DNA from: Escherichia phage Ecwhy_1
Length of the DNA: 64,000 nucleotides
Reading direction: 5' to 3' (one strand)
Sequence record: MH791411.1
A model generated the notes under the pieces. The model worked only from the letters and a program-made list of their open reading frames with translations, ran no database searches and was not told the DNA's origin. The position numbers and the translations under genes are program-made. Positions 1-64,000 of this stretch are shown here, piece after piece. Numbering within the stretch: position 1 is the stretch's first letter; the number at the start of each line of letters is the position of its first letter.

Positions 1-566
1 TGTCTAAATGTTTGAATGCATTAATGATACCACGTTTAAAATCACGCTGCATAGTACTGAATAGATTCTCAGGGAACACTGTAATAGGTGACATTGATTT
101 AAGAATGTATGTATCTTTAGCATTCTTAATATACTCAATGAAGCAGTAGTTAACGTCAGGCTCGATAGAACGATCCGCGTTATGATACCAGTGCTTAAAC
201 TCACTGTACTCAGCAAACTTATGCTGGCGTAATGCGTTACAATCCTCACACAATGCAGTCATGTTCTCTTTATCATTACCGCCCTGAAGACAGTCCAGTA
301 CATTATGGTCTAACGTCATGCGTACAAGGCGTTTCCCTTTAAGTACATAAGGTCTGAATTTATAACGGTCTTTAGTACTGTGCTTATGTAAAGTGAATAC
401 CACATTGGATTCACCACAACAATCACATTTAAAGCCATCACGTGACATTACATGAATGAGTTTTCGAGTATTTGGTCCGAACTCAGATTTAGTAATGTTG
501 CCGACAATTTCTGATGGTTCGTAGTATTTTGAATTCCGGCGAATCAATTCATCTATAGTGCTCATT
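1..566 (-). CDS. HNH endonuclease-like protein, partial (ORF runs past the window start)
   Basis: Hand translation from ATG at 566 stays open to position 1 (not in the supplied track, which has no stop to close it). Contains CDCCGES ... LDHNVLDCLQGGNDKENMTALCEDCN, a Cys-rich HNH-type motif. Confidence 0.55.
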
Positions 567-794
567 TTATATTTCTCCAGCAAGACACTCAAAAGTGACT
601 TTTTTAACTTCGATAACTCGTACCAAATAGTATCCATGAAAGAAATTAAAACCAATCATTTGTGATAATGCATCTGCTTCAGATTTTGCACGGATACATG
701 ATAGATATAGTTCTCGTATATCGCCATCCAACGATGCTTGTTTCTCGTCATTGATAACAATAGAACGAATCTCAAAACGAACACCATAACTCAT
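567..794 (-). CDS. hypothetical protein
   Basis: Six-frame ORF, 75 aa, abuts neighbours on the same strand. Confidence 0.4.
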   Translation of the reverse strand: MSYGVRFEIRSIVINDEKQASLDGDIRELYLSCIRAKSEADALSQMIGFNFFHGYYLVRVIEVKKVTFECLAGEI

Positions 795-1000
795 TCTGTT
801 TGTCCAACAATTAGTTTTTCTTTAGTATTACTATTGTAACACCACATTAATTCTTCACCAACTGTTCTAAGTGAAACGCTGTTTACTTGTTCATACGTAC
901 TGTCACGTACTGCAATGCATTGATTCATTGAATTCATTGGGGTGATTTGTACACCAGATTGTGGTGAAAGAGCAATAATTAAAAAGATTACTGAATTCAT
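791..1000 (-). CDS. hypothetical small protein with hydrophobic N-terminus
   Basis: Six-frame ORF, 69 aa; 4-nt overlap with the downstream gene; promoter-like element upstream. Confidence 0.45.
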   Translation of the reverse strand: MNSVIFLIIALSPQSGVQITPMNSMNQCIAVRDSTYEQVNSVSLRTVGEELMWCYNSNTKEKLIVGQTE

Positions 1001-1064
1001 TAGATATTCCTCAATGGTTAATCATCCATCTCTTCGAGATGTCTGTTCGCTTCTAATACTACGT

Positions 1065-1093
1065 ATTCTACGCGAATGAATCATAACTGTCAA
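1065..1093 (-). promoter_or_regulatory. sigma-70-type promoter (TTGACA, 17-nt spacer, TAGAAT)
   Basis: Minus-strand reading TTGACA-N17-TAGAAT about 60 nt upstream of the ORF starting at 1000. Confidence 0.45.
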
Positions 1094-1627
1094 GGACTTT
1101 TAATATTGACGGGATTTGAGGAAGGGATTTTTCTTCCCCCCGCACGGAGGGAAATTTGACGCTGATGGTATCAGAGCTATTGCATTGAAGATTACTCATA
1201 ACGAGTGCGAAAGCGGGTCATCCTGTTTCTCTCTACTTCAGTTTCATATGACGGTCTACACTTTTAAACATAGTGTATCTTCATTAAGTATCTATGCAAT
1301 CAAATACTTAATGTGAGTACTCAAATTTTGGACGCAACTTTCCTGTACAAAATTCGATAACTCTCCCTTAGATAATTCGTAAGGTGTTATCCTTATATGT
1401 CTATCGAGGAACCACCAGCTATCCTAACGTGGTTCTTTATACAGCCGCATTGCCGTGAGGGGTTCAAACTATGCCCACATCTAACGGGTTTCTTTTGCTG
1501 TTCGCTACAATGAAAAGCTCATCTATCCTTTACATTTTCAAGTGAAGTAGGGGAAGATTGTCAGTACCAGTACTGTCATTGTGATTGTACATAGATCATT
1601 GTATCACCATTAATAAATTTGTCCCAT

Positions 1628-1654
1628 AAAAAAAGGGCTGACCGAAGTCAACCC
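1628..1654 (-). terminator. intrinsic terminator
   Basis: Minus-strand RNA stem GGGUUGAC / GUCAGCCC with UUCG loop followed by a U-run, directly after the sigma gene stop at 1662. Confidence 0.6.
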
Positions 1655-1661
1655 TTTAATC

Positions 1662-2630
1662 TTAAAAATCTTCGAACTCATAACCTTTTGTCTTAACCAT
1701 CTTACGCAGTCGTTCCATTGCTTCAGAGTACTTACGGTGCAATGAAGAACGAGCAGTCATGACCTTACCCTTCTCATCTTCAAAACCACTCTCAATGATT
1801 TCTCGTAGCGTTTCTGGTTCAGAATAAGAACCAATACCATGTACACGTTCAATCAATTCACGGTCTTTGGCAGATAGGTTACTCATCATTTCTGCAATAC
1901 TTTGTACCAGTGGGGTACTGACAGTTTCTACGCCTAAGTTATAATCAGGTTCAACTGAAGTAACAATGTCAGATAATGTACTTTCTGAATCATTACTCAT
2001 TTTCATATTCAATGCTACATAAGTGTTATTGTAAGTTAGACAATTCTTAACGTGTTGAATCTCAATACCAGTCTCTTTTGACACCATCTCAGGAGTTGGG
2101 TATTTACCATGTTTCCTTTGATACTCTTCTACACAACGTTTCACATAAATGTTATTAACACTCATATAACGTGGGAAATGCACTAGATAATTAGCATCTG
2201 CACTTTCGTTATAGATTGTCATGTACACAGTTGTTGTTGCATATGTAATGAACTTAACATTTTTGGTAGTGTCGAACGTATGAATTGCTCGCATTAAACC
2301 TTCAACACCATAAGAAATCTTATCTTCAAATGGGATAAAACATGTACACTTACGTGCAACACTTACTACCATTGGATAGTTGTAGCGAACCAAAAGGTCA
2401 ATGTTCTTTTCAACGTCAATACCATCACGCACTGCTTGGATGAGCATTTCATTCGTTATCCCTTTAGGGCGAGTTAAGCTGATACCTGTTTTTGGTTTCT
2501 CAAACTTGTGACCGTCATGTTCTTCTTCTTCTTCGACGGAATCAAGAGCCTCTAATACGTTGACTTCTTCACTAGCAAAACACTCATCCAGTACTTCTTC
2601 AGAAATTGCATTTAAATCAAGCTTTTTCAC
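1662..2630 (-). CDS. sigma-70 family RNA polymerase sigma factor
   Basis: Region 2-like GVEGLMRAIHTFDTTKNVKFITYATTTVYMTI and region 4-like LSAKDRELIERVHGI...ETLREI...SEAMERLRKM; GTG start with AGGAG RBS 6 nt upstream. Confidence 0.7.
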   Translation of the reverse strand: MKKLDLNAISEEVLDECFASEEVNVLEALDSVEEEEEHDGHKFEKPKTGISLTRPKGITNEMLIQAVRDGIDVEKNIDLLVRYNYPMVVSVARKCTCFIPFEDKISYGVEGLMRAIHTFDTTKNVKFITYATTTVYMTIYNESADANYLVHFPRYMSVNNIYVKRCVEEYQRKHGKYPTPEMVSKETGIEIQHVKNCLTYNNTYVALNMKMSNDSESTLSDIVTSVEPDYNLGVETVSTPLVQSIAEMMSNLSAKDRELIERVHGIGSYSEPETLREIIESGFEDEKGKVMTARSSLHRKYSEAMERLRKMVKTKGYEFEDF

Positions 2631-2652
2631 TTACTTCTCCTAATGAATGAAA

Positions 2653-3150
2653 TCAAAAACGGTATACATTAATATTATCATCGGTATAGATATCATGGTT
2701 ATGAACATCCATGAAGGTATCAAATACCTTATCAAGAAGAGTATTATACTCTTCATGTACTGCTGCATCAAGCATGTATTCACCACCACTACCCATAAAG
2801 AATGTATAATCATTATGGAGATAATCAATCTTCTTGGTAAACTTACCCTTATTAACGATTAAGTGAATGATGTAATCTTTTGACACAAGAACACAGTGAC
2901 AACTCGCCTTGCGGTCTGGTATCACAGTCTCTTGTGAAATCAAGTATCTCAGTACTTTGTTAATTTCACTAACCTCACCGCAAGCACTAAACAGTCGGTC
3001 GTGTACATACAATGTTTTTTGTGAAACTACACCATAACTAAGTTTTGGTTTCAACGGGAATAGGTTCAAAAATGAACGTTGCTCAGTTGATGTCACTTTT
3101 GAATCAGTAAGTAATACTCCCAAGCGTTTATCAATATAAACAGTCGTCAT
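2653..3150 (-). CDS. HslV / proteasome beta-like Ntn-hydrolase peptidase
   Basis: N-terminal MTTV (Thr after Met, as in HslV MTTIV); central K..LY.D..FS..G block; FMGSGGEYMLDAA matches the HslV AIGSGGPYAQAA region. Confidence 0.5.
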   Translation of the reverse strand: MTTVYIDKRLGVLLTDSKVTSTEQRSFLNLFPLKPKLSYGVVSQKTLYVHDRLFSACGEVSEINKVLRYLISQETVIPDRKASCHCVLVSKDYIIHLIVNKGKFTKKIDYLHNDYTFFMGSGGEYMLDAAVHEEYNTLLDKVFDTFMDVHNHDIYTDDNINVYRF

Positions 3151-3151
3151 A

Positions 3152-3571
3152 TTAAACCTTATCTAAAAATTTATCATAGATATAATATTCTTTATCGTTG
3201 AATACATTAATTCCAGGATCGAAGCGTTGAAGTGTATTCATGTATAATGAACTTTTTAAATAAAAATACAATGCAACAAATTCAGATATATGCATATTCT
3301 TTTTATTATTACATAAATTCTTTAGCATTTTAATGCTATCAAAATCATCTTTATCATATCTGTACTGGAAAAAATTGTATCTATTTGAACGGCACTCATA
3401 GATGCGAAGTGCCATTATATCAATACATGCTTGAGATTTACAGTACTTATTCAATACAGGGTAATCACCAGTACATAATGCTACGAAGATTTTATGTGCA
3501 AGCGTAGCTTTACCTTCAATCGTATAATAACCAAAAAACTTAATGATTAAGTAATGTATAAATCTAAGCAT
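3152..3571 (-). CDS. hypothetical protein
   Basis: Six-frame ORF, 139 aa, very AT-rich. Confidence 0.45.
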   Translation of the reverse strand: MLRFIHYLIIKFFGYYTIEGKATLAHKIFVALCTGDYPVLNKYCKSQACIDIMALRIYECRSNRYNFFQYRYDKDDFDSIKMLKNLCNNKKNMHISEFVALYFYLKSSLYMNTLQRFDPGINVFNDKEYYIYDKFLDKV

Positions 3572-3576
3572 TGGAT

Positions 3577-3837
3577 TTAGAATTTCTCCGAAATTACAAG
3601 TGTATCATCATAGTCATCAGCAACGGAGTTCAGTACTTTCAAATTACTTTCACCAGAAATACTTTGTACTTCGTTCAAAAGATAGTTTAGATCAACTTTA
3701 GTTACTTTTTCTGAATCAAACACACAGAAAGTCAATTCAGCGTTTGGACAGATCTTCTTCAGATTATCAGCAACAACTTGTTTGAAGTTAAAAGATGGGG
3801 AAGCAACCAGGTTAACTGCAACGAGAATAGATTTCAT
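3577..3837 (-). CDS. hypothetical protein
   Basis: Six-frame ORF, 86 aa. Confidence 0.45.
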   Translation of the reverse strand: MKSILVAVNLVASPSFNFKQVVADNLKKICPNAELTFCVFDSEKVTKVDLNYLLNEVQSISGESNLKVLNSVADDYDDTLVISEKF

Positions 3838-3911
3838 AATGTTTTCCTTTTTAGCTGATAATTAAATTAGGAGCACATTGTACTCCATGTTATTGGTTAA
3901 GTCAAATACTT

Positions 3912-4163
3912 TTAGATACCGAGTACTGAATTCAATTCTTTACGCTTGTTATATGAATCAGATTCAAACTTACTTTTCTTATTGAAAAGGGATTCGATAT
4001 CCTTATAGATAGCTTCGATGGATTTAGTTACAACCCATTCGGATTCCTGAAGCATAGCTTGAAGACGTGCGTACTCAACTTTGATAGTACTGCGAAGTTC
4101 TTCACAAGCTTCTTCGTTCTTAATTAGTGCTTCACTAAGTTCTTTGACCTTATCGATGTTCAT
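3912..4163 (-). CDS. hypothetical coiled-coil protein
   Basis: Six-frame ORF, 83 aa, charged heptad-like sequence. Confidence 0.45.
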   Translation of the reverse strand: MNIDKVKELSEALIKNEEACEELRSTIKVEYARLQAMLQESEWVVTKSIEAIYKDIESLFNKKSKFESDSYNKRKELNSVLGI

Positions 4164-4222
4164 AAGTTCCTTACCATTTCCCAGTTTTGATGTAATAATT
4201 ATATATGACTCAATAACTCACG

Positions 4223-4648
4223 TCAACTGTTTTCCGTACCTTTCTCTGCCATTTTGGTGATGTGCCATTTGAGTACTGATTTGTGTACCATAAAAAATGT
4301 GAATGCAAAGACTGTAATGGCTGCTGAAGTAACACTATTAGATAAAGACCCAAGTTGGATATTAGTACCTAAAATAACAATAAATGGATACAACACAATC
4401 AATCTACTGTAAGGTTCGTCTCCAGTATCACGGATAAATCCAAGCCTTTCATGATCAGTATCCATAGTGACAATTGGACAGAACATAAGTGCAGACATAA
4501 CAGCAATACCAATTTGTGCTACATTGGCAATTGTAAACCACAAAGGATTTAAACCATATGAAATGTTGTTTTCAGTACAGTAATATCCAAATGTATTGAT
4601 TGCACAAACTAAAAATACAAAAATACAAATCTTATTGTATCCCCTCAT
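4223..4648 (-). CDS. hypothetical membrane protein
   Basis: Six-frame ORF, 141 aa, several hydrophobic segments. Confidence 0.5.
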   Translation of the reverse strand: MRGYNKICIFVFLVCAINTFGYYCTENNISYGLNPLWFTIANVAQIGIAVMSALMFCPIVTMDTDHERLGFIRDTGDEPYSRLIVLYPFIVILGTNIQLGSLSNSVTSAAITVFAFTFFMVHKSVLKWHITKMAEKGTENS

Positions 4649-5082
4649 TTGTTTAGCTCCGTTAATTTTCGTTTAACTTCAAGATCATAATACTCATCAG
4701 CATATGAGTTTTGAACAGTTCTTGTATATTCCAACATAACAAACATAGAACCACACACCCACAGATAAGTATAGTAATCAAATACAAAAGCATAGATAAT
4801 ACATGGTATTAAAATAAATGTAAACACAAAACTATATCTCTTAGTACCGAATACTTTAACAAAAAGCAGACGGCGGCAATCACGTGCAAATGTATGAATA
4901 CATATAGAAAATATAATCAATGAATACCATGAAATGCCCTGGATTACACCTGAAACATTTACAAGTTTATGTCCGTCTGGAAACCCCAGTGCATTAAGCA
5001 CTGGAGCCATAACCCAACCAATAATAGCAATAAGAAATAGATACTTTGCATTGCTAAGTGTGAACATTATTTCAGTCCCCAT
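4645..5082 (-). CDS. hypothetical membrane protein
   Basis: Six-frame ORF, 145 aa, hydrophobic segments; 4-nt overlap with neighbour. Confidence 0.5.
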   Translation of the reverse strand: MGTEIMFTLSNAKYLFLIAIIGWVMAPVLNALGFPDGHKLVNVSGVIQGISWYSLIIFSICIHTFARDCRRLLFVKVFGTKRYSFVFTFILIPCIIYAFVFDYYTYLWVCGSMFVMLEYTRTVQNSYADEYYDLEVKRKLTELNK

Positions 5083-5525
5083 GCCTTTTTAATAGCATCC
5101 ACTGCGTTCTGGTCTACGACTTCCTGTTTAGTAGCACTGGTTTGTAGTTTATCAATTACATAGTTCTTAGCATCTTTTTCAATCATAAACTTACCATCAA
5201 CTAAACACCCAAATACTTTAGAGTTACGTGCTGGGTATGTCCCGATTTCATCAAGAGTACGAACTTTCTTATCAACTACAATTGCTTTGATGTAACCAGT
5301 TTCCAGTACTGTAGTGATGACAGTCATTTCGATTGCAATTGGTGACTCTTCCCAGAATGCAATCCACTTGGTGAAGCTGCGGTCCGGTGAATCTTTTGTT
5401 GGCTTCAGTTTAATTGCACTGTTGAAAATGTACTGCTTGAATCCATCTTCAACCACTTCACTGATACTTAGGTAACCTTCACGTTCTTCTGCGTTGCGTT
5501 TGAATTGAGTAGCTAATACGTCCAT
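5067..5525 (-). CDS. hypothetical protein
   Basis: Six-frame ORF, 152 aa. Confidence 0.5.
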   Translation of the reverse strand: MDVLATQFKRNAEEREGYLSISEVVEDGFKQYIFNSAIKLKPTKDSPDRSFTKWIAFWEESPIAIEMTVITTVLETGYIKAIVVDKKVRTLDEIGTYPARNSKVFGCLVDGKFMIEKDAKNYVIDKLQTSATKQEVVDQNAVDAIKKAWGLK

Positions 5526-5578
5526 CGTTAAATCCTCTTGTCAGTTATTGCGGTACGAAGCTATTATACTGCCATTTA

Positions 5579-6022
5579 CTATTTGGAGTCAACACATTTC
5601 AACAAGTATTTTTCTATGTATCTTATATGTGATGGTGGTAACAGTAAGTTTTCGTATCTAACCCTGTACACACTACAATCACCTAGATGAAAGTGACTGG
5701 TAGGATACAAGTCAGTTCTAATACTAACACGTTTACGATTATCAGTAAAGTTAATTAATGATTTTGGATTGTTATTAGCATGAGTTCTTACAAAGTATTC
5801 AATTTCATTGAGTGCTTTTTCGTCGTATACATACTTGTCAAACACACCTAGTGTAAAGTACCTTGGATGGTACATATATGAGAATAACAATGCAGGAATA
5901 TACTTCTTTATCCCTTCGTGTTTTGCAATAGCTGAAGCATATGCAAAATGTGATGCATCAGAGAAGATGTTAAGAAAAATGAAATATGACACTAATAAAC
6001 CTAGAATCAGCAAAAGTGTCAT
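5579..6022 (-). CDS. hypothetical protein with N-terminal membrane anchor
   Basis: Six-frame ORF, 147 aa, hydrophobic N-terminus. Confidence 0.5.
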   Translation of the reverse strand: MTLLLILGLLVSYFIFLNIFSDASHFAYASAIAKHEGIKKYIPALLFSYMYHPRYFTLGVFDKYVYDEKALNEIEYFVRTHANNNPKSLINFTDNRKRVSIRTDLYPTSHFHLGDCSVYRVRYENLLLPPSHIRYIEKYLLKCVDSK

Positions 6023-6483
6023 TCAAAACCTCTGTATTTTTCATATACTTCAACACATTCCATGATCTTGTCATCATCGGTCATGTCATAACCCTGAAGA
6101 AATTCTTCTTTATCAACCTTAGCAGCCATCATGTCATCATCCGAGATCCTCGAATCATAGAATGTGTACATATCTTTATAGTACTGCTTGTTGTGCTGTT
6201 CATCCTTAACCTTAGCATACCCAGCACAAAACGATGGCGATTTGACTACATTCCATTTATGCTTTTTGATAGGCTTATCATTAGCATGTTTTTCACGGTA
6301 TTGCTGGCGGTAACGTTCACGCATCTCAGGCATGTATTCTTCAGCAGTACGTTTTGGTTGGGCTTTCCCTGTTCCAATCGTCTTGATTGTTTGACGCTGG
6401 TCTTCCGCATGTACTGGTGCAACAAAGCAGGAAGTACTGAATACAACAGCAGTGATTACTAGAAAGTGTTTAAACATAATCAA
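6019..6483 (-). CDS. hypothetical secreted protein
   Basis: Six-frame ORF, 154 aa; signal-peptide-like N-terminus MIMFKHFLVITAVVFSTSCFVAPVHA. Confidence 0.5.
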   Translation of the reverse strand: MIMFKHFLVITAVVFSTSCFVAPVHAEDQRQTIKTIGTGKAQPKRTAEEYMPEMRERYRQQYREKHANDKPIKKHKWNVVKSPSFCAGYAKVKDEQHNKQYYKDMYTFYDSRISDDDMMAAKVDKEEFLQGYDMTDDDKIMECVEVYEKYRGFE

Positions 6484-6707
6484 ACCTCTTTTACAATAAT
6501 GTCGATTTGCACAGGAATAGCAATCTCACTGTTGCATGAATAAACATCTGCACAGTACTCAATATCTAGTACTTCATAGTATTTTTCAAAGCCACAGATT
6601 GTAAGATTCAACGTAGCACCAATAGCTGGCAATACGGGAAAGGATAAAAATGCAATTTTAGAATTAAATTCTTCATTAATATCTTGATATACAGTTGCCT
6701 GAATCAT
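6480..6707 (-). CDS. hypothetical protein
   Basis: Six-frame ORF, 75 aa, overlapping start/stop with neighbours. Confidence 0.4.
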   Translation of the reverse strand: MIQATVYQDINEEFNSKIAFLSFPVLPAIGATLNLTICGFEKYYEVLDIEYCADVYSCNSEIAIPVQIDIIVKEV

Positions 6708-7288
6708 AATGGTAACTCCTGAAGTGGTTTAATAATACTCAGTACTGGGTGATTTTCAATCATTGGTCGCCCTGGTACACCTGTTAGCACAACTGGAATC
6801 GAACTAATGTCTTTTACATAGTTGAATCCCTCAAATGTGAATTCTTGCTTTTTCTCATTATACAATACCCACAGAATAACGTCAGCTTTTTTCTGTATAT
6901 TTTTTAACTGTCGAGTACTAACACATGGTCCAAAGTCGGTCCACGATTTGTACTTGATACCTTTCACTTCAATTCTTAAGTTGTTTACTTTGATATCACA
7001 TTCCCCATCACGTCCATCACTTTGGAACGCTGGATCGATGTTAAGTGCAATACCTGAATAGTTTTCAATTTCATTAAAAAGTACAAATGACGCATGTTCA
7101 CATACCATCCCCACAAAATGACTGTGAGCGTGATTAAATCCATACGGCGATTTACTTGCAGGTGCAAGAATTTTATATCGTTCGGATTTCTCAATTGCTT
7201 TAGCCATAAAAGAATCAGCTTCATCTTTGTATAGCTTAACAGTCATTTTACCATTTTTCAGTACTAAACGTTTTTCTACAACACTCAT
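6704..7288 (-). CDS. hypothetical protein
   Basis: Six-frame ORF, 194 aa; AGGGG RBS and promoter-like element upstream. Confidence 0.55.
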   Translation of the reverse strand: MSVVEKRLVLKNGKMTVKLYKDEADSFMAKAIEKSERYKILAPASKSPYGFNHAHSHFVGMVCEHASFVLFNEIENYSGIALNIDPAFQSDGRDGECDIKVNNLRIEVKGIKYKSWTDFGPCVSTRQLKNIQKKADVILWVLYNEKKQEFTFEGFNYVKDISSIPVVLTGVPGRPMIENHPVLSIIKPLQELPL

Positions 7289-7315
7289 AAAATCCCCTTA
7301 TTGATATTCCATTTA

Positions 7316-7344
7316 AGTATACGTCAAAAACACAACTCAGTCAA
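7316..7344 (-). promoter_or_regulatory. sigma-70-type promoter (TTGACT, 17-nt spacer, TATACT)
   Basis: Minus-strand TTGACT-N17-TATACT about 25 nt upstream of the start at 7288. Confidence 0.45.
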
Positions 7345-7404
7345 GGTGCTTTTTTACCTATCTAGAATAAATACGTTATAATAATTATACCAATGGAGGG
7401 ATGA

Positions 7405-8562
7405 ATGTCAAGATCGATTGCTGCTGCTGGACGATATAAGTTCGGTGAATGTGGATATGTAGTCGATGGTGCAATTCTCAACGATGGGACTAAACTCAAA
7501 AATGTTCGAATCTATCGTCAGAGAAGCCATAGATTATATGATTTACTTGATCCTGTAAGTAATGTAATTTATCGTAAAGTACAAATTACAACAAAGGATA
7601 TACAAGGATATCAATTAAACTACAACAAAACTAATGACCAAATCCTAAGTGAAATAAGAAAGAACTCTTTTTTCGTAAGAGGATACTCAGATGCTAAACT
7701 TGAATCAGATCCTACTGGGTTTGTTTATAAGTTTCTTTTGCACAAAACAATTCTAGGTAGTTCACAAACACTATATAATATGTACACCCCTGAATGCGGG
7801 ATTATAGATAGAGATATAGACAACATCCTTATGTTCCCAACGTTCGTAGGTGATGATTTGGTAGGTGGTCGCCTATTCAACGCAGGTTCAGCCATTGATA
7901 CGAATGGAATGCGTATTACCGTTATTCTTCCTGATGGAACAGAGTACTTCACTACTGAAATAATTGATGATGTTTTTAGTATTCCAGTTGATCCAATTAC
8001 TCAATCCGGTAAAGGAACCATCATACTCACTTCTGACATATATAATACCAAAACTATAGAATTTGATATACTAGAAAGCGGCGAAGATATTGACTTCGTT
8101 ACTTCAGTACTTCTATCTCAGTTTGAGTACACGTCCGATGGTATGTACATGGCAACTGTACCAGCTACTGTGCATGAGCGTGGTGAGTATCTTGCTCTAC
8201 AAGCATACAGTGGTGATTTATTCCAAATTGGAGTAGACCTCATTGTAGATCCTAGCGGTAATATTACTGTGTACCAAACTGATGATGCTCCAATCTCATT
8301 GAGTATTATTGGTAAAACCTTACACACCACTCCATATCACAACACGTATACCGATAGTGATTGGGTAGATGATGGTGATTCTATGTACACACTGTCCATT
8401 CCTGCCAGTGAACATGGTAAAATCCTCCCACAAGTTCAAGTCTATGCTGAAGACAATCACGTTGTACTAAGTGAAGTTGAACTAGATGCCGATGATAATG
8501 TTGTATTAAAAGTTGTTGAACCATTTGGCTGTACTGTAGTCATTGTTGGTTATAACGCATAA
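7405..8562 (+). CDS. hypothetical protein (isolated plus-strand gene)
   Basis: Six-frame ORF, 385 aa; GGAGGG RBS upstream; intrinsic terminator directly downstream. Confidence 0.6.
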   Translation: MSRSIAAAGRYKFGECGYVVDGAILNDGTKLKNVRIYRQRSHRLYDLLDPVSNVIYRKVQITTKDIQGYQLNYNKTNDQILSEIRKNSFFVRGYSDAKLESDPTGFVYKFLLHKTILGSSQTLYNMYTPECGIIDRDIDNILMFPTFVGDDLVGGRLFNAGSAIDTNGMRITVILPDGTEYFTTEIIDDVFSIPVDPITQSGKGTIILTSDIYNTKTIEFDILESGEDIDFVTSVLLSQFEYTSDGMYMATVPATVHERGEYLALQAYSGDLFQIGVDLIVDPSGNITVYQTDDAPISLSIIGKTLHTTPYHNTYTDSDWVDDGDSMYTLSIPASEHGKILPQVQVYAEDNHVVLSEVELDADDNVVLKVVEPFGCTVVIVGYNA

Positions 8563-8563
8563 C

Positions 8564-8597
8564 AAAAAAGCCACTACATTGTAGTGGCTTTTCTTTT
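8564..8597. terminator. bidirectional intrinsic terminator
   Basis: Stem GCCACTAC / GTAGTGGC flanked by an A-run and a T-run, between convergent genes ending at 8562 (+) and 8607 (-). Confidence 0.65.
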
Positions 8598-8606
8598 ATC
8601 TATATC

Positions 8607-9422
8607 TTATTTGAAGTTTTTACGTAGAACTTCTTCCAGTGTTTGTTCTGGATTAGCAATTGCAACAGTGTAAATCAAATCTTTGAATGCCTGTACTGCT
8701 TGCTCAGTTGCTTCTTTACCGAAGTTTGCTGAAATACTGCTAAACATATTTTCAGCACGTTCAGAACTAATTAGTTCATTAACAAAGGTATCAATCTCTT
8801 TTTTGAGTTGTCCAGTTGTCATGTCACCAATTAGCATTTCATCAACTTCTGGCTTTTCATCAGTACTAACACGTACATTTGTAAAGCCAAATACATCATC
8901 CAGTGAACCAAAACTATGTTTAACTTTAGTAACAATAGATGGCTTGGTGCGTTCTACTGGTTCTTCTTGTTTCTCTTCAGAATCAGTGCTTGATTCGTAT
9001 GGCTTGGTGAACATATGAGTGAGAACGTCATCAATGTTTTTAATCATACCTTCTACACGTTCTTCAGTTTTCTTAGTAACTTCTTTGAATGCTTGCTCAA
9101 GTAGACGATCTTGAACTGTAGTACGTACATCACCAACAACACCACGTAATTTTTCATTACACTGGTCTAGAATTGATAATAGTTCACCACTTTTAATTTT
9201 GTCAACCAATAAATCAAGGTCAGATTTAACTTCAGGTTTCTTCTCAATACCATTTAGTAAGCTGTTAAGCTCTTGAGCACCCTCAATCGCTTCTTGATGA
9301 CTGGTAAATTGAACAGGCACATCAACACCATCTAGAACGATATTGAGTACTTTACCATCTACATAAGCGTAAGAGTAAGATTCTTTTTTGAAGGAAATGG
9401 TTTTGAAGAAAATGTTGCTCAT
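8607..9422 (-). CDS. hypothetical acidic protein
   Basis: Six-frame ORF, 271 aa. Confidence 0.55.
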   Translation of the reverse strand: MSNIFFKTISFKKESYSYAYVDGKVLNIVLDGVDVPVQFTSHQEAIEGAQELNSLLNGIEKKPEVKSDLDLLVDKIKSGELLSILDQCNEKLRGVVGDVRTTVQDRLLEQAFKEVTKKTEERVEGMIKNIDDVLTHMFTKPYESSTDSEEKQEEPVERTKPSIVTKVKHSFGSLDDVFGFTNVRVSTDEKPEVDEMLIGDMTTGQLKKEIDTFVNELISSERAENMFSSISANFGKEATEQAVQAFKDLIYTVAIANPEQTLEEVLRKNFK

Positions 9423-9433
9423 ATTGTTACTCC

Positions 9434-9775
9434 TTATTTCCCAGATGCTGGGTATGTTTTAAACATATAGTGACATTGTACTAAATCATTGAATTTCAAT
9501 CCAAAATCTTTAGTACCCATCAGTGTGTGATAAAAATAATGTGAAATCTCATTGGTTTCTGCATCTTTAATATAGATACCGAACTCGGTACAGCAGAACT
9601 GAACGACTTCATTATAACCTACTAATTTCGAAACAACAAGTACTTGATCATAAGAATTTGCATCAAAACGAATGATATACATATCTTCAGTTTCAGGATG
9701 CACAATCATACCACCACGTGAAATGATTTTGACAAAATTCTCGCTCAAGTACTGAATTGTTGAACTCATGTCCAT
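9434..9775 (-). CDS. hypothetical protein
   Basis: Six-frame ORF, 113 aa. Confidence 0.5.
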   Translation of the reverse strand: MDMSSTIQYLSENFVKIISRGGMIVHPETEDMYIIRFDANSYDQVLVVSKLVGYNEVVQFCCTEFGIYIKDAETNEISHYFYHTLMGTKDFGLKFNDLVQCHYMFKTYPASGK

Positions 9776-9985
9776 CTACGACTCCTTGCGTATAACACGT
9801 CCTGTTAAGTGCTCGTCTGCACAGAACTTCATTATAAATGCCTTAAGATAGAAGTTGTCTAAGATGCGGTATGCTTGCTTCTTCATAACAACTTCCTTCT
9901 TTTCTACATCTACAATTATATCATGTTCTTCATGAAGTTCCTGGATCATTTTGTAAGTTTGGAAATTTAGTACGCTCATAACCAC
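9776..9985 (-). CDS. hypothetical protein
   Basis: Six-frame ORF, 69 aa. Confidence 0.4.
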   Translation of the reverse strand: MVMSVLNFQTYKMIQELHEEHDIIVDVEKKEVVMKKQAYRILDNFYLKAFIMKFCADEHLTGRVIRKES

Positions 9986-10291
9986 CTATATCCTCCATTT
10001 CCCATAAAATTCCAATCGCAACTGAAAGATCATGGTGAATTTGAAAATAGCCATTTGCAGCAGTGTAGATATAACCATGCTTGGTTATTGCATAACCCCA
10101 CTTCTTACTCTCCGAATGCATCTCACGCTTCAATGCATATGGTGAGCGGGGTAGCTTCTCTGGCTCTGGCTCACGGTTTTCGTTGTAAATCTATTGTTCG
10201 ATTCTCAACGCTTTATGATATGAGTATACATGAATTAGACGACAAAGTACAATAGTAATGCAACAAATAATTGTAAAATATATCAGATTAA

Positions 10292-10711
10292 TCATTTCAA
10301 CCTCTGCATAGAAACGTACTCGTTGATTGCATCAACTAAATCATATCCAGACATCACCGTATCATTGATGGTCACATTGTACTTTTTACTAACTTGTGTA
10401 CCATCTGTTTTACTGTATAGTGATCCATCTGGTTGAATTGTTAAAGTATTGTTTAGAATAAAATCAAACATTTCTTCTTTTGATAGATTTACAGTACAGG
10501 TGTCAATATGATCAGTACTTACCAATTCACGAGTATGTTTGACACCGTACTCGGTGTGTTCACCTATACTACGATGCAATGCCTTTAACTGCTCGGCGGC
10601 TGTTTCTTCATCATAGACATGAATAGTTTCAGTACTGTATAAAATATCTTGAATATTACCAGTACTTACTTCTGTCCATATATCTTTGAAATGTGTTTTG
10701 ATTGTTTTCAT
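10292..10711 (-). CDS. hypothetical protein
   Basis: Six-frame ORF, 139 aa. Confidence 0.5.
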   Translation of the reverse strand: MKTIKTHFKDIWTEVSTGNIQDILYSTETIHVYDEETAAEQLKALHRSIGEHTEYGVKHTRELVSTDHIDTCTVNLSKEEMFDFILNNTLTIQPDGSLYSKTDGTQVSKKYNVTINDTVMSGYDLVDAINEYVSMQRLK

Positions 10712-10722
10712 ATTATCTCGTA

Positions 10723-11175
10723 TTAGTTATATGAAGTGAATAGATCAATACTTTCATCATCTACACTGATTAATTTACCAGTTGAACTAACAAACACAAT
10801 ATTACCACCAGGGGTGAGTTGAACACGCTGGTTTACTGAATATTGATCACTAAGGTTATAATTAGCCCATTCAACTACATAACGCTGTTCAACACCATTA
10901 GTATCATAAAGATAAACGTGTGTAACATCACGCATTTTTAAACGGTCTAACAGTGTAGAGTTATCCATGAAATCCGATGGAGTATCACTACGCAATGCAA
11001 TACCGAACTCACCAATACCAGTACTAATAGTTAGACCGTTGGAAAAACGACTACAAAGAGTTTTCTCGTCAGCAATATGCATCCATAAAACATTCTTTAC
11101 ATCAATCTCAATGAACTCACAATTTTCAAAAACTAAACCTACTTTAGAAACCTTACCATTAAATTGCATCATCAA
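10723..11175 (-). CDS. hypothetical protein
   Basis: Six-frame ORF, 150 aa. Confidence 0.5.
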   Translation of the reverse strand: MMMQFNGKVSKVGLVFENCEFIEIDVKNVLWMHIADEKTLCSRFSNGLTISTGIGEFGIALRSDTPSDFMDNSTLLDRLKMRDVTHVYLYDTNGVEQRYVVEWANYNLSDQYSVNQRVQLTPGGNIVFVSSTGKLISVDDESIDLFTSYN

Positions 11176-11609
11176 CTCCTATTTTTTTTGTATTTTAAAA
11201 TAAAATCTCTTGCTGCTTTCATAAGTTTAAATGGAATAGCTAATTCTTTAACAGTACTATCCATGAAATGTTCTTCTTCTGTATCATAGAATGTTGACGT
11301 GTAGTGTTCACAATCATCAATTCTATCCCAGATACTTGGCGTGTCAGCAATAACAGTGATTTGTTTATCAGTTTTGGTATGTGCCGCATGTAACGTAAAT
11401 CCAATATCACCCGTTTCAACACGAATTACAAACGATTTATCAGATATATAGTTCAACCAGCAATCTTTACCGAAGTATACAGTACTGTGTTTCTTCTCAA
11501 ATGTATTACTGTTTTCAAGTACATCAATGACAATATCAACCGCATTGTCACTTAAAATTTTGACCATATCATCTTCCTCGTAGGGTTCTGGCAATTTCAA
11601 AGATACCAT
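11172..11609 (-). CDS. F-Q/M-x-S motif family protein (variant EEEHFMDSTV)
   Basis: Six-frame ORF, 145 aa; C-terminal motif shared with the paralog family described in findings. Confidence 0.55.
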   Translation of the reverse strand: MVSLKLPEPYEEDDMVKILSDNAVDIVIDVLENSNTFEKKHSTVYFGKDCWLNYISDKSFVIRVETGDIGFTLHAAHTKTDKQITVIADTPSIWDRIDDCEHYTSTFYDTEEEHFMDSTVKELAIPFKLMKAARDFILKYKKNRS

Positions 11610-11639
11610 TTATGTTGTCAATTGTCAACATTTAAATGT

Positions 11640-12056
11640 TTATCCTTTATTTTGTTGTACGTTTTTATGTAGTACACCACAAATATAAAATAATTTACTT
11701 AGATTAGAATAACTTATGTTAGTTAGATCGTATACGAAATTTAGTTGCATATACATATCTTCAGTTAAATCATACAACGATTCATCCACATCAATTACAA
11801 TTTTCTTTGTAGTGTCAATCTCTACTTTATTAGGCCATACATCAATAACATAATCATCACCATGTTTTTCAGATATGGAAATGAAAACATTATCGCTTTG
11901 TTCTAAAAACTCCATGTATCCGTTAAGAAATGATCCAGTTATTATCTCATATTCACCAGAATGATACGTTGTCCTGGACTCAAATGCATTAAAAAATATA
12001 AAACGATATGTTTGGTTGATATACTCATCCATTAAACTAATAACTTCTTTATTCAT
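11640..12056 (-). CDS. hypothetical protein (start moved to internal Met MNKEVIS)
   Basis: Track ORF 11640..12116; an upstream terminator hairpin lies inside the annotated N-terminus and a GGGGA RBS precedes the ATG at 12056. Confidence 0.45.
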   Translation of the reverse strand: MNKEVISLMDEYINQTYRFIFFNAFESRTTYHSGEYEIITGSFLNGYMEFLEQSDNVFISISEKHGDDYVIDVWPNKVEIDTTKKIVIDVDESLYDLTEDMYMQLNFVYDLTNISYSNLSKLFYICGVLHKNVQQNKG

Positions 12057-12077
12057 TACATTAATCCCCACAAGAAA

Positions 12078-12105
12078 AAAGGCCGATTCATAATGAATCA
12101 GCCTT
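12078..12105 (-). terminator. intrinsic terminator (probable)
   Basis: Minus-strand stem AAGGCUGAUUCA / UGAAUCGGCCUU followed by a U-run. Confidence 0.45.
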
Positions 12106-12295
12106 AAGTATAACACAGTAGAAGTAAAAATGTCAACTTCTAAAATACAGTATCAAAGAGGAATAAAAAGATACTGTTAGAGGGTAACGAATATAATGAA
12201 CCATGAGGGTGATATCATTATACTTTAAAAGAGTGATAGCTTCTAGACAAAAGGAGGAATTCAGTACCGACTAGAAGCTATCCGGTTAAACGATT

Positions 12296-12580
12296 TCAGT
12301 ACTGAATGTTTAGTTTAGGATGAGTATGTCCATCTTCGATTTGCTTTAGAATCGAGTCGCGGATCTCTACTGCACCCTGATAACTGTATTTATCGTTCGG
12401 AACTACCCATGTATATTCACCATCAGTGGTTGTAAAATCAATACATGGATTGTCTCTGTATTCAGATGCAATGATTGAAATAACATGCAATGAATTCAAT
12501 GAATGATTTGTATAAGGATAATTGTTATTGTCTCGGAACGTGAATGTTTTTAGTTCATCAGGTGCAACAATAAATTCCAT
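12296..12580 (-). CDS. hypothetical protein
   Basis: Six-frame ORF, 94 aa. Confidence 0.5.
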   Translation of the reverse strand: MEFIVAPDELKTFTFRDNNNYPYTNHSLNSLHVISIIASEYRDNPCIDFTTTDGEYTWVVPNDKYSYQGAVEIRDSILKQIEDGHTHPKLNIQY

Positions 12581-12771
12581 TATTCATCCTCGTACTTCTT
12601 GAATGGTGGAACATCTCCATTGAAGTCTTTGCACATCTTAGTTGCACGAACTTCTGTATTGTTGTGGTAATTTTTCTTAAATTCATAAGAAACATAATTA
12701 CGAATACCAGGTGTATGAATAATAGCAAGAACCAATGTACGACCAAATAAGCATAACAAATTCAAAAACAT
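12580..12771 (-). CDS. hypothetical small protein
   Basis: Six-frame ORF, 63 aa. Confidence 0.35.
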   Translation of the reverse strand: MFLNLLCLFGRTLVLAIIHTPGIRNYVSYEFKKNYHNNTEVRATKMCKDFNGDVPPFKKYEDE

Positions 12772-12784
12772 ATTAAGCTCCGAG

Positions 12785-13144
12785 TTATGGATTAATCAAA
12801 CGACACATACCAACTATAACATTTATCTCTTCTAATGTCAAGTCACCAATGTCATTTATCATTGAGTACTGGAATAATGACTCTTCTGTGTACTCAAAAT
12901 CACGTACTGCTATAAAAATTGGCTCCTTAGAAACACCTAATGTTATCTTAGCCATTGTACTATATAAATCAAATCGATACAAAAGATTAGGAGAAGTATA
13001 TACTATGTATAAATTATTAGATTCTGATGGATGTACTAGGGTGAATCCATCATAACATAATATTTTTATGTTAGGATCATCAAAATTACCAGTATTAAGA
13101 TTCTTACGAACATCTTGCATTATACGAGTTATTAAACTAGTCAT
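12785..13144 (-). CDS. F-Q-x-S motif family protein (EESLFQYSMI)
   Basis: Six-frame ORF, 119 aa; clear paralog of the adjacent 13137..13553 gene. Confidence 0.55.
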   Translation of the reverse strand: MTSLITRIMQDVRKNLNTGNFDDPNIKILCYDGFTLVHPSESNNLYIVYTSPNLLYRFDLYSTMAKITLGVSKEPIFIAVRDFEYTEESLFQYSMINDIGDLTLEEINVIVGMCRLINP

Positions 13145-13553
13145 TAAACGGATTTAGAACCTCTTCTGGAATTAATCTTTGAACTTTAAGGATAGCACTA
13201 ATGTCCTCAAATGTCAATCCATTTAGATCGTTTACGAGACAGTACTGAAAGAATTTTTCTTCAGTATCAATATCGTCAAAATCCAATTCAATTCTAGTGT
13301 CATAATAATTACCATTTACATTAGCAATTCTGATTTTAACTCGTTCAAAATACACATCAAATGAATAAAAATGATCATTGATTTCATAACCAAGAAAAAT
13401 ATTAAAACATTTACTCAAATCAGTGGTTTCGTTCAAATCGCCATCATAGCAAAAAACTCTAACTTCACCAATATCTTCTAATTGTACATCATGTAGTGAC
13501 CATGCGTTGTTTTTTAATACGTAGTTCACCATTTTAACAATGTTGTATTTCAT
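13137..13553 (-). CDS. F-Q-x-S motif family protein (EEKFFQYCLV)
   Basis: Six-frame ORF, 138 aa; C-terminal block aligns with 12785..13144. Confidence 0.55.
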   Translation of the reverse strand: MKYNIVKMVNYVLKNNAWSLHDVQLEDIGEVRVFCYDGDLNETTDLSKCFNIFLGYEINDHFYSFDVYFERVKIRIANVNGNYYDTRIELDFDDIDTEEKFFQYCLVNDLNGLTFEDISAILKVQRLIPEEVLNPFND

Positions 13554-13570
13554 AGTGTACCTTTATTTTG

Positions 13571-13643
<73 letters not shown>

Positions 13644-13646
13644 TGA

Positions 13647-13729
<83 letters not shown>

Positions 13730-13780
13730 AGAAGTAAGATAACCAACAAGTCTCCATACTCTTTCGCATTGAGGGGAGGC

Positions 13781-13841
<61 letters not shown>

Positions 13842-13901
13842 GCCAAGTGTCGGCATAGGTGCAGCACTACAAAGTACTTCAAGCTGTTTAGCAGTTTCTT
13901 C

Positions 13902-13983
<82 letters not shown>

Positions 13984-13985
13984 TA

Positions 13986-14111
<126 letters not shown>

Positions 14112-14130
14112 GCATACTCGAAGTACCTCT

Positions 14131-14168
<38 letters not shown>

Positions 14169-14169
14169 A

Positions 14170-14222
<53 letters not shown>

Positions 14223-14267
14223 ATAGGCACACACGGAACTGCTTTATAAGCTACTGAATCGGGAATC

Positions 14268-14798
<531 letters not shown>

Positions 14799-14807
14799 AT
14801 TTGTTTC

Positions 14808-14993
14808 CTATGAAATGAATGTAGCGTTAATTCCCATTATAAATGAAAATATACCAAACAATATCAACCCGATTGGTACAAAGATCATAGATCTATTTCC
14901 ATGTTTCGATAAAAATCGTTCAACTGTAATTAAACGTATTGATATCGGAACCATTATAATAATATACAATATTGAAAGAATTAAAAGTTGCAT
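14808..14993 (-). CDS. hypothetical small membrane protein
   Basis: Six-frame ORF, 61 aa, two hydrophobic segments. Confidence 0.4.
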   Translation of the reverse strand: MQLLILSILYIIIMVPISIRLITVERFLSKHGNRSMIFVPIGLILFGIFSFIMGINATFIS

Positions 14994-15006
14994 TTTAATT
15001 TCCTAT

Positions 15007-15826
<820 letters not shown>

Positions 15827-16189
15827 ATCACCAACTTTAATTAAAAAAAATGGATGGTGACGCTTTTAAACGCCGCTGTTAATTCAGCTTTATAACCACC
15901 CGTTTTAACTTGCCTTTCGGCTACCTTGACGTGGGGCGTACAGGCTACTAAAAGCAACTACTGTAAACATATTTCCACGCCTTACCCTTTTAAATAAAAG
16001 TCCATCCGGTTTTCCAGTTTGGTGAAGGACTGTCACCTCTAGTTTAAACCTGCTAGTCAAGTAATAATTGCCTATCGTCCAATTATCAAACCCGTCTAGG
16101 TTAACATTCACCACTTCCTAGAGTACCAGAGATCTTGTTCTGGATTGCATCGACGTAACTTACACCATATACGTCTGATTGTGGAATTC

Positions 16190-16214
16190 ATTATATCAGT
16201 ACTGAACTATTTAG

Positions 16215-16218
<4 letters not shown>
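16190..16218 (-). promoter_or_regulatory. consensus sigma-70-type promoter TTGACT-N17-TATAAT
   Basis: Exact -35 and -10 hexamers with a 17-nt spacer on the minus strand; followed by about 340 nt without a convincing ORF, then the tRNA cluster. Confidence 0.6.
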
Positions 16219-16640
<422 letters not shown>

Positions 16641-16648
16641 CTTTTTAT

Positions 16649-16809
<161 letters not shown>

Positions 16810-16813
<4 letters not shown>

Positions 16814-16970
16814 ATTCGTACCAGTAGTTCAATTAAGTACATTTCATATGCTGGATCGTTGATAAGTTTATCATACAGATGTGGCTCTGAAATGAATTCC
16901 CAATGATACTTTAGCCATTTACCGATACCCGAATATCTAAAATTAATGTCATTCATCCATTCTTCATGTG

Positions 16971-16974
<4 letters not shown>
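16810..16974 (-). CDS. MTHEEW-family small protein (54 aa), copy B
   Basis: Hand translation: MTHEEWMNDINFRYSGIGKWLKYHWEFISEPHLYDKLINDPAYEMYLIELLVRI; ATGA stop/start overlap with copy C. Confidence 0.5.
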
Positions 16975-17240
<266 letters not shown>

Positions 17241-17243
17241 TTT

Positions 17244-17359
<116 letters not shown>

Positions 17360-17376
17360 ATAGTCTGTTCCAATAT

Positions 17377-17667
17377 TTATGATTCGGTTTCGGGATTAAA
17401 TTTTATAAATTCATCTTTATGTTCATCTTCAAACGCAATATCTTCTACATCTTCAGGCCAGATTGTGGTGTCCCCTTGGTAGAAGCGATAGTTATCGAAT
17501 TCTGCACTACGTGTTCTTCCCTGTTCCCAACCAATAGTACAGTCATGATATACATCACCACTACGTGTGCGAATGCTTATTGAGTCTTGTGTTTCATAAA
17601 GAACGTCAATGCGTGTGTTACGATTTGTATTGAATTTTTCAAAATGCATAGTAATCCCCAACAACAA
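17377..17667 (-). CDS. hypothetical protein
   Basis: Six-frame ORF, 96 aa. Confidence 0.45.
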   Translation of the reverse strand: MLLGITMHFEKFNTNRNTRIDVLYETQDSISIRTRSGDVYHDCTIGWEQGRTRSAEFDNYRFYQGDTTIWPEDVEDIAFEDEHKDEFIKFNPETES

Positions 17668-17670
17668 TTG

Positions 17671-17889
17671 TTATTCTTGTGGTTTAGTTACACCAACACC
17701 AATAATACTTTTAATATCAATATGGATATTAGCAAGTTCATTACTGTCAAACGGGTTAGTTTCAGTTACAACAACAGTGGTGTCATTAACTAAAACTACT
17801 GAACCTTTTACACGGTATCCCTGAAGGAGTACTTGTACATTGTCACCAGCGTTTAATGAGTTAATAACTTCTAATAGAGTAGATTCCAT
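17671..17889 (-). CDS. hypothetical protein
   Basis: Six-frame ORF, 72 aa. Confidence 0.45.
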   Translation of the reverse strand: MESTLLEVINSLNAGDNVQVLLQGYRVKGSVVLVNDTTVVVTETNPFDSNELANIHIDIKSIIGVGVTKPQE

Positions 17890-17899
17890 TTTATTTTCC

Positions 17900-18097
17900 T
17901 TACGGTTTACTATTTTTACGTTGTTCTGATTCGGGTACAGTTTTCATTTCACCAATACATAGTTCCATGATGAGTACACCTTTGTCATTATAACGTACTA
18001 CATCTTCAATGTCAAAATGTCTCGCACTATGAACAACTTCAATACATGCATCATCGGGATATGATTCCAATAATGCTACAAGTTCTGCTTTAGTCAC
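17900..18097 (-). CDS. hypothetical protein
   Basis: Six-frame ORF, 65 aa; GTG start with GAGGA RBS; promoter upstream. Confidence 0.45.
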   Translation of the reverse strand: MTKAELVALLESYPDDACIEVVHSARHFDIEDVVRYNDKGVLIMELCIGEMKTVPESEQRKNSKP

Positions 18098-18110
18098 TTT
18101 GGATTCCTCG

Positions 18111-18459
<349 letters not shown>

Positions 18460-18469
18460 AATATATCTT

Positions 18470-18640
18470 CTATTCCCTAAATGCAAGCTCATATATGAAC
18501 CATCGATTTCCATCCTCATCTAGTACATATAAATCGAACTGATGTTTGTCTCGTAAAATATCGTAATGACCATCACGAAATCCATTCCCAAACAGATCAT
18601 ATCGTTCTTTCATAATAGACATCCATTCTTCATGTGTCAT
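18470..18640 (-). CDS. MTHEEW-family small protein (56 aa)
   Basis: Hand translation: MTHEEWMSIMKERYDLFGNGFRDGHYDILRDKHQFDLYVLDEDGNRWFIYELAFRE; ATGA overlap with the upstream gene. Confidence 0.5.
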   Translation of the reverse strand: MTHEEWMSIMKERYDLFGNGFRDGHYDILRDKHQFDLYVLDEDGNRWFIYELAFRE

Positions 18641-19140
18641 TTACGTTGCATCCAATGTGAACCAGTCCAGACTTTTTTCTTTTCACGTTCTATCTGTCGT
18701 TGTTTTAATTCTTCATCCCACAGAATATTGTCGTTTAAGAAATAGTTATATAGTTCTTTTAACTTCAAATTATCTGAAAATGCGGGAAAGTACTTATTAT
18801 CACATACCAAACTCTCTTGAAAATGTACATCTTCATCTGTGATGTATTGATATGTGAAAATTCTATTCGGGTTTGGATAGATACCATTTGTTTCAGAGAA
18901 ACATTTTCTAAGTAGTCTTTTACCAAAATCACAGATAATAGTATCTTTACGAATAAAATTCCAGCGAGTAACCATTTTAATTGTTAGAGTTTGATAATTT
19001 TGATCTAAGCTTATTTGATGTTCACCATCTTTGTGCTTATAGTGATAAGTACCTTGTTTTCGAACTGTTCGTTCAAATTCATTAACATTAATTTTACTTA
19101 AAATCTCAGTAATACTTTCCGGTACATGCGTAATGAGCAT
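18637..19140 (-). CDS. F-Q-x-S motif family protein (DEDVHFQESLV)
   Basis: Six-frame ORF, 167 aa. Confidence 0.5.
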   Translation of the reverse strand: MLITHVPESITEILSKINVNEFERTVRKQGTYHYKHKDGEHQISLDQNYQTLTIKMVTRWNFIRKDTIICDFGKRLLRKCFSETNGIYPNPNRIFTYQYITDEDVHFQESLVCDNKYFPAFSDNLKLKELYNYFLNDNILWDEELKQRQIEREKKKVWTGSHWMQRK

Positions 19141-19185
19141 TATTGTTCTCCTGTTTAAAACAAAAGAATAGCATATATATCAGTA

Positions 19186-19368
19186 CTAGTCAATTTTTTT
19201 GACTCTAACCGCAAGCTCATAGATGAACCAGTGATTACTATCCTCATCAAGTACAAATGATTTGAAAAGTTGTTTATCTTTTAACACATCATAATGACCT
19301 TGGCGTATACCAAAACCAAAAGGATTATGTTTAAATTTTAGTTCATCTAACCATTCTTTATGTGTCAT
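19186..19368 (-). CDS. MTHEEW-family small protein (MTHKEW variant, 60 aa)
   Basis: Six-frame ORF; aligns with the 18470..18640 product (GHYD.L.DK..F...VLDED.N.WFIYELA). Confidence 0.5.
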   Translation of the reverse strand: MTHKEWLDELKFKHNPFGFGIRQGHYDVLKDKQLFKSFVLDEDSNHWFIYELAVRVKKID

Positions 19369-19550
19369 CTTATTTTGTCCATGACTGCTATACTAAAATA
19401 TGTACCAAAATCATCACAATTGATGATGTTGTTATAGTACTCGATTGGGTTACGCAATGATATATACAATTCAAGCTTAAAATAGTATATATCTGCTGCA
19501 TTTATATTATAGTGTAGATTAAACCACTCATCAAATGTCTTAGGCTGCAT
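19365..19550 (-). CDS. hypothetical protein
   Basis: Six-frame ORF, 61 aa. Confidence 0.4.
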   Translation of the reverse strand: MQPKTFDEWFNLHYNINAADIYYFKLELYISLRNPIEYYNNIINCDDFGTYFSIAVMDKIR

Positions 19551-19944
19551 TATATTTATCTTTATAAAAATCCATGATTTTAGTCAACAGTACTGCAATC
19601 GTATAATCTAAATCAGGATAAAGTAAATTGTACTGAAATTCTTCCTCTACACTATAGTTTGTGGTGCAGTACTGATAGTCTTTATAACCAATGGAAAAAT
19701 GGTTAGGATACAATGTACAACGAAAACGATATGCTTCATCTGTCATATAATCATTGTATTCAACACAGAAGTATAGTGATTTTGCATTTAATTCAATAAG
19801 CTCAACGAAACCATCAGGTAATGAATGGTTATAAATTACTGAATCTTCATTAAACCATTCATAGTATTTTTCCAAAAAATCACTAATGGATACATCCAGA
19901 CTTTGTATAGGTGGAGTTATGATAATTTGAACTTCTTTATTCAT
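19540..19944 (-). CDS. F-Q-x-S motif family protein (SVEEEFQYNLL)
   Basis: Six-frame ORF, 134 aa. Confidence 0.5.
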   Translation of the reverse strand: MNKEVQIIITPPIQSLDVSISDFLEKYYEWFNEDSVIYNHSLPDGFVELIELNAKSLYFCVEYNDYMTDEAYRFRCTLYPNHFSIGYKDYQYCTTNYSVEEEFQYNLLYPDLDYTIAVLLTKIMDFYKDKYNAA

Positions 19945-20447
19945 TTCGACCCCTTACTATATTTCACGTATGGGCTATCATACAGATCATAACTTTTTTG
20001 TGCACGTTCTTTTCGGCGTTCATACATGATTCTATCATAATCTTTGGCTTTCTGATTTGCTTCATTATACAATTTTAAAATAAGCAAAAAAGCATCAAGG
20101 TCGGGATAGTTTGCTGGATTGATAGTACTCAGCATAAATCGTTCTTCTTCAGTTCTAGCTAAGTCAAACTCGTACTTAATAGTTTTATATCCACTCCATT
20201 TATATGTATGTGTTACTTTATTAGTAAGTACATTGTATCCAACGAAGTCAGTACTACCATCAAGTACGCGAGTAATCATAATAGATGTACCAATGACAAT
20301 CTGCACAGAACTCATTTCTGAAGTTTTAAAGTAATATATATTACCACGTCGCAGATTAACTTCTCGATCTCCAATGCGAACATGCTTAATAACTTCAGTT
20401 AATGGTTCTGGGACACCACGAATAGGCATGTTAGTATTCCTCAACAA
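19941..20447 (-). CDS. F-Q/M-x-S motif family protein (variant EEERFMLSTI)
   Basis: Six-frame ORF, 168 aa. Confidence 0.45.
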   Translation of the reverse strand: MLRNTNMPIRGVPEPLTEVIKHVRIGDREVNLRRGNIYYFKTSEMSSVQIVIGTSIMITRVLDGSTDFVGYNVLTNKVTHTYKWSGYKTIKYEFDLARTEEERFMLSTINPANYPDLDAFLLILKLYNEANQKAKDYDRIMYERRKERAQKSYDLYDSPYVKYSKGSK

Positions 20448-21000
20448 CGGTTAGGAATCTATCCCAACCAGTATAAGTGAAATGATCAAAGTATTGTTTT
20501 TCGCCACCTACCATATATACTTCAATTAAACCGTGGTCGAAATAATTTTTTGGTTTTTTAACTTCAGTTACAATTGCTTTATGTCTGAAACCATTATAAT
20601 CAGTATATGTTACAATATCGTGAATTTTGATATTATCAGGTGTATAAGTGTTGGCGTTATTATTGAGAACATGAAGATGATGGTCTACGATTTCTTTACT
20701 GGAAATTACCCCAAATATGTTACCAGAAAATACTTTATTACCATTACAGGTCAATGCCCAGCCATCACCCACTTCAATAGATTCAAATACATAATGTGTG
20801 CAAATTTTAGATACATCTGACGTATCCCAGTAATCACCATCAAGATTGGTGAATTTATAAACAGTTTTGAGTTTTTCGCCATCAAATGAAAGCAATGATA
20901 CTCCGATAACAACCGTTCCGTCTTTAAGAATAATATTAAATTTATTATTTGTATTAAAGTATGCTTCTGACTCAGATGAGTTGAATTTAATAAAGTTCAT
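20431..21000 (-). CDS. hypothetical protein
   Basis: Six-frame ORF, 189 aa. Confidence 0.5.
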   Translation of the reverse strand: MNFIKFNSSESEAYFNTNNKFNIILKDGTVVIGVSLLSFDGEKLKTVYKFTNLDGDYWDTSDVSKICTHYVFESIEVGDGWALTCNGNKVFSGNIFGVISSKEIVDHHLHVLNNNANTYTPDNIKIHDIVTYTDYNGFRHKAIVTEVKKPKNYFDHGLIEVYMVGGEKQYFDHFTYTGWDRFLTVVEEY

Positions 21001-21047
21001 ATGTTCTCCTTAGTAAGTCATAGTATTATATCAGAGTTTCATTGCAC

Positions 21048-21440
21048 TTACCAGCATGTTTTCATAACTTCTGTGATGTAAATCATTTTATCTTTTAGTT
21101 CATAAGGGATGCAAATTTCACCTGGGCTTAACGTTGTGTTCTTTTGAAACTCATCCTCTTCGGAATCAGCCAGGTAAAATGGGTGCGTCACAAAGTTATC
21201 ATCAACTGGACGATTATGTGGTTTCATTAATGCATCATGATTGACAAAATAATAAGCATCAATATCAGGACGGAAATACAAACAATCAACCTTAATGCAC
21301 GGGTGTAACCATAAGGACAAAGAATATGTTATTTGGTTACCAATTTGTCTTGGACCAGATGCAATTGTATTGATGTTATTTTTATCTTGCACCATTTCAT
21401 AAATGAAATCTATCATTTTACGTAGTTCAGATTCAGTCAT
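21048..21440 (-). CDS. F-Q-x-S motif family protein (EEDEFQKNTT)
   Basis: Six-frame ORF, 130 aa. Confidence 0.5.
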   Translation of the reverse strand: MTESELRKMIDFIYEMVQDKNNINTIASGPRQIGNQITYSLSLWLHPCIKVDCLYFRPDIDAYYFVNHDALMKPHNRPVDDNFVTHPFYLADSEEDEFQKNTTLSPGEICIPYELKDKMIYITEVMKTCW

Positions 21441-21451
21441 TTTATTTCCTT

Positions 21452-21477
21452 AAAAAAATACCCAGTACTAGACTGGG
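21452..21477 (-). terminator. intrinsic terminator
   Basis: Minus-strand stem CCCAGU / ACUGGG followed by a U-run, after a small ORF ending near 21491. Confidence 0.55.
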
Positions 21478-21490
21478 CATAAAGTAATGT

Positions 21491-21640
21491 TTAATCAGAT
21501 TTCTTTTCGTAATCTGTAAAAACAGTCAGGATTGTTGCACACAGTGAATCAACTGCTGCTGCACGTTTTTCATCAAGGTCTTTAGCTAGTGCTTGAATCT
21601 CTTGAAGTTTTACTACTAAGTCGATTTTTTGATTACTCAT
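21491..21640 (-). CDS. hypothetical small protein (49 aa)
   Basis: Hand translation: MSNQKIDLVVKLQEIQALAKDLDEKRAAAVDSLCATILTVFTDYEKKSD; below the track cutoff. Confidence 0.4.
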   Translation of the reverse strand: MSNQKIDLVVKLQEIQALAKDLDEKRAAAVDSLCATILTVFTDYEKKSD

Positions 21641-21664
21641 TACTTCTCCTATTGATTGTATTTT

Positions 21665-21970
21665 TTAGATGTTAATTTTAATCCCAGATAGATCCAGTAC
21701 TTTACGTAAAGGAGGTTCTGGTTCAGGCTGAACAACCTCTTCAGGCTCTTGTGCTGGAATCTTTGTGTTAATATTTAGACCATCTTGAAGAATTTCAGGG
21801 ATAATTCCATGCTGCACATCATTGTACATAGACACAACCGTTTCTGCACAAGATAACATTTCACGAACTTTAAACTGATATCCTTGTGGTAAATCTTTGA
21901 TGATTTCCATAACATCTAATAACTTCGTTTGTACATCAATAAGAATACTGTTTGATTTATCTGCATCCAT
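21665..21970 (-). CDS. hypothetical protein
   Basis: Six-frame ORF, 101 aa. Confidence 0.5.
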   Translation of the reverse strand: MDADKSNSILIDVQTKLLDVMEIIKDLPQGYQFKVREMLSCAETVVSMYNDVQHGIIPEILQDGLNINTKIPAQEPEEVVQPEPEPPLRKVLDLSGIKINI

Positions 21971-22476
21971 TAATCCAACTCCACTACGTTATTTTTTTTC
22001 TTTGTATTTACTACAGTGGGTGAATCATTTTTTGTCACATCACCTCGTAGTTTCTTTTCTAGTGCGATGATACGCTTTAATGTCTTAATTGACGGTCGTT
22101 TCTTTGTTAGCTCAGCTTTTGCTTCAGTATAATACTTTCGGATATATCCATATGCATAATACTTAGAACCAATAAAAATTTCAGCAACGGCTGGTTGGTA
22201 ACTCATTTCGTACCCATTAATGTCCACGGGTGATGCATAAAATACAATATTTGTATTACACGGAGAAATTTTAGCAACCAGTAAGTTAGCTTCAAGTTTA
22301 TTCAAAATCAACGTAGTGGTTTCTTCTGCCTCGTCACTGTACTGCATAGCTGACATTAGAAGTTGAAAGGACTTGAAGTAATTACTACCACTGATTACCG
22401 TATTGAAGATTAAGCCCAATGTAATCAGTACTAGTGTACCAAGACATATAAACAAAAACCAATATTCAACACTCAT
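21970..22476 (-). CDS. hypothetical membrane-anchored protein
   Basis: Six-frame ORF, 168 aa, hydrophobic N-terminus. Confidence 0.5.
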   Translation of the reverse strand: MSVEYWFLFICLGTLVLITLGLIFNTVISGSNYFKSFQLLMSAMQYSDEAEETTTLILNKLEANLLVAKISPCNTNIVFYASPVDINGYEMSYQPAVAEIFIGSKYYAYGYIRKYYTEAKAELTKKRPSIKTLKRIIALEKKLRGDVTKNDSPTVVNTKKKNNVVELD

Positions 22477-22502
22477 TAATATATCCTCAGTTTGTATTTT
22501 AT

Positions 22503-22530
22503 TAAAAAAGCCCCATCAACATTGATGAGG
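22503..22530 (-). terminator. intrinsic terminator
   Basis: Minus-strand stem GCCUCAUCAA / UUGAUGGGGC followed by a U-run, after the gene ending at 22542. Confidence 0.55.
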
Positions 22531-22541
22531 CGGGAAATCAA

Positions 22542-22751
22542 TTACTTACGGTTTGCTTTACGCAGTTCAGAAAGTTCTTCTTGTAGACTTTTCTTCCATG
22601 CAATTAGATGAGCAAAACGGATTGGCCTTGCACCAGTACCGTGGAATACTGCGAGAGCTTCTTCAGCTTGATGAATCTGGAACTGAATGTAGTTCACAGT
22701 GCGGTCGAAGTCGGTGATATCTAGTACTTGTGCGTTAGTTTCTTTAGCCAT
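22542..22751 (-). CDS. hypothetical protein
   Basis: Six-frame ORF, 69 aa. Confidence 0.45.
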   Translation of the reverse strand: MAKETNAQVLDITDFDRTVNYIQFQIHQAEEALAVFHGTGARPIRFAHLIAWKKSLQEELSELRKANRK

Positions 22752-22778
22752 TTTTAATACCCTTTTATTTCTTTTTTA

Positions 22779-22799
22779 TGAAAAACCCTCATCATTGAG
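22779..22799 (-). terminator. intrinsic terminator (short stem)
   Basis: Minus-strand stem CCUCA / UGAGG followed by a U-run. Confidence 0.4.
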
Positions 22800-22869
22800 G
22801 AATGGTTTGCATTTTTACATCTGCCGATAATATACATTATATCATGCTTTTCAGCGTTGTCCCAAAAAA

Positions 22870-23166
22870 TTAATTATTTTTTAGAACAAATTTCACGACT
22901 GGTAACTCTGTTTCGTTTGATTCGGATTCATTATATCCGTTCTTCGTGAGAACGTCAATAACTTTTTTAGAATCGATTGTAAATTTATCAAGTTCAGTAT
23001 AACGATAATAACCAATGGTCTGACTGAACTCATACTCACCTGGACGCTGACGGCAACATGTTTGTGTTTCTGACATAATTGCATTGATTAGATAATAAGA
23101 TTCAGTACTATCATTGTTTGGTACATAAATCTTACCATCAAAATGAATCACTTCATGTTTATTCAT
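22870..23166 (-). CDS. hypothetical protein (start at internal Met MNKHEVIHF)
   Basis: Track ORF 22870..23229 overlaps the upstream gene; internal Met minimises the overlap. Confidence 0.4.
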   Translation of the reverse strand: MNKHEVIHFDGKIYVPNNDSTESYYLINAIMSETQTCCRQRPGEYEFSQTIGYYRYTELDKFTIDSKKVIDVLTKNGYNESESNETELPVVKFVLKNN

Positions 23167-23428
23167 ACAGTGAGTTGATCTCCACTTGAAGAATTGAAAT
23201 AATTTCCTTTTGAAGACCTGTAATTTCACTATTCAGTGAAGATAAACGTTTGGTCAATGCCATAAACTGTTTAGCGTCTTCTTTGGAACGGTCATTGCGA
23301 ACTTTATCGGAACTCCAGTTAGCATATGATTGCTCATCTTTTTTGTTAAGAATGTCCCAGTCCAAACGGACTAGTTTTCGTTCTTTCTTAAGTTCGCTTA
23401 GGCGAGATTTCATTTCTTCTTTAGTCAT
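23159..23428 (-). CDS. hypothetical coiled-coil protein
   Basis: Six-frame ORF, 89 aa. Confidence 0.45.
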   Translation of the reverse strand: MTKEEMKSRLSELKKERKLVRLDWDILNKKDEQSYANWSSDKVRNDRSKEDAKQFMALTKRLSSLNSEITGLQKEIISILQVEINSLYE

Positions 23429-23718
23429 TACAATGTTCCTTTCATAAAGTCAGGGATAACGATTACGATAGAAGGATTATACTCCACATATCCATTCTTT
23501 GTCAATAGACTTTTGATATCAGAAATAACATTATCATGTTGTTCCATATCTTTATCGCAGTGAATTTCCAATTCTTTTAGGAAAGGTTGTTTAACTGAAA
23601 TTGATTGGGTCAGTGTTTGAATACGCTGCATCATATCAATTGGATCAGGACTAAACTCATTACCAACATAAAGTGTACCAGATGCATCCTTTTCAAGTAA
23701 GACTTCTAAAATTTTCAT
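23428..23718 (-). CDS. hypothetical protein
   Basis: Six-frame ORF, 96 aa. Confidence 0.45.
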   Translation of the reverse strand: MKILEVLLEKDASGTLYVGNEFSPDPIDMMQRIQTLTQSISVKQPFLKELEIHCDKDMEQHDNVISDIKSLLTKNGYVEYNPSIVIVIPDFMKGTL

Positions 23719-24551
23719 TTTGTACCCTTTAATGTACCAAAATTACGTAGAGTAAATCCAGGAACTGGGAAATATACATCACAGTCAATGTCAGGATTCA
23801 TTGTCACTACCTCATTACACATTATATCACGAATTCCACTTCCGTCTACGATTTTTTGCATTAAATCGTTCCATTCTTTTCGTTCAATAACATATGTGTT
23901 AATCAAACACAAGTCATGACCACGTTTCGAAATATAACCAAGTACTACATCATTGTGGACAACACGTATAGTAACTTTTCCAATTCGAGTTCCTCGTACT
24001 GCATTAGTACTAGTATCGTCGTAAATCAGTTCTATTCTAAGTGAACCATTAGATATAAGAGTTGTGGTATATTTTGAAACCATATTCTCAATTTCTTGAG
24101 TTAAATCGTCTCGGTTAAGGTACTCAAACACCGAATATGTCAACTCATTTGCATCCAAATATTGGACTGTTGGAAGCTGGGCAACCATATCCAAAGATAC
24201 AGGTTCTATGTATATTTTTTCAATATCAGATGTTTTGACGAATAGATACCCTTCTAGCGTCATTGAACTAACAATTTCCGCATAATAAGAGTACAGATAA
24301 AAAACATTCGTCTCATTCGAATCAGTTTCTACCCAAACCTCTGGCTGTTTCATCTCATATTGTTGTAGAATTCGTTGTGTAAACCCAATGTAAAATCCAA
24401 GATTAACATCGGATTGAGTTTCAAATGGATTAAACATCAAATATGGATATTTGTCAAGATACTCATTGAACTTACGCTGGGTATCTCTATCACAATCAAT
24501 GATGTACTTTCGGAATTCAGAAATAATTACTTTTTCCAATGACATAATCAA
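23715..24551 (-). CDS. hypothetical protein
   Basis: Six-frame ORF, 278 aa. Confidence 0.55.
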   Translation of the reverse strand: MIMSLEKVIISEFRKYIIDCDRDTQRKFNEYLDKYPYLMFNPFETQSDVNLGFYIGFTQRILQQYEMKQPEVWVETDSNETNVFYLYSYYAEIVSSMTLEGYLFVKTSDIEKIYIEPVSLDMVAQLPTVQYLDANELTYSVFEYLNRDDLTQEIENMVSKYTTTLISNGSLRIELIYDDTSTNAVRGTRIGKVTIRVVHNDVVLGYISKRGHDLCLINTYVIERKEWNDLMQKIVDGSGIRDIMCNEVVTMNPDIDCDVYFPVPGFTLRNFGTLKGTK

Positions 24552-24745
24552 TCCTCACGATGCATATAGTACATAAACATCGCCAACCATATGCAGAATC
24601 CCACGCAACGAAGAAACAGATCAACTGTTGGGTCTGTACCACCATTAACTTGGTAAACGATTACTGGGATTAAAGCAATAGCAATAGATACAGCACATAA
24701 GATGAATGCAACAAACACCTCAAACATAAACTTAATCGTTTCCAT
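24548..24745 (-). CDS. hypothetical small membrane protein
   Basis: Six-frame ORF, 65 aa, two hydrophobic segments. Confidence 0.45.
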   Translation of the reverse strand: METIKFMFEVFVAFILCAVSIAIALIPVIVYQVNGGTDPTVDLFLRCVGFCIWLAMFMYYMHRED

Positions 24746-25319
24746 TATTATCCTTCAATGTGTAGTGTAGTACATTTAAAAAGTTATACATTGATTCATT
24801 ACGCATAACCTTGATTGTTAAATTACCACAACCCAACATACGTTTGAGGCGACGCTTCACCGCAGTTAAATCATGTGTACTGTTCGTATACAGACCATTA
24901 ACCTGACCTGGAACAGTAGGAACATGAAGAATGTAATCATAATTCATTAGTAAGCGTTGATTATATTTCTTTAATGCTTGCTTGTATTCTGAAATATTTT
25001 CAAAGAATGTACAATAACGGTCGTAACGATTCATTTTATTCAAAATTGAAATACGAAAAGCGTTACCACTATTCCAATCATCTTCAGTTGGGTTTGGGTT
25101 GATATGTGCCATGTTAGCTGTACTATACCCACCACTTGTGAAAACTTCAGAATATCCATTCTCAAAAACATACAATGTTGCTTTGTGTCCTCGGAATTCT
25201 TTACGGTACTTTGACAGAACTTGAATGTGATTACGCTTGGACTTGTACATTTCGTAACCTTCATAATCGCCACTGAATTCACAAATTTTATCAACACCAG
25301 CCATTTCGTATATCCTCAT
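24732..25319 (-). CDS. hypothetical protein
   Basis: Six-frame ORF, 195 aa. Confidence 0.5.
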   Translation of the reverse strand: MRIYEMAGVDKICEFSGDYEGYEMYKSKRNHIQVLSKYRKEFRGHKATLYVFENGYSEVFTSGGYSTANMAHINPNPTEDDWNSGNAFRISILNKMNRYDRYCTFFENISEYKQALKKYNQRLLMNYDYILHVPTVPGQVNGLYTNSTHDLTAVKRRLKRMLGCGNLTIKVMRNESMYNFLNVLHYTLKDNNGND

Positions 25320-25837
25320 TTGATTAATATAGGAGTATTATACATACTCCATTTTCATGTGTCAAGCTTTATAATACGGAAGACTTTTCACTAAAGATTC
25401 TGACGTATTATTTTTTACCCATGTACTACCGTTGTCTTTGGATACATATCCAATACCATTAACAAACTTACGCATAATACCAGTAAAAATATTAGTATAC
25501 ACCATTACTCAGTATCCTTTGGTTTAGAATGTAAACCATACTTTTCATCATAACGATCATAGGTAGTGCCATTAGTACTAGCTTTGATGCTTTCGGTGCG
25601 ATTGATTGGTTCGATTTTGACACCACGATAACCAATCTCTTCTTTAAATTGTTCCCATGATTCACGTAGACTCATTTTAGTCCCCTTTTTGTTATTTCAT
25701 ACACTCACGTAGGTCAATCTTTTCAACTGAACCACCGAGTACTAGATAGTGAAAATTAGAATCTTTGTTTGCCATATTCAAAAGATCTGCTTTCTGTTGA
25801 AGCGTAAAGCGTGAAGTACTGTTACGTACTGGCATAG

Positions 25838-26281
25838 TTACTCCTTAAAGTAGATATCACGAATTTGCTTAATCATCTCTAACTCTTGAAGTCCTATCAT
25901 ACCAAAGTTTTCTTGTACTGTCAACTGTTGGAAGTACATTTCCTCTAAATTATCATAAGGAATATCCACTAATGATAAAGGAACTCGTTCTTCACTGAAT
26001 ACCAGATCTTCAACTAAATGTTTTATAATCATAATAGAAAATAAATCTTTTTGGATATGAAATTTGTAAAATGTTTGATTAGTAGTGAACATTGTGTTTG
26101 ATGGATGGAAACCCATTTCAACAAATACTGTATCTTTATCATTATGTGTGCAATATGTACATCTTGAATTCGCAAGAACTTTAGATTTTGGGTAATAAAA
26201 ATCACCCAGCAACTTCTGTCGTTTCCAGTCCTCATATACAACTGGATGCTTAACCTTCTTCAATCGGTGCAGTACTGTCAT
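25838..26281 (-). CDS. F-Q-x-S motif family protein (LEEMYFQQLTV)
   Basis: Six-frame ORF, 147 aa. Confidence 0.5.
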   Translation of the reverse strand: MTVLHRLKKVKHPVVYEDWKRQKLLGDFYYPKSKVLANSRCTYCTHNDKDTVFVEMGFHPSNTMFTTNQTFYKFHIQKDLFSIMIIKHLVEDLVFSEERVPLSLVDIPYDNLEEMYFQQLTVQENFGMIGLQELEMIKQIRDIYFKE

Positions 26282-26661
26282 AGTTTTTTCCAGTCCAATG
26301 AATCGAAATCGATTTGTTCAGGGTTATCAACAGCGACAACTCGTGCATTATGAAGAGTTTCAAAGTAGCCGTTCCACGGTGTTCGTAATGGAACTGTCAC
26401 ATCACCAACTTTAACCAAGAATGAATATGCTGGTGATATTGGGTCAAACCACTCTTTTTGTTTAGCATTTTCGACGATGGTTTCGTGTTCTTTTGTATAG
26501 CAATTATCTTGCTTCATATAAAACACCCAATGCTCTTTTAGGCACTGTAAAGCAGCAACTGCTTCCTCTTTAGAAGACCATTGAATATCAATTGTATTAA
26601 GAACGTCATAACAATTTTCAGTATCACCTGTAGTGTAATGTACTTCAATGCAGTATTTCAT
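26278..26661 (-). CDS. hypothetical protein
   Basis: Six-frame ORF, 127 aa. Confidence 0.5.
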   Translation of the reverse strand: MKYCIEVHYTTGDTENCYDVLNTIDIQWSSKEEAVAALQCLKEHWVFYMKQDNCYTKEHETIVENAKQKEWFDPISPAYSFLVKVGDVTVPLRTPWNGYFETLHNARVVAVDNPEQIDFDSLDWKKL

Positions 26662-27116
26662 TATTCAACACCTTTTAGTAATTTACAAATTTCAATCATA
26701 TGATAATAACATGTATTCCAAAATTGCCCAGTAGTACTACCAACATCATGCACAGTACTTTGTTGGAAAACATATTCATCATTGAACAACTTTTTAATGT
26801 CATCAATGTAAAATTCTGGTTTTGAATCATTATTGTATTCAATACTCGTTTCACCATCTGGATCAAGTGAAATTGATGATATGTCGTGAATTCCTATCGG
26901 ATTTGTTGGATAAATTCTCAACGTAAGAGGATAGAAGTCTGGATCGGTTTCATATGTATATTCGATTATGTAATTACCATCTCCAGTGATTGAGTTATAT
27001 TTAAATGTAGGTTCAAATACATTATGGACATTATAACCTAGTTTATTCATCTCGTTAAGATGTAATAATATTTTATGTAAAGTCCCTAAGACATGAATCA
27101 AATTATCAATTTTCAT
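26661..27116 (-). CDS. F-Q-x-S motif family protein (DEYVFQQSTV)
   Basis: Six-frame ORF, 151 aa. Confidence 0.5.
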   Translation of the reverse strand: MKIDNLIHVLGTLHKILLHLNEMNKLGYNVHNVFEPTFKYNSITGDGNYIIEYTYETDPDFYPLTLRIYPTNPIGIHDISSISLDPDGETSIEYNNDSKPEFYIDDIKKLFNDEYVFQQSTVHDVGSTTGQFWNTCYYHMIEICKLLKGVE

Positions 27117-27655
27117 TTACGATCCTTTGAAAAGTTCAGTTTAAAAGATTTACCAAATTCCATTGTAGCTTTACCCAGATTGTTAATATTTTCTTTCAAC
27201 ATTTCTTGCATCTTTCTTACACTTTCATTCCATGCTTCTTCTTCTTTGCGGAGGATTGGTCGCAATCGTTCCTGAATATCGTTGAAACGTGCATTGACTT
27301 CAACCAATGATTCATATGTGAAATCTTTCATATCGATGATAGTACTACGTTGAAAGAATTCTTCTTCGGATAAATTACTCAAAATGATTTTATCACTACC
27401 AATAGATAATGTCAATTCATCATCTTGATTTTTTTTAATTACAATACGTACAGGTGATTTTATAGTAATGTGAACATCATGATTATTAAAAGTTTCAGTT
27501 TTGTTTGACGTTCTGAATTGTAGTCTTCCGGTTAGTGCGTGTACTGGCATTGGGTTCTTTTTACCAGTAATAACATCTTCCCACGAATCAAGGATATTAT
27601 TAATAATTTTAACATAAGGAACTGTCATATATGCACCTATGAAAAATCCACGCAT
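27113..27655 (-). CDS. F-Q-x-S motif family protein (EEEFFQRSTI) with extended C-terminus
   Basis: Six-frame ORF, 180 aa. Confidence 0.5.
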   Translation of the reverse strand: MRGFFIGAYMTVPYVKIINNILDSWEDVITGKKNPMPVHALTGRLQFRTSNKTETFNNHDVHITIKSPVRIVIKKNQDDELTLSIGSDKIILSNLSEEEFFQRSTIIDMKDFTYESLVEVNARFNDIQERLRPILRKEEEAWNESVRKMQEMLKENINNLGKATMEFGKSFKLNFSKDRK

Positions 27656-27670
27656 AGCGTGGATCTGTAA

Positions 27671-28201
27671 TTAATCGAGTATAGTAACTTCAATCAAACG
27701 AATTTCGATGAATTCGTTTTCAGTTTCCCATGATGAACCTAATTTCTTATTAAGTTCAGTTTTAACATCACTTTTAAATTTTCCCATAGTATTAGGAATA
27801 ATTTGTTTGGTTAGTTTGTCATAACCACAATAAAACATAGGTTTCTCCCTTCGAGATATTAGCTCAACAAAATCCTTTGGATATGCAGGTATATTATGCA
27901 TCACTTCATGAATGCACTCAGTACTTGAATCTTGTACTTTGTACATTACATTAAGTTTACCTTTGAAAGTGCGAATCATATCAACAATAATACCTTTACC
28001 GGATTTAAGTAAAGTTCCATTCTTTGTATGAGAACAATAGAATACCTCATCACCAATATTAGGATAGTACAAATTAAATTCTAATTCTTCCTTTGATGAC
28101 TGACGTTGAAATTTCATTACACGTTCAGTATAGGTGGGGTAGTTCTTCATGTTCAAAAGAATATCTCTCTTAGTAAGTGTGATATAACTGGCATAGTCCA
28201 T
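27671..28201 (-). CDS. hypothetical protein
   Basis: Six-frame ORF, 176 aa; overlaps the methyltransferase gene by about 50 nt. Confidence 0.45.
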   Translation of the reverse strand: MDYASYITLTKRDILLNMKNYPTYTERVMKFQRQSSKEELEFNLYYPNIGDEVFYCSHTKNGTLLKSGKGIIVDMIRTFKGKLNVMYKVQDSSTECIHEVMHNIPAYPKDFVELISRREKPMFYCGYDKLTKQIIPNTMGKFKSDVKTELNKKLGSSWETENEFIEIRLIEVTILD

Positions 28202-29013
28202 CCATTCCCAAGCATTTTGTATGCTTGTGTCTTACTAGACACTTTAAAGAAATCTACAGGAATACCCTGTAATTTACAACATTCTACTACACTTAAGTGT
28301 CTATAGTCAATATTTCTTTTACCATTCTCCAATAGATATTGACGATTAATCGTTGGGTCACGAAACACCAACTGTCGTCTTGATTTATTAAAGTACTGGT
28401 TACAATCACCACCCTTAAAATAGTTAGCATCTATACAGTACGAAGCGGTTCTGTCAGTGTACCAACCATCTTCAATGATATCTTGAAGTTTAGGGGCATT
28501 TGATAATGCAGGTGGTATAAAAAGCTTATCAGTACTGCACCAGTAGTATCTCTGCCTGAAGTGAGGCGTATAATGCTGGGAATTTATCAGTACTGGTGTG
28601 ATTCCTAAAATACTATTAATGTATTCTTTGAAATCTTCCTTCATTTTAACATTCTCGAACAGAAATTGCAAGTTTGGATTTACACTTTTGATGTGCTCAA
28701 AAATATCAACCATAACCAAAAATAACTGTCCACGTATATCATTCAAGCCACCTTGCTTACCAGCAACAGACCAGGCTTGACATGGGAATCCTCCCATGAG
28801 TAAATCTATCTTATCCCACTCAATATCCCATTCTTTCCACTTAGTCACATCACCTAACTGGATAATATCAGGAAAATTCTCGGAAGATTCAGCAATTGCG
28901 TACTTGTCAATTTCAGATGAGTAATATTTTTCAACTGGAATACCTGCATCAGCCAATGCCATATATCCAACGCTCATTCCATTAAAAAGTGACAGTACTC
29001 TGATAGGTTTCAT
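28153..29013 (-). CDS. DNA (cytosine-5)-methyltransferase
   Basis: Motif IV GGFPCQAWSVAG, motif VI FLFENV, motif VIII FRQRYYW, motif X MLGNGWTMPV, motif I-like LFNGMSVG; no restriction endonuclease partner seen. Confidence 0.8.
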   Translation of the reverse strand: MKPIRVLSLFNGMSVGYMALADAGIPVEKYYSSEIDKYAIAESSENFPDIIQLGDVTKWKEWDIEWDKIDLLMGGFPCQAWSVAGKQGGLNDIRGQLFLVMVDIFEHIKSVNPNLQFLFENVKMKEDFKEYINSILGITPVLINSQHYTPHFRQRYYWCSTDKLFIPPALSNAPKLQDIIEDGWYTDRTASYCIDANYFKGGDCNQYFNKSRRQLVFRDPTINRQYLLENGKRNIDYRHLSVVECCKLQGIPVDFFKVSSKTQAYKMLGNGWTMPVISHLLREIFF

Positions 29014-29065
29014 ATAAAATCCTTTTTATATTGTTAAGGTACTATAATACATTATAGCATCTTAT

Positions 29066-29356
29066 TTAGAAATCTTCCAGACTTTTTTCATCGCACCATC
29101 GAGAAGTACAGATGATCGCAGATGCAAGAATTGAAGCACTGGCTCGACCACCACCAAGTAAGTACTGGCTAATGACACCAATCATATTGAAGACTTTATC
29201 ATACTCAGCAAGGAGTTCGAAATCCTTCTTCCAACATTGATATTCTTCTTCAGTAACATTAAACTCATCACCAAGTTCATTTAAAATCTTTTTAAGTACT
29301 GCACGATGTTCACTCATCTGATTCCCCATATCGTTCGTCGTAAAAATCATCATCAC
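29066..29356 (-). CDS. hypothetical protein
   Basis: Six-frame ORF, 96 aa. Confidence 0.45.
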   Translation of the reverse strand: MMMIFTTNDMGNQMSEHRAVLKKILNELGDEFNVTEEEYQCWKKDFELLAEYDKVFNMIGVISQYLLGGGRASASILASAIICTSRWCDEKSLEDF

Positions 29357-29395
29357 GGTCCAACGGTTCTTTTGGTTTTTCTGCCATATATTTCC

Positions 29396-29656
29396 TCACA
29401 TGGTAAATGTATTATCACCATCCATATCTTCATCTGTAGCTTCAGCTAATGTCTTAATAGTCAGTAATTCACGCTTCACGTACAGCATGAAGACCTTTTC
29501 ATAATTACCGAACATCATCTCAGGTGACATGTAATTCTCCGTTACAATGACGATTGGACGGCCCTGTGACAGCATACGAAACATAGTACGGTATTTGTCA
29601 AAGGTGCGAAATTCATCCATGTTCATCATGTGGCGTTTACGAACTACTTTAGTCAT
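29396..29656 (-). CDS. hypothetical protein
   Basis: Six-frame ORF, 86 aa. Confidence 0.45.
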   Translation of the reverse strand: MTKVVRKRHMMNMDEFRTFDKYRTMFRMLSQGRPIVIVTENYMSPEMMFGNYEKVFMLYVKRELLTIKTLAEATDEDMDGDNTFTM

Positions 29657-29670
29657 TTTGATACCTTTAG

Positions 29671-30126
29671 TTAATTGAACTCGATTTCTGGATAATGATT
29701 ATAGAACATCTCACGTACTGCGTCAAGCTGTTCTTTAAATTTCTCAATGTCATCAAGAGTTAGTACAGTGTTACTAACTGTACTCAACTGAAAAAGTGCC
29801 TCTTCAGTACTGTTTTCTGATAAATCAAATGTACATGATGAATCATCTGTTATAATATTATCACATATTTCAAATGTGTCAATATGAACATCATTGAGTA
29901 GATCACCACTATAATCATTATATATGAACACAAAAATGTATGATGGTTTTTTTATCTCAGTTTCTGACTCATAGGCTACCAAATCATATGTTACGTAACA
30001 TTTAAAGTCAGGTGAATCGTATTCCATAGATACAATTCCTATATCACGATATTGATTCGCTTCACTGATTAAATCCGGTATAGGTGTAATACTAAGTAAA
30101 TGGAAAAACTGTCCTGGATTTAGCAT
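29671..30126 (-). CDS. F-Q-x-S motif family protein (STEEALFQLSTV)
   Basis: Six-frame ORF, 151 aa; first of the tandem array. Confidence 0.55.
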   Translation of the reverse strand: MLNPGQFFHLLSITPIPDLISEANQYRDIGIVSMEYDSPDFKCYVTYDLVAYESETEIKKPSYIFVFIYNDYSGDLLNDVHIDTFEICDNIITDDSSCTFDLSENSTEEALFQLSTVSNTVLTLDDIEKFKEQLDAVREMFYNHYPEIEFN

Positions 30127-30575
30127 TTGATTACCTTCGGGTTTTGCTCTGTGATATCAAACATAGATAGAACGAAATCATTTAGCTTTTCAACACAATT
30201 GATTATAGTGCTTAAATCAGAATAACTAACTGTTAAATTTTTAACAAGAGATTCCTGAAAGTATCCTTCTTCAGTTGAGCAATAACTCACATTTGAGATA
30301 GTCTCATAATGTATATCTTTGCTTGTTTTACATGTTATAATTTCTATTATATCCGATGTTGTGTTATATAATAATATAAATGTTGTTGTTCGTGAATTCT
30401 TATTGTAAAATGCGAGTTCAGTGCTGTCATATGTTTTCTCAATAAGAACATTGTACTCTTCCGAAAACGATGTGGAAATTCTAATTATCTCTTCTGGATC
30501 AGGAACATAAGAGCCATCAAATTTACAAGACAATGCAATTTCAAAATGATTTTTTATTTCATCAATTTTCATCAT
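30120..30575 (-). CDS. F-Q-x-S motif family protein (STEEGYFQESLV)
   Basis: Six-frame ORF, 151 aa; homologous to 29671..30126 over its length (FILLYN / FVFIYN). Confidence 0.55.
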   Translation of the reverse strand: MMKIDEIKNHFEIALSCKFDGSYVPDPEEIIRISTSFSEEYNVLIEKTYDSTELAFYNKNSRTTTFILLYNTTSDIIEIITCKTSKDIHYETISNVSYCSTEEGYFQESLVKNLTVSYSDLSTIINCVEKLNDFVLSMFDITEQNPKVIKC

Positions 30576-30967
30576 AGCTCACCATTTAATTTGCTATTTA
30601 CATATTCTAATGCTTTTTTAACAATGCCAATTTCGGTAACTCCTATTACATTTTTCTCGATTAACGACAATTGAAATAGTTCATCTTCCTCAATATCAAT
30701 ACTATGGGTTCTTGACCAATAAACGTTGAAGTCATATGCATATCGTATTGTATTTTCTTTAATATCAAGTACCAATATAACCATACCATTGTGTAGGTAT
30801 GTCAGTGTTTTTCCGTATATATTAAAAATTAACCTATCTGGTGTACCCAATGGAAGATGAATTATATTTTGTGTAGTTCCAACAATAACAAAATCATTAT
30901 CTATATTTTTATTCAAGTCACCTAGAATGTCATATATAGTAGTCATGTTAATCTTGACCCTCAGCAT
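30572..30967 (-). CDS. F-Q-x-S motif family protein (EEDELFQLSLI)
   Basis: Six-frame ORF, 131 aa. Confidence 0.55.
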   Translation of the reverse strand: MLRVKINMTTIYDILGDLNKNIDNDFVIVGTTQNIIHLPLGTPDRLIFNIYGKTLTYLHNGMVILVLDIKENTIRYAYDFNVYWSRTHSIDIEEDELFQLSLIEKNVIGVTEIGIVKKALEYVNSKLNGEL

Positions 30968-31367
30968 TTCTGATGATTCGCATTACTTCTCTGGATACGT
31001 TGTATACTTTTTTATAGTACTCAAATGTAACTGAACCAAAATCATTAACAGTACTATCCATGAAGAACGATTCTTCGGTGCAATACACACCTGTAATTGA
31101 AACATGCTCATGATGGAATTTAGCATCTTTCCAGTAACGGAATTCGAAAATAAATTGCCCGTCATGACCAACCCTACAACACTCAGCACGGTCACTGTCT
31201 ACGCAGCTAATCACAATATCCCTTTCGGAGTCATACCAGATATTTCCAATATTTGTTTCAATAACTGCATAATCAATTTTTGTTGAATTGGGAATTACAC
31301 CTTTTTTTACCAGTACTAGACTGGTATTATCAATATCAAGTAAACTTACCATATCAACTCCCCACAA
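30948..31367 (-). CDS. F-Q/M-x-S motif family protein (variant TEESFFMDSTV)
   Basis: Six-frame ORF, 139 aa. Confidence 0.5.
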   Translation of the reverse strand: MWGVDMVSLLDIDNTSLVLVKKGVIPNSTKIDYAVIETNIGNIWYDSERDIVISCVDSDRAECCRVGHDGQFIFEFRYWKDAKFHHEHVSITGVYCTEESFFMDSTVNDFGSVTFEYYKKVYNVSREVMRIIRNAEGQD

Positions 31368-31764
31368 TTACTGTGTTTTTGATTTCTAACAATTCACTAT
31401 ACATCTTCTTCAATTGTACAATATCTTCATATAAAATACCACCCATATCATCAATCAAAGAACGTTGGAATAGTGATTCATCTGACTGTATCGTGTCCAA
31501 ATCAGAAATTTTCAATACTGTAACTGGGTTTAGGGTGTTTACAATAAGTTTGTTTGTGTATGGGATGTATGTGATCTTGATATTCATTTCCGAATCAAGG
31601 GCATACAACCTCAAAACAGACAAATCACCACAAAGTTGGATTTTTGGTTCATCAAACTCATCAGACCACCACATAGTACTAGTCATATAATTGACGTGTT
31701 GGTTCAAATGTGATATATCCAAATCGAAATAATATTTTAGTTCATTGTGTAAATCTAAACTCAT
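31354..31764 (-). CDS. F-Q-x-S motif family protein (SDESLFQRSLI)
   Basis: Six-frame ORF, 136 aa. Confidence 0.55.
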   Translation of the reverse strand: MSLDLHNELKYYFDLDISHLNQHVNYMTSTMWWSDEFDEPKIQLCGDLSVLRLYALDSEMNIKITYIPYTNKLIVNTLNPVTVLKISDLDTIQSDESLFQRSLIDDMGGILYEDIVQLKKMYSELLEIKNTVIVGS

Positions 31765-31819
31765 AAATTTATCCTCTATGCATCATTATCTTACAGTGTA
31801 GGATAAACCCACGATAATG

Positions 31820-32215
31820 TCAAGATGTGAATTGCTCATACCAGTGATACAGTTCTTTTAATTCTTCAGTACTGAATAGAACATCTTCAATCGTTGTTTG
31901 TTGGAAGTGGTAATCTTCATTTAAGTACATTGAAATATTTTTATATACTTTTCGATTACATTTCCCAAGAAATGATGTTCTTTTGGATGTATATTCAATA
32001 AATGTTAACTTATCTAATTCTACATCCAATGACAATTTCATACAGTATTCAGTATCATCTACGTACATAAGTTTATTTGAATAACAATCAACTGTGATAT
32101 ATTCTTTATGTGAGAATTGGTATATACCATTAAATTTTTTACCATTTGTACTTCGGAATTTTTCAAGGTAATAAGAGAGTGGTTTAGATATTGTACTACC
32201 AATAGTATTATTCAT
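31820..32215 (-). CDS. F-Q-x-S motif family protein (NEDYHFQQTTI)
   Basis: Six-frame ORF, 131 aa. Confidence 0.5.
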   Translation of the reverse strand: MNNTIGSTISKPLSYYLEKFRSTNGKKFNGIYQFSHKEYITVDCYSNKLMYVDDTEYCMKLSLDVELDKLTFIEYTSKRTSFLGKCNRKVYKNISMYLNEDYHFQQTTIEDVLFSTEELKELYHWYEQFTS

Positions 32216-32236
32216 AGAACCTCAAAATTTAGACAA

Positions 32237-32260
32237 GAAAAATGCCCCGAAGGTCGGGGC
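32237..32260 (-). terminator. intrinsic terminator
   Basis: Minus-strand stem GCCCCGA / UCGGGGC with a 4-nt loop followed by a U-rich tract. Confidence 0.55.
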
Positions 32261-32372
32261 AGTACGAAAAAGATTTTGTACAAAAAAGGGGAATAATACA
32301 ATAAAATAATAACGCATCATTATTATGTAAGGGAGGAAAGTAACATGATAATGTTAACCATTACTGGTATAA

Positions 32373-32924
32373 TTATTTATCATTTAATTCTTTTAATTGA
32401 GCTTGTATATCACCAGAAAGTTTACGGATTTTCTTGAAACAGTACACGCTATCATCAAGTTCAAGTTCTAGGCCGTGTGTGATTGCATAAAGCATTTCAG
32501 CAAGTACTAGATCCTGACGCATCCAGTTACCATTCTTATAGGTTGTCATTACACAATAAGGACAGTGGCTGTTTCCGGTTTGTTTACCCAGGAACACAGA
32601 TTGGATTGTATCATGCTTGAAACCCACAAAAGATTGGTTGATCTTGTTGATTTCAGCTACTACGTCCATTTGTGCACCAGTGTTGATTGCAAACACTTGG
32701 TCACCGTTCTCGGTTTTGTTAATGTTTAGTTCAATATCACTACCAAGTTTACGAACAGCCAATGTATAAAGTAGGATTTCATACATATCATAATTGGTTG
32801 TTTCGCCATTTGGTGCAGTTACATCGAGACTAACACCATGCATTTTAACTTCAGTACTGAATCCATCTTTATCTGCTAGAAAATCAGTGATTTGTTCAGT
32901 TAGGATTTTAATTTGGTCAATCAT
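32373..32924 (-). CDS. hypothetical protein
   Basis: Six-frame ORF, 183 aa. Confidence 0.5.
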   Translation of the reverse strand: MIDQIKILTEQITDFLADKDGFSTEVKMHGVSLDVTAPNGETTNYDMYEILLYTLAVRKLGSDIELNINKTENGDQVFAINTGAQMDVVAEINKINQSFVGFKHDTIQSVFLGKQTGNSHCPYCVMTTYKNGNWMRQDLVLAEMLYAITHGLELELDDSVYCFKKIRKLSGDIQAQLKELNDK

Positions 32925-32945
32925 TATTCATATCCTTATGTTGGA

Positions 32946-32968
32946 AAAGCCCCCATTACGGAGGCTTT
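32946..32968 (-). terminator. intrinsic terminator (imperfect stem)
   Basis: Hairpin AAAGCCUCC...GGGGGCUUU with flanking U-run, after the gene ending at 32980. Confidence 0.4.
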
Positions 32969-32979
32969 TGTTAATCTAA

Positions 32980-33408
32980 TTATAGGGAAGCTTCGTATTC
33001 AGCTACAATGTCAACCATCTCATTGACAAAGTTGATGTGGTCATGAGTTACAGTACGGAAATCATAAACCAGTGATTGTTGGAAGAATACGTCTTCAGCC
33101 AGATTACCTTCAAAGTTCAGGTCGATGTTTTCTTCATCGTTGGTTGGAGCAACTTTGATATTTAGTTGATTTTCATCAACGACCAATTTCACTACACAAC
33201 CCAATGCAATCGCCAGTACATAGGCAGGTTTCTTAGCTGCTTCAGAACGGAATGGAGCACGTAGTGCACAAATGGTGCTGCTAATCTCATCATTCAGTTC
33301 TTTATATTTAACGTTAATCATCAGTTCTTCAATTTTGACGCTCTCGATTACACGACCAGTTTCAGCAGCGAAGAAAGAGTGGTTACGGATAGTTTGTTCG
33401 ATATTCAT
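32980..33408 (-). CDS. F-Q-x-S motif family protein (EDVFFQQSLV)
   Basis: Six-frame ORF, 142 aa. Confidence 0.5.
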   Translation of the reverse strand: MNIEQTIRNHSFFAAETGRVIESVKIEELMINVKYKELNDEISSTICALRAPFRSEAAKKPAYVLAIALGCVVKLVVDENQLNIKVAPTNDEENIDLNFEGNLAEDVFFQQSLVYDFRTVTHDHINFVNEMVDIVAEYEASL

Positions 33409-33411
33409 GTG

Positions 33412-33606
33412 TTATTCCTTATATAGATTGCTAAAGTTACGAAGATTACGGTTTGCTTTAAACTGTTTTAAATCACCAAATCTATCATCAACGATAAAAG
33501 TGGCAGCCTGTTTTGATTGGCATATTGTACAAATCAACATACCCTGTATTGTATACTCGGTTGAACAATTTGTACAGTACTTTTTTTCATAAAGTTCAGT
33601 ACTCAT
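33412..33606 (-). CDS. hypothetical zinc-ribbon protein
   Basis: Six-frame ORF, 64 aa; CTNC ... CTIC cysteine pairs. Confidence 0.45.
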   Translation of the reverse strand: MSTELYEKKYCTNCSTEYTIQGMLICTICQSKQAATFIVDDRFGDLKQFKANRNLRNFSNLYKE

Positions 33607-33938
33607 AAAACCTTCACATCAGTACGTTTATCTCTTTCTTCTTTCTTTACCTCATCGGAGCGGGTATCTTCTAATTGTAACACAACTTCTTTCAGAATGT
33701 CAACATCAATCATTGCTTCTTTGTATTGAAAGTCGTTTACGCCGAAAATATACTTCAATGCAACCCATACACGTTTGTACCATTTTAAGAAAGGATTCAA
33801 ACGCATACTCACCAGACATTGACCAAGTTTATCATCTCCATGTTCTTGTGTCAAGTCAAATTGTGAAATGTGAACACAATGTTCCGTATTATCGCCACAA
33901 CTACAACGCACTATAAATTCTTTGCTGTCTTTGCTCAT
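33603..33938 (-). CDS. hypothetical Cys/His-rich protein
   Basis: Six-frame ORF, 111 aa; CSCG...HC motif. Confidence 0.45.
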   Translation of the reverse strand: MSKDSKEFIVRCSCGDNTEHCVHISQFDLTQEHGDDKLGQCLVSMRLNPFLKWYKRVWVALKYIFGVNDFQYKEAMIDVDILKEVVLQLEDTRSDEVKKEERDKRTDVKVL

Positions 33939-34357
33939 ACTGGATAAGCCTTCATAAATTGTTTTAGAACTCCAAACTTAGAAGCACTGTAATCATACTG
34001 ATAACTTAGCTCACGTTTATCATTCATTCGATAAACCATATGATTGTTTGGATAACCTATTCTAACAGGTTTGTTAGGATTTGCAAGCAAAATTGCCCAT
34101 TCTTTTACAGGAAAAACGTTTTCAGATAACATCTTCACATCTTTACTGTAATACTTCATTGCTTGGGTACAGTGCTTGTAATCTTCAGCACTCAGTTCTT
34201 CACACACAACACTGTGTGTTTCAGTACTGGATACCCATGACTCTTCTTCATAATATAAGTCAATTACATCTTCTACGGTATAGCTATCAGGTAAATCATA
34301 ATATACCCAATTACTAAAACCAGAGCTTACACCAACTCGAATTCGATAGTACTTCAT
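33935..34357 (-). CDS. hypothetical protein
   Basis: Six-frame ORF, 140 aa. Confidence 0.5.
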   Translation of the reverse strand: MKYYRIRVGVSSGFSNWVYYDLPDSYTVEDVIDLYYEEESWVSSTETHSVVCEELSAEDYKHCTQAMKYYSKDVKMLSENVFPVKEWAILLANPNKPVRIGYPNNHMVYRMNDKRELSYQYDYSASKFGVLKQFMKAYPV

Positions 34358-34599
34358 ATTTTTTTATCATCCGATTTTACATAATAGTAACATACAATGC
34401 AGTGAATTACAAGAAGAATAATTTCTACTACATTCAGTGCCACAACATGCCCTTGCGGGACCGTAAGTGACAATAACAACATTATAGTAGGTATTACGAA
34501 TATTGTCAATGTTTTTTTCATTTTATTTCCTTGTGGGACCATAAGTGACAATAACAACATTATAGTAGGTATTACGAATAATGTCCATGTTTTTTTCAT
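34354..34599 (-). CDS. small membrane / signal-peptide protein with duplicated N-terminus
   Basis: Six-frame ORF, 81 aa; residues 1-26 and 27-52 are near-identical because of a 78-bp tandem DNA duplication; true start may be the second Met (34521). Confidence 0.45.
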   Translation of the reverse strand: MKKTWTLFVIPTIMLLLSLMVPQGNKMKKTLTIFVIPTIMLLLSLTVPQGHVVALNVVEIILLVIHCIVCYYYVKSDDKKI

Positions 34600-34606
34600 T
34601 TTATTT
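34451..34606. repeat. 2 x 78-bp near-identical tandem direct repeat
   Basis: Copies at 34451..34528 and 34529..34606 differ at a few positions; each carries an RBS-like stretch, an ATG and a hydrophobic N-terminal coding segment. Confidence 0.8.
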
Positions 34607-34832
34607 CCTTAATGTAGGCAAATGGTAAAAATACAACCTCTACCCCAGGAAATGCAGTTGCGAGTGCATCAACTATAGATTTGTTTTTATTACATTGCCA
34701 TACTTTTGTAACTTTGTGCTGGAATACCTTGCCATCTTTTACTAACCAATACATTTGCATTTTAACAGTACTGTTATCAGATGGTATTAGTAAATCTTCC
34801 ATATCATATGAATTAAAGATTCTCTCGTTCAT
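34596..34832 (-). CDS. hypothetical protein
   Basis: Six-frame ORF, 78 aa. Confidence 0.45.
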   Translation of the reverse strand: MNERIFNSYDMEDLLIPSDNSTVKMQMYWLVKDGKVFQHKVTKVWQCNKNKSIVDALATAFPGVEVVFLPFAYIKEIK

Positions 34833-35091
34833 ATAATCTCCTAGTGAAAAAAGCCAGATTCTTTCTTATATATTCGGCGACACAATCAGTAGTTTGTGTA
34901 TTTGTGAATGCAACAACTTCATTCGATACACCATTCCCATTACACAATGGACAAATCCCCATATACTTAGGTGTTGGAACTGTATCTAGTTTATATTTCC
35001 CTGAAGATATCATGTATTGTTGTGGTAATACATCCAAAGAAATAATATAATCTTCATCGAATTGCTTACAACATACCCAACATTTACTCAT
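34813..35091 (-). CDS. hypothetical zinc-finger-like protein
   Basis: Six-frame ORF, 92 aa; CWVCC ... CPLCNG cysteine clusters. Confidence 0.45.
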   Translation of the reverse strand: MSKCWVCCKQFDEDYIISLDVLPQQYMISSGKYKLDTVPTPKYMGICPLCNGNGVSNEVVAFTNTQTTDCVAEYIRKNLAFFTRRLYERENL

Positions 35092-35575
35092 TGTGGTTCT
35101 CCTTCAAAACAATTCTTATATCTTCGAATGTTTTAACAAACCAGTCATGTTCATCAGATACATCAACCACCTTCCCACCATAAACATAGTAATGATAGAA
35201 GGGTAACTTACTTTTCCTCAATCGTTCAGCAAGTTCTGGGTTTTGAAATATCTTAGCACATATTGCATCCTGGATACAAGAAATGCATTCGGGTGTCATT
35301 TCAATACGGTCGTGCATATACTTGTTCGCCGCTGCTTTTGCAGCAGCACCCGACACTTTTCTAAGATCATCATGTTTCTGGCCTGTTAAAAACCAAAAAT
35401 AAAAAGTTTCTACCGATGGGAACCAACCGTATGGTTCTAAGGTAAAACTATGTGACGAAAAGTTAGATAGATCCCTACCTAACTTAGTTTTAGCTTTACT
35501 ATAGATATTAATGTGTCTGTATCCGTCATCAGTAGGGTCAATATAGTTAAATGACTCTTCAGGAAATTCAAACAT
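35084..35575 (-). CDS. NADAR (YbiA/DUF1768)-like protein
   Basis: INIYSKAKTKLGRDLSNFSSHSF ... GWFPSVETFYFWFL resembles the NADAR core pattern (..YS...LSNF...F..G..F.S.E..Y) as recalled. Confidence 0.4.
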   Translation of the reverse strand: MFEFPEESFNYIDPTDDGYRHINIYSKAKTKLGRDLSNFSSHSFTLEPYGWFPSVETFYFWFLTGQKHDDLRKVSGAAAKAAANKYMHDRIEMTPECISCIQDAICAKIFQNPELAERLRKSKLPFYHYYVYGGKVVDVSDEHDWFVKTFEDIRIVLKENHNE

Positions 35576-35577
35576 AA

Positions 35578-35931
35578 TTACTCTTCTTCACCAGATGGTG
35601 TACCACGCAGTTTATCAAAATCAACCCAAATACCATGCTGGTTTTTGAAGCGACATTTCTCATAGTACCAGCTATAGTCGGTTTCAACACCCTGAGAAAT
35701 TGAACGAACACTACAGTCATACATATTGTATAAATGTGTACGTACAATGAATGTTCCTATAAGAAGAACAAACACAACAATCCCAGTACAGATCTTTGGA
35801 TGATCCATAATTAGGTCCAACACAGAACTGGTTTCAGTACTATCAATTTTACTACGACCGATAGCAACAACTTTCAGTACTACTAATGATACCAGTAATG
35901 AAATAACAAGAACACTCAAATAAATTAGCAT
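35578..35931 (-). CDS. hypothetical membrane protein
   Basis: Six-frame ORF, 117 aa, two hydrophobic segments. Confidence 0.5.
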   Translation of the reverse strand: MLIYLSVLVISLLVSLVVLKVVAIGRSKIDSTETSSVLDLIMDHPKICTGIVVFVLLIGTFIVRTHLYNMYDCSVRSISQGVETDYSWYYEKCRFKNQHGIWVDFDKLRGTPSGEEE

Positions 35932-35933
35932 AT

Positions 35934-36518
35934 TTAGACTCCTACCCCAAAACGTAAAAGGATGTTATTAACAAACACAAAATCAAATGGAGACTTTGGT
36001 TCAGATACCGAGTACTGAAAAGTTTCAGTGGCAAAATTTTCCCTATTATGCCATGTTGATGAATCGATTAGTAATTGTTTATCACCAATTGACGTTGAAT
36101 GTAATGGGACGTGTGCTGATGAATTTATAGAATACGCATTTAGTTTTCCTTGTTCATCAAATGTAACACAAAGGTAATATCTCTTCTTAACATCAGGAGA
36201 ACGCTCTTTAATATACGAATATATTGATTCATTCAAATCATCATCATTCCTTGTCTTAGCACCGAGAACTTGAGCAAAAGACAAATTACGTTTCGGTTGG
36301 ATCGTTCCTGGTCTTTTTAGAATGAATTCTTTTGTTAAGTAAAAGTTATTGTGTTTTACCTCAATATTAACAGTTTTAAAGTTTGTGATTTTATCATATA
36401 CGTTCCTAAAAACTGTTATATCCCATGAACTAATTTCTTGCATCGTTACCGTAACTAGTTCTTCTAGTTCTTGGATAAATGGCAAATCGTCTTGATCAAA
36501 TCTAATCACAGTTTTCAT
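35934..36518 (-). CDS. hypothetical protein (possible distant F-Q-x-S member, ETFQYSVSE)
   Basis: Six-frame ORF, 194 aa. Confidence 0.45.
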   Translation of the reverse strand: MKTVIRFDQDDLPFIQELEELVTVTMQEISSWDITVFRNVYDKITNFKTVNIEVKHNNFYLTKEFILKRPGTIQPKRNLSFAQVLGAKTRNDDDLNESIYSYIKERSPDVKKRYYLCVTFDEQGKLNAYSINSSAHVPLHSTSIGDKQLLIDSSTWHNRENFATETFQYSVSEPKSPFDFVFVNNILLRFGVGV

Positions 36519-37089
36519 ATACCTTTTTTAAATTCATAATTTCAAGAAGACTATATTCTTTTTCACTAATCAAATCTTCAGTGAGTGCTTCTGGTTCGGT
36601 GTTACAATACAACTTCCCATTAATGATAACATAACCATTGCTAAGATACAACGCACTCATTATCTGTTGTCCTTCTTTTGCATTGACTGCTATACCAGAA
36701 TTTGTTACAACAAGCCCATTGTTTGCAAATGCTGATGTTAGTTCCGACCATTCAACTGATATTAAATCACGATAGTCTTTTGATACTTTTATAGTAACAA
36801 TACAAGCAACTCGTGTAATAGATGGAGTACTAATCGTATACATCTGTGGGTGTTGGTAGTTTGAGTTATATGTTTGTGGTGTATTAACAGCAGTTCCTGA
36901 ATTCGGAGTTGTTGGCATAATTACTTGATCCATATTTGGAACAGCCGTTCTTAGTGATGCAATACGTCCAGTTTCATCCAATTTCAAAACTAAACGATGA
37001 GTTTTATCCTCAGAGTGATACGGGAATAGACCACCGGAATTCATATTTTGAAGCATTTTAATTAATTCATAAGTATTTTTTAAAAACAT
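36502..37089 (-). CDS. hypothetical protein
   Basis: Six-frame ORF, 195 aa. Confidence 0.5.
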   Translation of the reverse strand: MFLKNTYELIKMLQNMNSGGLFPYHSEDKTHRLVLKLDETGRIASLRTAVPNMDQVIMPTTPNSGTAVNTPQTYNSNYQHPQMYTISTPSITRVACIVTIKVSKDYRDLISVEWSELTSAFANNGLVVTNSGIAVNAKEGQQIMSALYLSNGYVIINGKLYCNTEPEALTEDLISEKEYSLLEIMNLKKVYENCD

Positions 37090-37136
37090 AATAAATCCTA
37101 TAGAAAATGGGAGTACAATGTACTCCCAGATTTAGA

Positions 37137-37691
37137 TTATAGTTTAATTACTTCTTGGATACCAGTATCCATTGCTTTCTTAGTGCGTGTATCAGAAACT
37201 ACTGTACATAAATGTTCAATATTTTCACTTGGGAATGTGTTAGTATCAAGAATTTTGGAGTTCCAGAAACCTTTACGGAACTTAGCATAATCAGTACACT
37301 GGTCAATTTTCATTTTCTGAAGATTGTTGAACTGTGTACGTCCTGACTCGATAGTTACCATAAGTTCTTGATAAATCTTAGGATCGAGATTAGGAACCTG
37401 TTGTTGAATCTGTGACATCACAAACTTCTGGTCAACACCTTCACGACCTTTAAAGTATGTTTCGATGGTTTCTTTCAATGCATCCTTATACTTATCAGAA
37501 ACTTGTACTTTTTCTTGAATGACAAGAGTGTATTTACTTAGTTGACTTTCTGATGCATCATAGTACTTTTTAATATTACCTTCAAATTCAACAGCACGGT
37601 CATGTGCATCTACATACATACTAACTGAACCAATTGCCATAAGACCGAATACAACAACAACACCAATCAATGCAATAATTTTACCATTCAT
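37137..37691 (-). CDS. membrane-anchored protein, possibly LemA-like
   Basis: Six-frame ORF, 184 aa; single N-terminal transmembrane helix then a helical domain; LemA assignment is a weak pattern match. Confidence 0.3.
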   Translation of the reverse strand: MNGKIIALIGVVVVFGLMAIGSVSMYVDAHDRAVEFEGNIKKYYDASESQLSKYTLVIQEKVQVSDKYKDALKETIETYFKGREGVDQKFVMSQIQQQVPNLDPKIYQELMVTIESGRTQFNNLQKMKIDQCTDYAKFRKGFWNSKILDTNTFPSENIEHLCTVVSDTRTKKAMDTGIQEVIKL

Positions 37692-38782
37692 AACTTGTTA
37701 TCCCTCATATAAAGGCCAATGAAAATAGATACAATCAGTAACAAAATAGAAGCACCGATGAGAACATCTTTACGTGGTTCCATTTTTACAGACAAGTACT
37801 CGAACTCTTTATTAGAGAGTCTTTCAAACTTTGTGTCAATATTATGCACTTCTTTGCTCAACAAGTCAAGAGTTAATTTTTCATTTAATGCATCCATTCG
37901 CATCTTAGCATGTAGTTCTTCGTTCTTCATGCCTTGTGCAAAGGAAGTGCTATCAAATTTAACAATCTTCCCATCATTATCAATTCCAAAGAACATAATA
38001 ACATCATTCTTCTTACCACCACGCCACGAAGCGAGTGTTGCCTCAACAAAATCTACGTTTTTATAATCATAAACCAAAACTTGGATGTTGACTTGTTTAC
38101 GTGCACCCATAGTTTTTAGTTCTTCACGCAGATACTCATCATAACCATCTACATTATAATTAGTAGTGTTGATTACATGGTGTGTTTTATAATAGTCTAC
38201 CACACTTGGGTATTCTGGTAATGTACTAAGATATTTCTCATCATACATTTCATGTAATTCACCAGGACTAAACAATGAGTTTTTATCAGCGAACAGATAG
38301 TTAATATAAGAACTTTCTGCGGCGGCATAATCCCCAATGTTAACCTGTTGCCAGCGGGGAGGGGTCATTGTACCCTGGCGGTTTACTCGCTCAATCTCAA
38401 ACTTCCCTACAGTACTTTTTACATACCAGTCAACTTCGTATGAATAATCAAATACCTTATAGGACTCACATTCACGATGGGATTTCCCCTTACTATCATA
38501 ACGAGTTCTGCATTTCTCGTGCCACGTGTAATGCTTACATGAGCTTGATTGTGTACAAAACTCCTTGTGATTATATTTGGATGTTACCTGCCCATTTAGA
38601 ATCTCTACATCGTACAATTGGCTGTAGTTGATTGCATATGAGATACCAAGCACAAGAGCAGCACCAACTATACAACAACCAATATGAATCAACAGTTCTT
38701 TAGTACTGATATGCTTATCATACATGTATTTCATAACAAATACAACGATAAGTGAAGGAATCAACAGAATAATAAAATTCAT
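37688..38782 (-). CDS. hypothetical membrane protein (N- and C-terminal transmembrane segments, Cys-rich)
   Basis: Six-frame ORF, 364 aa. Confidence 0.55.
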   Translation of the reverse strand: MNFIILLIPSLIVVFVMKYMYDKHISTKELLIHIGCCIVGAALVLGISYAINYSQLYDVEILNGQVTSKYNHKEFCTQSSSCKHYTWHEKCRTRYDSKGKSHRECESYKVFDYSYEVDWYVKSTVGKFEIERVNRQGTMTPPRWQQVNIGDYAAAESSYINYLFADKNSLFSPGELHEMYDEKYLSTLPEYPSVVDYYKTHHVINTTNYNVDGYDEYLREELKTMGARKQVNIQVLVYDYKNVDFVEATLASWRGGKKNDVIMFFGIDNDGKIVKFDSTSFAQGMKNEELHAKMRMDALNEKLTLDLLSKEVHNIDTKFERLSNKEFEYLSVKMEPRKDVLIGASILLLIVSIFIGLYMRDNKL

Positions 38783-38785
38783 GTA

Positions 38786-39475
38786 TTAGTCCAGTTTAAG
38801 TTTATTGAGACAATAGGAGATTTGGATAGCTTCACGTGCTGCATCATACAGAGGGTGATGTAATTCCAAACCATTAATACCACATTTTTCTGCATACTTC
38901 ACGAATTTAGCTAACTGCACTGACACAATCTCATCCATTTCGGTGCGAGCTTCTTCATTCAATAAACGCTTCAGGGTTCGTGCGTTTTCAGGAGCATCAT
39001 ATTTCCACAAATCACCAACATTCAATAGTTTTAAGTGATTAGCTTGTAAAATACTACAGTCGAAGTTGCAGCCATTTCCCCAAATTGAATGTTCAACCTC
39101 TTTACCATAACAATCAAAACGGATATCTTTCCAGAAATCGACAATACCATTAGAAGTAAAGATTTGTTTGGATTTACCATTAGGACCGTACAATTCTGGT
39201 GCAACAAGTGCCATAGTACTGGCAACTTCAGCATATGCATTAGGATATTCCTTCTGACATGTATTCATCCAGAAATCCATTGCACCTGCATCTGATTTCA
39301 GCCCAGCGTTGACTTGTGCTTGGTATGGTAACTTAACATATACAAATTGTCTGATATCATGTTCAGGTTTACTTGGAACAACTACTGCTGCATAATTTGG
39401 AATAATAATATCATAACCAGAGTTTTCAGGAGTACCGAGAGCTTCGATATCAACACTAACATGACGGCGTTTCAT
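38786..39475 (-). CDS. DEDDh-type 3'-5' exonuclease (DexA-like)
   Basis: Exo I-like VSVDIEALGT and Exo III-like HHPLYDAAREA; size (229 aa) close to T4 exonuclease A. Confidence 0.55.
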   Translation of the reverse strand: MKRRHVSVDIEALGTPENSGYDIIIPNYAAVVVPSKPEHDIRQFVYVKLPYQAQVNAGLKSDAGAMDFWMNTCQKEYPNAYAEVASTMALVAPELYGPNGKSKQIFTSNGIVDFWKDIRFDCYGKEVEHSIWGNGCNFDCSILQANHLKLLNVGDLWKYDAPENARTLKRLLNEEARTEMDEIVSVQLAKFVKYAEKCGINGLELHHPLYDAAREAIQISYCLNKLKLD

Positions 39476-39556
39476 ATTTCGTTCCTTATCTGTATATTAA
39501 AAAAGAGTGCGTTTCAATAAGAACATTATATTGAAAACGCCCTCTTGTGTCAACTA

Positions 39557-40699
39557 TTACTTGTTAGCTTTTTCAGCAATTTCACGAAGAGTATCTTCGA
39601 GTTCATGAGAGAGTTTTGCGATTTCAATCTTAGCACGCTCACGCTCTTCTTTACCTTTCTTCTCTTCAATCAGTACTGCTTCGATGCTATCGATCATTGT
39701 TTTGTGTACATTACGCAATGTTTTAATATCCACGATACCACGATTATTTGCTTTAGCAGCATCCAACATGTTAGTTGCTACCATTTTAGAGTTTACTTCG
39801 AGTAAACGGTTAGTTTCATTGTCAATCAGATTACCCAACTCATTGTCTTTACGTTGACGTTCGGAAATCAACTGTTCAGCCAATTGTGATTTCCATGCTG
39901 GAATAACAACTGATTTCAAATCCTCAAACTTAGAAACAGTGTTGAGGTTTACTTTCTTCATACTCATCAGGCGAGGACCGCTCAGTTCACACATCATGAT
40001 AAGACGACGAATCTTATCTTCCTGTTTAGAAAGAGCTTCACAAATCATCTTTTGCTCCTGGATTGCAAAAGAATCAACGTCAGGGTTCGCTTGCATTGCT
40101 ACCAATTCAGCATCTTGTGCTTTGGTAACTTCTTCCAACTCAACTAACGTATCACGCAGTTCAAAGAGATAGTTTTTGTTTTCGTTGTAAGCAGTGTCTA
40201 GCCATGCACATTCCCCATGCTGGCGGTTAATACCAACCTGAAGAGTGTTCATGATTTCATCAATTTGTTCTTTACTGTTTTTGTACTGATCGCCAACTTT
40301 CTGTTTAGCATTAACAAAAAGTTTTTTGACCCAGCCTACGATTGATTTATCATCCTGTAGACTATCAATATCAACTGCACGAGTCAATGTCAAGATAGTA
40401 GTAATAGACTTACCGAATTCGGTATTATCATCAGTGACGTTAACTTTTGACATGATTTCATCAGCCAAACGTCCTACACCTGCCCCAGCGGTGGTTCCGA
40501 TGGTATTAATATTCTGCACAGTTAACGCCATACTGTTGCCTTTAGTATCTTTCAGTACTGGAAGTGACTTGGACTGTTGTTCGAAGATATCAGTTGCGTC
40601 AATTGTGTGTGCTGCTGTTTTGGTAGTACGTTTGGCAGTTTTGGTTGCTTTGGCTTGTTTAACTGTTGCTTTTTTCGGATTGATTTCTTTCTCGGACAT
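39557..40699 (-). CDS. TelA / YaaN-like protein (toxic anion resistance family)
   Basis: C-terminal NRGIVDIKTLRNVHKTMIDSIEAV block resembles the conserved TelA region as recalled; long helical protein. Start moved from 40774 to the Met at 40699, which has a GAGGA RBS and lies downstream of the promoter. Confidence 0.45.
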   Translation of the reverse strand: MSEKEINPKKATVKQAKATKTAKRTTKTAAHTIDATDIFEQQSKSLPVLKDTKGNSMALTVQNINTIGTTAGAGVGRLADEIMSKVNVTDDNTEFGKSITTILTLTRAVDIDSLQDDKSIVGWVKKLFVNAKQKVGDQYKNSKEQIDEIMNTLQVGINRQHGECAWLDTAYNENKNYLFELRDTLVELEEVTKAQDAELVAMQANPDVDSFAIQEQKMICEALSKQEDKIRRLIMMCELSGPRLMSMKKVNLNTVSKFEDLKSVVIPAWKSQLAEQLISERQRKDNELGNLIDNETNRLLEVNSKMVATNMLDAAKANNRGIVDIKTLRNVHKTMIDSIEAVLIEEKKGKEERERAKIEIAKLSHELEDTLREIAEKANK

Positions 40700-40745
40700 T
40701 GTGTATTCCTCAGTTAATTTAAGATAGTGTTGCTCAGTGATAAAC

Positions 40746-40774
40746 ATTCTACAGGCAACACTCAGTACTGTCAA
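40746..40774 (-). promoter_or_regulatory. sigma-70-type promoter (TTGACA, 17-nt spacer, TAGAAT)
   Basis: Minus-strand TTGACA-N17-TAGAAT; predicted start site about 40 nt upstream of the ATG at 40699. Confidence 0.5.
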
Positions 40775-40782
40775 CTACTTTT

Positions 40783-41910
40783 TTACTCTTTATTTCCATA
40801 CGCTAGGTTGCGAATGATATTGGCAGTATCTTCATCGACTGCTTTACCAGTTTGAGCTTGTAAACGACCTATAATCAATGGGATAGTGATAGTTTGAATG
40901 TCAATCATTCGGCTCATATCAATCTGATACTGCTTACTAACACCAACAATACTAGTTTCAGTCATTGCTGTTGAAATACCCATTTTCATAATACGTTCAA
41001 GCGTTAGTTCATATTCAAATGGATCTTCCAAACGACGAATTGCATATTCACACCCAATCTTACCATACTCAAGTTCATTTTTGATTTCACGAACTTCCTC
41101 ACGAATTTCAGTGAATAAAGACGTAATACCACTAAACTTGTTAGTATCGTACTTCACGGCCTCATTCAATGCTTTCATTACTTTTGGTAAATCAGATGGT
41201 TGAACTTTGATATCTGCTTTCCCAAACAACTTCTGTGCAAAGGTAGGCTTCAACGGGAATAACTTTTCCAGTGCTGTTGTAAGGTTACCCATTAATAAAC
41301 GGATATAATCACTGTGTTGTTGTAGTGCTGCGTTCAAATCCAATTGTCGCTCAGAGATCTTCTGAATCTTCATACCAACTTCTTGTGCACATACTGGGAG
41401 GTTAACATACCAATCCAGTACTTTTACCGAATCTTTTTTAATTGTATCTGGGAATTCCATCCAACGTTCAATGTCAGCAACCATATCACATTCAGGATCG
41501 ATAGGTTTCTTCTTAAGAACAATAGGAGCCGGAACTTCTGGTGAAGTAGCTACTGCTGCCATGTTTGGACGAAGTTTGCCTTCCTTCCAGTCTCGGTACT
41601 CCTTCTCTAACGGAGGAATTGGGAGATCTGGAACGATTCTCACATTTGAGAAATGAATTTTATCTTTCATCAAATCCATTACCTTCAAACGGCGATTATC
41701 AAAATAGATCTCGTCGAGTGAAAGTGAACGGGTGTCGAAATGTGGATTTCCCAATGAATCGTATGTTCTGTCCACAACAATGGTATACATATATTTTCGA
41801 TTCGATGAACGATCATACTGTTTTAACAGTGAGTTAAGAACGTAGTTGAAGTTAAATTCTTTGATTTCAACTTCTTTGCCGTTGTCAATGAAAAAATATT
41901 TTCCTTTCAT
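40783..41910 (-). CDS. hypothetical protein
   Basis: Six-frame ORF, 375 aa. Confidence 0.55.
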   Translation of the reverse strand: MKGKYFFIDNGKEVEIKEFNFNYVLNSLLKQYDRSSNRKYMYTIVVDRTYDSLGNPHFDTRSLSLDEIYFDNRRLKVMDLMKDKIHFSNVRIVPDLPIPPLEKEYRDWKEGKLRPNMAAVATSPEVPAPIVLKKKPIDPECDMVADIERWMEFPDTIKKDSVKVLDWYVNLPVCAQEVGMKIQKISERQLDLNAALQQHSDYIRLLMGNLTTALEKLFPLKPTFAQKLFGKADIKVQPSDLPKVMKALNEAVKYDTNKFSGITSLFTEIREEVREIKNELEYGKIGCEYAIRRLEDPFEYELTLERIMKMGISTAMTETSIVGVSKQYQIDMSRMIDIQTITIPLIIGRLQAQTGKAVDEDTANIIRNLAYGNKE

Positions 41911-42009
41911 TACTAACCTCTTAATTAATTAAAATTGATACGATACGTACATTCTACATACACACGATGTATTTGTCAAACCATTTTTTAAAGAAAAAAA
42001 GGACGCACC

Positions 42010-42828
42010 TTAGTGCATCCTTTTGTTACTCTTGTCCTTGTACCACACAAATGTTTTTACTGGTGGGTACTTTTCATTCTTTGGTGGTTCCGGCATATCA
42101 TACACAGTTGCATTTCTGAATTTTAAAATGTATGAATCCATTAAACGAATTATACAATAGTTCATGCACTTTTGTGCACGTTCTTTCCAAAAATGTTTAT
42201 ATGGTTCTGGACACCCAAGATAATCCAATTTGTACATACCCATAGCAGCTTGCATAAAGCGTTGGGCAGAGAACTTACGCTTGTCTACCTTACTAGCTCG
42301 ATGCTGGTCACATGTCCAACTAGAGATACCAGGGAGATGACAGAATAAATCAAAACTCACCATACTATCAAAGTACTTGTTATGACCGTTCAACTCTCCA
42401 TAAAATACCGCTTCGGAAACAGTTTCATATAGTGAGTAATTTGTATGTATATGTTCATTGTCAAATATAGCTTTTAGATCTTTGTAAGTTTCTGGTACTG
42501 GTGGCTCTGGTAACACTTCACCGAACGTCTCTAAGCACCAAATCTTCCACAAGCCTTTCGTAAATTTTACTTCAAGTTCTTTATCGCTGTCAATATAAAA
42601 AGTTTTCTCATTGATAAAAACTTTTCGTGCCATGTATGCTTTGAATACCGCATCAGGGTCGATATCTTCACGTTTGATATCGTCCCATCCTTTACCGATT
42701 CGAGAAATTTCGAATCGTCTCATATACATTCTACATGCCAAATCTTTAGTTGTACTACGATGATACTTGTCGTCTTGGTGAAGTTTGGTAGTCTCATGGA
42801 GAGATTTAAGCATGTTTAAAATTCTCAT
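42010..42828 (-). CDS. hypothetical protein
   Basis: Six-frame ORF, 272 aa. Confidence 0.55.
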   Translation of the reverse strand: MRILNMLKSLHETTKLHQDDKYHRSTTKDLACRMYMRRFEISRIGKGWDDIKREDIDPDAVFKAYMARKVFINEKTFYIDSDKELEVKFTKGLWKIWCLETFGEVLPEPPVPETYKDLKAIFDNEHIHTNYSLYETVSEAVFYGELNGHNKYFDSMVSFDLFCHLPGISSWTCDQHRASKVDKRKFSAQRFMQAAMGMYKLDYLGCPEPYKHFWKERAQKCMNYCIIRLMDSYILKFRNATVYDMPEPPKNEKYPPVKTFVWYKDKSNKRMH

Positions 42829-43505
42829 CGTAACACCAAATACTTCCCATCTTTACCTACTACATACTGATTACCGCTACGTAGGACGCTATAACTTTCA
42901 CCTAGTACCGAACTTAAGCGAGATGTATCTACCTGCGTATCGTTCGATAGAAGCTGTTTTACGTATGCTTCTGACACAAAGCCACTACCAGTACTGTAAT
43001 GTAGTTTACCATATGCAGTGTTTAGTGCAAGCATGTGACCTTCTTTAACAACAGATACACCAGCAAAGTCTAAAAATTCACTGATGGATTTAGGAATACC
43101 CAAATCGATACGTTGTTGAATTTCATCAAAATCAACATCAATCGGATCATTCACACCATAAAGCTGAATCTTCCAGCCAGGATTTGGGCAAATGTTTTCA
43201 ATAGTTTTGATAAGACGAAGTAGGTTTTCTGGAAATTCCGCATCACGTTCCATTTCAACGAATACCTGATAACGACCATCCAGGTTAGGTGTTTCAGCAG
43301 CTTCAGTATCAACTGCATCAATTGGAGACTTCTCAATAAAAGATGACAGGTCATATGCAGCATCAAAGTTGTTTAGTACTTGAAACATAACAACGATATT
43401 ACTATCTTCAATCTTAGGAGTATATTCATCTACACTAATAATAGGATGAATCAAATCCTTTAGTACTTGTGGACGTAAACCTTGTTCATTTAGTTTCTTT
43501 TTCAT
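42825..43505 (-). CDS. hypothetical acidic protein
   Basis: Six-frame ORF, 226 aa. Confidence 0.55.
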   Translation of the reverse strand: MKKKLNEQGLRPQVLKDLIHPIISVDEYTPKIEDSNIVVMFQVLNNFDAAYDLSSFIEKSPIDAVDTEAAETPNLDGRYQVFVEMERDAEFPENLLRLIKTIENICPNPGWKIQLYGVNDPIDVDFDEIQQRIDLGIPKSISEFLDFAGVSVVKEGHMLALNTAYGKLHYSTGSGFVSEAYVKQLLSNDTQVDTSRLSSVLGESYSVLRSGNQYVVGKDGKYLVLR

Positions 43506-44068
43506 TGCATACCACCTTGTTGTACATCATCAGATACTTCTACATCTAAATCAACATCTTCACCAGTAATTGGCTCATCTGATGGTTCTTGTGCATTCAT
43601 AGGATTACTATTGAACTCGGAAGCCATTAGTTTGTATTCGTCAAAACTTTCAGGGTTGATTAGGTTTCTAGGAATTTGTACACGAACCAATAGAACTGGA
43701 ATTCGTTCATTTTTCGGAATACGAACAGAACCAGATTGCGTTGCCACACTCTTCATATCAGCCTGACGGTTAGGTTCTTGAATAGGTGTAATTTCATAAT
43801 CTGCTTTCACATATACCTTAGTCCCGTGCTTCTCAAGAATTGAGAATGCAGTAGGATCAGGGAAATTCTCACGATAGTATTTGAATGTCACAGTACACCA
43901 GTACTTACTAACAATCGGACCTTCAACGAGTTCACCTTCGATGATACCATGATATGCGTACAAATCATTATCATCAAAATATTTTTCAACAGCCAGAAGT
44001 ATATCTAGCATACCGCTGTTATCATACAACTGCTGGACTGCATTATCTGTATAATCTAAATCATCCAT
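43502..44068 (-). CDS. hypothetical protein with acidic C-terminal tail
   Basis: Six-frame ORF, 188 aa. Confidence 0.5.
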   Translation of the reverse strand: MDDLDYTDNAVQQLYDNSGMLDILLAVEKYFDDNDLYAYHGIIEGELVEGPIVSKYWCTVTFKYYRENFPDPTAFSILEKHGTKVYVKADYEITPIQEPNRQADMKSVATQSGSVRIPKNERIPVLLVRVQIPRNLINPESFDEYKLMASEFNSNPMNAQEPSDEPITGEDVDLDVEVSDDVQQGGMQ

Positions 44069-44167
44069 GTTTTATATTATCCTTAAAAAACTAGCACATA
44101 TAATACTATTTACTACTTTTAAAAAACAATAAAAGGGGATTAAATAATCCCCATTGTTTTTACTATA

Positions 44168-44794
44168 TTATTGGTAATATTTCGACAGTACTGAATAGAT
44201 TTTTAAACGTAGTTCATCCCAGTTGTTAACATAGTCATACCCATAACCATTTTTATACATATGATTGTGGGACGCTCGCATCATAACTGATGGGATACCC
44301 AATTCCATTGATGTTTCAATATTATTGATATAATCATCAATCATCAGTTTTACGTCATATCGTTCTTTTAATTCTACTAGTGCTTCATGCTTAGATTCAT
44401 TCATTTCAACAATGATGATTTCATCAAAACATGTCTCACCAAATACATGCATAAGATTAGTATTGCGAAGTACCTCGCTATAACCTTTCTTACCACACTT
44501 AGTCAGTACTATGAATTTTTCCTTGTAAAAACGATCACGCAGTTCATGCATAATACTTACAGTGTTAGTTTCTACAGGTTTTAGTAATCCAAACATATAC
44601 GAACGTTGATTGAATTCAGTAATGATCTCTTGAACTTTTTCTCGTGAAACACCAAACCATTCAGATAAATCGTATGCGAGTGGGTATGGTGTTGTTGGGT
44701 TGATATCATATTGGAGTTTTGCGTATTCTCCTAATGAACCAATGTGATCTAGTAGTACTTCATCACAGTCGAATACAATACAACGGTCTTTCAT
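44168..44794 (-). CDS. HAD-superfamily hydrolase (possible 5'(3')-deoxyribonucleotidase)
   Basis: Motif I IVFDCDEVLLDH (DxDxV), Lys in LTKCGKKGY, motif IV-like KLMIDDYINN. Confidence 0.5.
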   Translation of the reverse strand: MKDRCIVFDCDEVLLDHIGSLGEYAKLQYDINPTTPYPLAYDLSEWFGVSREKVQEIITEFNQRSYMFGLLKPVETNTVSIMHELRDRFYKEKFIVLTKCGKKGYSEVLRNTNLMHVFGETCFDEIIIVEMNESKHEALVELKERYDVKLMIDDYINNIETSMELGIPSVMMRASHNHMYKNGYGYDYVNNWDELRLKIYSVLSKYYQ

Positions 44795-45747
44795 TACATG
44801 TTCCCCGAACAGATTAGGTCAATCTCACACAGTAATGCACTGAGATTCATTTCACGGTCAGACACAGTAGCTTGTTTAACAACAGCGTCACGAATCTTAA
44901 CCTTAATTTTCATTAGAGTAATTTCATCAGTACTGAACATTTCTGCATTACGATACAGATAAGAGAAGAATGCATCCATCTCATCATCAGGAATGTTTTG
45001 CACGATCTGCTCACGCATTTGACGAATGTTACCAGCTTTTAGTGCATCAATAATGGCAGTACGATACCCAGCAGAGTTCTCAATACTGTCTTCTAGTTTT
45101 ACAAGTTTACCATCGACTACTGAACTTTGCAATACGTTTAGCGTTTTGCGGAAATCAGGATATGAAGCATTGATGTATTTTTGTACTTGTTCAATACTTT
45201 CATCAGTACTTAGATCTACTCCTTCTGCCAATAGTACGTTGTAGATGCGTGACATGAATTGTTCCATATCATGCTTCTCAATGGTGATGACCTGAACACG
45301 AGAGATAATAGGTTTCTGAATCTTATGTGGTTCATTACTGGTAAGAATGAAACGAGCATTTTCATGGTAATCTTCCATGACACGTTTCAAGCTACCCTGT
45401 GCTTTGTGGTTCATTTGTTCCATTTCTTCCAGAACAAATACACGATAACGACCAAAACATGATAGTTTTGCTGCTGCATCAATTTTGTCACGAACAGCAT
45501 CGATACCTTCATCTGACATATTCAGTGTTGTTACATCACTAGGGTCAAGGTGTCCGTTAGCTTCCAGACCATTCAGTAGTACTTTGATTGCTGAAGTTTT
45601 TCCTGTCCCTGCTGGTCCAAAAAATCCAATATGTGGGATATCACCAGTACGAATCCATTCTTCCATCTTCTGACGTAGGGCTTCGTTCTTAGATACATAA
45701 TCTTCCATAGTTTGTGGGCGGTATTTTTCAGTCCATAATGTAGTCAT
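44794..45747 (-). CDS. clamp-loader AAA+ ATPase subunit (T4 gp44 / RFC small-subunit-like)
   Basis: EKYRPQTMEDY, Walker A GPAGTGKTS, Walker B VFVLEE, sensor ILTSN, SRVQVI; aligns with T4 gp44 from memory. Confidence 0.8.
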   Translation of the reverse strand: MTTLWTEKYRPQTMEDYVSKNEALRQKMEEWIRTGDIPHIGFFGPAGTGKTSAIKVLLNGLEANGHLDPSDVTTLNMSDEGIDAVRDKIDAAAKLSCFGRYRVFVLEEMEQMNHKAQGSLKRVMEDYHENARFILTSNEPHKIQKPIISRVQVITIEKHDMEQFMSRIYNVLLAEGVDLSTDESIEQVQKYINASYPDFRKTLNVLQSSVVDGKLVKLEDSIENSAGYRTAIIDALKAGNIRQMREQIVQNIPDDEMDAFFSYLYRNAEMFSTDEITLMKIKVKIRDAVVKQATVSDREMNLSALLCEIDLICSGNM

Positions 45748-45773
45748 GTTTTATTTCCTTGTATATTAGGTGT

Positions 45774-46043
45774 TTATGAAATCCAATCTGCATAATCATA
45801 CAACAATGCAGTGAATAAGTCTTCTGTCATTTCAAGTTGATTAAACAAAAAATTAAATGAGTTTGCTTTGTTCTTCACACCCATTGCTTCGGCCTGGGCT
45901 GATACGATAAGTAAGTACTTAAACATATCATGAGAAACTTCATATACGTACTTCGTGTTAGTTCTATCTTCAAACATAAATCGTCCATTTTTAGAAACTA
46001 ACGTAACGTCAGAAAAACTATATTTTCCATCATCAGTTATCAT
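45774..46043 (-). CDS. hypothetical protein
   Basis: Six-frame ORF, 89 aa. Confidence 0.45.
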   Translation of the reverse strand: MITDDGKYSFSDVTLVSKNGRFMFEDRTNTKYVYEVSHDMFKYLLIVSAQAEAMGVKNKANSFNFLFNQLEMTEDLFTALLYDYADWIS

Positions 46044-46099
46044 GTATTTTCATCCAAATAAAAAGCCCAGATAATATATCCGAGCTTTAGATTTATGTT

Positions 46100-46426
46100 T
46101 TAACGACCAAATGTTTGAGCAGAGATGCGTGGATCAGTGTCAGATACCAAACTTACTGCTGCTGGATAATCAACGAGATTCATTTTAATACCATCAATCT
46201 CAATAGTTCTCGACCAACGACCGTGGTCAATTAGAATCCATTGTCCTTCTTTGATATCGGTAATGTCTTCACCAACAGAATATACTTTAGCCCAACGACA
46301 ACGAATACCACGTATCTTACCATCATCACTTGTCAGTACAATACCACCTGCGGTTTTACGCTCACCATGTTCTAGTTCAGTTACAATAACTTTACCTTTA
46401 CAAGCTGTCATTACTTTATTGGTCAT
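46100..46426 (-). CDS. GroES / Cpn10-like co-chaperonin
   Basis: KGKVIVTELEHGERKTAGGIVLTSDDGKIRG parallels bacterial GroES (RVIVKR.E.E.K.AGGIVL); about 108 aa. Confidence 0.6.
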   Translation of the reverse strand: MTNKVMTACKGKVIVTELEHGERKTAGGIVLTSDDGKIRGIRCRWAKVYSVGEDITDIKEGQWILIDHGRWSRTIEIDGIKMNLVDYPAAVSLVSDTDPRISAQTFGR

Positions 46427-46429
46427 GAA

Positions 46430-46774
46430 TTACTCCTGATCTTTAGTTTTTGCTCGGCGTGGAGCTTTCTTCTCTTCAGATACTTCAACTTCTGGTTCTT
46501 GTGGTTGAACTTCAAAGCTTTCATCATCCCATACTTCTTCAGTACTATATTCAGCACTGTGAAGTTGGTGTTCAGGAATGAAATCAGGAATTTGCATTTC
46601 ACGTTCTTTTTCTTGGATTAGTTCTTCACGGGTTTTAATGACCGTACCACCTGAACCAATCTTATCACCACGAGCATTTAGGTTTGCATTACCTAGTGCG
46701 ACTTTGTGCTGGTTTTGATACTTTAGCATATCCATATCAATGGTGGTTCCACGATAAGTTGTGTGTTTTGACAT
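46430..46774 (-). CDS. hypothetical protein
   Basis: Six-frame ORF, 114 aa. Confidence 0.5.
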   Translation of the reverse strand: MSKHTTYRGTTIDMDMLKYQNQHKVALGNANLNARGDKIGSGGTVIKTREELIQEKEREMQIPDFIPEHQLHSAEYSTEEVWDDESFEVQPQEPEVEVSEEKKAPRRAKTKDQE

Positions 46775-46837
46775 ATAAAAATCCTTTTTCTATGTGAGTG
46801 ATATAACGCCTCAAACAACATTATATCACATGTTTTT

Positions 46838-47356
46838 CTACCATTTCAAAAATTCATTTACATCTAGTTTATACTTCAAAGAATCAACCATATGCAAATC
46901 AATCAGGAACAAACAATACGAAGCCACTGAACTACCACGCCCAAGACCCCAAAAAATATTGTGCTCTTCCATATAATCAACTAACCAGATCATACATCTT
47001 AAAAGCTTAGTCATGTTGTAATGTTCAAACAAATCAATCTCATACATTACACGTTCACGGGCTTCATCCGATGTACATTTCTGTAAAAAGTACTCACGCA
47101 AGTTGATGTTATCGTACACTGGATCATAACGCCATAGTTCATGGTTTTTATCATGTTCTATTGTATAATCCAGCATACGCTGTTCTAAACCAAATTTTTT
47201 ACAATTATCGTTAAATTTCAATCGTTCCGGTTCATCAATCTCCTGTAGCTGTAAGTACTGAATATCTGCACCACAGTTGATTGCATACACGACTGCATTA
47301 AGGTTACATTTTACATCACCATTGGGACTTATAAATCTGTTTCCTTGTACTTTCAT
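46838..47356 (-). CDS. hypothetical protein
   Basis: Six-frame ORF, 172 aa. Confidence 0.5.
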   Translation of the reverse strand: MKVQGNRFISPNGDVKCNLNAVVYAINCGADIQYLQLQEIDEPERLKFNDNCKKFGLEQRMLDYTIEHDKNHELWRYDPVYDNINLREYFLQKCTSDEARERVMYEIDLFEHYNMTKLLRCMIWLVDYMEEHNIFWGLGRGSSVASYCLFLIDLHMVDSLKYKLDVNEFLKW

Positions 47357-47627
47357 TTTTCTTCTTCTGATCCTCTTCGTTATCCGTTAAGTAAGAGTTC
47401 ATGTCAAATATACATGGGTCTTGCTCATCATAGGAGGTTTTTTCTTTTTGTCCCTGACGAATCTCTAATTCAGCATAGCACTGATTCAGAACGGTTTGCA
47501 TGTTACCAACAATCATATCACTCATACCTGCTGCACGAGCAGACGTAATACGCATCGATTGTTCGTTAATTTTCAATTGTAACTCTTTCTCGGTCATGGT
47601 TGATGGATCAAAAAATGGATTGAACAT
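47316..47627 (-). CDS. hypothetical protein
   Basis: Six-frame ORF, 103 aa. Confidence 0.45.
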   Translation of the reverse strand: MFNPFFDPSTMTEKELQLKINEQSMRITSARAAGMSDMIVGNMQTVLNQCYAELEIRQGQKEKTSYDEQDPCIFDMNSYLTDNEEDQKKKNESTRKQIYKSQW

Positions 47628-47628
47628 A

Positions 47629-50025
47629 TCATCCTCCTAAATTGCTGTTTTGTAATGAAATCAAAAATGTATCATGAACGTAGTTTTCGAATTCATGTGC
47701 AAAGAATCCAAATTCAACTCCTGTGATTTCAAACTCAACACCAACCATCTTACCATGTTCATTGTTCTGAAGTAAAGTGTTAAAGAATGCTTCACCCTTT
47801 CCTGGTGCACAGTATGCAACTGGAATGATTGGCATGAATTTCTTTTTAACTCCATTTTCTTCGTATGGGTGATTCATGAAACGAGGAACAGTGTCAAGCA
47901 TCTCATCAGAAATTCCAGGTATAGCATCTACATACAAACCACGGTTTTGTAAATCAGTTGGGTCTTTCACAAGGTTAGTTGTGTCTTCGCCAATTGCTGC
48001 AAAAATATTTTGACGCAAGCCAAATATTTCACCGAGTGTTCCGTTATCAATTTGCGTGTAACTTCTTGGATTCTTAGAAACCGACACCAATGAACCTGCT
48101 GGTAAAACTTCACGGTATAATATATCATACTGCAAGTTACCTTGGTTGTCAAGTGCTGACATTACTTTATAGTTGCCCATTACCATTCTAAATTTTCCAT
48201 CAGGTATAGTTGCACCAGTTTGGTTTATGATATTTTCCCTAAGTACTTTTTTAATATCACTCAACGTAGTGTAAGTATAGTTCTGACTCAAAAAGTTTTC
48301 TTTTAATAAAATACGTGGTACTTTTTGTAACCCGTATCTATCATCTGATTGACGATGGAAAGCTTGATTTGTAAATGATGGTGTACTAATACACTTAAAC
48401 CATTCACGTTCAAAATAAACAGAAGGTACAATATGTGCACTTAAGTAGTTTTGTCCAAAACCACGTACAATTTTAAGTTTAAATAACTTGGACGCAACAC
48501 CACCTTCAGTGTCATATGCTTTGATGTTGAATTCTAAATTTATATCATCATTTGCACTGAAATCTAAACTTTTTGCATATGCCGTCCCGACCAAGAACCC
48601 ATCTGCGGTGAGGTCCAAACCATATTTGCGAATATCATCAGGTCCACCATCTAATACATAAGATACCTGATTAGTACTGGTAGTTTGTATTTGTGGATAA
48701 GTACTGTGACCGAAATATTCACCCACATGAATACTACCTAAATCACTATCAGTTGTGAAGTCTATTGAGTTTTCTTCTTCTGCGTTCACTAGAACACGGA
48801 ACATCTTCTCTTCACCTATAATATTCTCACCTAAGCTTGAATCATAATATCCTAAATCAATCCAATCTGAACTTTTAAACACTGGCTTTGTTTCACCTAG
48901 ATCATATTCACCAGAGATTACATATGGATATACAACGTTATCTTTCAACTGATACAAATGATTAGGTAAAGGTTTATCACCATCAGCGTATATACCATCT
49001 ACATTGTCTGGACATACCCACATTTGATATGCTTTGAAACGTTGGTTTATAGCGAAGCGGTCAGTGTCATAACTATATGTACTCAAAATATCAACAATTT
49101 CAACTTTGAAATATGCATCACATGCATCAGAGTCATATAGGAATGTTTGCAGAAATTGTCCATTTGGGTTGAAAACCAATCCTGAATCTAGTAACTCCCC
49201 AGAGCTAGTTTGAATATTAACCTTAATTTCTTTATTAATACCAAATACAGGCCATATATTATCAATAGGACGTAGGATTGCATAATCATCAGTAATGTGG
49301 CGAGCAGGAACTTCTGCTGGGGTCATATCGAGTAGACGATACGCTGGATAAAATACTCTAGGAGATAGGTCAGTTGATGTATCAGTTCCTAAAATAAATG
49401 GACGACGGCGACCAAATCCCTGTACAAATAAAGTACTGTTGGAACCGTATTCAATATCGCCAATACAATATAATTTGTCATCATCACCGATTTCGATTCC
49501 AGGAGTAACCCACACTTCCTGACTATCATATTCAATTGTTACTTCATTTGAACCAATTTCACCACTAGGGGAAATGTTACCATAGTACATAACATTTACT
49601 GCTTGAAGATAGAAGTTAATCTGTTCAGAGTTGTTAAATGTACCATCATCTTTACAATGCAATTTAATAAAATAAACATCTTCGGTATTAGTGCTTGCCG
49701 ATAGATCAAATTGAGTTTTATCAATTTTACATTTGTGCTTACCATTAATCAACTTGTTACCAGTAATACCTGATGATATAGGTGTGAGATTAGATTCATC
49801 ATTACCAACATACACTGCGTAGTGATCTTCTGGTTGAAATACTGCATCAGAACTGTCCAAACCCTGAATAGTTAGAATCATCTCTAAGTATTCGTTTTCA
49901 TTAAGTATATAACTATCATCCGTTGTGGTTTCTTTGTTGATACTCAAACGCACAAGAATGTCTTGTCCTTCTTGTATATATCGAGCATCGGCTTTTATAT
50001 CCCATCTAGGGGTAAAAGTTGTCAT
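47629..50025 (-). CDS. large hypothetical protein (about 800 aa)
   Basis: Six-frame ORF 47629..50052; GGAG RBS precedes the second Met (MTTFTPRWD) at 50025; no recognisable catalytic motif. Confidence 0.55.
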   Translation of the reverse strand: MTTFTPRWDIKADARYIQEGQDILVRLSINKETTTDDSYILNENEYLEMILTIQGLDSSDAVFQPEDHYAVYVGNDESNLTPISSGITGNKLINGKHKCKIDKTQFDLSASTNTEDVYFIKLHCKDDGTFNNSEQINFYLQAVNVMYYGNISPSGEIGSNEVTIEYDSQEVWVTPGIEIGDDDKLYCIGDIEYGSNSTLFVQGFGRRRPFILGTDTSTDLSPRVFYPAYRLLDMTPAEVPARHITDDYAILRPIDNIWPVFGINKEIKVNIQTSSGELLDSGLVFNPNGQFLQTFLYDSDACDAYFKVEIVDILSTYSYDTDRFAINQRFKAYQMWVCPDNVDGIYADGDKPLPNHLYQLKDNVVYPYVISGEYDLGETKPVFKSSDWIDLGYYDSSLGENIIGEEKMFRVLVNAEEENSIDFTTDSDLGSIHVGEYFGHSTYPQIQTTSTNQVSYVLDGGPDDIRKYGLDLTADGFLVGTAYAKSLDFSANDDINLEFNIKAYDTEGGVASKLFKLKIVRGFGQNYLSAHIVPSVYFEREWFKCISTPSFTNQAFHRQSDDRYGLQKVPRILLKENFLSQNYTYTTLSDIKKVLRENIINQTGATIPDGKFRMVMGNYKVMSALDNQGNLQYDILYREVLPAGSLVSVSKNPRSYTQIDNGTLGEIFGLRQNIFAAIGEDTTNLVKDPTDLQNRGLYVDAIPGISDEMLDTVPRFMNHPYEENGVKKKFMPIIPVAYCAPGKGEAFFNTLLQNNEHGKMVGVEFEITGVEFGFFAHEFENYVHDTFLISLQNSNLGG

Positions 50026-50113
50026 TATAATTCTCCATAGCCAAGCTACCATTATCTATAGATTATTTATATAAAGGACAAGGAAGACCCATAAAGGTCT
50101 TCCCTGTTTATAA

Positions 50114-51526
50114 TCAATCTTCAGTTTTTGGCGTGAAGTCAATCTTACGTAGTTCTTTCAACTCATCTTTATAGATGTTCCAAATCAAATCATGATTCGA
50201 CAGGAGATTGTTATATTCATCCATTAAATCCAAGTTATGTTGAATATCAGCTAGTACTGATTGATAATTGTCTTGGGTCCAACGATATGATGGGAAGTTT
50301 ACGATGCTTTGAATATTCTCATCGGTTGCTTCGATTTCAGTGTTTAATGATTTAACAAACTCAACCATTTCTGAACGGTTAGCAAAACCCTTAACCTTAG
50401 CAATCATATCATTATCAAAACATTCTTTGATTAGAATCTTATAACGCACTTCAGCAGCACAATCATCAAGTTTCTTCTCATAGCGTTTCACATAGTATTT
50501 GAAACGGAATTCAACAAAGTCCTTAATCAAATCCATTGTGTTATCATAGACTTTAACCTTACCATTCTCACCTAGAACAGTTAGAATTTGTGTCATTTTC
50601 TTATGAATACCAAAGTATTCAATTACGTCTTTTTCTACCCATTTGGCAGATGTACCGCGTGGTAGTTTGATTGTGATATCAATAACATCAGTACTATCAT
50701 TATCATAATCACGAATATCACCATCATCGCTCATCTTAATGAGTTTCTCGATGAATTTCTCAATACTGTAGTTTGGTGGTAGACCTGTCACTTTAACAGT
50801 ACTGGCATCAATTACTTGTGCTTTACCATAGAACTCATATTTGTTTTCATCAAGCTTAGTTACGATATCACTTGCACCACATGAAACATAGTATGGAGTC
50901 ATTTCTTTTAATGGTTTTTTATCAATAGCACGAATACAGTTATCAATAACATCTTCAATCTTATGTGGTAGAATTGTACTCTTATAACCTACTGACATAC
51001 TATCGTTACCAAACAAAGATAGTGGGATGATAGGTAAAAAGAAACTTGGTTCCATTGTAGTACCATCATAGTTCTCTTTCATTGGAATAATGTCAGCGTC
51101 ACGTAGCACTAACATTTCAGTACTTTTATTCTTTTTAACATAAGTATAACGAGCAGAAGCTGGAGTACTGTTTACTTGTGTACCAAAACCACCACGTTTA
51201 CCAATGAGTGGGTAGTTGTTTACTACTGGTGATGCTAAGTTCTGGAGAGTTCCAGATGCAGATGTATCACCGTGTAGATAGATACCATCACTAATCATTT
51301 TACCAGCACATGATACAGTTTTGATTTCACCACTAACTTTTGAGAGGGTGAAGATTGCTTTACGTTGTGAACTCTTAAGGCCATCAATCCCAGGGATTGC
51401 ACGGTCTAGTGTGTACATTGAATATTCTAGTGATGTGGTATTCACATAATCAGAACTGTTATAATCTAGTAGAGTTAGTGTTTGGTTATCGATGCTTTGA
51501 TTTTCGGTTTTTTTACTTTTAGCCAT
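50114..51526 (-). CDS. DNA topoisomerase II medium subunit (gp52-like, GyrA-type)
   Basis: N-terminal YSMYTLDRAIPGIDGLKSSQRKAIF matches the GyrA/ParC breakage-reunion region; 470 aa, adjacent to the gp39-like gene. Confidence 0.75.
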   Translation of the reverse strand: MAKSKKTENQSIDNQTLTLLDYNSSDYVNTTSLEYSMYTLDRAIPGIDGLKSSQRKAIFTLSKVSGEIKTVSCAGKMISDGIYLHGDTSASGTLQNLASPVVNNYPLIGKRGGFGTQVNSTPASARYTYVKKNKSTEMLVLRDADIIPMKENYDGTTMEPSFFLPIIPLSLFGNDSMSVGYKSTILPHKIEDVIDNCIRAIDKKPLKEMTPYYVSCGASDIVTKLDENKYEFYGKAQVIDASTVKVTGLPPNYSIEKFIEKLIKMSDDGDIRDYDNDSTDVIDITIKLPRGTSAKWVEKDVIEYFGIHKKMTQILTVLGENGKVKVYDNTMDLIKDFVEFRFKYYVKRYEKKLDDCAAEVRYKILIKECFDNDMIAKVKGFANRSEMVEFVKSLNTEIEATDENIQSIVNFPSYRWTQDNYQSVLADIQHNLDLMDEYNNLLSNHDLIWNIYKDELKELRKIDFTPKTED

Positions 51527-51576
51527 TCCATTGTCTCTTTGTAAAAGGGGAACACCATGTTCCCCATTAATCTATA

Positions 51577-53541
51577 TTATTCCATCCAGTTCTTACGATC
51601 ATCAGCACGTTTCTTGTTGAAAATCAAATCAAGAGTTTCACCAAGACGACCATCATCTGTAATCGCTACTGCAACACTGTTAGTGAATGCATCACGGAAG
51701 TTTGCTTTTTCTAACGTACCCAATCCTTTCGCACGGGTTGCTTTCCAACCTTTCCAATCATCTGGGTTGTATTCATGTACATCATGACCATAGTAGTACT
51801 TGGATTCCTTACCTTTCTCTAGAATGATGAATGGTGTTTTGAATATATACACAAATGGATTCTCTGGGTCTTGGAATAGTTCAGGCCAGAATTTGTATAG
51901 GAAGTTACATACTAAAGCACCAATGTTCTTTCCATCCTCATCTTCATCGGCACAGATATAAAGCTTACCATAGTTAAGGTCTGCTCTTTCCGCTTTTACA
52001 CCAGGAATCAGGTTGATACTCGCCATTATATCATGCAATGCCATTGAATCCATTAATTCTTTGGTTTTCTCATTACCACTGACGTTCATAATCTTACCAC
52101 GCAATGGTAGAATACCATGAACTTTAGGATCACGAGCACTTGCCATGTTGGAAATAGCAGAATCACCCTCAGCAATTAGTAGGATGCAGGTGGAACGATC
52201 TGTGCCAGTACTGTCAAGTAGTTTTGCAACTTTACCTTTCAGTAGTTTTTTAGCTAGACGGCGATCTTCTTCTGCATCTTTCTTGTTGGTACGAGCAGCA
52301 CAGCGTTCAAAAATTTCATCAATCCACTCTTTGTTCTTCTTGACTAATTCATCGAACCATTCAGAATTCATCGCTTGTTGAATTGGACGAATAACGTTTT
52401 CGTTAGTTAGTTTTGATTTAATCTGTGAGTTGAATGATGGTGCTTTCATCGTTGTTACGTTATAAATCAACAGACCTTCTTCAATATCAGAGCGGTTAGG
52501 TTTCATCTTGCGTTTCTTTGATTCTTTCTCTAGAGCAGTTCCTACTCCTAATGAGAAGAATTTCTTGAATGTATCAAGATGTGTACCACCATCAAATGCT
52601 GGGGCATTGTTAACCAAACCATGCATATGGAAGTTAGTGTTCATACCCGATACTGCATTAGGAACAATGTAGAAAGTACTGTTAAAGTTGAATGATTCAT
52701 CTTTAACGTTCAATTGCATCAGTTTAGATGCGTTGAATAGTGCTTTTTCAGTAGTTCCTTTAATTGCAATACGCTTACCGTTAAGGAAAATCTTATAGGT
52801 AGGGTTAGCAGCAGACATTTCTTTCAAAATACTGTATAACAATTCGGTTGGCAGTTTACGGTTAGGAAATACCTCAGAACTCAGAGTGAAGCGAATTGTT
52901 GTTCCAGTCTTATCTGCTTGAACCTTACGAATAGTTGGTTCATGTACATGAAGTTCAGGAAACATAATAGTTCCTTCTTCGAACTTCTGATTGAACTTAT
53001 AAAAACCGTCATATCCGTCATTGCTACTTTGTGTTTTATACGGGCGACCTTGGCGATGGATTTCAAGTTCAGCTTTAGAACTTACAATCATTGCAACTGA
53101 ACCGCCCAATCCATTCTGACCGATTGTTTCATCACGCTTCGAGTCATCAAAGTTGCGACCAGTTTTAGTTTCAGTCATTACCATTGTACATAGATTTTTC
53201 TGATACTCAGGAACATAGTCAATTGGAATACCACGACCATTATCACTGATCTCAAAGGATAACTCTTCTTCATTGAAATCAACTTTGAGTACTGGCTCTT
53301 TTGTTCCAGCTTTTTTAAATTCATCTAAGCTGTTATCGATAATTTCACGAGTAGCAGTTAGAATTGCAGGAACCCACTCAACGTTTTTAACTTCATATCC
53401 AGACTCACCAAAGATCAGTACTTGACTTTCGTGAACAGAACGTGAACCCAGATACATCTCAGTACGTAAGCGAGCATGTTGATAATCGTTTAGACGTTGT
53501 ACATCATGTTCCTGAAGAACAGCACTTTCTTTCTTAGCCAT
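51577..53541 (-). CDS. DNA topoisomerase II large subunit (gp39-like, GyrB-type ATPase + Toprim)
   Basis: GHKL-like ISDNGRGIP, GLGGSVA, Toprim ILLIAEGDSA, acidic DEDEDGKNIG; 654 aa, unsplit. Confidence 0.8.
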   Translation of the reverse strand: MAKKESAVLQEHDVQRLNDYQHARLRTEMYLGSRSVHESQVLIFGESGYEVKNVEWVPAILTATREIIDNSLDEFKKAGTKEPVLKVDFNEEELSFEISDNGRGIPIDYVPEYQKNLCTMVMTETKTGRNFDDSKRDETIGQNGLGGSVAMIVSSKAELEIHRQGRPYKTQSSNDGYDGFYKFNQKFEEGTIMFPELHVHEPTIRKVQADKTGTTIRFTLSSEVFPNRKLPTELLYSILKEMSAANPTYKIFLNGKRIAIKGTTEKALFNASKLMQLNVKDESFNFNSTFYIVPNAVSGMNTNFHMHGLVNNAPAFDGGTHLDTFKKFFSLGVGTALEKESKKRKMKPNRSDIEEGLLIYNVTTMKAPSFNSQIKSKLTNENVIRPIQQAMNSEWFDELVKKNKEWIDEIFERCAARTNKKDAEEDRRLAKKLLKGKVAKLLDSTGTDRSTCILLIAEGDSAISNMASARDPKVHGILPLRGKIMNVSGNEKTKELMDSMALHDIMASINLIPGVKAERADLNYGKLYICADEDEDGKNIGALVCNFLYKFWPELFQDPENPFVYIFKTPFIILEKGKESKYYYGHDVHEYNPDDWKGWKATRAKGLGTLEKANFRDAFTNSVAVAITDDGRLGETLDLIFNKKRADDRKNWME

Positions 53542-53640
53542 TTGAATTCCTTTTTAATGTCTCTTTGTCATGCAACATTGTATCATCAATGCTTTGTTTG
53601 TCTCAAAAAAATATCGGGACATTAAATGCCCCGACAATTA

Positions 53641-54434
53641 TTATTTTACCAGAAGTAATTGTAATTCAGCACTAGGACTAAATTCATCATCACTCCAGTA
53701 CTTATGAACCTTCTCTGGACTAGCCTTAGCCAATACTTCACCACCACCCACAATGTAGACTTGGTGTGAACCAATCAATCGGGTCCAGAATTTAATTGCA
53801 TCATCTGTGTGAAGACTGTCACTTAGTACTTTAATACCATGAGAAACCATATCCATAAAGATATTATAGATGATACCTTTAGTACCAGTTTTAGAGGCCG
53901 TAGCGGAAATCTCAAACACTTGTGGTACACCAACCACTGCATCATTCGACAAATGTCCACTAACGATAGCAAGCTGTTTACCCGCTTTATCATAGGCAAT
54001 AAACCCAGTACCATTCTTATTCATAAACACATCATAATCTTTGTGTTCTGCGAACTTAACCATGTTGTGCTTACCTGTCATCTCAGCAGTTTTGTCAACG
54101 AACTCGTCACGGTCTTGGCCTTGGAAACTATCGAAACGTTGTGGCATTTCTTCCAATTTCTCTTTATGGTCTTCTTCACATGAATCCATTATATCACTAG
54201 TTCTGTCTTCTGTATCAGCTAATTCTGCATCTTGTACAATATCAACCAAACCACGCATACTAGATTCTTTTACTTTATTAGGGAGTTTTGAACCTTTCTT
54301 AAGATTTCCCTCTTTTTCATCGGCTGCATTCCACTCTTTTGCTGCACTTTGTGAAATCCCTGCTTTTTTGGCGAATTCAGGATTATGGGCAGCAGCAGCG
54401 AAGAATTTCGCTTGGCTTTTACTTTTACTTGGCA

Positions 54435-54435
<1 letters not shown>
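53641..54435 (-). CDS. hypothetical protein
   Basis: Six-frame ORF, 264 aa; N-terminus SKSKSQAKFFAAAAHNPEFAKKAG. Confidence 0.5.
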
Positions 54436-56578
<2,143 letters not shown>

Positions 56579-56615
56579 AGATATCTAATCTTGGAGTTTT
56601 TTAGGTTATATACTG

Positions 56616-57678
<1,063 letters not shown>

Positions 57679-57747
57679 GTAATAAAAGCTCCGATATGGT
57701 TTTAATGTTTAATTCGATAGTAATTATAGCTAAGAACTAATGTTCTG

Positions 57748-57942
57748 TCAAGCACTATCATTATGTTTTTTAATTGCTTCACAGATTGCTTGAACTTGCA
57801 CTAGATAAGTTTTAGCAAACTCTGCTTGAGTACGCACGCGTGGATTTGGTGCATCTTTGATCATAAGTTCTAAGTCATAAACTACTTTATCGAAAACACC
57901 CTTGTCTTCAATAATACGATCATAAAAGGTTTTGTCAGTCAT
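57748..57942 (-). CDS. hypothetical protein
   Basis: Six-frame ORF, 64 aa. Confidence 0.45.
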   Translation of the reverse strand: MTDKTFYDRIIEDKGVFDKVVYDLELMIKDAPNPRVRTQAEFAKTYLVQVQAICEAIKKHNDSA

Positions 57943-57965
57943 GTCAAGAACTCCATGTGGTTAAA

Positions 57966-58556
57966 TTATAATTTTACGTAAGAAACTACAGAAGCATCAG
58001 TAATAGAAGGTACGTTTAGGTACACATTCTCGTACTCAATGAAATCAACAGTGGTGGTAGATAGTGCATCTTTATCACGTTGGATTGTTTTCTGTACAGA
58101 AATTTCTTCATTCTCAATTGCGTTAGTACCGTCACCTTTTAGGGATTCGTTTAGCAACTCTTGAATAACTTCTGCTGCTTTAGCAGTTTTAAGATCAACA
58201 GTGGTTAGTGCAGCTTGTTCTTCAACACTTAGAGTGCTTAGGAATGGCTCGTAGCTGATATAACCAACATTGATGGTTGCACCAGTTGGAATAGTTGCTG
58301 CTGTGCCTGGGGTAGCAAATTCAACAGTACAATACACTGGGACAGAATAAGTTGATAGTAGACGTGTAACCTGTAGGTAACGTAGTAGTGCTACAGACTT
58401 GTCAATTGTTTGTTGGTCGGTTGGTGCAGTTGTTGGGGAAGATGAATCATAATCTTCATACATATAATAAGGAATATTATCTAGATTTGTCCCTGCAACT
58501 TCAATTTTGAATACTTGTAGTAAATTGTTCATTGTATATTCTTCTCCATAATACAA
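57966..58556 (-). CDS. hypothetical protein
   Basis: Six-frame ORF, 196 aa. Confidence 0.5.
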   Translation of the reverse strand: MYYGEEYTMNNLLQVFKIEVAGTNLDNIPYYMYEDYDSSSPTTAPTDQQTIDKSVALLRYLQVTRLLSTYSVPVYCTVEFATPGTAATIPTGATINVGYISYEPFLSTLSVEEQAALTTVDLKTAKAAEVIQELLNESLKGDGTNAIENEEISVQKTIQRDKDALSTTTVDFIEYENVYLNVPSITDASVVSYVKL

Positions 58557-58615
58557 AACACTTTTGATTATTTATTGTTAAGAATCAAAATTATTTGTGT
58601 ATATCATTTAGTCTA

Positions 58616-59959
58616 TTAGAATCGTGCATTCTGACGCAACATAACATTGTAACGCGGTCGTGTCATAGCAGTGTATAGGATTCTGCATTTTGTATCGTTA
58701 GTTCCGATACGCTCAATAAAATCAGTATCAAACCAGATGTTATCGAATGTACTTCCTTGTGATTTGTGAACAGTTGTTGCATAAGGATAATTGATAATAT
58801 GTAATTTGTTTTTAATCACATAGTAATCTTGCCACATATATGGTTTCTTTGTCAATGGGTTGATTTCTTTTTTCTCAATGTTTTTAACTAGTTCATCGAG
58901 TTTAGCTTCCATTGCAATTCTCGTTTCTGGTCCTACACCTAAGATGTAGCTACCATTTGGTAAACGGAATTGCCAACAATCAATACCCATGAAACTTTCG
59001 GTTTTCACATCAGGACATTGGATGATTTGCTGAACCACATATGGACTGTTCTCAGTGATGCTTTCAAAGACAATCGGTTCACCTTTTGTGAATTCCTCTG
59101 GTACTTCAAACAATTGGCTACGAATGTAGATGTTAGCCAAGTTCACACGGTAGTTGGTGTATGCCAAGATTTTATTTTCATTAACAAAATCAAATATCTT
59201 CTTAGCTGAACCTTTGTTCTCCATAATGAATTCACGGTAAACTTCCAAGAAAAGATCTTCATCTTCAATTGGTGTAATAGTACTCAAACCATGTGTCTGG
59301 TGCATAATATCAAACGGGTTCTTGGATGTACCTATGCACTCACGAATTGCAGTTGCAATTGCAAGTATAGGGTTATCCAACGCTTGACGTAAAACTTCTG
59401 TTAATTCATATTGTACTGGAACATCAAAAGTAGGGGAAAGCTTAGTTTCTCCTATTGTTCCTTCTGATTCAACTGGAGGCAACTGACAGCGATCACCGAT
59501 GAATAAAACCGCTCGGCGAACACGCCACAATTGATCCTGAATGTGTTGAAACAGTTCTTCTGAAATCATACTACATTCATCGACAATTAGAATATCAACA
59601 TTAGTATTACTAACTTTACTTTGTGGGTCATGCTTCAGTACTTGACGATTCTTTTCATATACTAGTTTTAAACCTAGAAATGAGTGAATAGTACTAACCT
59701 GTGCATCTTCTTTAGTTAACCCAGCATTGTTGATTAGCATATTGCGAATAACAGAGTTTGCCTTGTGTGTTGGCGATGTTACTGCAATATTGTAATTTTT
59801 ACATAGTGCTTTAACAATCTCAGCAGTAGTGAAAGTTTTACCTGTACCCGCTGGTGCTGACAGTACAGATATAGTTTTACCTGCATAATTATAAACACGA
59901 TCTACAAAATTATCAAAAATTTCTTGTTGCTTATCCGTAAGCTTGATTTTACTCATCAT
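58616..59959 (-). CDS. dda: Dda-like SF1B DNA helicase
   Basis: Walker A SAPAGTGKTF, Walker B ILIVDECSMI, LTEVLRQ, YATTVHKSQGSTFD, ILYTAMTRPRYNV; size about 447 aa as for T4 Dda. Confidence 0.8.
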   Translation of the reverse strand: MMSKIKLTDKQQEIFDNFVDRVYNYAGKTISVLSAPAGTGKTFTTAEIVKALCKNYNIAVTSPTHKANSVIRNMLINNAGLTKEDAQVSTIHSFLGLKLVYEKNRQVLKHDPQSKVSNTNVDILIVDECSMISEELFQHIQDQLWRVRRAVLFIGDRCQLPPVESEGTIGETKLSPTFDVPVQYELTEVLRQALDNPILAIATAIRECIGTSKNPFDIMHQTHGLSTITPIEDEDLFLEVYREFIMENKGSAKKIFDFVNENKILAYTNYRVNLANIYIRSQLFEVPEEFTKGEPIVFESITENSPYVVQQIIQCPDVKTESFMGIDCWQFRLPNGSYILGVGPETRIAMEAKLDELVKNIEKKEINPLTKKPYMWQDYYVIKNKLHIINYPYATTVHKSQGSTFDNIWFDTDFIERIGTNDTKCRILYTAMTRPRYNVMLRQNARF

Positions 59960-59981
59960 TCCCTCGACTGATTATTACACT

Positions 59982-61290
<1,309 letters not shown>

Positions 61291-61367
61291 TTATTACTTT
61301 AACTCCATATAAACTATCAAAAAAACGTAAATTTGGGTAAATACTTTATAAAAATAACAATAAGATT

Positions 61368-63986
<2,619 letters not shown>

Positions 63987-64000
63987 TTAGACTTGTTAGC

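Follow-up and report, generated by a model that had tools for sequence, protein, structure and literature searches.

A predicted NADAR-fold protein of an Asteriusvirus-type Escherichia coli jumbo phage and its large, mostly unannotated clade

NADAR proteins break the N-glycosidic linkage through which the distal ribose of ADP-ribose (ADPr) is attached to the N2 of guanine, and DarG1 detoxifies DarT1 through this reversal of guanine ADP-ribosylation (PMC11543638, PMC11125620). Four families are recognised, namely general, YbiA-type, DarG1-type and phage (gp30.3) NADARs, and the residue on their last beta-hairpin is Glu in general and YbiA-type proteins and Asp in the DarG1 type, which in phage NADARs are replaced by a His that defines the family (PMC11543638, PMC11125620). 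G-ADPr was hydrolysed by every NADAR family tested, T-ADPr was removed by no NADAR tested, and activity in vitro was no guarantee of protection in vivo (PMC11125620). C-ADPr is removed by YbiA-type and general NADARs and not by AdfN or DarG1, while guanine-ADPr in RNA is also a NADAR substrate.

That phage NADARs counteract DarTG1 has been established by experiment (PMC11257639, PMC11125620). AdfN, the gp30.3 protein of T4, strips ADPr from DNA and is both necessary and sufficient for the resistance of T4 and T2 to DarTG1 (PMC11257639). Two unrelated phage NADARs, NADAR(Bas32) and NADAR(Bas60), likewise rescue phages from DarTG1 (PMC11257639), which shows that this counter-defence arose independently from several NADAR lineages. 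The Aravind group has argued that soluble ADPr derivatives, and not DNA adducts, are what most phage NADARs act on.

Here we examined a 64,000-nt stretch of Escherichia phage Ecwhy_1 (MH791411.1), referred to as the window, in which the first-pass annotation had placed an ORF at 35084-35575 and had tentatively called its product, by eye, a NADAR (YbiA)-like protein, with a possible role in counter-defence against DNA ADP-ribosylation. The ORF was found at exactly these coordinates, running from ATG to TAA over 163 codons. The strand, which had not been given before, is the minus strand.

35084..35575, minus strand: coding sequence of 163 aa, single-domain protein with a predicted NADAR fold, member of PHROG 652

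The 3-kb region round the gene showed 99.5% identity to phages BF17 and fEgEco12, 99.4% to Turkey3 and about 84% to classified Asteriusvirus genomes, and the source phage is an Asteriusvirus-type E. coli jumbo phage. The ORF is tightly surrounded by a co-directional gene array: the TAA of the upstream gene is 2 nt before its ATG, the purine-rich GAAGAAGAG is found just upstream of the ATG, and its 3′ end overlaps the ATG of the next gene by 8 nt. Across the window, a simple census put 110 of 120 selected ORFs on the minus strand. The ortholog in ph0011 showed 93% protein identity, with about 84% DNA identity over the region and a dN/dS of 0.025. The ORF is a genuine gene, and purifying selection on it is strong. 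The pattern YS...LSNF...F..G..FPSVE..Y, on which the first-pass annotation was based, is present in IYSKAKTKLGRDLSNFSSHSFTLEPYGWFPSVETFYFW, with YS at residues 25-26, LSNF at 36-39, F43, and G50-W-FPSVE(52-56)-TFY. Residues Y25, S26, L36, S37, N38, F39, F52 and E56 were invariant in a first alignment of 30 sequences; in a census of 176 members, E56 was still invariant and the others were kept in 156-174 of the 176. Given the gene packing, the conservation in 511 phage records and about 2,100 clusters, the dN/dS and these invariant residues, the motif is not a chance occurrence.

Homology of the protein to NADARs is visible only via the family profile and structure. As a single sequence it gave zero matches to Pfam and NCBIfam, even at E ≤ 10, and passed neither the PF08719 (NADAR) model at E ≤ 10 nor the PF08010 (Phage_30_3) model. 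PADLOC gave zero matches as well, phmmer against the PDB returned a spurious carboxylesterase alone (E 0.8), and BLASTP against T4 gp30.3 produced zero alignments. Among 30 clade members, sub-threshold matches to PF08719 were found in 4 (best E 0.024) and weak matches to PF08010 in 8 (best E 4.9e-4); one relative, P0119, scored 27 bits against PF08010, for which the cut-off is 36 bits. In PHROGs, the protein matched phrog_652 (E 1e-45) and phrog_11222, both labelled 'unknown function', and nearly all of its GenBank orthologs are listed as 'hypothetical protein'; an identical protein in the Turkey3 record is already named 'NADAR domain-containing protein'.

We aligned the window protein with 29 homologs (alignment A1, 30 sequences) and derived the family profile and HMM from this alignment. 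Against the PDB, the family HMM matched the P. nicotianae NADAR 8bau (E 2e-4) and YbiA 2b3w (E 6e-4), and weakly the G. lovleyi NADAR 8bat (E 0.75). An AlphaFold2 model built with A1 (pLDDT 90.6, pTM 0.83) consists of helices with one beta-hairpin per side, which fits the published NADAR fold. Foldseek of this model against the PDB returned exactly these three NADAR structures (8bau, 2b3w and 8bat) at probabilities of 0.99-1.0, with all the rest below 0.05. In a structure search of BFVD, annotated NADARs of phages and giant viruses made up most of the named matches that ranked below the clade itself. Profile and structure comparison had been set beforehand as the test on which the by-eye call could fail, and a NADAR fold was found: the family profile matches 8bau, 2b3w and gp30.3/AdfN, the model and Foldseek agree, and the call was correct. 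By fold and homology, as judged from profiles and a predicted structure, the window protein is almost certainly a member of the NADAR superfamily.

For its place within the superfamily, we compared the clade with alignments of the T4 gp30.3/AdfN family (A3) and of YbiA relatives (A6). In hhalign, the clade matched the gp30.3/AdfN family at a probability of 97.4% (E 1.5e-11, 138 columns) and YbiA at 95.2% (E 2.7e-8), and gp30.3 matched YbiA at 97.9% (E 6e-13). By these scores the clade forms a branch of its own, with a depth similar to that of the recognised families, and gp30.3 is the slightly closer of the two. The His at position 128 is common to the clade and gp30.3. We propose, from the sequence profiles, that the clade is a large, phage-borne sister of the T4 gp30.3/AdfN 'phage NADAR' family. 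Both the gp30.3 HMM and the YbiA HMM put this ORF first among the 575 six-frame stretches of the window, and neither detected a second NADAR among them.

The positions of the active-site region discussed below, as deduced from alignments and from the census, in which 176 clade sequences were placed on the family HMM, are as follows.

35474..35527, minus strand: residues 17-34, DGYRHINIYSKAKTKLGR, first strand and clade-specific motif (translation, census)
35459..35470, minus strand: LSNF, residues 36-39, hallmark NADAR motif (alignments)
35408..35410, minus strand: E56, the Glu of the S-x-E motif (176/176 in the census, profile alignments)
35387..35389, minus strand: L63, at the position of the canonical diphosphate-binding Lys, Glu+7 (hhalign, census)
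35324..35338, minus strand: K80-A-A-A-N84, degenerate form of the NADAR 'AK..GR' motif (8bau alignment, census)
35186..35194, minus strand: H128-Y129-Y130, start of the C-terminal beta-hairpin (alignment, census, model)
35141..35143, minus strand: W145, nearly invariant Trp (hhalign of A1 against YbiA, census)

The N-terminal segment of the clade is near-invariant and reads D17-G-x-x-H21-I-N23-x-Y25-S26-K27...T30-x-L-G33-R34. N23 and G33 are present in all 176 members, D17 in 171 and H21 in 170, while position 27 is K or R in 155 and position 34 is R or K in 150; within this segment, INIYS of the window protein aligned to INFYS of YbiA. The LSNF that follows is nearly invariant in the clade and aligned to LSNF of AdfN and of the P. 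nicotianae protein (PnNADAR) and to FSNF of YbiA. E56 aligned to E36 of AdfN, E43 of PnNADAR, E88 of the E. coli C7 NADAR and E48 of YbiA, the Glu whose role is the positioning of the distal ribose and catalysis (PMC11543638, PMC11257639). At the other end of the protein, H128 is a His in 174 of the 176 members and aligned to H123 of gp30.3, with the strands of the model at residues 129-132 and 135-138. W145 (170/176) aligned to the Trp of the 'D..W' motif of YbiA and PnNADAR, and in PnNADAR this Trp, W133, contacts the pyrophosphate (PMC11543638).

Two other elements have departed from the canonical pattern. The Lys seven residues after the S-x-E Glu binds the diphosphate and is essential both in the E. 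coli C7 NADAR (K95) and in AdfN, where K43A is inactive (PMC11257639, PMC11543638). It is absent from the window protein, which has L63 at the position of AdfN K43, PnNADAR K50, E. coli C7 K95 and YbiA K55. The assignment is secure, since hhalign kept an ungapped register from E56 to LRKVSG, the conserved LR..G..AK segment. The commonest residues at position 63 are S (45 members), L (41), G (34), K (16) and A (15), and K or R was found in only 17 of the 176, which read 'EGYWYWLKTG'. As judged from these sequences, the canonical Lys has been lost in about 90% of the members, and it was ancestral, as a minority of the clade still keeps it. In the 'AK..GR' motif, K80, which corresponds to PnNADAR K75 and E. 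coli C7 K115, is kept in 175 of the 176, whereas the rest has decayed to AKAAAN in the phage's own sub-branch: position 83 is G in 164 members and A in the window protein, and position 84, that of PnNADAR R79, which contacts the pyrophosphate (PMC11543638), is R in 78, K in 47 and N in the window protein.

As the canonical Lys is replaced by Leu, phosphate binding would have to use other basic residues. K27 and R34 are candidate stand-ins, and it is possible that they compensate for the lost Lys; both are conserved with or without K63 and do not co-vary with its loss, a result that speaks neither for nor against such compensation. The conservation pattern as a whole points to a working catalytic centre with an altered grip on the phosphates of ADP-ribose.

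The same losses could instead mean that the protein is a non-catalytic binder or sponge, or a metabolic YbiA-like N-glycosidase acting on riboflavin-pathway or other nucleotide intermediates. The essential Lys is absent and so is the motif Arg in the sub-branch, the characterised activity of YbiA is metabolic (PMC11125620), and one Salmonella phage relative is labelled 'putative N-glycosidase' in its record. Yet the invariant E56, the H128 of 174/176, the many pocket residues that are invariant or close to it across about 2,100 clusters and the dN/dS of 0.025 fit a working site, and the Pfam sweep of the window found no riboflavin genes nearby. The 17 of 176 members that retain the Lys do so in an otherwise identical motif, from which the loss appears tolerated and not inactivating. 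We consider an inert or metabolic protein highly improbable, the least probable of the alternatives weighed here. Hydrolysis of an ADPr-linked substrate, on the other hand, is likely, as argued by the conservation of E56, H128 and K80 (176, 174 and 175 of 176, respectively) and by analogy with characterised NADARs.

Among these, AdfN is the closest. It is likewise a small phage protein with a single NADAR domain, it is the best profile-profile match (97.4%), it shares LSNF, the Glu (E56 = E36) and the His of the C-terminal hairpin (H128 = H123), and both genes are found among small genes adjoining replication functions. However, K43, essential in vivo, corresponds to L63, such that the E36/K43 pair, of which anti-DarTG1 function needs both residues (PMC11257639), is only half kept, and the similarity is below BLASTP detection and below the PF08010 gathering score. 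The window clade also has a far more conserved N-terminal segment, D-G-x-x-H-I-N-x-Y-S-K-x-x-T-x-L-G-R, reads H-Y-Y where AdfN has H-S-I, and has its hosts not among the T-even phages but among Asteriusvirus, RaK2-like, CBB-like, Vi1-like, Erwinia, Vibrio and Pseudomonas phages. The window protein may differ from AdfN in substrate specificity as well.

YbiA (2b3w, PF08719) has in common with the window protein the I-N-[FI]-Y-S strand, SNF, S-x-E, the A[KR]..GR region and the Trp of D..W, at an identity of 17%. Unlike the window protein, YbiA has E125 on its last strand, the D130-x-x-W133-G-D-G-G loop and K55, and it is chromosomal, in a LexA-controlled operon (PMC11125620); the window protein has H128 and L63, keeps only W145 of the loop and is without the GDGG segment. 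[quoted passage not shown] DarG1 also adjoins DarT1, whereas no DarT or other ADP-ribosyltransferase (ART) was found in the window, and the window protein gave no PADLOC match. NADAR(Bas32) and NADAR(Bas60) resemble the window protein as phage-borne orphan NADARs outside the T-even group; by their description they are detectable with DELTA-BLAST and cluster with archaeal and bacterial NADARs, whereas the window clade escapes Pfam and NCBIfam models and groups nearer to gp30.3.

The differences from AdfN bear on the base or nucleic acid that would be recognised. The target could be ADPr on C, T, A or RNA, the enzyme then countering a pierisin/ScARP-like, CmdT-like or YarT-like ART. Base specificity varies among NADAR families, guanine-ADPr in RNA is accepted, and the periphery of the clade's active site is unlike that of AdfN. 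Against such a target, the His-type hairpin residue groups the clade with guanine-only enzymes, in one comparison, and the failure of all NADARs tested to remove T-ADPr (PMC11125620) speaks against thymine. We regard a nucleic-acid target other than guanine-ADPr on DNA as quite unlikely.

The clade is very large. An exhaustive profile search found 2,098 cluster representatives (50% identity) at E ≤ 1e-3, of which 664 were at E ≤ 1e-30, and tblastn found the domain in 511 phage genomes or records, including Asteriusvirus, RaK2-like and CBB-like jumbo phages, Erwinia jumbo phages, Vibrio and Pseudomonas phages and many Vi1-like Salmonella and Klebsiella phages of about 155 kb. About half of the best 150 profile matches were multidomain proteins. 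In 80 multidomain relatives the partners were DUF4326 (27), YAcAr-SLOG (20), a DprA-like domain that is probably SLOG-related (11), Macro (6), DUF488-N3a (6), YpsA (1) and a canonical NADAR (1); the last is P0119, in which a canonical NADAR and the clade domain are joined in one protein. Combinations of SLOG, Macro, NADAR and DUF4326 were described as phage NAD/ADP-ribose-processing modules (Iyer, Burroughs, Aravind), and the SLOG, Macro and DUF4326 fusions are evidence, separate from the fold, that connects the clade with ADP-ribose chemistry.

These fusions also raise the question of a soluble target, in line with the Aravind group. With the same fold and chemistry, the protein would degrade small ADPr derivatives that NAD-consuming host defences produce as immune signals or toxins, such as the cyclic ADPr isomers of TIR/Thoeris or ADPr-1''-phosphate-like molecules, and so blunt signalling instead of repairing DNA. 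The frequent partners, SLOG (YAcAr, YpsA), Macro and DUF4326/DUF488 phosphatase-like domains, are predicted sensors or processors of soluble ADPr, the loss of the diphosphate Lys and of the motif Arg in the sub-branch points to altered ligand binding, and the co-occurrence of the two domains in P0119 argues for non-redundant specificities. Nevertheless, no NADAR was experimentally shown to hydrolyse a soluble immune signal, base-linked ADPr was a substrate of every family tested (PMC11125620), and the window protein consists of one domain only, with the partner domains neither fused to it nor encoded nearby. A soluble target is unlikely in our view.

The surroundings of the gene were also considered. 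Upstream, in the direction of transcription, are topoisomerase II subunits, RNase H, DHFR, clamp-loader-like and Pol III alpha-like proteins, a PIF1-type helicase, an exonuclease, TelA and a phage IF3, and downstream are dozens of small uncharacterised ORFs. None of the 9 neighbouring genes had a significant Pfam domain. The Pfam sweep of the whole window detected replication, nucleotide and translation genes, and no DarT, ART, Macro, SLOG, Nudix or NAD-salvage gene in the 64 kb; with no DarT, ART, Macro or NAD-salvage gene there, the local context gives no support to a counter-defence role. In ph0011, the upstream neighbour is labelled 'WWE domain', which would have made an ADP-ribose-themed gene pair; this label was not reproduced by Pfam, and we discarded the idea of such a pair. 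We sought a conserved partner gene at the loci of five relatives and found none that recurs. In one of the five, P0020, on a 117-kb phage contig, the gene is tail-to-tail with a 392-aa ADPrib_exo_Tox ART gene, and the other four are near ligase, helicase, exonuclease or TelA genes, in neighbourhoods of early/replication type like that of the window gene.

The P0020 arrangement would suit a housekeeping partner of the phage's own ARTs (Alt/Mod-like), limiting self-inflicted ADP-ribosylation of nucleic acids or proteins. Gene 30.3 of T4 is about 3 kb from alt, and the co-expression of phage NADARs with ARTs was noted in the literature. But an ART is adjacent in just 1 of the 5 contexts and none is present in this window, while host DarTG1 explains the phenotype of AdfN in T4. 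We find such a partnership very unlikely.

Of the functions weighed here, the most probable is that of an ADP-ribosyl N-glycohydrolase serving counter-defence, on the model of AdfN. The NADAR enzyme would be expressed along with the small genes around it, which border the replication module on its downstream side, and bind an ADP-ribosylated nucleobase, with the phosphates of the ADP-ribose perhaps held by other basic residues (candidates are the conserved K27, R34, K80 and K85). It would then free the base from the distal ribose by breaking the N-glycosidic bond that joins them. The substrate with the best precedent is N2-ADP-ribosyl-guanine set on phage DNA by a DarT1-type toxin; release of the ADP-ribose would restore replicable DNA, as with T4 AdfN. 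This specific anti-DarT1 role is drawn by analogy and we put it forward tentatively, at somewhat less than an even chance, as the Lys at Glu+7 and the Arg of AK..GR are both replaced (L63, N84). With the canonical Lys gone, the AK..GR motif decayed and fusions to SLOG, Macro and DUF4326 recurring in the clade, soluble ADPr signals, other ADP-ribosylated bases or RNA may be the substrates instead. More broadly, it is conceivable, if rather doubtful, that the clade (PHROG 652/11222) is a distinct NADAR branch with rewired recognition of ADP-ribose and a substrate other than the guanine-ADPr DNA of DarT1. In such a branch the N-terminal D-G-x-x-H-I-N-x-Y-S-K...T-x-L-G-R motif could have been gained, and the substrate could be another base, RNA or a soluble immune signal.

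What is new here is modest but concrete: a very large and mostly unannotated NADAR branch, which escapes curated models, is nearest to gp30.3 and has, as far as the sequences tell, dispensed with an 'essential' Lys. The result fits existing knowledge and does not overturn it, and one record already names the protein a NADAR. Enzymatic counter-defence by phage NADARs was established recently; these orphan enzymes, which resemble antitoxins, form a class that reverses the DNA ADP-ribosylation of DarTG1, and the gene extends this class to the E. coli jumbo phages (Asteriusvirus) and to a very large clade that is mostly 'hypothetical protein' in the phage records examined. Since most members are without the Lys deemed essential in characterised NADARs, the clade is a natural experiment on ADP-ribose binding and substrate choice in NADARs. 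If the branch is indeed rewired, its members would provide counter-defence against a system with no known phage NADAR antagonist. The clade includes Vi1-like Salmonella, Klebsiella, Erwinia and Vibrio phages under study for therapy or biocontrol, and if it is active against DarT1-type toxins, host-range predictions should take the NADAR gene into account.

The NADAR gene of Ecwhy_1 lies between two small genes on the same strand:

34813-35091, minus strand, 92-aa Cys-rich protein, with an 8-nt overlap at the NADAR stop
35578-35931, minus strand, 117-aa protein, directly upstream of the NADAR gene

The gene for the 92-aa protein appears to be translationally coupled with the NADAR gene. Its product, for which no family match was found, carries cysteines arranged as CWVCC...CPLCNG and looks like a small zinc-ribbon. 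The N-terminal segments of the 117-aa protein are hydrophobic, and its ortholog in the related phage ph0011 is labelled 'WWE domain-containing protein'. No Pfam match to WWE was obtained for the 117-aa protein, and its only Pfam result was DUF6097, which was sub-threshold (E 0.004). A WWE domain in this neighbour would amount to an ADP-ribose-binding theme.

A relative, P0020, is encoded on a 117-kb metagenomic phage contig (L004), where two genes stand tail-to-tail:

6001-6435, P0020, member of the NADAR clade
6500-7678, 392-aa ADP-ribosyltransferase (ADPrib_exo_Tox)

This pair recalls the layout of T4, in which alt is near gene 30.3.

Further along the window, two other genes were detected among the replication genes:

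39557-40774, minus strand, TelA-like protein (E 2e-37)
55996-56541, minus strand, KTSC-domain protein (E 6e-14)

In another relative (P0011, locus L011), the NADAR-like gene likewise has a TelA gene at a distance of about 2 kb, which suggests conserved synteny.

One ORF near the NADAR gene differs in length among related phages:

34354-34599, minus strand, small ORF with a tandem duplication at 34451-34610

The duplication (unit of 78 bp, 2.1 copies, 95% match) repeats a predicted transmembrane segment of the small protein, with copies MKKTWTLFVIPTIMLLLSLMVPQG and MKKTLTIFVIPTIMLLLSLTVPQG, while the orthologs in Turkey3 and ph0011 are just 168 bp. It probably explains why megablast alignments with Turkey3 and WPEC3, among others, show a 78-bp gap.

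Within the relative P0119, a single polypeptide of 1415 aa, three domains were identified:

residues 10-143, canonical Pfam NADAR (E 1e-20)
residues about 547-698, divergent-clade NADAR
residues 1185-1274, DUF4326

That one protein combines two NADAR paralogs is an argument for different specificities of the canonical and divergent-clade domains.

The window also contains these genes:

1662-2630, minus strand, sigma-70-like factor (regions 2 and 3)
28153-29013, minus strand, 286-aa ORF with a PCQAWS motif
57175-57678, minus strand, phage homolog of translation initiation factor IF3 (IF3_N 3e-16, IF3_C 2e-12)

One ORF within 1.6-33.4 kb of the window gave a C-5 cytosine DNA methylase match (E 5e-37), of which the 286-aa ORF is the likely source. 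DNA methylation could have a bearing on substrate recognition by a DNA-directed NADAR.

Follow-up and report, generated by a model that had tools for sequence, protein, structure and literature searches.

In the 64,000-nucleotide stretch of phage DNA analysed here (the window), a gene for a TelA/KlaB-family protein appears to form a fixed pair with the gene directly upstream of it, which goes unnamed in public records and whose product looks like a diverged relative of TelA. The two genes are predicted to form one transcription unit, and members of the partner family precede TelA in phages of very different kinds. Taking the identity of TelA, its start, the transcriptional layout, the pairing and the paralogy together, and setting the inferred mechanism apart, we estimate the probability of this reading at about 85%. 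The sole new point in it is the companion gene; the TelA gene itself, its start and its family are ordinary and known, being already present in the GenBank entries of near-identical phages.

To judge from its similarity to sequenced genomes, the window is part of the genome of a RaK2/121Q-like jumbo coliphage. The region of the locus shares 99.1-99.5% DNA identity with Escherichia phages fEgEco12, EC.P1, WPEC5, WPEC3 and vB_Ec-M-J (for fEgEco12, the closest figure has the window 99.5% identical) and about 80% with the Asteriusvirus group (121Q, PBECO4 and slurp01), and these fEgEco12-like and Asteriusvirus relatives are all jumbo myoviruses with genomes of 320-386 kb. The genes surrounding TelA are all carried on the minus strand. 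At the protein level, TelA is 99.7-100% identical to its counterparts in EC.P1 and TH47, 86-87% to those of the 121Q group and 53.5% to that of RaK2. In 121Q, PBECO4, slurp01 and RaK2 (Asteriusvirus and Alcyoneusvirus), and in fEgEco12 as g431, the gene, its locus and its neighbours are the same as here; it is labelled as a toxic anion or tellurite resistance protein and begins at an ATG identical to that of the window gene, and the window copy shows no substantive difference from these jumbo-phage genes. TelA of these phages was noted in print in 2016 (PMC5114366) and treated again in 2021, as 'standalone TelA' (Iyer et al., PMC7824862). Because gene, start and family have already been annotated and discussed in print, finding TelA here adds nothing to public annotation.

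The predicted TelA gene occupies 39557..40699 on the minus strand, from an ATG at 40699 to a TAA stop at 39559..39557, and codes for 380 amino acids. A sequence-only reading of this DNA had likened a C-terminal block of the translation to the conserved region of the TelA family, and profile searches bear the assignment out: the product matches Pfam TelA (PF05816) with an E-value of 1.4e-37 over model positions 14-331 of 332, and its 129.9 bits stand clearly above the curated cut-off of 30 bits. The block itself, NRGIVDIKTLRNVHKTMIDSIEAV, is present in the translation and holds R320, G321 and D324, which together with P242, P267 and W269 are invariant among 34 aligned members from phages and cells, and it also has the near-invariant T327 and L328. 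The conserved motifs APQI...(I/V)P.WK and, at the C-terminus, (E/N)RG(I/V)VD(I/V)xTL are both kept. Furthermore, the ORF matches phrog_5890 ('tellurite resistance') with an E-value of 1.5e-131, and tblastn of RK2-type KlaB, the original TelA, against the window finds it at E 3e-19. These matches identify the predicted product as a genuine TelA/KlaB-family protein.

TelA has no hydrophobic segment (maximum 19-residue hydropathy 0.74); its residues 1-45 are basic, with a pI of 9.9, and the remainder is acidic. An AF2 model of moderate confidence (pLDDT 66) is disordered over residues 1-44 and helical from residue 61 on, with long helices at 123-204, 210-318 and 326-379. The protein is predicted to be soluble and nearly all-helical, with a disordered basic N-terminal tail and no membrane-spanning segment. 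Structural neighbours of the model are generic helical bundles. Searching the PDB by sequence with TelA, the TelA profile or the profile of the partner protein returned coiled-coil noise only, such as haemagglutinin HA2, and by this search no solved structure matched any TelA-family member. No NCBIfam model matched TelA or the neighbouring proteins, and the one PADLOC match, to a retron RT, was weak (E 0.0036) and fell on a LemA-like protein.

Translation of TelA is predicted to start at the ATG at 40699. The longest ORF reported by the ORF finder runs over 39557..40774 on the minus strand and would yield 405 amino acids from a TTG start, and this frame is the longest open one both in the window genome and in fEgEco12. 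The TTG at 40774 is, however, formed by the first three bases of a TTGACA (40774..40769), so that, as the sequence-only reading had pointed out, the start of the longer ORF lies inside a promoter; it falls within a conserved -35 box, and no Shine-Dalgarno precedes it. The ATG, which that reading took to be the likely true start, is preceded by a GAGGA Shine-Dalgarno (40707..40711, minus strand, read as 40711..40707) with a 7-nt spacer, and AGGA or AAGGA stands at the same place in relatives. This choice of start agrees with the deposited annotations, the equivalent ATG being used in fEgEco12 g431 (1143 nt) and 121Q gp66 (1137 nt), and with a conserved N-terminus, MSEKEINPK, common to about 50 phage homologue clusters and contrary to a TTG start. 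It agrees as well with in-frame stops upstream of the ATG in relatives, which close the extension 1 codon upstream in 121Q, 8 in RaK2, and 5 in both Erwinia phage Hallingskeid and Yersinia phage fHe-Yen9-03. Since such stops occur in four other genera, the ORF extension is limited to fEgEco12-like genomes. Comparison with relatives rules out the start at TTG 40774, and we give practically no credence to a true gene with a 405-residue product. The 'correction' of the start merely undoes the longest-ORF convention; public annotations already have ATG 40699.

The promoter that gives rise to the spurious TTG is of the sigma-70 type, TTGACA-N17-TAGAAT, and lies at 40746..40774 on the minus strand. 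It had been recognised from the sequence alone, and it holds in every element: TTGACA is followed by a 17-nt spacer and by TAGAAT at 40751..40746, with 11 of the 12 positions of the sigma-70 consensus matched, and its position is conserved. Five genera, that of the window included, share this position, although the spacer sequences have diverged; the counterparts are TTGACT-17-TATAAT in 121Q, TTGACA-16-TATAAT in RaK2 and TTGACA-17-TATAAT in Hallingskeid and fHe-Yen9-03. The promoter is nevertheless one of many such sites in the genome and is not special to TelA. With at least 11 of 12 positions required to match, the 64-kb window has 33 sites on its minus (coding) strand and a single one on the plus strand, against about 5.5 that first-order Markov simulations predict for the two strands together, and a low-stringency scan of the window showed no enrichment (50 sites found, 52.5 expected). 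In phage CBB, a relative, RpoD-like promoters have been reported and were suspected to mark early genes (PMC5259590), and fEgEco12 has its own sigma-70-family factor (PMC13070987). Because the phage clade encodes a sigma factor of its own, a sigma-70-type promoter is no proof of early, host-driven transcription; in the papers on fEgEco12, phAPEC6 and CBB we found neither a transcriptome nor a TelA-specific statement. The 5' untranslated region of TelA showed no notable structure (z +0.9).

Upstream, the unit appears to be bounded by an intrinsic-terminator-like hairpin of the preceding gene at 41997..42024 on the minus strand, with a 12-bp stem containing 5 GC pairs followed by TTTCTTT. A second sigma-70-type promoter, again TTGACA-N17-TAGAAT with 11 of 12 matches, stands before the partner gene at 41951..41979 on the same strand, and RaK2 and Hallingskeid likewise have promoters at the corresponding place. 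Downstream, the unit ends in a predicted intrinsic terminator at 39499..39546 (minus strand), made of a hairpin over 39546..39503 and a U-tract (UUUUUU; -17.5 kcal/mol, z -4.2); its stem has one mismatch relative to fEgEco12, and a terminator is found at the same position after TelA in five relatives (fEgEco12, 121Q, RaK2, Hallingskeid and fHe-Yen9-03). No terminator was found between the partner gene and TelA in the window. These positions give the layout terminator, promoter, partner, promoter, TelA, terminator, and we read the two genes as one putative unit in which TelA has an additional, internal promoter of its own. The full layout recurs in Hallingskeid, and RaK2 has both promoters and the terminator after TelA, with none between the two genes. 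The next gene, an exoribonuclease at 38786..39475, has a perfect TTGACA-N17-TATAAT promoter at 39525..39553 on the minus strand, and in the E. coli phages the TelA terminator hairpin encloses the -10 box of this promoter.

The partner gene lies at 40783..41910 on the minus strand, directly upstream of TelA, and codes for a protein of 375 amino acids (phrog_13312, 'hypothetical' in nearly every record). Its model (pLDDT 86.7) consists of an N-terminal alpha/beta domain over about residues 1-110 and a helical domain over about residues 160-375. Five jumbo-phage genera keep partner and TelA in synteny. Relatives of the partner are few: 1.84 billion representatives, searched exhaustively with a profile, yielded only 32, 13 of them full-length and about 15 shorter and matching the helical C-terminal part alone, and no Pfam domain was found in them. 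Adjacency to TelA outside the jumbo phages was checked at eight loci, out of these 32 relatives. In KP13-16, an unrelated 137-kb Klebsiella phage, the gene directly upstream of TelA aligns with the helical part of the partner (hhalign probability 97.9%, E 5.9e-13), and tblastn in the reverse direction, from this neighbour to the jumbo-phage partners, gave E-values of 6e-11 to 1e-6. In the distant metagenomic members P0118, P0121, P0123, P0124, P0128 and P0130 the next gene is a Pfam TelA in six cases out of six, separated by a gap of 5-95 nt; TerD lies just upstream in five of these contigs, and a TerF-like gene and TerC lie downstream in two. The same pair is formed by gp134-gp135 of phiKp34, with annotated terminators on both sides. 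The genes that precede TelA in Phapecoctavirus J-01, ESCO37 and Caulobacter phage RB23 are unrelated to the partner, and a search for related loci among viral contigs with three distant partner members found nothing. By gene order, the partner family is shown to be paired with TelA, sitting directly before it in phages and phage-like contigs that differ widely.

The published description of phiKp34 names terC, terF, terD and telA and leaves gp134 unnamed (PMC8386662), and that of ΦPsa374 lists gp11, gp12, gp13 and gp15, without gp14 (PMC9796965). In the literature searched, the partner family and its KlaA-like character apparently go without annotation or mention; Anantharaman et al. 2012 may cover them.

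The helical domain of the partner is probably a diverged TelA paralogue without the C-terminal segment of TelA, standing to TelA as KlaA stands to KlaB. When a broader partner alignment of 27 sequences was compared with the TelA alignment by hhalign, a probability of 71% and an E-value of 3.6e-5 were obtained over 200 collinear columns, the alignment terminating at a common V-x-[IV]-P motif; significance appeared only once distant homologues had been added. Reversed-sequence controls scored only 21-25, where the true alignment scored 45, and their E-values were 0.026 and 0.079. The same broad profile matched RK2-type KlaA with a probability of 86% and an E-value of 4.7e-6; its match to IncHI2 KlaA was weaker. 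By Pfam, KlaA in turn is a shortened TelA (E 1.7e-10, covering positions 40-247 of the 332 in the model), and KlaA and KlaB have been reported as homologues (PMC5696584). The scores behind the paralogy come from profile-profile comparison of helical proteins prone to coiled coils and are of moderate probability (71-86%), and the partner might instead be an unrelated helical protein that merely adjoins TelA, its likeness to TelA and KlaA being coiled-coil noise. Consistent with such noise, the Pfam TelA model found no match in the partner at E <= 0.1, a narrow partner profile gave no significant match to TelA (probability 0.6%), and TM-scores to TelA proteins in a Foldseek comparison of the partner with viral models were low, about 0.3. 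The hits of that comparison speak for paralogy, phage TelA proteins coming after the partner's own family (probability 0.96, E 0.026). Against noise stand also the distance of the broad-profile E-value from those of the reversed controls, the independent match to KlaA, and the strict adjacency to TelA in all the distant contigs checked and in phiKp34, and we regard a chance likeness as possible but doubtful. The functional pairing of the partner with TelA, suggested by gene order, stands even if the homology fails.

A similar arrangement exists in the kilA operon, KlaA-KlaB(TelA)-KlaC, of the IncP plasmid RK2/RP4 and also in IncHI2, where full-length TelA is immediately preceded by a shorter TelA paralogue; the order in the phage is alike, homology of the two upstream genes is probable, and both KlaA and the phage partner are without the C-terminal TelA segment. 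The likeness has limits, however. Window TelA is only about 23% identical to KlaB; the phage partner, unlike KlaA, has the extra N-terminal alpha/beta domain; and the phage pair is separated by an internal promoter, whereas the Kla genes are closely spaced. Two types of the membrane protein KlaC/TelB, used as tblastn queries, found no match in the 64-kb window. A protein with two TM segments encoded at 37688..38782, two genes downstream, was considered as KlaC and proved unrelated on comparison.

The Ter clusters of phiKp34/KP13-16-like Stephanstirmvirinae and of metagenomic phages, with the order TerD-TerD-partner-TelA-TerF-TerC, contain the same pair in the same order, the partner of the window's clade being longer than theirs by about 80-140 N-terminal residues. 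In the 64-kb window, TerD and TerC-like tblastn queries found nothing, and a Pfam scan of seven neighbouring proteins gave no Ter domain. In the window's clade TerF, like TerD and TerC, is missing within 64 kb; this lack of Ter genes near TelA agrees with the 'standalone TelA' description (PMC7824862). In the XpaC-TelA (YaaN) operon of Firmicutes, which responds to envelope stress, TelA likewise has a small conserved gene immediately upstream, as in the phage. Identity between window TelA and Firmicute TelA is at most 27%, and an XpaC tblastn query found no match in the 64-kb window. The partner was also compared with XpaC (PF10112) and is unrelated to it (hhalign probability 0.2-0.3%).

With KlaC, TerD, TerC and XpaC missing, the locus does not amount to a Ter system, nor to a complete Kla operon. 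Its gene content is that of a putative reduced partner-plus-TelA pair, and the analogies to the Kla and Ter systems are incomplete, the other components being absent from the 64-kb window. A wider proposal, to which we give about even odds, is that the partner family (40783..41910 in the window, gp134 in phiKp34) is an unrecognised truncated TelA paralogue which, together with TelA, would make up an obligatory KlaA/KlaB-like core of phage Ter/Kla modules, and that the RaK2-like phages would have retained nothing but this core, adding to it a clade-specific N-terminal alpha/beta domain that could target or regulate the assembly.

A body of work on bacterial TelA and Kla proteins indicates action at the cytoplasmic membrane. 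In B. subtilis, the sigma-W regulon of envelope stress includes xpaC-yaaN and yceH (PMC3498285); in Listeria, mutation of telA raises sensitivity to nisin (Collins 2010, as cited in PMC12791056); in E. faecium, XpaC/TelA affect daptomycin binding and phospholipid domains (PMC6811118); and KlaABC are responsible for fertility inhibition of IncW plasmid conjugation (PMC5696584). For the jumbo phages, TelA structures beneath the membrane, directed against superinfecting phages, have been proposed (Iyer et al. 2021, PMC7824862). The literature searched contained no biochemical mechanism of TelA. Drawing for this role on the literature only, we tentatively suggest a membrane-proximal pair that may protect the envelope or exclude competitor DNA. 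TelA and its partner would form an assembly on the cytoplasmic side of the inner membrane. This assembly would alter envelope or membrane behaviour during a long infection, and the outcome would be either that the infected cell is kept intact under membrane stress or that entry of competing phage or plasmid DNA is blocked.

Taken literally, the annotation would make TelA an auxiliary gene that gives the host, once infected, resistance to tellurite or other toxic anions. The family name and the Pfam description fit this, a Listeria telA mutant is 2-fold more sensitive to tellurite (as cited in PMC12791056), and Iyer et al. mention a possible xenobiotic resistance during pseudolysogeny (PMC7824862). 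Tellurite is rare in the environment, however, and the fixed, syntenic presence of TelA throughout a clade of virulent jumbo phages speaks for a function in the infection cycle. Tellurite resistance of RK2 reportedly needs, according to Walter and Taylor, a mutant klaC/telB, and KlaC is absent from the window. Furthermore, the authors of the ΦPsa374 study state that its ter genes form no complete operon and that their function in infection is unknown (PMC9796965). Conferring tellurite resistance as such is an unlikely purpose of the gene, and the literal reading strikes us as quite improbable. Hardly more probable is a membrane-permeabilising (kil or ClyA-like) device, in which the pair would serve host killing, lysis timing or release. 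Both the tellurite-resistance reading and the pore-forming or kil reading are less likely than membrane-proximal protection or exclusion.

A strictly conserved, unnamed partner that resembles a second TelA-type subunit offers a concrete handle on TelA. If a two-protein core is indeed present, TelA should be studied as a heteromer, and the 'standalone TelA' of jumbo phages would be a minimal system for working out TelA function. The pair in the window has no other Ter or Kla component nearby and hence would be suited to functional dissection, and the pair could clarify how TelA/KlaAB act in envelope stress, in phage exclusion and in plasmid fertility inhibition.

The TelA terminator hairpin and a perfect TTGACA-N17-TATAAT promoter of the next gene share the minus-strand segment 39499-39553, with the -10 box of that promoter (39530..39525) lying inside the hairpin. 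The hairpin is predicted in read-through RNA, and its 5' arm would be missing from RNA begun at the promoter. The -10 box is likewise enclosed by the TelA terminator hairpin in the related jumbo phages fEgEco12 and 121Q; in the window, a G/A mismatch in the terminator stem leads to weaker folding (-17.5 vs -22.3 kcal/mol). Across the whole window, sigma-70 consensus sites matching at least 11 of 12 positions number 33 on the coding (minus) strand, or about one per 2 kb, and one on the other strand, with approximately 5.5 expected for the two strands summed. These sites precede replication, structural and unknown genes without distinction.

The gene that follows TelA (38786-39475, minus strand) encodes an Rv2179c-like 3'-5' exoribonuclease (Pfam E 4.5e-9; PHROG 255), named variously among relatives as peptidase, metallopeptidase, exonuclease or DNA polymerase III epsilon. 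Further downstream on the same strand, genes for a 364-aa protein with transmembrane segments at its termini (37688-38782) and an N-terminally membrane-anchored protein of 184 aa (37137-37691) overlap by 4 nt. The RaK2 and 121Q annotations list the latter among virion structural proteins; relatives also label it 'LemA', but since it had no match to Pfam LemA at E <= 0.1 we keep that name as putative only.

Four genes upstream of the pair formed by TelA and its probable paralogue, the partner, and separated from it by virion genes, lies a gene for a HAD-type phosphatase-like protein (44168-44794, minus strand) with an N-terminal FDCDEV motif, called 'phosphoglycolate phosphatase' in 121Q (gp61). 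HAD phosphoesterases are among the Ter-system components listed in PMC7824862.

In TerD-TerD-x-TelA-TerF-TerC clusters, the unnamed x between TerD and TelA belongs to the partner family, as in phiKp34 (gp134, L023 5001-5879) and in loci L016, L018, L020, L021 and L022. These clusters are carried by smaller phages and metagenomic phage contigs. Published accounts of phiKp34 and ΦPsa374 passed over the gene between TerD and TelA. One metagenomic contig (L019 2117-2932) carries the partner-TelA pair directly after genes for a sigma-70-family factor and gyrase B, neighbours which suggest another large phage that has the pair without TerD.
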